NCBI GenBank assembly: GCA_044892505.1
Contig: CM097882.1
Coordinates: 468,224,001-468,288,000 of the forward strand
DNA length: 64,000 bases
Direction: 5' to 3'
Source of the DNA: Schmidtea nova
Taxonomy: Eukaryota
Numbering within the stretch: the first letter of the stretch is position 1; the number at the start of each line of letters is the position of its first letter. A model generated the notes under the pieces. The model did no database searches. It worked only from the letters and a program-made list of their open reading frames with translations, and was not told the DNA's origin. This document shows, piece after piece, positions 1 through 64,000 of the stretch. Both the position numbers and the translations under genes were made by a program.

Positions 1-190
1 AGTAACATTAAAAATTTTAAATTTTGAACATGAAGCTGTATAAGAACCATTGTATTGGATTTCACTAATGAAATTACAATAATGAAATTCCTCAGTCTTC
101 TATCTTTAAATATTTGTTCTTTGTAGATTGATGATACTCATTGACCAATGGAAAACTGTACAATTTCTTTAGTTTTCATAGGATACCAAT

Positions 191-235
191 TGTTTCAACT
201 GTCGACAATCTGGAAATATTGCGAGAGAATGTCCA
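191..235 (+). pseudogene. Gag-type zinc knuckle relic
   Basis: Translates CFNCRQSGNIARECP, i.e. CX2CX4(H>N)X4C. Confidence 0.7.
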
Positions 236-3091
236 AAGCAAGAAAGATCTAATTTTCTTAAACGAAAAAAATATGCAACTCAGGCACCGCGAATCAATGT
301 AATGCAACAGCTTTAGAAACTTAGAGAATTAATAGAACGAACAGCGTCAAACAATCCCCAACATCAAATAATTAGTGCCTTGCAAACCACTGAATCTGAA
401 ACATCAAAATTAAATGAAAGTCAAATGAAACAATAAAGCTGAACCAAATGAAGCTGAATGTTAAAGGCTTCAGGTGGAAGAAGCTCGAAAAAATTAAGAA
501 AGATGGAAGAATCGAGAAAATGATATCAAAAGAATTTATATGATGAGAATGGCAAACGAAGAAAAGTCAAGTAAGAAAAGAACATCTCAGCGATATAAAA
601 GAACTGCTTAAGAATATCACAGAAAAAGTAACAGAAATATCAACAGAAACACCAGAAATAGAAATCGTAGAAAAAGATGGAGAATTCGCAATCTCAATGA
701 AATCAATGAACGAAGAAGAAAAGAAGGAATTTATCCAAGAGTACAACCATAAAAAGAAAATTAAGAAGAATCGATGGTGATGCATACAGTACGAGTGAAA
801 ATAAAGAAACAATAAACGAAACAATAAAGATCAAAGCAGAAGAAGTAACAAAATAAGTTAGTAACAGTCATCATAAATGAAGTAGAAAAAAGAAGTCAGA
901 AGTCGAAATAAGGAGAAAATAAAGAAGCTGAATAGATAAATTAGAAAGCTGAGAAAATTATTACCAGATACCGAATACAACGAGCGTTACTACAGAGTAT
1001 TGAGACTTATATTCGAAAAGCAGATAATACATTAACAGATGGAAAGGTTGAACCATTGAAAAGAAAAATATGTGATGTAACGATATGTTGGTCACAAACG
1101 ATCACTCAAAATGAAAAAGAAAGAGATCTTAAAAATGTGTATAAGATAAACATGTTTAGAATGCATGGCAAAGATCTAACAGATCCAGATGAATTTAGTG
1201 AAGTGAGTAGCCTGGGAGGCGAATTATTTCAATCAGGTGATGAAAACAACAAATTAAAAGCACCACTAGCTAGTGACGAAAGCAAAATCAAAGAATCAAG
1301 CGACACCCTACTAAGTGAAGATGAATGGAATATTATTGGAGAAGTAATAGGCATTGTGTAATTAGCCACACAAAAAAGAGTTTATCGACGAAAATGTATA
1401 TAAAACCATCATGAAAAAAGCCGCTCAAGCAAACCAGGTAGAAAATAGAATATTTACAACAGCATGAAATGACCCAATCGCAGAATACAAGAAACAATTG
1501 AAAGAAGCGAAGATCAATGAGTATGTGATAGAAAAACACCATCCTGAAATTGATTCACGAAGAATATCAATAGAGAACACAAATGCCAACACATTGTATA
1601 ATTTGGTATTAGAAAAAACGGGAAACAGTTTTAAAAATGATCATCTTTATTTAAACAATTGGAGAATCAAAAAGCGAATACATCATGTAGATGTTATGAT
1701 ATGGCCAAATCAACTGAATTTCTTAACGTTAAGGAAAGGCGCTATTGAAGAAACAGTAATGCAACTATTAGTAAAAGTCAGAGACATATACAACGGTGAA
1801 ATCAGATCGAAACTATTAAAACTAGCTGTACAAGCTGTTAGCCGCAACGACGTTGTCGGTCGAATCATTCGGTAAATCAAAAGACATAAGTTTTCTTTAA
1901 TCCAATTTTTATTTCACTACAATAAATTGTTTATTTATTTTAAAATTGTCTTCACTTTCAATTATTATTTAAACAAACTTTTTTAATCAAATGATCAAAA
2001 TAACAATTCAATAAATTTCATTTAATTTTTTCAAAATAGAAATTTCTTAAATGACAATAAAAATTTTATAGAAATTTCACAAATTTTTATAAATTCACAC
2101 AAATTTCCGAATTGCCATTTTAATCAATGGACTGCATATCTCACAAGCAATGTGGGAAAATCGAATAACGCTTACAGTACTTGTAACAGACCAGGCTAGA
2201 AAAATGATAGATAGAATAAATAAAAGAAGACAAAAACCAATGAAAAGATTTGTAGAATTATTGCGAGATACTGAATTAGTTCGATTAGTTCATGATCGAG
2301 CAACTGAATTGATAAATCAAAATGGTGTTAACCAGAGATCAAAATTTCGAGCAAAAACGATACAAAATAATTAGAAAATACCAAGTGGAGATAACCAAAT
2401 AATTTAAGTAGAACCAGAATGCACAGTAGACGAATTTGTTAGATTAATAATCGATGAGAAAATTATGCATAAAGTGAAGCAAAATAGTGATGATGGAATA
2501 ATAGAAGATGTAATAATTGTTTACAATAAACATATGTTAAATGGAACTGAGTTGAATAAGGAACTCACACGTTACTATTTGTTATCATCTCCAAATGAAT
2601 CAAAGATGAGGAATTAACATGTCAGTTTGATCAAAAATAACCTTTATCTGTAGAATCATTATACATTTCTGAGAAAAACAACAAAGAAGAAATCCATCCA
2701 GACAAACCAAATAGCGTTGTCATAAACCGGAAAGGAGGAAAATATAGCATCAGGAGTACCGAAATTTATCCTACAACATTTATTATTAGATAATGAATCT
2801 TGATATCAAAAAGAGAAAACATATGTTTCATGCAAAACTTGGAAAAACGTAAAGCAGACATTAGCAGTTCCAAGAATCAGTATATTGAGAAAACAGGAAA
2901 TGACCTCAAGATAGCGTCCTGTAGATATAGGGGAACCGATAAATCTAGATGAATTAGAAAGAATAGAAACACAGAAAAGTAAACAATTAATCGACATTTT
3001 AGAAAATGGTGCCAAAATTCAACAGAGCAGTAGTCGAATTAACAAAATGGATTATTAAAAACAGTAAAGATATATCAATAATGAGAACTCA

Positions 3092-4040
3092 ATCACCAAA
3101 GAAGTAAATGGTGTAGAGATGGATGCAATGATAGATACCAATGCAAGCATATTAGCAACTAGGTTGTTCTAAGGCGACAAGGCGCCCCTTTAGTCAATTT
3201 TTCTCTTTTGGCAGTTTCATTTTTTAGTATTAAATAATTGAAAAAAAATAAATGTTTTTTTAAAGGTCAGTACCTAAAAAAACGGAAAAATTAATTTGAT
3301 AATGAAGAACTCATTATTTTCGTTTTCATTAACTTTAAAATTTAATTTATTTCTCAGTGTTTGATATGGAATAACTTTGAGCGTTCCGGAATCACAGATA
3401 AATAAACAGATAATATTGGGTAAATATTATATATTTTTCACATTAATAATAATAATAATATATAATATATAATATATAGTGATATATAAGGACAGTCAAA
3501 TTTATCTTATTATTTTCATTATATATTATAATATAATATTTTTTAGAATATTCTAAAAAATATCTTAAATTAAAATTAAATTAATCTTTATGCTACTTAT
3601 CTTTGATAGTAGCATAATATTATATTATAATTAGAATATAAACTTTGAGCGTTCCAGAATCACAGATAAATAAATAAATAAACAGATACTGTTGGGTAAT
3701 TATTATATAAAAATAAAAAAATAAGAACATGATACCAAGTTTATTATGACCTTGCATTGAAGAAACATCAATGGATATAGTGATGTGCAGCAAAGAATCT
3801 GATAATCTTATCAGGACAATATAGTTGGATATCGAATATAAAGATATGAAAATATCTACTAATTTGGCAGTAAAGAGACAATTGGGTGCATCATGTATTA
3901 TTGGAACCGACCTAATGCTAAAACTGTTAAAAAGAGTCACGGTTGGTCTAGGTACGATGAAATTAAAAGATAAAATTAATAAAGGTTGTACAGAAAAGAC
4001 GAAAATAGACCAACCAAGCAAAGCAATGATCGAAAAGTGA
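3092..4040 (+). pseudogene. Retropepsin-like aspartic protease, split by an AT-rich insert (~3150-3720)
   Basis: ITKEVNGVEMDAMIDTNAS (DTG>DTN) at 3092-3148; C-terminal ...LGASCIIGTDLM (IIGxD motif) in ORF 3825-4040. Confidence 0.6.
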
Positions 4041-5640
4041 CAAGTGTGTATGTTTCAAGAGAATGTAAATTGTGACTGGTTACAACAAATGATAACAGAA
4101 ATCCAGAAAACAAACCGACAAACGATATCTGAGAAACCCAAGATAACCAATGATATAAATATAGAACATCTTGAAAGGATGGAGCTGATTATTGAAATAA
4201 CAAATGAAATCATGCCATAATGGTCGAAAAACAAATGAATACGCAGAAGGAAATGAAACAACCGAAATTATCAATGCCATAAAAGAAAGATAACTGATAT
4301 TGTTTACAATCATAAGTTTCAAAGACTAAATATCGTTATATCACGCTTTAAGAAACAGAAATGAAAAGAGAGCGTTGGAGATCGTAAACATCATTGAGAA
4401 AAGCAAACAACATACCAACATGAAAAATTAGAAATATCAAACACCTCTGTAGACACAAAAAAAGTTTATCGTCATATTAATGAGAACCGGGTCACATTTT
4501 GAATAAAAAGACTGCAAAAATGAAAGTATATTATCAGTACAAGCAAACAACCATAATATAATTAAATATCCAATATATAATACCACGGAAGATATTGAAG
4601 TTCTCAGCCCAGATCCAAATCTATTGGAAAATGCAATAGACAAGGATGCCCATGATACAACCACTAAAATAGTAAAATGGTTACACCCACTCACTCACGA
4701 AGGAGTGATAAATGTCAATGACAAATTCGAAGGTAGTGAAAATATGATAATTAAAAGAGCTATGAATATAAAATGAAAGATGTACAAAACGACTAAAGCA
4801 TTGTTGAAAAGACCTTACTTCAGATTTACAAGCAATTGGAAAGAAAAAGAAAGAATCGAAACTAAAAAAACGAGTTATACCATCAAGTAAGAATATGTAA
4901 AAATATAAAAGACAACAGAATCTATCGAAGCTGGGATAATATCAAAGACGAAATAACAATGAAAGCAGATATATAGAAAATAACAAACGAATTAATAATA
5001 AGATACGAAGAGATAATAAAATTAATAAATGTTAAGGACGACATCTTAAAAGGAACCGAAAGTAATTCAAATGATCATAATAGACCAGATGATGAAGACA
5101 AGGATAACAATAATGGTCAACAACAAAAATATGAATCAGATGATAAAGACGAGGATAACAACAAGTCAACAGCTAAAACATGACAACAATAGAAACGACG
5201 AGTGTGGAAAAATTGATGGAAAAGCAATAAGGAAAATATTGAAATAAAAAACGGAAACGATGATAAAGAAAACAAATGAAGACTAGAAATTTAAAATTAT
5301 GAAAAACGAACGGTATGTCTACAAAAAAACACAAATATAAATGTAATACTATTAATGTTGATATCATTAACGATAAAAGGAACAGAAGCTTGTGGTAATA
5401 AAATATACAAAAATCATGTACAAATCAATAAAATCATAGAAATTTAAAAAGTAATAACTAAAGTACAAAAATTAATTAAAAATTTTAAAAATTAAAAATA
5501 AAGATTTAGTGGGAAAAATTGGTATAGGAGGATATAAAATGATAAGACGAATTTAAATATATTAATATAAAATTAAAAAGGGGCCCCATAAAGAAATATT
5601 AAGAAAAAACAAAGAAATTAAAGAAATTATTTACCTAATG

Positions 5641-5738
5641 AAAAACCTGAGCTAATTGAAAACCCGAGCTAATGAAAAACAGAGCTAATGGAAAACTAAA
5701 GAAATGTTGGAAACTCGAGCAATGTGGGGAACTCGAGT
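5641..5738 (+). repeat. Degenerate 16-18 bp tandem repeat (gaaaacccgagctaat-like), about 6 units
   Basis: Units gaaaaacctgagctaat, gaaaacccgagctaat, gaaaaacagagctaat, gaaactcgagcaat and others are directly visible. Confidence 0.7.
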
Positions 5739-6062
5739 CAGGGCCGTAACAAGGCATTATTGCGCCCTGTGCGGTTCATATATCTGGCGCCCCCCAGCAA
5801 GCGAATTCAAAACAAGCCTACTGTCAGGGTGGCGATTTTACAAAATACACACCTAATGCACACTAATGGACCAGTCCAACCAGTAATGTTAAAGATAAGA
5901 TAGGCTGGCTAGAGTCGTTTTTCGTGCATGACATTTGATAATTTTTTTAATTATTCATATTTTTTGGTAACACTAAAAAAATTTTACATCCTAATTTTGC
6001 GCCCCTTTTAGATGTGCGCCCTGTGCGACTGCACCGCTCGCACCACCCTTGTTACGGGCCTG
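5739..6062. mobile_element. hAT-type MITE, 324 bp
   Basis: TIRs cagggccgtaacaagg / ccttgttacgggcctg; 8-bp TSD actcgagt / actcgagc; subterminal tgcgccctgtgcg at both ends. Confidence 0.85.
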
Positions 6063-9036
6063 ACTCGAGCCTTCAACTAACTTATCTAGTTATCATTAAA
6101 ATTGAATGGGTAGAGGAAGCCCGGGCTAAGAACCACAAATCTAAATATCCCAAACTAATTGGACATCCCACGGAAGTAAAAAGAAAAAACCCAGTAGTAA
6201 TGAGAATCTGATTAATCAACAATAAAATTATTTTTATGGAAAACCCCAGAAGCAATTCGTTTAACTCAGAAACATAAAATTAAAAAATCGAGATTACCGA
6301 CAAAAATTTAATTAGGGCTTAATTAGCTCAAATTACAGGAATTACTATAAAAACTCAGGCAAACAGCTCAAATCGCCAGATGGTCGAAGCATGAAAATTT
6401 AATTCCTAATTAAGCCAAAGAGTTTTCAAAGAGAAGAAGTTTTAAAATTATAAAAGGTTAAAATTTGTGTCGAATCATTTTTTTGCGTACCAGAAAAGTG
6501 GATCTCCTATTTTAGAACCTATCTCTAACGCTTGAAGAGTGCAGCTAAATGTGTAACTGTAATTGTATGTTAAAATTTGAAAATAAAGATTATTGTTTTG
6601 GGTTTTGGTTAATTAGTTTATAAAGAAAGGACATGGGGAGTCAGATAGTAACTGATTATTTAATAGTAATCTAACAAAATTCAGAAAACTCACTTTGAGT
6701 TAAAATTTCAAAATGGCGATTTCGCTAAAAAATGACTCACTTATGTTGCTTGTTTTATATTTAAAATTTTTTTTTAATTCTAAATCTAACTAAATATTTA
6801 TTAATATTCCTAGTAATTTCATATTTTTTATTATCTTTCAATTTATTTCCATTTATTTTATTGAATTAACAATTTTTTAAAAAATTTATTGTCAACATTG
6901 CATTTTAAATATCATTTTATGATATTTTCTAAATTAACATTTAATTTTTTAAATTTCTATAAATTTTCTTGCTCTTACATTTTTTCTTAGTATTTTGCAT
7001 GGCATTTTTACATACAAATCACTTGTTTACTTGCAATTTCATGTTTTATTTTAATATTAAAATTTTATAATTTTGATTATGTTCGTATTGTTTGTAATTA
7101 TTTTGGGGTTTACTAGATGTGCGTGTTGTGATTTAGGGATTTCCGCGTTTTTAAAACCAAATAATATTATTTTTAGTTTTCGCTCAATACAGAGATTTTA
7201 AACATAGCTCTTGAAATTATTCGATACTTGGTTAATTATAGCTCTGGACCAATCAGCGCTCACTTTATGCCATGCTTACCCTTTGCGTTAAAGTAACAAC
7301 GGTGCTTAGCAATGATTTAGCCACTGATAAAATAATTGTGCAGGCTGGCAGAATCGAACAATAAAATTTATTTAAACTCATCAAAATTAAAGGTATACAA
7401 AAATAAACGGATTCAAACGCACGATAAAACTTTAAACAGCAAAATAACGCAAAAGAAAATAAAACAGTAAAGTACAATAGTAGTCATACAAACTGCATTC
7501 TATATGTCGGTCGAAATAGGGTTGAAGCGATAGAAAAGAGACATCTCAAGAGCTATCACATAATTTGAGTGTAGGTGGCATAAACATATGAAGGACTGCA
7601 CGAAAATTGAATGGGGAAGATCATTGCTTGTATAGTGAATAGGAAAAGCATGATCAAAGAATAAATTGCTATTAAAATGAAGGAAATAATTTATAGAAAA
7701 TTATAGAAAAAATTCACATTGAAATATAATAAAAATAACAGAGATAAGAATGAAAATATAATTATATTAAATTTGATTGTTTTATCCAATCAATTAACTT
7801 ACAAAAACAATGGATATAGACATCATTTAATGGAATTTGAAAACAAGTATTTAAAGAAATAAATAAATAAAATTATATAGTTAAATTTATGAAAAATAAA
7901 TAAATACGGACTTATTAAAATTAATAAGAAAGTTTAAATCGTTACTTCTAAAATAACTAGATGCGTCCTCTGTGGTTTACGACCGCAAAGGTGGTAGCCG
8001 CACTGTTTGGGATTGTTCGGAGTTTCGCGGGCGCCATGAGTACAATCTAAAAATTATGGACAATTAAATTTTGGCGAGGAGGAAAGGCACGTTAAGGAAA
8101 TAAGTGTAAAGTAAGCCGGAGGAAGTTAAGTGAGGTTATACGTGGATAATTTTAATATGAATGAGTGAAAATCGAATATAGGATAAAATGATAGAAAGTT
8201 TACATTAAAATCACGCGACAGGACAATAAAGTAAGATCTTCTATAAGCAGCAGGAACCCGAAAGACAGAATATAGTGAGGAGTAGTTTTGGTAAAGAAGC
8301 TAATCTGCTCACTAGCTTCTCGCCGTCATGTACAGTACCGACATAGTTAGCCAGGACTATCTATGGGTACACGACTGAAGTAGTTTAACATTTATGATGG
8401 GCTATGGTTTGTATTAATCCCTCGAGTTAATAATAATTTTTGTAGCCACACCCATACTTCCCAGCACAATAATACTTTTCTTAACAATAGCCAATAGCAC
8501 CAACAGATGGGAACATTACGACATAGTTTTACCTACCAGTAACCGAGCTAAGATTGTTGAAATATAAGTATTGAAATTTATATCATTGCATCTAGTTGTT
8601 AAATACATGATAAGTATTTTAGACAGATTATGATGATAAATCCAGAATAATGTGAAATTATAATTTAAAAACTCCAGTCAAAAGTGTTTCAAATAGACTT
8701 TTAATAAATACATTGATTTATTTATTAAAATACGTCTAAATAGATTTATTAAATTTTTTTTTTTAAATCAACTGAAAGGTTTAAGTATGTGTCAAACTTC
8801 CATTTCGCTTTAATACTTCCTTAATTTGTAATACTATAAAATTTGTTTATTTAATATATGTTACAAACAAATTTAAATGTAACTATAGCTCTTATTTAAT
8901 TTATTAAAAATAATGTTTTTCTTAATAATACTACTAGTCATTATTTTACCAATATAAATTAATATTTTTAAGTTTGAAATATTTTTCATACATTCTTATT
9001 GCAAAATATTCCATAAATTTCTTTTTTGTAGTTAAA

Positions 9037-9779
9037 ATGTCATATAAAGGAGAATCCATGCCTAGTATCAATGAATCAGACAATGAAGAAGAAGACAATT
9101 TATCTATCAGTGAGGAATTTTCCACTTCTGATTATTCGTCGTTAAATCGACTGAAAAATTCAACTCTCACTAAAACAGCCTGTGAGACGATGGAACATAA
9201 AGAGGAAATCTTCAACAAAGCATCAACATTAAAATCTATAAATTGTGTACAAAATGAAAATGATACCTACAATTCCAATGATAGCAATTCAAATAATAGC
9301 GGGCTTTCACGAGAATCATTAGAAAGTGATAAAGAAGATTACACTAGTCACATTTGTTCTGATAATTTCCACTATCAATGCAACAGCAATACTTTGGAAA
9401 ATCAATCAACAATTATTGAGACCGAACATTCAGTTATAAGCGACATAATTCTATTAAATGAATTACAGGAATTTTCTGATCAAATAGAAAAACAAATCGA
9501 TTGCAATGAAAGAGAAAATTACAATTCAAGAATCAATAGTGAAATAGTTGATGAAACAGAAATCAATGAAACATGTGAAAGTAGATTTGTTCACCCAACT
9601 GAGGCGATTAATGACATAGATAAATCTCAAATTAATGTTGTGACAAAAGAAGACAAATTTGAAATCGATAGTATAAAGGCAATAGAAAAGTTTGATAATG
9701 ATAAAGTTTCAAAATATCAAGAAAACGAAACGGATAGATTTGGATTTTTAAAAGGAAATCAATATACCGATCCAAACAG
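9037..9779 (+). CDS. TBC1D10-family RabGAP exon 1 (acidic Ser-rich N-terminus ending DRFGFL)
   Basis: ATG 9037; DRFGF motif typical just upstream of TBC1D10/USP6NL-type domains; donor AG|gtagaa is phase 2 and matches the acceptor at 18371. Confidence 0.8.
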
Positions 9780-10874
9780 GTAGAAATAATTTATTTGTAA
9801 TTTTTCCCCAAATTTTTAAGTTATTTTTTTCAAATTACTTTAATAAATTACACCAATGCATCGGTTTGTAATGATAAGTTTTTATTTTCAAATATACAGT
9901 TTTCGCCGCCTAAACTGATGCTGCACCTGTATATTGTATGTTTTTCACGGGAATCTCGTATAGGTGACACTAACACACACTGGACAATATCTGGACAAAA
10001 ATTAAAAATATAGAACAAAACTGTTTAAAAAGTTATTGTTTAATTAGTTTATTTTTTATTAAGTTATATTTCGTAATTACAGTTTGATATAAAAGACTAC
10101 TAAAAACACCTTTAAAATACAATATCAACTTTCACACCAATCAAATATTTTAAAAAAATAATAAAAATCTTAAATCAGAATACCAAGCAAATCTGTAAAC
10201 AAAGTTATCACATCTTCAACTAGAGGTAGCGACCACCGGTTAATAATCATATCCCCAAAAAAATTTCCATGACTCGCCAATTAGTCAGTTATTTGAAGAT
10301 AACTTATACTATTGTTGAGCAATTTAAAATATTCCCATTTTGATCATGACTCCATTTTAAATTGACTCCATTGTGCGTCAATTTGATTGTTAATAATTTA
10401 TTGATACAGCAAATTTTGTTTTTATCTTATAGGACTACTTTATTCCATTTATAGCTCTATAAATCCAGTTTAAAAACTGTAATTAAAGCAACAACCTTCG
10501 TATCTGAAAAGGTAGTCCAAATTGTCACATAGACTTTAATACAAAACTTTAAAATATTATCGAATATCGAATTTATTCTTGAAAGAAAATACCGCTTTCA
10601 TTAAAATATTTTTATCTCAAAGTCGGGAGCCAATAGCATAGTTTTCAGACTCGAGAAATTAACTCCGATTCCACAAAAAAGCTTCGATTCCTCGACTCCG
10701 ACTCATCATCCGTGCTATATACATATTAATTATTTTGTTACTGTATTTTACGCTTTCTAAACAAAGTTATCTGTAATTTTGAGTTGAAAAATAATTAATC
10801 AGTCAAATACAGCTTTTTTCCGCGAAATAAAACTTATATTCATAATTTGAATTTGGATAATATTATTGCTATTA

Positions 10875-11142
10875 CACGAGGGTCGTCAACCTTTCAGCTT
10901 CCCTTGGCCACATCGAAAGAAGACGAGTTATATTGGGCCACAAATAAAATATATTAACCCTAAAGATAGCTGATGAACAAAAAACGTTGAATATATGTAC
11001 TTAGTTAACAATTTCAAGTAATTTAAACTTTATTTTTTTTCATGATTTTTTTATTATAAATTAAAGAACTAGCAACATGAAATAGTTTTATAAAATTAAT
11101 TGAGAAAGTTTTAAAGTATATAAAGCGGGTTGGACACGCCTG
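10875..11142 (+). mobile_element. MER30/Charlie3-like hAT MITE
   Basis: gcttcccttggcccacatcgaaagaag, aaataaaatatattaaccctaaagatagctgatga and terminal gggttggacacgcctg resemble the MER30 consensus as I recall it; TSD not recognisable; not searched. Confidence 0.6.
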
Positions 11143-11835
11143 TTTTATATCATTTATACGATAAGTAAAATAATTAAAATCCATTTATGTTCCACATTTT
11201 TCATTCGAAACCAGATTTTGTTCGATGTCAAATCAATTTAATGTTAAAAATACTGTAACAAATTCGTAATATAATGATTAATAGAATTTAATCCATTCTA
11301 GACAATTTATTTATCATTTATTTATAAGTTTAATTATATTTCATCGTGTGAGACATTTGTCGATTATCATTTGATCTTTTTATAATTTCGTTGATTTTCA
11401 TTTTTTTTTCAGACAATTGATTAAAATATTTCTCTGAATGTCTAATATTTTTTATTATTTATTCTCTAATGGCGTTTATTTATTTATTGATATTGTAATA
11501 ATTGCAATTATTGGAGAAAATCAATTGAATCAAAGATGCCTTTTGCTTGTTACTATATTAAGAGTATGAATATAGACAATAAAGTCATAATTCAATATCA
11601 ACTTTACATTATAGTAAATTTGAAATTTCTCCATTTAATGACTTATTGGAAAATTTCATAGTGAAATATTTACATTGACTTTTACGATTAGATTTATTCA
11701 TTTGGAATTTGTTAATAAAATAACGATACAAATCGACAGAAATAAATAATCAAATTTTCAATTTATTCTATTTGATAAATAACAGATATTGTTTTGAAAC
11801 GTTTTATATAGTCTTAATTCAAACAATCTAGGTTA

Positions 11836-12021
11836 TGTTAAATTGTGTGTGTATGTTAGAAGACGTTGTAGAGCCCGAGAGAGTCTTGCAATATAAGTGT
11901 GCAGACACTCGGGGTGTATGCTGTGTAATGCTCTTGTTTCAATGGAGGTACAAATAAAATAATATTCAATCAAATAAAAATATTTAATAAAATTTTATAT
12001 GTAGATAATATAGCATCAACA
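11836..12021 (+). mobile_element. Possible solo LTR
   Basis: TGTT...AACA termini, TATA-like tataa and aataaa inside; no clear TSD. Confidence 0.3.
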
Positions 12022-13069
12022 AATTAATATTTTCTTTTAAAATTTCGTTATTAAATTCTTTCGAACCTTCTCTTGCGTTTCTTTAGAACTTTCTTTGAAA
12101 TTTCTTTAATGTCCTTAATTCGGTAATAAATTCTTCGTTATTAGATTCTTTAAAATGTTTTCAATATAATATTTGGCTTTCAATATAATCTTCGGCTTTC
12201 AATATAATTTTAGGCTTTCCAGATTTGTATAAATATTTATCCAGCTTTATTTTTCAATTTTTAATAATCAATCCCTTTAATTAATTTGTCATTTGGCTTA
12301 CTATAGTAAGCCAAATTCAAATTTTGAATTAAAATTATCCAAAAATAATAATTAAAAATAATAATACAAAATGAAATTGCCCTTATTCTACAGGGATGGG
12401 GGGAAATCCAAACTATATATATATATATATATACACTAATAATAAAAACACTAATAATAAAAAAAACAAGTCATTATAGCTGTTGGGTTCACCACAGATA
12501 TGTACATCGATACTAAGTTATGCAGCTATCCAAAGAATTTGAACAATACACCTCCCTCTTCTGCGTTTAAACATTTATATAATTTTTTTATATAATTTTC
12601 ATAGAAACAAATTAATTTTTATTTGATAATAAAAACCCTGATAATTTATTAGAAAACATTTGTTGATTACCTATGCACTGAGTTTATAGGGAGGAAAAAG
12701 GGACTCGACATAATGTTACGTGTGGTATAGTTGTTTAATTCGTGTAAATCTTCAATTAATTAATCATTTATTTTCATTTCTATATAGGTTATATATTAAT
12801 ATTTCATTTGGTTTTTAACAAGAATATTTGGTAAAACATTTGAACAAACACCTGTAAAAGACAGTACCGAAAAAGTGTTTATATAGGGTTTCTCATTTGT
12901 TAGCATGACATTTGCGTTATATAGTGGTATAAAATAAAAGTGTAAGTGACCAAACTACAAAGGATAAGGTATATACTTTTTTTAGTATTAAAATTCATTT
13001 AAAATATAATTATAAATAAATTATCACAATTTCCAAAAACACCAATAAATGAAAGATTAACACTATCTA

Positions 13070-13546
13070 GGGATCGTCAATAAAGTACGTACGCCAAAAA
13101 ATCGTAAATGCTACCCCCTCCCTCCCCATGTTGCAGTGTGTACTTTTTCGGCCCCCTACCCCCCCGGTTTTGGTAGTACCAAAACTACAATACTCCTTTC
13201 AAGTTGGTCACCAATTTACTTAAATAACACATAAATGACAATGCCACTATCTTATTTCGTTTTGATATGCTCAAGAGACTGTTTGTTTGTTACGATTAGT
13301 ATTGACATTTTTAAAAATGATTGTTATTACATATCAATTAAATGTCTAATTGTTAAGCCTCATTGCTGTTTTTAAAAACCGAAATTTTCTTTTAACCATT
13401 ATTTTTTAATCGAATCATACTATACTCTGCGGCTATATTTACTAGTTTTGTATTTATTTACCGTTTTTTACCCCCATACATACCAATACGCTTTTGGCCT
13501 GACACCCCCTACCCCCTAAGTGCGTACATACTTTATGAACGGCCCC
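13070..13546. mobile_element. PIF/Harbinger-type MITE
   Basis: Imperfect TIRs gggatcgtcaataaagtacgtacgc / gcgtacatactttatgaacggcccc; 3-bp TSD cta on both sides. Confidence 0.7.
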
Positions 13547-38451: not shown

Positions 38452-41271
38452 TAGGGTTAGGAATCCCGGGATCCCGGGATCCCGAAATCCCGGGATCCCG
38501 CAATTTTTAGCAATCCCGAAATCCCGGGATCGAGCACTTGATCCCGGGATTTGACTTTTTAAGCCTAAAAGGAAAAATACCTTACAGTTTCCTTAAAAAT
38601 TCTTTAAAACAATCGTTTTTGGTTGAACATTTTCAAATTTAAATTTTTTCGGTTGAGATTTGAATTTTGTCATATAGAAAATACTTGGAATTTTTTTTGC
38701 ATTCAAATTCTTAAAATATATAAATTTTAAAAATCGAAATTCTTAGAACTTTTTTTTTCAATATTCAATTTGTAATTATATTCTTAAAATTTTTTGTTGG
38801 CGCTCAGACGTAATTAGTATATAATTGTTTTCACGTGTTATTGTTTTTGATTATTTTAAAGTGTAGATTTAATTAAATTATCATTCGCACTATTTGAACA
38901 ACAAATTTTAAAAATATAATGGCGTCTTACATAGACCATGAAAAGAAAAGTAATTCTGCTGTTTGGAAACATTTTTTACGAGAAGAAAAAGGACAGACAG
39001 CGATGTGTAAGTATACCGACTGCAAAAAAATTCTAAAAATTGGGGGTGGGTCAACGAAAGGTCTCCATACGCATCTACTTTCCGTCCATAAAATTAACAT
39101 CACAACAGCTACTACTTCGGCTAACACATCAGATGAACCACCAACAAAAAAATCGAAAAGTTAACCAAGTATTTTCCGATGCTGGAACGAGAAGAAAAAT
39201 CACTTCCTGCTACACTTGCAAGGTTAACCGCACTTGATGGGATTTCATTTAACGTTATATGCCGTTCTTCTGATTTACGTGCAGGTCTTATAGCAACAGG
39301 ATTCAAAAGTTTACCTACAACAGTCAACACAGTGCGCAAAATAGTTGTAGATTACAGCAAAAAAATTAAGAATTCATTAATTACGGAAATAGATGGCAAA
39401 AAAACCCACAATTCGGTGTTGGTGAGAGATTTTCCTTATCGTTTGATGAATGGACATCACTACGTAACCGTCGGTACATGAATATTAATTTACATGCTCA
39501 AAATTGTCAGTTCTGGAGCTTAGGCTTAATTCGAATAACAGGATCAATGCCTGCAGATAAATGTATTGAGCTCCTAGAACAAAAGCTCGCAGAATATGGA
39601 CTTGATTTGCGAAAAGATATCGTCGGAATTATGACTGACGGAGCAAGTGTAATGAAAAAAGTTGGGAGATTATTACCTGTAAATCAACAATTATGTTTTG
39701 CCCATGGTGTGCAACTGGCCGTAATTGAAGTACTATATCAAAAGCAAAATATAGAAACAGATCAGCAATTCGACGAAGACGAACAATCAGAAGTAGAACA
39801 CGATTTTTCGGAGAGTAACGACGATGAAATTTTTTCTGACAACGAAGAATTGGTTGATCTCGATTCTGGTCATAGGCATGGAGGAAACCAAAGTGATGTT
39901 ACTGAGATAAATTCCGCTCCAGTGATCAAAAAGGTACGAAAATTGATAGTAATGTTCAGACGATCGCCAACAAAAAACGATATCTTGCAGAAATATGTTG
40001 CGGCTGAATTTGGGAAGCAAATAACTCTAATAAAAGATTGCAAGACTAGGTGGAACAGCCTTTTGTCAATGCTTGAACGTATCTATTTATTAAAAAATTG
40101 TATTCAAAAGGCATTGATAGACATAAGTCTACCTGAAGGTGAATCATTTGCTTTATCTAATGATGAGCTTAAAATGATATCTTCTATCATTAGTGCTCTA
40201 GTACCAGTAAAAGCAACAGTCGAGGCCCTTTGTCGTCGGGATGCTAGTCTGTTCACAGCCGATGTTGTTATAATTTTTTTGTTAAAAAAACTTAAAGATT
40301 CTAACAACGTTATATGTCAAAAATTGCATTCAGCTCTCATTCTTCGCATGCAACAAAGGCGGACAGATATCAGTGGTGTACTTCAGTATTTACATAATGG
40401 TAGGACAAACGTTCAGTCCGAATCTGAAATAGCGCTCGTAACAGCTCCATCTGCCGTAAAATGTCGCAAAATAATAGTTGAGTTACTCGAAAGATTAGAT
40501 GCTGCAAATTCAGCTATAGCACTAACAGCTCATGAGTCCGAAGTTGAATCTTCTGTTTCAAATGAGGCACCTATCGAAATTGTTTCAGATTCTTCTGATT
40601 CTCCATCTGAATCTCTTTCCTTTTCTCTTGAACAACCTTTAACTATTGCAGACGAGCTCAATAAAGCTATAAAACAAGCACATTTTCCGAGGATGCCAAT
40701 TCGATGTGAGATGCTGTCAGCGAAAATTCAAAAGGAAATGGTATTGTTTGAAAATGGAGGAACACGTGGTGATTTTTTGCAAAGAGCGTATGATTTTCTA
40801 ATGACAATCAAACCAACCAGTGTAGAGTCCGAACGTGCCTTTTCTGCGGCCGGACTTTTTGCAACGAAAATAAGAAGTCGTATGGGCGATGAAACTTTGG
40901 ATGCACTATGCTTTCTTAAAAGTTATTTGATGTATGAATTTGATGTATAATATTATAAAAACATTTATTTTCTTTATAATTTAATAAACTATTTTTTATA
41001 AACTTATTTTTGAATGTGTCATTTTTTTTAAATACCTGTTCTTGAAATATATTAACGGGATTTTTAAATACCTGTTCTTGAAATATATTAACATATTATT
41101 TTAACAAAATTAATCTCTTTCTTTTTCTATTAATTTGGTTAAAATAGTATGTTAATATATTTCAAGAACATGTATTTAAAAATCCCGGGACTAATCCCGG
41201 GATCCCGGGATTAGGAAAATGCAATCCCGAAATCCCGGGATTGAAAATATAGCACGGGATTGCCAACCCTA
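38452..41271 (+). mobile_element. Near-complete hAT transposon, 2820 bp
   Basis: TIR tagggttaggaatccc / gggattgccaacccta; 8-bp TSD atgttcac; many cccgggat subterminal motifs. Confidence 0.97.
38919..40950 (+). pseudogene. hAT transposase in three frames
   Basis: BED finger, FDEWTS, TDGASVM, CFAHG, TRWNS and SVESERAFS; frame changes lie at A-runs near 39150 and 39400. Confidence 0.9.
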
Positions 41272-41914
41272 ATGTTCACTAATAAATATCCAACGCCATT
41301 TGGTTTGTGTTCTGAGCTCGTGTATCAATTTTCATGTAATGGGTGTAATGCCACATACATTGGAGAGACTGCCCGTCATCTCTGCACCCGAGTTCTTGAG
41401 CATTGCCGACAAAAAGGACTGACTAATATTAGTGATCATTTTAGGAAATGTGTCAGTAAAAAATAGGTATCTCTGATTTTAAAATTATTTCAAAAGGTTT
41501 AAGTAATTAGTGGGAACGAGTAACTTGTGAGGCATTGTTGATAGATATTTAAATCCAAAAATAAATGATCAACTTGTCCGTTCCACGGATATTTTGAATG
41601 TGTTTAAGTAACTGAATGTTGAAAGTTTGAATTGTGTTTGTGGTATAATTATGATTGTTTTTGTGAACATTTTCATTTTTTTAAATTTGTAAATCGTATG
41701 TTGAATTTTAAAATTTTATGTAATAAAAATTAAATTAAATATTATTTTTAAAAAAAAATATGTTAAATTATGAAAAATGTTATGTTCGTTTATTAATTGA
41801 TTTTAAAATTTTATGTAATAAAAAATTAAATTTTGATATAGTATGAGAATGATTATTATTTATTAGTTTGTTAAGATATTGCATATTTTCTATTTTATTG
41901 ATTATCCTGATTGC

Positions 41915-41953
41915 TGCCTGAAGAAGATTGTTACACAATCGAAATATATCGCG
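41915..41953 (+). ncRNA. Minimal hammerhead motif, family A (C3-G8 core)
   Basis: tgc-CTGAAGAA-gattg(ttaca)caatc-GAAA-tata-TC-gcg at the end of the Penelope arm. Confidence 0.7.
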
Positions 41954-41991
41954 TTTATGTTGAATTTATTGAGTTGGCGTTTTTCTATTAA

Positions 41992-42220
41992 CCCTTTCCA
42001 ATCCTGTGTCTATAAAAATATGACAAAAAAATTAACCATTCTATCCTCTGTCTGTAAAAAAATATGTTATTCTTTACGAAATATTATAAATAAGTACAAA
42101 TAATAAAACTATTTATATAAACCTAAGTAAATAATTTGAACTTTTATTTTGAACTTTTTTTTGAAATTTTATTAGGATTGGAACGGGCGGGACACATAAA
42201 ATAAAGAAGATAGGAAAGGG
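41992..42220. mobile_element. TTAA-flanked MITE (piggyBac-like)
   Basis: TTAA TSD; TIR ccctttcc / ggaaaggg. Confidence 0.75.
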
Positions 42221-42389
42221 TTAATAGTAGATTGTTTAACAATAGTTTCATGAAAAATATCTTAATGTTGAAATTTAAGTACCTTAATATTTATTAAATA
42301 ATAAGTAAGTATAAATAAGTAAAAATAATAATTAAAGTAACTACAGATTTATTGCTTCTTAATCAATGAGATGAATGTGCCTGGTGTTT

Positions 42390-43075
42390 CTTTGCAAATT
42401 TCGCTATATTGTGTTCGAAATTGGTCCATTTTAATCCTAAATACCCTCATTTTATTTATTTCTGTATTTACTTAAGATTGAATTTACCTAACTGAAACCG
42501 ATTTCAACCATATAGGAACTTTGAAACGCCAGCATAAATGGCTGATCTATTTCGTAAAGTTTTATATATTTTTGCATTATATTTATATTTGTCAAAAATT
42601 TGCTTATAGTTAAATTTTTAAGAAGCGTCTTTGCTTCAAGATCCGATAATAATTCAGCAAGCTCAACTTGCAGGTTGATGTCCACGTTTTCAATTTGAGC
42701 GGAAAATGGCGCAATAATCCATTTAGGGATGTCAATGTTTTCCATATAAAAAAAGCGCATTTTAAAATCGTCGCTTAATTTTTGAAGATGACTTGTATAT
42801 ATTTTCAAGTCTTCTTTTATTTCTAATTGTCGCAGATTTGAAAAATACTGATAATCCTTACGTAGCAGTTAAGATCTAAATGAATTTAATTTTACTTGGA
42901 AGCCTAACAGTATTGTCCGAGCTTGGATAATTGTGACATCTTTCCCTTGAAGTGTTGTTTGGACGTCATAAAATTTTTCAATTAAGTCCGCTAAATAAAA
43001 AAAATAGTTCTTATTGTTTTGGAGTTCATTACTCAGAACAAGATTTATTTTGCTGAGAAATTCTGTCACAAAGAT
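42390..43075 (-). pseudogene. Charlie/Buster-type hAT transposase 3' fragment
   Basis: YLADLIEKF..LQG, HLQKLSDDFKMRF, FQSSYMVEIGFS, and terminal KHQAHSSH*. Confidence 0.85.
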
Positions 43076-43125
43076 AAATAACTCATCGACCCCCCCCTAT
43101 TCGGATCGAACCACACCTTTGTTAA

Positions 43126-43358
43126 CCCTTTCCATTCACATTAATTTAGCCGTGATTGTTCGTTCCAGTCATACTTAATTTTGAGAATTTTGTGGAATTT
43201 CAAGAATCTTTGTTGGAATTTGTAATTATTTAGTCCACCTATCTCAGGAACCACAAATCAGAAACAGTTTTTAAGAACGTGGCAACCATTCTTGCCATCA
43301 GGAGTGTTAGGCCAAAAAAATATTTGGCAAGAAGTTTTGCCAAGATGACTGGAAAGGG
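43126..43358. mobile_element. TTAA-flanked MITE (piggyBac-like)
   Basis: TTAA TSD; TIR ccctttccattca / tgactggaaaggg. Confidence 0.8.
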
Positions 43359-43819
43359 TTAAATAGACCCCTGGGTGTCTATATAAACCACTTTGGCGAC
43401 CTCTGTCTTAAACAATATTATGAAATTGGAAATATCAATGGTTTTCTTGCATGTTTTATTATGCTCAGTAATATTACTCCTTCTGGCATGTTTTTGAACT
43501 CGTGTACATAGATTATGTGCATTCTCTCCAATAGGCATCACACCCATTACAATTAAAACGATATGCGACCTCAGAACACAGACCAAATAGCGTCACATAT
43601 TTATTACTGAACATGTCCCGAGCTTAATAGACTAAATTTAAAATATAAATATTTCTATAAAATTATTAAAATTATTAAAATTATTGAAATGAATATTGTT
43701 AAAGATGAGATTGAATATTGATGAATTTAAGAAACCTTCGCCATTTACGTGCCAAATGAAAATTCATAAACCCATGTCTCGTCACCAGTAATTATGCTTT
43801 GAATAAATTTTTATCTGAA

Positions 43820-46800
43820 GGGTCATTCCATGTCAACTCAACCAGCATTCTGACAATTGTTAACCACACCATCTCAGATCTTCCTGAAATTTTCAGGGCT
43901 TGTAGTATATACAAAGTTGAGTCAAAACTTTCCGAGATATGATTTTTTTAAAGTTTTAAAGGTAGTCGCTAGTTCGCACGACATTTACATTTTCGCGATA
44001 TTTGAACGTGAATATTTCAAAAACTAAAAGAGGTATCATACTGAAATTTTCAGTATTTATTCATTTTTTCATGCTGAGTTGAATGGTGTTTTTATCTTAA
44101 ATGTAGCTTGCATACAGAATGCCCTAAAAATGTCTAAACATTGCACTTCAGACAGTTTTCACCAATATTTGACCCGGTATAGCCAAGAACCTATAAGACA
44201 TGGAATGATGTTTGTTATACCATTAGTAAGTACCATATATGTGTTTATTATTTTGATAGAGAATTCATGCTAATCAATATTAGTGTACTCATTGTGGGCC
44301 CCCTTATGCATCACGGTCGTCCATTTTTGCTCGCATTGCGACCCCCAGATGACCATGTTGACAGTAATTCACACTTTTCATATTTTGCACACTTGTTAAC
44401 CTTGGCAAGTACTAGCTATGGTGAAAATTTCATGTTGGTGTCTTAAGCCTTTCCTACTAAATCAATAGCTAATTAAAACCATATTTTATTAAGTCGTTTT
44501 TCGTTAGTTTTTTGCTGTGGCGTTAGTACATTAACGTGTATTATGGTAAATCAGCATAGCAATGAACTGTCAATCAAATTTTATGAAAAAATACAGTTAG
44601 TTTTAAGTTACAAAATCAAATTACAGACTGTTTTTTATCAACCATACAAGCAACCATGTAATGTGATATCAGCGTATGCTCATTATGCTGCCAATGCAAT
44701 TAACTGATGGTATCTTATCTATGTACACACAGTCCTACTTTCAAACAGTTTCTTGCAATTTGCAAAATGCACATCATCATAGCAATAATGTCTTGCTGAG
44801 CTGCCAGACAACATTGGTGGTGGAAGATTGTACAGTACATTAGTGAATGGTATCCAGCAGATATCGTCACGACGTGGCCAAGTTAATCTGTTTGTAGGTG
44901 TTCTGTTTATGAATTTGACCAATATATCTTGATGTTCATCATCACGTTCTGTTATGCACCCAATAAACTAATCAGTGTCATAAACAACAGCCACAAACTG
45001 TCCTGGATGCAGATCTGCTATGCTTGGTGCCGGTTCAACTACCAGGCCAGGTCCTGGTGACACATTGACGGCCGTACCACAGTCATCACATGACAACCTG
45101 AATATCTTGAGTTTGTTTTCACTTACTGCCACAAACCGGTGGTGTGACCGTGTACCAGGAACAGTTTGAATTGAAGCAAATCGTTCAACCAAACAGCTAC
45201 GATGCACCTCAACGTCATCCTTTGCTGCAAATAAGAAATGAATTCCTGGAATGTTTTTGGTTGCCCAATCGTACATCTGATGTGGTGTTAGTATTTGATG
45301 TTGCAGAGTTGCCTGCAAACTTGCTCTTGCCACTAGCCTCTTTACTGTGCCACCAATACCATCACAAGGACTTTTTCCATGACTGGTAGCAAAAAAATTC
45401 CACTCTGCTTCAATGCCAAAATCTGTTTTATGCAGGCACAGATTCTTGAAGTTTTTGTAGTTTTTATATTGTGCTGCTGCTCCATCACTGAAGTAAACAA
45501 TTTTCTGCAAATCAAGCATTTTGCTCTTGAGAAATTTCAGCACTATTTCAATGAAGGCATGGACATCACTTATAATGCAAACGGACAAGCAGCATAGGTC
45601 ATTACTGGGTAGATCACGATAATACACAACAAATGGATGCAATGTGGCCTGTGATGTTTCCCAGTGGAAGCCTTGCACTGCATCTTGACAGATGAATGAA
45701 TAGTTTTCTGCAAAATCCAGCAACACAACTGCTGTTCCAACTGGCAAAGACTTCTTCAGATTACGTAAGTAGGATGACTGTTCCTTGGCCGTGAAATGAT
45801 GATCTGTTGTTTTATCAGCAGCAGTACAAAGTGAAGTAATGAAGTCAGCAACAGTCTCAGTTACAGATTGCAGCTTTGACTGACCAGCATGGGTCCATCG
45901 TTTGTAATTGATCATGTCATCTAAATCCATATCAGCACTATCAAACAGCTGTTCAAGAAATGATTTCAGTGCATCAATACCAGGACAATTAGAGCAACGA
46001 TGCAACATGCATTCTCGATTCTCAGTTGAACAAACAGCCTTCAAAAGCAAGTCCTTATAATCAGTTCTAACAGGCAGTGCTGCAGCTGCAAGTTTCAAAT
46101 TCTGGTGAATCTCAGACACAGACTGCATGGGCACCACTCGAGTCAACAGTAACGCACCATGGTGGTCGCAATGAACAAGACTTGCTAAGCCCAATTTTCA
46201 TTTCAGTTCGCTTTTTGAATTCTACATGCATCTCTTTGAGATTCAGAAGTAGAAGACGTTTTTGCCTATGAACACGTTGACCATCAATTCTGACTGACAA
46301 GAATTCCTTTTGACCTGGACACATGCGGGAAATCTCATCATCTTCAAAAAAACTACGAACACTTTCAATCACATCATCTGGGAGAACTTTGCCATGTTTT
46401 TTCTGTGGGTCTGCCAAAATTCCACATGACTTCTTCAGTTTTCGCGCTCGCTAGACGACGTGCCTGCTTACTCCAAATTCCTGTGAAGCTCTTTGTTGGC
46501 TCCATCTTAATTTTTTCTTGTCTGGAAGCTGTACTGCACTTAATCTTTAATTCAGCCACCAGTTTCATTAGGTCATTGCAACCATCACATTCTGTAGCAT
46601 CACCTTCGTTCACAACTAGGTTAAGAGGTACTTGGATGACTTTGCTTACTTTCTTCTGGATCTCCGTTGTTGCAGTTGCAATTTTACGCTTGGCATATGA
46701 AATTCTACTTCGAACAGGCATTGCATGAAGCTTAACTGGTGTGCAGCCAATGCTTGTCATACTATCATTTAGTTGAGAAAGATGCAAGTCAACGTCTTCT

Positions 46801-48088
46801 ATATCGGCATCACTGGCTGAATGTTCATAACTCTGTTCAGGTACCTGGGATGTATCGTGCTTTCGACAGCTTGGGTTTGATGTGTCTGCCAGTTGTTAGT
46901 GTCAGCTCCTTGGCTTTGTCAATACTGACTGCCCTCAGTGACTTTGTGACCTTGCATGGATGTTTACTGAATGGATCACAACAATACCGCTGCAATTTAT
47001 CAAATTTTTCAAGGAGAACCTGTTCATGGTGGAAGCATATATTGCAGTTCTCTCTTTGTAAATGATCAACAGGCTGGGTTCTTAACATCAACAATTCAAA
47101 GTTAGCATCTGATAGTTCTGACAGGTTATGCAATTTGACACTGCGTGTATGCACTGTCTTGTGGCATTCATCTTGGAGCAACAGTCCAAATGTGCACACT
47201 GGCAGTTCAGCCATATTCAGTGAAAATTGAATCTGTAATACACTTAAAAAACATATTATAACACATTTATAAAAACAAAATATTCACTCAGAAACATATT
47301 AGAATAAATTTGTCAAGTAAAAAATGAAATTCACAATAACAAAACCCAGTTCATCCAAGATGTCAGTTCAAACATTCAAAATTGCTGTGGTCCACGACAG
47401 TGTAGAAATCATGCAATTTCATGCAGATTTTTCACCAAGAAGGAGTCAAGACACCAACATGAAATTTTCACCATAGCTACTACTTACCAAGGTTAACAAG
47501 TGTGCAAAATATGAAAAGTGTGAATTACTGTCAACATGGTCATCTGGGGGTCGCAATGCTAGCAAAAATGGACGACAGTGATGCATAAAGGGGCCCACAA
47601 TGAGTACACTATTATTGATTAACATGAATTCTCTGTCAAAATAATAAACACATATATGATACTTACTAATGGTATAACAAACATTATTCCATGTCTTTTA
47701 GGTTCTTGGCTATTCCGGATCAAATATTGGTGAAAACTGTCAGAAGTGCAATGTTTGGACATTTTTGGGGCATTATGTATGCAAGCTGCATTTAAGATAA
47801 AAACACCATTCAACTCAGCATGAAAAAATGAATAAATACTGAAAATTTCAGCCTGATACCTCTTAGTTTTTGAAATATTCACGTTCAAATATCGCGAAAA
47901 TGTAAATGTCGTGCGAACTAGCGACTACCCTTAAAACTTAAAAAATCATATATCGGAAAGTTTTTGACCAAATGGCCTGAAATTTTCAGGAATTACTCAA
48001 CTTTGTATGTACTTTAAGCCCTGAAAATTTCATGTAGATCTGAGATGGTGTGGTGAACACCACTGGTTGAGTTGACATGGAATGACCT
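43820..48088 (-). mobile_element. Long-TIR DNA transposon, Sola2-like, 4269 bp
   Basis: TIRs of ~625-640 bp (43820-44444 / 47448-48088), GGG left terminus, 4-bp TSD tgaa. Superfamily assigned from TIR/TSD pattern and motifs, not searched. Confidence 0.8.
44719..47214 (-). pseudogene. DDD-type transposase, several frameshifts
   Basis: LLDFAENY, FSDGAAAQYKNYKNF and FFATSHGKSPCDGIGG in ORF 44968-46194; upstream fragments in other frames. Confidence 0.85.
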
Positions 48089-48616
48089 TGAATCATGATT
48101 GGAAAGCATCTCCTTGGCAAATTCAACACGTTTTAAACCAAAAATCGTCATACAAAATACTCTGTACGGATCCATATTATATTGAAGTCTCTTCTACTAT
48201 ATCATTACTAGTCATTTTCTTATTTTCGGTGATCATTGCCTTGTTTTTGTCGTTGTTTTCATCAGCATTCGTTGTCTTGGATCATCTTTTACTGATTCAC
48301 AGCCACTTTCATTGCACGAATACCACTCATTTATTGTTTTTGATAGAGAACGTTCGCCTTAACAAATTTCTAACATTTTTTCAACGTTTAATTTTGTTTT
48401 ATAAACAATTTAGCACAAATTCTCTTTTCAATAATTTGATTTATATCAAAAATCGAATTAAGGCAAACTGTTGATACAAAAAATTTATGATATAAAGCCT
48501 ACTGGGTTACAATTAAATTAAAATTTTGATAAAATATCAATAAGATGCATGCTCACCTGTAAAAACAAAAATGATACATGCATGATTTATGGGTACATAT
48601 AGGTACATTTATGGGT

Positions 48617-48655
<39 letters not shown>

Positions 48656-48670
48656 TTATTTATATATATA

Positions 48671-49849
48671 CCCCGGCCTACCAAAAGCCTCCAGTCAGGC
48701 AGTTATTTACATATTGCAGTTTATAATGAACGTCTACAGTGCAAATATGAACAGCAATGGGAACAAACGTCACCAACACCTTCAACATGTACACACGCAC
48801 TCACACGCACTCACAAACACATACACACAGAATATGACTACTCACACCAGACACACAACAGTGATAACAGTGAGTCATGTTAATGAAGGATTGTCACTTT
48901 CTTAGAATATGGCTACTTGGAGAGAGCTTACAGACTTTCAGAAAGGCATTATTTACGAATATTATCTTTGTGGACAAAGTCAGAGTGAAACTGCTGCATT
49001 GACTGGCCATCCCAAAGGAACTATTAACTACTTCCTGAGGAAGTACCTTCAGGAGCAGACACATGTCAACAAGCAACGTTCATGCCGCCCTAAGATTCTG
49101 AGCATCCGTACACAACGGCATCTGAAACGACTTGTGGTGGCTCATCGTCGGTCCCCCTTATCCAAGTTAGTGTCCACATTTTAGACTAGCCATGTGCATG
49201 TCAGCATGTCCACCATTCATCGCGCATTACATTTTCATGGTGTCTGTGGCAGATACTGCGCAAGGAAGCTTTTGATTACAGAAACAATTTGTCGTTGTCA
49301 CTTGGACAGCAGAACAATGGCGCTCAGTCATTTGGAGTGATGAATCACGTTTCAAACCTGATGGGCAACAATTCTGCTGGCGTCGTGTAGGAGAACGATT
49401 TCACCCTGACTGCATTCAGCCAACTGTGAAATATGGAGGAAGCTCCATCATGTTTTGGAGTCTTTTCTCAGCTCGTGGAACTGGCATCTAGTGAAGTGCA
49501 GCAATCACATGACATCAGTGGAATACCGTGCATTCTGGTAAATGAGTTTGTTTCTCTTCTCCCAGAAATTGAGGGGTTCATTTTCCAACAGGATAATGCA
49601 CCAATCCATACTTCGCACATTATGAAGGAATTCTTTCTGCAGCACAGCATCAACGTTTTTGATTGGGTTCCACAAAGCCCTGATCTGGATACTATTGAGT
49701 TTCTGTGGGACGTCTTTGGAAGACGAGTTTGAAAAAGGATTTTCATTGCCCGTAACGGCTCCGAACTGTGACATTTGTTTCCATTGCTGTTCATTATAAA
49801 CTGTAATATGTAAATAACTGCTTGACTGGAGACTTTTGGTAGGCCGGGG
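48671..49849 (+). mobile_element. Tc1 element (DD34E), transposase disrupted
   Basis: ~60-bp TIR ccccggcctaccaaaag...; TA flanks; HTH ORF at 48909; WSDES, QQDNAPIH-34-SPDLDTIE; stops and frameshifts. Confidence 0.95.
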
Positions 49850-50745
49850 TATATACTTGTAGAATGAAAACTCAAAACAAATTATTTATTGAAAGTTTGA
49901 CTATTAGAAGACATGTTGTTATAATGTATAATTCTTTATCGGATGCATTTTCATCAAAAAAAATCAGCCATAAAAACATGGTTTTTGAAACTTTCTTAAT
50001 TTCACTCAAAACTAAAATTTTAATATGTGGTCTCAATGCTTTGAAATATTTATTATTACGTAAAATCACTTTTTTATGGTCGATTTTTTTAAATTAACCA
50101 CTTTCAGTGATCGGACCGATCTGAAATTGTGATAGCATGCAGTGTTCTCGGCACCGAATCTACTTACCAAATTTCAGCTCAATCCGATCACGGAAAATGG
50201 GTTAATTTGGCCTCGCAAAATTTGTGTGGCTCATACAAACATACAAATATCAGCGAAGTTAATATAGAGAGAGTAAAAATGGCAATTTCATTAACAAGTT
50301 GTACAAGAAAGACACGAACATGACTGTGTTGGTTGAAACACTCGATATGGTGTTTGCTGAAAACTTTCCTAATCTCCATAATAACAAATGCTATATTTAA
50401 TTCTAAATTTAAAAAATCTTTGTCATTTTTATTATGCCTAAGCTCATTGTTCGACAAACACTCAGGTTTCTATTTTATCGTTGAGATAGTTATAGTACGC
50501 ACTAAAATGGACATGAGTTGGCTCTTACAGTTGACTCTTACATTCATATCATTGTATTACAGATTGCAAAATTGACAGTGTCGAAAACGGATATCAAAAG
50601 AGAATGTCAAAATCAAGAAACGCTACTGGCCAAAGCTAAAGCAAGGGGAAAATCAATCTCGAAGGTATAATGAATTTAAGGAGACAAGTGAACCCCATGA
50701 CGGCTTGCCACATTAATAAAAGAATTAGTCTTAAGTCAATTTCAG

Positions 50746-50823
<78 letters not shown>

Positions 50824-52427
50824 GTAAAAATATTTACAGTTTTGAAACAATTCAGCTTTAAAATATTACTTTATTTTCGGTTGATATTGATTTATATTTG
50901 TGATGATGATGAATTCCAAATATTTGAGATGTAATAATTTTCATTTTATCATTTGACTTTGGTTATTTTTGTCAAATCGAATTACTTATATTTTCTCCAA
51001 TCGCAACTTATCTTCAGTATGATTGGTCTGTTTTAATTCAAGTAATTTTCGAGGTTTCTTATACGTTTCAAATTAAATTTGTACAGATATTATCTTTTTG
51101 GTAGAAATTGATTTGTACATAAATAAATGTGTTGTCCAAATTGTTTATTTTTTCGGTTATTTTTATTTTTAAATGTGTTTGAATTGAGATCGATAAAGTA
51201 CAAGAGTCAATTAAATAAAATCGGAATTTTTATCGAATTATTATTTATTTTGAGTTAATTTAAAGAATTTAGCCTAAAAACGTCAAGTCAACTTTTGGAT
51301 TTTAGGCTCTTTAGTTAAAAACAATTTGACTAGATTCATTCATCTACGAACGTTGAATTTATCGTATTTGACCTGATTTAACTAAAACAATAGATGAACC
51401 TAGCCTACCTCTGATTCATTTTTATAAAAAGTGAATCCATTTAATAATATACTATCTGCCTTTTTCTGTTTTTAAAATTTTGGATTTCATTTTCAATTTA
51501 TAGGGGCGACTTATTGTTATAAACTTCAATTTTTATAATTTAAATTTAAACATGTAATAAAGGGTAAATCTTTGTGGTACCCAATGAAAAACCCCAATAG
51601 CAGACTAGTTTCGGGCTTTTTGGCTCTCACTAATGCTATACAGGCGTCACTAATTCCTCTTCGCACCAGGTAAGTATAAAACAAAGTTGAAACAAATTTA
51701 TTAGATACTTCCTGGTACACTGGTGTTGGGCTAGCTATAAAACCGCCTTGAAACAAAATTGATCACAATTTACATATAAAAACAAACCAAATGAATAAAA
51801 TAAAATAAGAACTAGAACCAGAAACAAATCTTGAAGGGAAAAAAATAAATAGAAAATTATTAAATAAACCTACTGACCATGAGTAAAAATTACAACCAAA
51901 TAAAGCGAATCAAACAGAAACATACAATAAGAAAGACAGAATTAAATCAACTAAAACAAAAAATAATAAAATAAAAGTGCTTTTAATTTAATAATTGTTT
52001 GAGCATTGAGCCACCAGGCAGAATGCGCCAACATGTCCTTTATTAAATTAAAATAAATAAACCAAATTACCTGTTAACTCGGCGGGTGGTCCAATTTTGA
52101 TTGAGTAAAAAACCGACTTCAGTATACAGACTCACAAAACAACGCAAAATTTCGTACGAACGGATAAAACCGAGAAACTGCTAAACTGTTTTTTTTTCAT
52201 TTTGATAGTACCAGAACATTCAGAAGTACACAGACGATGATGAAGTAATTTATGATTTGTTATTTTTAATTATTGAGGGTAAACTCTCATACTTTCCTTA
52301 AAAAAAGTGCTGGTGACCTCGTGGTGTCCTGCCGTAAGTTACCAGGGAGTTGTCGTTACACGATTTCATTCATCAATTGATATTGATCGGGATTTACTGC
52401 TAGTATTAATTTATTCCTTGGGATGGG

Positions 52428-52866
52428 CAGGCCTGGATTTACCCTTAGGCTGACAAAGTTGAAGCCTAGGGCTCTGACCGGTGAGGCCACAAATTTTGTA
52501 TCATTATTATAAAGACTTATTACATCTTTTAATTATTTGCAGATTATTATATTTATGTAATATAAGTAAAGAAGTATTTAATTATATTACATATTATATT
52601 TATTATAACACCTTTCTAAAGTAAAAATTTCACGAAAGCACAATATTTTTCAAATTTTTATTTAAAAGAAAACAATGTTGGATTTGATTTTCTTCAACCG
52701 TTTACAAACAAAACATTAAAATCAAATCATTGATTCAGATTATTGATTGTGCTTTTAAAGTCAGACAGAATAGCATTAACAAATTAATCTTTTTGTTTAA
52801 AAAAATTATAAAAGGGTCCCATAAGATTTTTAGCCTTGGCCCCCCTCAAGAGTAAATACGGCTCTG
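52428..52866. mobile_element. Probable hAT-type MITE
   Basis: Imperfect TIR caggcctggatttac / gtaaatacggctctg; TSD-like gggatggg / gggataag. Confidence 0.45.
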
Positions 52867-53368
52867 GGGATAAGTGCTGCATAGAATTAGAGTCAATAAT
52901 ATTATTAACAGAATAAAAATTTGGTTGTCATTAACATTCGTTACAAAATGTCTACCAATTGTCACTTCATGTATAAAGTTTAGTAAAGTGTATCCACTGT
53001 TTGTTTTCGTCGACATCATGAGAACGATTTATTCATATGGATGGTGTATAAATCTACGATTTATTATGGTCAGATAACCACAATGCTAAATTTGAGTTAC
53101 GTATAGAAAATGGTATAATAATGATCAAGCCGAGTCAGTCAGAGATTCATAACAGAGACGGCCATGGTTCAATAATGAATTTCATCCAAAATTTAAAAAG
53201 CAAATTCCACTATGATATATAAACAAAATATGTAAAATTGAATTTCAGCAACAGTCAAAATAAACAATAACGCCAAAGCAGCAGTCAAGAACTAAATTGA
53301 ATCCCAGATTGCCGCATCGATTTATCGGGAGTATCCAACCAAAGCGCAGAGTAAGCGCGTCTTAGTTC

Positions 53369-53563
53369 TGTAAGTAACTCTTGTAGTTACTATTTTTTAT
53401 GTTTTCGTTTTGTCTTAATGTACATGGAAATGCGTGTAAATACGTAAAGTGGAAATTAGTTACAAATAAAATAAATCAATTCTACAATTATTATTAATTC
53501 TTTTATAATAAATTACAATAATTACAATTATCTACAATAAATTCCTATTGACTATTCTTTTAA
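53369..53563 (+). repeat. 5' LTR
   Basis: Starts tgtaag; about 10 differences by eye from 61623-61813; followed directly by the PBS. Confidence 0.85.
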
Positions 53564-53565
53564 AA

Positions 53566-53580
53566 TGGTGTCAGAAGTGG
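53566..53580 (+). promoter_or_regulatory. Primer binding site (tRNA-Leu-like)
   Basis: tggtgtcagaagtgg, complementary to the 3' end ...CCACTTCTGACACCA of metazoan tRNA-Leu. Confidence 0.85.
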
Positions 53581-53679
53581 AATATAAATTATTAATCCTA
53601 ATCTTATATATTTGTCAAATTATGGCATATACTTACTTTTGTCCTGATATTTTCAATCCATTGCGTCCTCTAATACGAT

Positions 53680-54060
53680 ATGTCACACGAAGGAAAAGAC
53701 GAATACATTCTCAAAATAAGGGAATTTCATCCTAACTGCAAACAGCAACCGAATCCGTTTGTTGTCATAAAAGATGTAAAGAAAATCATGCTCAATCGAA
53801 ACAAACAGTTTCCGTGTTGGATACCGGTCCATTTGCGCGATGAAGTCGTTCATTATTTGTTAAGTGCGTCGTCAAATAAAGATGAGGATTTTTTCGATTT
53901 TTTCGAAAAGATTTTGTTTACTTGTGAATTTACGAAACGTCGAGTTAAATTAGAAAAGATTAATAGGTCAGTGATATTGCGCAGTTTTATGGAAGTGAAA
54001 CCAAAAGCAACTTGCATTGAACATGATCTACAGGAAATTATTGAATCGAGAAATCAATGA
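53680..54060 (+). CDS. Orphan 126-aa ORF inside the LTR element
   Basis: Uninterrupted ATG-to-TGA ORF; no family recognised. Confidence 0.35.
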   Translation: MSHEGKDEYILKIREFHPNCKQQPNPFVVIKDVKKIMLNRNKQFPCWIPVHLRDEVVHYLLSASSNKDEDFFDFFEKILFTCEFTKRRVKLEKINRSVILRSFMEVKPKATCIEHDLQEIIESRNQ

Positions 54061-54092
54061 GTCAATTTATGTTGTTTTTGATCGACGCGTCA

Positions 54093-55005
54093 ACGAGATA
54101 TATATATATATATATATATACGTTGGACAAAGTGAATTTAAAATTGGTTCCGGTTTAATGAATAATGGAGTTGTCGATGAAAAAGCTTCTTACAATAATT
54201 TTTTCAATGTGTCAATGTCTAGTCAATTTGTTCCACGTAGCATCTTTGTAGATCTTGAGCGGACAGTTACTGAACAAATGAGATCTGGATCTTATCGTCA
54301 GTTATATCATCGAAATCAACTGATTAATAGATATGAAGATGCTGCAAACAATTTTGCTAGAGGTTTCCATACCGTCGGTAGGATCATGAAACGCGTATAT
54401 GAAATCGAATTAGAAAAGAATTTAAAATAAATGATTCTATTCAAGGAATTCATATTTATTGATCTCTAAGAAGTGGTACCGGATCGGGAATGACTGCAAC
54501 ATTATTTGAAAACCCACTTGAGTATCCTAAAATATCCAAAGTCAAAATTCCCATCCACCCCTTTCCTCATTTATCATGTTCAATCATTGAACAGTATAAT
54601 TGTATTTTGAGTGAAAATTTTTGCATGGATGAATATTAGCTTGTTGATTGATAATGAATCTCTTTATGATATGATGCTAGAACAAATAGATGTAAAAGAG
54701 CCGGTATTGCATCATATTAATAGATTGATAGCCCAAGTTTGTAGCTCGTTAACAGCCTTTAGTAGATTCGAAAACGAATTATACAATGATTTTTCAGTAT
54801 TACAAAATCTTTCCTTATCCAAGAATACATTTTCCATTAGTTAGTTATACACAATTTTATTCAGAAGCAAAGCTGGTTTGCGATACAAATACGATCTCTG
54901 AATTAACGCATGCAGTGTTTAGTTATTCAAATCAGCTTGTAAAGTGTGGCCTTGCTAGTGAAAAATATATGTCCTGTTCGTTGGTTTATAGAGACGTTAA
55001 AAGAT
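54093..55005 (+). pseudogene. Divergent alpha-tubulin pseudogene, intronless and 3'-truncated
   Basis: VGQ, FVPRSIFVDLE, EDAANNFARG, SGTGSG, LIDNESLYD, NRLIAQVCSSLTA, PYPRIHFPL and KYMSCSLVYR; frameshifts, stop and a (TA)n expansion at the N-terminus. Confidence 0.92.
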
Positions 55006-55551
55006 TAAAGGATTCTCCTAGTCTATCCGAAAAGACTGATAAACTTTTTAATTTCCTCAAATTGGACTACAGTCTAGATGAATTTTATGATTTTTTCGTT
55101 TTCCTGATTTTTACTTTACTATTCACTGTTCCAATAATTATGTTGATTAATAGTGATATGCTCATGATATTGTATGAAGTGACGTTCCTTACTACTTCCC
55201 AAATACGACACACTCTCTGTTTCGGCCCATGCCTGCGCATGAATGGTGGTGTTGTTGGCGCGTGTGTGAGCATGGCTTTGTATATTTTTAGTTTTTTAAT
55301 TGTTATGAATTTTAGGAATTGATTTGTGTTTTTTGAGTATTATGAATTTTTATTATTATGATGATTTAAAGTTAAAAAGTAATATAAATTACTAATTAAC
55401 AAAAGTCTTGTTTAAATATATTAATAATTTGGTTAACAAGGAAAATTAGAGATTTGAATTTATCGTGGATTTTCTCAATTGTATAATAAAATTGAATTGT
55501 TATTGATGATCGATCGAAATATATTTTCCTGGAGATAAATTTTCTGTAATC

Positions 55552-56429
<878 letters not shown>

Positions 56430-56916
56430 TGATTTTTATAACAAACTTATCTTTTCGGTTTGCTTCTAGCCTAATAATTTATTGCTGCAATCAAATGAGA
56501 GTGAAGCTCTTTTGTGAATCATTGCGAAAACACTTAACATACCGAAATAAAATAATGGGGACAAGCAAATATCAACGATTTGTAACAGTTTCCTGTCATT
56601 TGAAGAAGAAAGTACTTGTTGGTATTGAGATTCTATTAGCAAATCTTTGACGAACATCAATCAATGCCATACAATGATGAACCCGAGTTTCAGCCGTATG
56701 GTTAATAGTAAGAGTTCTTACAATGTACTTTGGATAAATGCTGGGTTTATTGGGACCATTCCCAAACGAACACTAAAATATTAATTAAACATTAAGGATA
56801 AACTTTCTATCTTATTCAACTCATTAGACAAAGAATATAATTTTAATACACACGAGTATGCCCTCATTTATAACAATACAAGAAATTTAACAACAGACAC
56901 CCCACAAACTTTATAA

Positions 56917-59900
56917 ATGGGCAACAATTCATTCCTTGACATTTATTACCTTTTTAAAGGTGGCGCCGACAATAGTGATGAAGGAAACAGCGACAACAGT
57001 TACCCGAACACAATACACCAAATCAATAAACCATGTCATTTTTTCCTCAACGATCAAGGACCTCCCAAGGCGTAATTTATAATCTTGGAAACTTATTTCC
57101 AAAGTTACAACATAACCACACAAAAGCAACAATACAATTACTTATTGCAATTACTTATTGCAAATCCTTTCGCCTATTAGTGACGCAATAGTGTTAGCTG
57201 CATCACATTCAACCCAATACATAATCCTTAAAGACTCTGTACTAAATTACTATTCTGAGTCCCAGTCAAACGTTTTTCATCTTTATTTCAAACGTTTGAA
57301 CATAGACGATCAAAAGCCATCCATCTTTCTGAGCAAAGCGATATCTGATCGTGAAACTTTACAGAAAGGAATCACTGCAGGCGAAACAGTTTTAAAGCGT
57401 TTTTTCTTATTGGTCCTTCCAGCTACTACACAGACCGTACTAGCATCACTACCATCTGCAAATGTGAAAGAACTTGCAGAAGTAGCAGATAGAATCGCCG
57501 ACATAACGCAAACCAACAACCCAACCGTCAACACAATTAGTAAAAGAACCGAAATTACTAATGAAAACTTAATAGTAAACGCCATCGAGAAATTATCTCA
57601 GAAATTGGACAATCTACAAATAGATAGGCACAGTAGAAAACATACACGAAACAACTCCAACCGTTCCAGCAGAAACAGCTCGTTCAACAGAAATAAACGA
57701 CTGTCATTTTCACCAAAACTTTAGAAAAGACGCAAGAGTTTGTAATATAGGTTGCGAATGGCAAAATAAACTACCAACATGTAAAACACTTGACGTTTGC
57801 ATTTACTATGCCCGATACAAAAATCAAGCAAGGAAATGTCTCGAAGGTTGCAAGTATTCAACCAATAATTCCAGACAATTCAAAAAAGAGCAATAAAAAA
57901 ACTTGTAGTGCCCTCACTTGAAGCGACAGAAGTCGACGCAAGAGTTTGTAATATAGGTTGCGAATGGCAAAATAAACTACCAACATGTAAAACACTTGAC
58001 GTTTGCATTTACTATGCCCGATACAAAAATCAAGCAAGGAAATGTCTCGAAGGTTGCAAGTATTCAACCAATAATTCCAGACAATTCAAAAAAGAGCAAT
58101 AAAAAAACTTGTAGTGCCCTCACTTGAAGCGACAGAAGTCGATGGCAACCAAATTTCCTCTATTTCTTCTTCTTTCCAACTTCCTGTTTTTTCTTCCTTT
58201 TTCAATAACCTTTCTTTAAATCAAAATCCATTAAATTTCCTTATAGATACTGGTTCAAGCGTATCCTTATTACCCAAAATTTTCAGCTCAGACAAAAACA
58301 CAAAAATCCAACTGAGCGCAGCTAACGGTTCAACAGTATATACCACTGGAACCAAACACATTACATTTCGTATAGACAAAATGCCTGACTTATTTGAATG
58401 GATATTCTATATTGCGAATGTCACTTGTCCAATATTAGGTTCCGATTTCTTAGCTACAAGCAATCTTTTTGTCGATTGCAAGAACCGCAAAACTTTTAAA
58501 TCAAACAGTCAAGCTGGCAAAGCAATAACGGAAAATCAATCACTTTCAAACAGAAATACATACCCATATATACAAACTCTTCCAGAACGTTACAATAACT
58601 CAAATATTAAGACGAATAATTCCGTAAATAACACTGGAGTGTACCGACATTCAATAGTCACAACTCCAAAATTGCCACTTCGCGAAAAGGTACGCCCTCT
58701 ATCCAATGGAAAATTGGAATATGTTCGGAAAGAATTTTCGGAACTGGATGAACATGGAATTGTCAGAAAATCTTAGTCTCCATGGGCGTCACCAATAGAT
58801 TTAGTACTCAAAAGAGACGGAACCTACGGACCATGTGGCGACTACAGGAGACTCAACAATGTAACCGTTCATGATTCTTATCCAATGCTATTAATAAATA
58901 AAGTTTTACGCCGTTTAACAAACGCCAAAATCTTTTCAACCATTGACTTACAGAAAGCATATCACCAAATCCCAATGATTCCCACGTATGTATGCAAAAC
59001 AGCAGTAATTACACCAATACGAATATATGAATATCTCTACATGTCTTTTGGACTAAGGAACGCAGCACAAACCGTCCAGAAACACATCGACAACATACTT
59101 GAAAAATTCAACTTTGTTGTCGCATACGTAGAAGATATCTTAATAGGGTCCAAAAATACCACTGAACACGAAAAGCATCTTAATTTAGTCTTTAACGCAC
59201 TACATTCCAATAACTTAAAAATGAACCATAAAAAATGTTCGTTCTTTCAAGAAGAAGCCCGTTTTTAGGACATGTCATTAGAAGTGATGGGATTAGACCT
59301 TTTCAAGAAAGACTAGATTGCATCAAAAACTTTGAACTACCAAAAACGGTGACACAACTCCGACGTTTTATTGGCACAATAAATTACTGCCACAAATTCA
59401 TACCTAAGATCTCAGAAATCTTAGAACCAATTACAAATTTGTCGAATGGAAAGAAAAATGAACTAGTTAAATGGAGCCACGAAGCTCTACATTCTTTTAA
59501 CAGAGCTAAAGAGTCACTAATAAAAATACAAACACTGGCATACATAAAACCAGATCTTCCGATCACCTTGACGACGGACGCATCGAAGACAGCAATCAGA
59601 GCTATTTTGCACCAAATCAATCAAGGAACTCCCGAACCTTTAGAATTCCATTCACAAAAACTGAACGCGGCACAACAGCAGTACTCAACTTTCGACCGCG
59701 AACTCTTAGCAGTTTGCCTCTCCATTAAACATTTTCACATATTTTGGAAGGACGAAACTTCATTATATTCACAGACCATAAACCTATGGTACATGCCATA
59801 ACTATGAGAGACCCATCTCCTTGACAACAGAGACAAATTTCATATATTGCCGAATACAGCTGCACGATCACATATATAGCTGGCAGAGAAAACTTGTTGC

Positions 59901-61050
59901 AGATTGTCTTTCTAGAAGTTCCTGTGCAATAACTCACCCGCCACTACTTTCAGTCGACGAACTCAAGAGACACAAGCCAACAGAAAAAGACATATCCATT
60001 TTCTCATCTGGACACCTCAATGTCGATGACGTCGACTATGACATTTCAATTCCAGGCTGCATGATACCTATACTCGCAGTCCCATTACGTAAACCAGCTT
60101 TTTCAGTAATTCACGACTTACACCACCCAGGTTCTTCATCAGCATACGAATTCCTGCGAACCAGGATTGTATGGCCTTTCATGAGAAAATATATAAAAGA
60201 TTGGGTATCACAATGTTTATTTTGTCAACAAAACAAAATAAGCAAAAACACTAAACCGCCAATAATGAAGTTTCCAACTGGAAATCGATTTGATGTTGTA
60301 TGCATCGACCTAGTAGGCCCATTACCAATGGATAACGGATATAGTCATATACTGACTATGATTGACAGAAAAACAGGCTGGTTCGAAGAAATCCCATTAA
60401 AAACAATAACAGCCGAAAACGTTGCAACCAAGATCGTTCAGGATTGGATTTCACGTTACGGCGTTCCTAGAAACATCATAACAGATCGCAGAGCACAATT
60501 TGAATCCTTAATCTTCAAGCATCTTACTAAAAGATTAGGAATCAAAATTTTAACCTCTACAGCATAATACCCGCAGGCAAATGGTCTGTTAGAATGATTT
60601 CACAGGACTTTGTAAACCTCTCTGAGAATTCTCTCTATCTCAAAAGGTTGGACCTTACGTTTTAATGGGATGGAGAAACACTCCATCTACAACTACAGGA
60701 TCAACTCCTTCTTAACTTCCATTCGGAACGCAAACTTCATTAGCTTTCGAGATCATAAATTTTGAAACAGTTCAACTTTAGAGGAACTCGAGACAGCAAG
60801 AGCACACTTCCTCACTATCAACCCAGACCCTCAATTAACAACAAGTACCACATACAAACCTTATATCCCAAGAAGCTTTTAAAAAGCAACTCACGTTTGG
60901 ATCAGAACAACATCTGATTCTGGTTTAAAACTGAGATACCTAGACCCACACAAACTCTTAAAGATCATTGATAATCACGCACATGTGATCATCGACGGAC
61001 AAAATCAGACAATAAACTTAAGTCGATTGAAACCAGCATTAGGTTTCATC
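56917..61050 (+). pseudogene. Gypsy gag-pol, disrupted
   Basis: Gag DQKPS and CIYYARYKNQARKC; protease FLIDTGSS; RT SPWASP, CGDYRRLN, YVEDI; RNase H TTDAS; integrase HHCC, IDLVGPL, TDR, NGLLE. Confidence 0.95.
57729..58140 (+). repeat. 206-bp tandem duplication at the gag/pro junction
   Basis: Copies 57729-57934 and 57935-58140; ORF track shows MPSLEATEVD at 57908 and 58114. Confidence 0.95.
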
Positions 61051-61610
61051 GAATTAACAAATTCACAAGACCATGAAGTCAACACGTCATAGAAAGAAAC
61101 CACGATTTCATGGACAATCAAGATTTTAGTACTTGTCCAAATGAAAACCAAAACATTATCCAAAATCAAAATCAAACGAATGATTTTGAGACAAATACAA
61201 CAATACCAAACAATACCGAACAAACATACAAACCAAACACATCAATTGAAACTCAAGACTTAAAGAACAAACAATCAAACAAAAAATCGATTCTAAAAAA
61301 CAACCAATAAGACATACCTTCATCAAATACAAGATCCAAAAAGACATCTTTTGCATATTGGGTACTTGAAAGAACAATAGGACAACCGAAAATTATCGAA
61401 AAATACCGAAAAATACCCCTACACGGTTGATACGCACTATAAAATAACCTAAAAACACATAATAAAAATCTATAATTAACCTTTTTTCTTTTTCTTCTTT
61501 TTCTCTACCTTCTTCAAAATTGTCGCAAATCTGTACACACCTGTAGATAAATATGTAAATAAAAAGTGTGTTCGTTCAGACAATGGTTTCCACATGATCC
61601 GCACTTTTTT

Positions 61611-61620
61611 CGGGGGACTG
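61611..61620 (+). promoter_or_regulatory. Polypurine-tract-like motif before the 3' LTR
   Basis: cgggggactg, 2 nt upstream of tgtaag. Confidence 0.6.
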
Positions 61621-61622
61621 TT

Positions 61623-61813
61623 TGTAAGTAATTCTTGTAGTTACTATTTTTTATATGTTTTCGTTTTGTTTTTATGTACATGGAAATGCGTGTAAATACG
61701 TAAAGTGGAAATTAATTACAAATAAAATAAATCAATTCTACAATTATTATAAATTTTTTTATAATTAATTACAAGAATTACAATAATCTACAATAAATTC
61801 CTATATTCTTACA
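61623..61813 (+). repeat. 3' LTR
   Basis: tgtaag...cttaca termini; aataaa inside; matches the 5' LTR. Confidence 0.88.
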
Positions 61814-62769
61814 TGATCACCGACTTTAAATTTCGGTTTTAATTTTTTTTTTCTCGATAGTCATAAATCGATTTCATTTTTAGATGAAATATCCAGTTAA
61901 ACCTCTATGTGGCGAATGATTATAACTATGTATGATTTTTGGAAAAACATTTATCCAAGTTTTATTACCTTGGTACACGAAAAACCTTTTGAGTCTCACT
62001 CAGTTTTCGAGCAAATCTCTCAACATGAGCTGTCTTGTATTCACAATGTACAGCGTAATGATTTCTTTTAAGGTAATCCGTTATTTTATTTACTTTGCTG
62101 TTGTAAAATTTCTTACCTAAATGAATTGTAAATTTTTTACATGTCCATTTGTAATCTTGATTTCTATAGCTTTGGAAATATCATCAGTATACTTTGATTT
62201 TACTAGAATAGCATGATTGATAAATTTATATTTCCCCAACAACCCAATAACTTAACAGTGCTTTCTTGTACACAATCACTGCAAACTTTTAACATTATAT
62301 AAAACAACATATATGATTCATGTTCAGTTATGATAATAAAAACGTTCAATATTTGCACGAAATTTATTTTAAAGCAATAATAATGTTCATATCCGGCTTT
62401 TGGAATATTTTTTTTCATAATGGTGCATATTTTGAACATCTCCCTAACACAGATGATTGACATTTTTGATGTTTTGAAATTTATACATGTTTCACCGGAC
62501 AAGACTTATTAGTTTATCCTGTATTTAAATACTAACTATATATTTTGCATTATATTACGATTAAGATGTAAAAATATTTTTTTAATCTTTCGCCTGGGGC
62601 CTCAAATATAACTTTTGGCATGGCCTCCGTATCTATAAAGCCTGATCTGACTGCTGCAGCAATTACCATCACTTTTATTTAATGTCAAATTCATATCAAA
62701 ATTAAATTATTTTTATTGACTAACCCTAATCAATTTATTTTTATCTTGCAAAGCTAAACGCTTGATAAC

Positions 62770-63519
62770 ATGAAAAGAGAACGCAGAATATTACACAGTG
62801 AACATGCGAAAATTTCATATACTCAGCGTGCAGACAGGACGCAAAAGACCTATGCTCGGATCGAACCAGAAATAGCAACTATATTCAATAAGCAGGTTGA
62901 GCTGAATGCAGCGGCAGCTCCGAGAAATGTGTCATTTGGCACTTCCATGCGAATGTCAAGGATGTCACCTAGCATTAAAACGAGTGCCCATTCCTTGATA
63001 TTGCAAGAACCAGACTTACCGAAGATTAAGGATAAAACCTTCAATTTATCAATGTCGGAAACTATTACGGACACCACTAAATGTTAGTCAAAATGTTAGT
63101 TTTATCAAAATCTCAATTGGTAAATTATTTTCAGCAAAGGCGCTTCCAAGAATTAACCAAAATGATGTCTTGTTGACAATTAACGCTATTGCCGCAAGTT
63201 TGGGATTTTTAAATTTTGGGATAAATTTTATTTTTTATTTTGTTCAGAAAGTGCTAAAAGTAAAGATCAATTGTCAGCAAGACAAAAGGAAGAATCAGAT
63301 CAAAGAAGTTCTCAGAAGGCAAAATTTTCAATGCTACATTATTCTGCTCAGAATGACGGAACGGATTCTTTGAGTGGCTTACCACCGATTATCGAAAAAC
63401 GAAAGAGCATTCATTTACACGATTTACAATGTAACAAAATCACTTATAAAAAGGTGAACATTCTTCGATACAAAGAAAATGTATTTAGAGCGGCTTGTAA
63501 ATTAGCAAAAGGTTGTTAA
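62770..63519 (+). CDS. Three-exon orphan coding unit (62770-63082, 63135-63197, 63248-63519)
   Basis: Two GT-AG introns of 52 and 50 bp join three ORFs in frame (phase 1 / phase 1); no family recognised; true 5' end uncertain. Confidence 0.55.
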
Positions 63520-64000
63520 CTATCTAAATAATTTTTAAAGCATTTTAATATGAGTGTAACATTCACCGCGCATTTTTGGGGCAGTTCTTTTTTTTGTCCC
63601 TTTTCCCACAGTCTGAATATTGCCGATTTTCAACTTTATATTTACTACGGTTTAAACCTTTGAACCCTTGCCTCCTTGGCCTAATTTCTCCTATTTCTTG
63701 AACTCCCAGGCCCAAAGCAATTGTCACTTATCTGCTTCTAACTATGCCTATAACTTTTTGAACTGCTTGAGATAATCAAGCCAAATTTGGTATCCAGGCT
63801 CAGTCTCAAACAACAATTCAGCCAGATTATGAAAATTTATTATTTTAAAAATTTTGTTTTTGAAGCCGGTTTTTTGGCTTGTCGGGCGCAAAGGGTTAAT
63901 GATACATGACTTTAATTTTCAATTAAAATTTAAAATTATTTATAAAATATAAATTCAAAGAAATTTTTATCAAATTTCTATAAATATCCTGATCATGGTG

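Follow-up and report, generated by a model that had tools for sequence, protein, structure and literature searches.

Fragments of at least three host genes in the leader of a dead Ty3/Gypsy retrotransposon

How do pieces of unrelated cellular genes come to lie between the primer-binding site and gag of an LTR retrotransposon? The question is raised by a decayed Gypsy-type unit of 8.4 kb, in which every gene is broken, at positions 53369-61813 of the window (the whole stretch of 64,000 nt of DNA analysed here). With its LTR pair, tRNA-Leu(CAA) primer site and domain order PR-RT-RH-IN, the unit is a dead Ty3/Gypsy LTR retrotransposon, and its leader probably holds 5′ fragments of host mRNAs that were captured by LTR-mediated retroposition, that is, by template switching.

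The frame of the element is set out in Table 1. Its two LTRs align with 179 matches, 10 mismatches and three gap events, giving a total substitution divergence of 5.3%. The primer-binding site begins with TGGTGTCAGAAGTGG (53566-53580), which adjoins the 5′ LTR and occurs once in the window; against a published oligonucleotide complementary to the 3′ end of tRNA-Leu(CAA) (PMC7997516) the site is exact over 15/15 nt and agrees at 17 of 18 overall, the reference being the mouse and not the host tRNA. Around gag-pol there is no second LTR pair, as an earlier sequence-only reading of this DNA had stated, and no LTR fragment; the same reading had placed both LTRs, the tRNA-Leu primer site, tubulin, enolase and pol on the plus strand, which LTR alignment, probe match and Pfam bear out. 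Near gag, neither an LTR remnant nor a primer-site remnant was seen, and the unit contains no N runs. The polypurine tract that had been proposed exists as a purine run before the 3′ LTR, yet it is short and weak. The flanking 5-mers agree at three of five positions (AGTTC versus TGATC), as previously reported, and the boundary of the element is uncertain because the last bases of the 5′ LTR differ from those of the 3′ LTR. Other transposons, hAT and mariner elements among them, are dense in the window. A 29-mer derived from the LTR does not recur in the window and had zero matches in the metagenome and prokaryote-genome contigs searched, collections to which the source genome does not belong; no sibling copy, cargo-free copy or parental gene turned up in any of the collections searched.

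Both coding regions are broken. The ORF in the gag position has no Pfam match, gave no relatives in a word search and carries at least five breaks, which comprise stops and frame changes as well as a perfect tandem duplication of 206 bp; the duplication, whose halves are 100% identical, could be a recent event or an assembly artefact. In pol, Pfam matches follow one another in the order gag-asp_proteas (weak), RVT_1, RT_RNaseH_2, Integrase_H2C2 and rve, and the frame is interrupted by at least eight stops or frame changes.

Table 1. Features of the unit and its flanks (positions in the window)
Feature	Position	Strand	Basis or remarks
Left flanking 5-mer AGTTC, candidate target-site duplication	53364-53368		read from sequence
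5′ LTR	53369-53565	+	197 nt, 20% G+C, starts TG; aligned to 3′ LTR
Primer-binding site	53566-53583	+	complementary to tRNA-Leu(CAA) 3′ end; directly after 5′ LTR
Cargo 1, 5′ part of PurA-domain-family gene	53622-54101	+	relatives, intron position, PurA domain
(AT)11 microsatellite, junction of cargo 1 and cargo 2	54098-54120		read from sequence
Cargo 2, alpha-tubulin-like copy	54110-55013	+	Pfam Tubulin, Tubulin_C; PDB alpha-tubulins
Spacer 1	55014-55551	+	~540 nt, T-rich, G>C; composition
Cargo 3, enolase copy	55552-56210	+	Pfam Enolase_N + Enolase_C
Spacer 2, then presumed native leader	56211-56916	+	~700 nt; composition
gag, approximate bounds	56917-58140	+	ORF in gag position
pol	58141-61100	+	Pfam domain order protease, reverse transcriptase, RNase H, integrase
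Polypurine run GGGGGA	61612-61617	+	6 nt, five bases upstream of 3′ LTR; weak polypurine tract
3′ LTR	61623-61813	+	191 nt, TG...CA; aligned to 5′ LTR
Right flanking 5-mer TGATC	61814-61818		read from sequence

The block between primer site and gag measures 3.3 kb, and the cargo pieces in it (53622-56210) lie inside one LTR pair. The sequence-only reading had correctly located tubulin and enolase copies in a leader of this length, but it counted two captured host copies; the captured host fragments number at least three, derived from a PurA-domain gene, an alpha-tubulin-like gene and an enolase gene. The three are arranged head to tail, all in the sense of the element, 5′-complete or nearly so, and all truncated at the 3′ end. 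A scan of 53584-56916 revealed no A run of six or more and no poly(A). The pieces have no TIRs, no flanking direct repeats and no duplications of their own; that they might have their own TSDs or TIRs was set beforehand as a finding that would speak against capture, and none surround them. Their composition is host-like (G>C, A close to T), whereas gag-pol is A-rich with C>G; near 56.7 kb, where the cumulative skew turns, the host-like composition gives way to that of the element. The two spacers have no Pfam, Rfam or PDB match, and the 3′ part of the first may be the 5′ UTR of the enolase.

The first fragment, whose start lies no more than 38 nt from the primer site, had been taken for an orphan ORF. 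With eight relatives, it represents the 5′ portion of a host gene with a PurA domain, which scores above the Pfam cut-off in seven of the eight family members. The fragment begins at the start codon and ends early in exon 2 (~45% of the coding length), as one broken gene copy with at least two breaks. In the two nearest genomic relatives, L001 and L002, a GT..AG stretch of 40 and 57 nt, respectively, separates ‘..QFL’ from ‘ADV..’; this stretch is absent from cargo 1 and also from P0123, a more distant uninterrupted relative whose contig may be genomic or transcript. The bases that follow the junction in cargo 1 find their best match exactly at the start of exon 2 in both L001 and L002. Because the intron of its two nearest relatives is missing, cargo 1 was probably copied from spliced RNA, the comparison being with relatives rather than with the host parental gene and cargo 1 being the only fragment that bears on splicing; its parent may itself have been intronless, as is the uninterrupted P0123. 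The changes unique to cargo 1 fall on the three codon positions as 27/15/24, versus 12/5/58 for two relatives (Fisher p ~1e-6), and at codon positions 1 and 2 they amount to 10-18%, to be set against the 5.3% divergence of the LTRs. Cargo 1 is under relaxed constraint, with neutral decay exceeding that of the LTRs.

The second fragment is colinear with PDB alpha-tubulins over about residues 5-326 of ~450 (~72% of the coding length), uninterrupted and 3′-truncated, and constitutes one broken gene copy with at least four breaks. Since its homology begins at about residue 5, right after the (AT)11 run, a tubulin 5′ UTR is not visibly present. The earlier description of the tubulin and enolase copies as intronless, 5′-complete and 3′-truncated without poly(A) holds for their uninterrupted form, their truncation and the missing poly(A), with the tubulin nearly complete at its start. 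Identity to solved alpha-tubulins is ~45%, and this low figure, combined with few breaks, points to a divergent tubulin paralogue as the likely source. Capture of abundant housekeeping transcripts, as had been proposed, is not established for a copy only ~45% identical to alpha-tubulins, and the PurA-family gene is a housekeeping gene in no evident sense.

The third fragment extends from Met1 to about residue 235 of an enolase of ~434 residues (~54% of the coding length). It is uninterrupted and 3′-truncated, its Enolase_C match ending at profile position 98 of 296, and forms one broken gene copy with at least one break plus an in-frame gap of ~22 codons. Identity to animal enolases is 69-74%. 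At the 82 columns that are invariant in 11 enolases it differs at six, a number that real enolases reach or narrowly miss. The enolase copy has barely decayed.

Template switching during minus-strand synthesis would account for the sense orientation of the pieces, their 5′-complete and 3′-truncated form, the absence of poly(A) and the intact order of gag and pol. In the particle, reverse transcriptase would pass gag and then the leader on its way to the primer site, leave the element RNA for a cellular mRNA packaged alongside it, which it would enter at an internal point, and copy that mRNA towards its 5′ end; a second switch would then lead either to another mRNA or back to element RNA adjoining the primer site. 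Such capture, proposed in the sequence-only reading, is favoured by the location of the cargo inside the LTR pair, its sense orientation, its host-like composition and its 3′ truncation bias, the pattern described in PMC5131818. The template switch itself is what we infer from this pattern.

The fragments differ in decay. The PurA-like copy has decayed further than the LTRs and the enolase copy hardly at all, which suggests stepwise capture, with at least one cycle of retrotransposition with cargo aboard. The comparison of ages relies on small counts and presumes equal neutral rates in LTRs and cargo, and gene conversion between the LTRs would give a falsely young insertion age. The PurA-like fragment, perhaps together with the tubulin, would be the older acquisition and would have survived one or more additional rounds of retrotransposition, the enolase would have been gained at or near the event that generated the present copy, and this copy would then have decayed in place. 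The serial capture of two transcripts that was initially proposed finds some support in unequal decay (strong in the PurA-like copy, slight in the enolase), although more than two fragments are involved. A wider reading, in which Gypsy elements of one lineage, resident in an AT-rich and animal-like genome, stayed mobile with full gag-pol and had cargo added stepwise to their leader beside the primer site, is possible but doubtful.

LTR-mediated retroposition by template switching has been described in animals (Tan et al. 2016, Genome Res 26:1663; PMC5131818). Retrocopies formed in this way are partial, show stronger 3′ truncation, lack poly(A) and a separate TSD, and include multi-gene chimeras, such as CG4799_CG11924_r, which joins two genes within a Pao element, and the ‘Super’ retrocopy of the mouse, which combines four; secondary retroposition of chimeras has been proposed, and microsimilarity at junctions is the main evidence for LTR-mediated origin (PMC5131818). 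The present locus resembles these retrocopies in its partial mRNA copies within an LTR element, with both LTRs there and several genes joined. It departs from the Drosophila cases, where retrocopies replaced part of the internal ORFs, as gag and pol are here in order and cargo is confined to the leader. Unlike the polymorphic cases of Tan et al., the present copy is old and decayed; two of its cargo junctions show an apparent repeat of the sequence following the primer site, but no more than chance could give.

The maize element Bs1, as summarized in PMC13317346 and PMC5131818 (original studies by Jin and Bennetzen 1994 and Elrouby and Bureau 2001, 2010), carries three host-gene fragments acquired by transduction or template switching, and the common switch points of its copies indicate propagation with cargo. 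The likeness lies in an LTR element that bears fragments of three different host genes. In these accounts, however, Bs1 belongs to a plant, has no pol of its own and expresses a hybrid ORF into which its fragments have been joined, whereas the present unit has full gag-pol, broken fragments and no hybrid ORF. A second likeness, to transducing retroviruses, lies in the retained gag-pol order and in host sequence that would stem from RNA-level recombination. Transducing retroviruses can keep their own genes while carrying cellular sequence; their cargo usually lies near the 3′ end, comes from read-through transcripts and is under selection for its function. In the present unit, in contrast, the cargo is in the 5′ leader, fragmentary and without sign of function. 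Processed pseudogenes made by LINEs are likewise intron-free copies of host mRNAs, but their poly(A) tails, flanking duplications and 5′ truncation were not seen in the present cargo.

Other histories can be envisaged. The unit might be a recombinant of two family copies, one giving the 5′ LTR and primer site and the other gag-pol and the 3′ LTR, around older genomic sequence, or it might be an assembly chimera. Mismatched flanking 5-mers, differing LTR 3′ ends and a cargo 1 seemingly older than the LTR divergence would fit, and the perfect gag duplication is a possible hint of assembly trouble. Such an origin is nevertheless unlikely: at most 38 nt separate the primer site from the start of cargo 1, remnants of LTR or primer site are missing near gag, N runs are absent, and genomic DNA with three same-sense, 3′-truncated gene starts devoid of poly(A) would need the same explanation.

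Arrival of the cargo after integration, into the leader of a resident element, is quite unlikely, whether as LINE processed pseudogenes, as filler DNA at a repaired break or within a gene-carrying DNA transposon. The poor target-site duplication, and hence an unclean history of the element, the density of hAT, mariner and other transposons in the window and the two matchless spacers speak for it. Against this stand the absence of poly(A), A runs of six or more, TIRs and direct repeats at any piece, the single orientation, also that of the element, shared by three abutting fragments, and a neutral decay of cargo 1 that exceeds that of the LTRs, opposite to expectation; fragments complete at the 5′ and truncated at the 3′ end are the reverse of what LINEs produce. 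Two vehicles were rejected individually: the LINE-mediated processed pseudogene, on A runs, flanking repeats and direction of truncation, and the Pack-type or Helitron-like transposon, as no inverted repeats surround the cargo and the intron of cargo 1 is absent.

Finally, acquisition of the fragments as DNA, from host genes that lay clustered or lacked introns and not from separate spliced mRNAs, for instance when read-through transcription of neighbouring DNA is followed by recombination, is very improbable, even though the intron comparison covers cargo 1 and not the host tubulin and enolase genes, the introns of the relatives are tiny (40-57 nt) and the distant P0123 is uninterrupted, since cargo 1 misses exactly the intervening stretch of both nearest relatives, three functionally unrelated genes are each cut at the 3′ end, and read-through would put cargo outside the LTR-bounded transcript and not between primer site and gag.

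Read as LTR-mediated capture, the locus clearly exemplifies a known process, the transfer of an element's reverse transcriptase to cellular mRNAs. As a single decayed copy that shows no sign of function, it has illustrative value. In animals, LTR-mediated retroposition is accepted as a source of gene-fragment duplication and exon shuffling, though its documentation is sparse, and this locus unites at least three host fragments in a leader, a whole coding region retained and fragments unequally decayed. Sibling copies in the source genome, if they exist and share these junctions, would show that such an element can keep moving with its cargo and take up cargo repeatedly; such siblings would bear on how frequently retrotransposons spread host sequence. 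Should the reading of a mobile, cargo-bearing lineage be true, the leader would be a place where cellular RNA is tolerated and has landed more than once, and the element would count as a multi-gene transducing retrotransposon, not as a chimera that arose once and led nowhere.

The LTR-bounded unit proposed in the sequence-only reading is real and built as claimed, with an LTR pair, a primer-binding site (PBS), cargo and gag-pol. Its two LTRs are AT-rich and measure 197 and 191 nt; their alignment comprises 179 matches, 10 mismatches and 3 gap events, with a substitution divergence of 5.3%, and a 29-mer common to both has no further occurrence in the window. Immediately 3′ of the 5′ LTR lies TGGTGTCAGAAGTGG, which occurs once in the window and is identical to the first 15 nt (17/18) of a published oligonucleotide complementary to the 3′ end of mouse tRNA-Leu(CAA) (PMC7997516). 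No tRNA gene is found in the window. The polypurine tract is weak (6 purines, 5 bases upstream of the 3′ LTR), the LTRs differ from each other in their outermost 3′ bases, and the flanking 5-mers, a candidate target-site duplication, are identical at only three of five positions, the same count as obtained before. Pfam matches in pol follow the order protease (weak), RVT_1, RT_RNaseH_2, Integrase_H2C2 and rve, and this order is the Ty3/Gypsy arrangement. The ORF at the gag position has no Pfam family match, and no relatives were found in the search. A paralogous empty site for the flanks is not found within the window, and the LTR 29-mer has no match in JGI metagenome contigs or GTDB genome contigs, collections seemingly without the source genome. 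Neither a sibling nor a cargo-free copy of the element, nor a parental gene of the cargo, was found in the collections searched. All N runs of the window lie outside the unit.

Features of the LTR-bounded unit and of its surroundings, with minimum-cost counts of stops and frame changes
Feature	Position (strand)	Content	Minimum breaks
Unit	53369-61813 (+)	5′ LTR, PBS, cargo, gag-pol, 3′ LTR	
PBS	53566-53583		
PurA-like copy	53622-54101	cargo 1	2
(AT)11 microsatellite	54098-54120		
Tubulin copy	54110-55013	cargo 2	4
Spacer	55014-55551		
Enolase copy	55552-56210	cargo 3	1, plus in-frame gap of ~22 codons
Spacer	56211-56916		
gag	56917-58140		5, including one perfect 206-bp tandem duplication
pol			8
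ORF	18315-19079	254 aa	
Direct repeats	19137-19857	two of 249 nt (95%), 472 nt apart	
Low-G+C region	24000-31000	17-18% G+C, seven N runs (145-496 nt)	
Mariner ORFs	33530-34457 (-)	two, overlapping	
Inverted repeats	35220-35411 / 41272-41463	192 nt, 98% complementary	
hAT ORF	39478-40950 (+)	490 aa	
3.8-kb unit	44028-47864	between 426-nt inverted repeats (94%)	
ORF in 3.8-kb unit	44968-46194 (-)	408 aa	

All genes and gene copies of the unit are broken. In the gag part, a 206-bp unit that includes a Cys/His-rich stretch is present twice in tandem with 100% identity, in contrast to the 5% difference between the LTRs; the repeat would stem either from a very recent duplication or from faulty assembly.

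The unit comes from an organism with ∼30% G+C and lies in a window crowded with repeats, hAT and mariner among them. The intact hAT ORF carries a hAT dimerisation domain, and together with the inverted repeats that enclose it may constitute a young hAT transposon; an exact look-up finds no identical copy of the ORF on record. The 3.8-kb unit looks like a DNA transposon of unrecognised kind, and the ORF inside it has no Pfam match. The two overlapping mariner ORFs match parts of a Mos1-type transposase (HTH_48 and Transposase_1) and on these matches represent a broken mariner copy. The low-G+C region, where arrays of 9-15-nt units and palindromic arrangements are interleaved with the N runs, looks satellite-like. 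The ORF beside the 249-nt direct repeats has no family match.

The cargo between PBS and gag had been described as two host copies preceded by an orphan ORF. Tubulin and enolase stand, but the count is too low, as at least three fragments are present and the first of them is not an orphan. A word search with this ORF yields one relative (P0001, 71% identity), and a profile search against 1.84 billion representatives yields eight. In seven of these eight Pfam scores a PurA domain above its cut-off, and the domain lies for the most part downstream of the captured region. The domain is not found in P0001, in the related protein P0122 or in single exons, searched one by one. This PurA-type family is small (loci L001-L004; proteins P0001 and P0122-P0129); its proteins have ∼350-420 aa, an N-terminal region without family and a C-terminal PurA domain that lies just above the cut-off. 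The profile of the fragment has no match in metagenome contigs.

Genomic contigs carry the nearest two relatives (L001 and L002), and in these a GT..AG stretch of 40 and 57 nt, respectively, sits between ‘..QFL’ and ‘ADV..’. Introns of only 40-57 nt are a feature of the two closest members of the family. At the point in question, the reading runs on without interruption in the window copy and in P0123, a more distant relative. The best ungapped match of the post-junction bases of the window is the exact start of exon 2 in L001 and L002, a match too short for significance alone. Because the intron of these nearest relatives is absent from the window copy, the fragment would most simply be a copy of a spliced mRNA, running from the start codon into early exon 2. 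A second intron inferred in L001 was dropped, the stretch being coding in relatives. At its 3′ end the fragment terminates in an (AT)11 run directly adjoining the tubulin copy. This microsatellite falls exactly at the junction, and its length is about that of the missing first tubulin codons.

The tubulin copy matches Pfam Tubulin and Tubulin_C. Solved alpha-tubulins align to it in four colinear pieces, uninterrupted over approximately residues 5-326 of ∼450, with ∼45% identity as counted on the printed alignments. This copy is too divergent for its few breaks, and it probably stems from a divergent alpha-tubulin paralogue, or else tubulin is the oldest capture; the label ‘housekeeping’ for the captured transcripts is not established. 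The enolase copy spans Met1 to position 98/296 of the Enolase_C profile (∼residue 235) and is animal-like. Its identity to animal enolases is 69-74%; over the same columns these enolases share 71-89% with one another. A word search, with a length limit that left out full-length enolases, returned only enolases of at most ∼65% identity (BLASTP local alignment; 69-74% over aligned columns). Both copies are truncated at the 3′ end, as claimed. Completeness at the 5′ end holds for enolase and only nearly for tubulin.

Considered as a whole, the cargo block contains no A run of six or more, in agreement with the claimed lack of poly(A). TIRs and flanking duplications, which the sequence-only reading had named as evidence against capture, were looked for around every cargo piece and none was found. 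In composition the block has G>C and A ∼ T; gag-pol is A-rich with C>G. The cumulative skew of the unit turns near 56.7 kb, and native element sequence would resume at about this point. ORFs on both strands of the two spacers match no family above cut-off. Captured small RNA or spliced-leader RNA finds no Rfam match, either in the whole window at gathering level or in 53300-57300 with E up to 1. Recurrence of post-PBS sequence at ∼55381 and ∼56405, tried as switch-back points, is discarded as evidence because it is within chance, 41-79 of 300 random window blocks scoring equally.

The fragments may differ in age. In exon 1 of the PurA family, changes specific to each of the two relatives fall mainly at third codon positions (6/5/22 and 6/0/36); those specific to the window copy are distributed evenly over the three positions (27/15/24; Fisher p ∼1e-6), which indicates relaxed constraint. 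At codon positions 1 and 2 the copy has changed at 42/306 sites (95% interval 10-18%). The total difference between the LTRs has a 95% interval of 2.3-9.3%, with about half of it falling to each LTR since integration. The enolase copy deviates at six of 82 columns invariant in 11 enolases, and real enolases of the set deviate at 0-5. On the simplest reading of these small counts, which assumes equal neutral rates and no LTR gene conversion and takes relatives as the reference in place of parental genes, the PurA-like fragment would have been aboard well before the present insertion, and enolase would date from the last retrotransposition cycle or close to it. With the PurA-like fragment aboard before insertion, the element would have moved at least once with cargo.

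Cargo pieces lie in sense orientation inside one LTR pair, adjoining the PBS; each is complete or almost complete at the 5′ end, is truncated at the 3′ end and lacks poly(A). This pattern is expected from template switching in the leader during minus-strand synthesis. Synthesis would leave the element RNA within the leader, enter a co-packaged mRNA at an internal point and proceed towards its 5′ end, followed by another switch. The proposed template-switch capture is partly supported, in the cargo pattern and not in the number of fragments or their housekeeping nature; the process would probably be LTR-mediated retroposition as in Tan et al. 2016 (PMC5131818). Origin from spliced RNA is indicated for one of the at least three fragments, the PurA-like one, and indirectly, as judged via its nearest relatives. 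As described there, LTR-mediated retroposition can give multi-gene chimeras with a 3′ truncation bias and without poly(A) or TSDs, and further retroposition of a chimera has been proposed (PMC5131818). The unit resembles these chimeras in being multi-gene, 3′-truncated and devoid of poly(A). The main difference is that it keeps gag-pol in full order, whereas in the Drosophila cases gag-pol is partly replaced. As summarised in PMC5131818 and PMC13317346, the maize LTR element Bs1 carries three host fragments and in this respect is like the unit. LTR-mediated capture is already known, and the unit of Schmidtea nova adds an example with at least three fragments.
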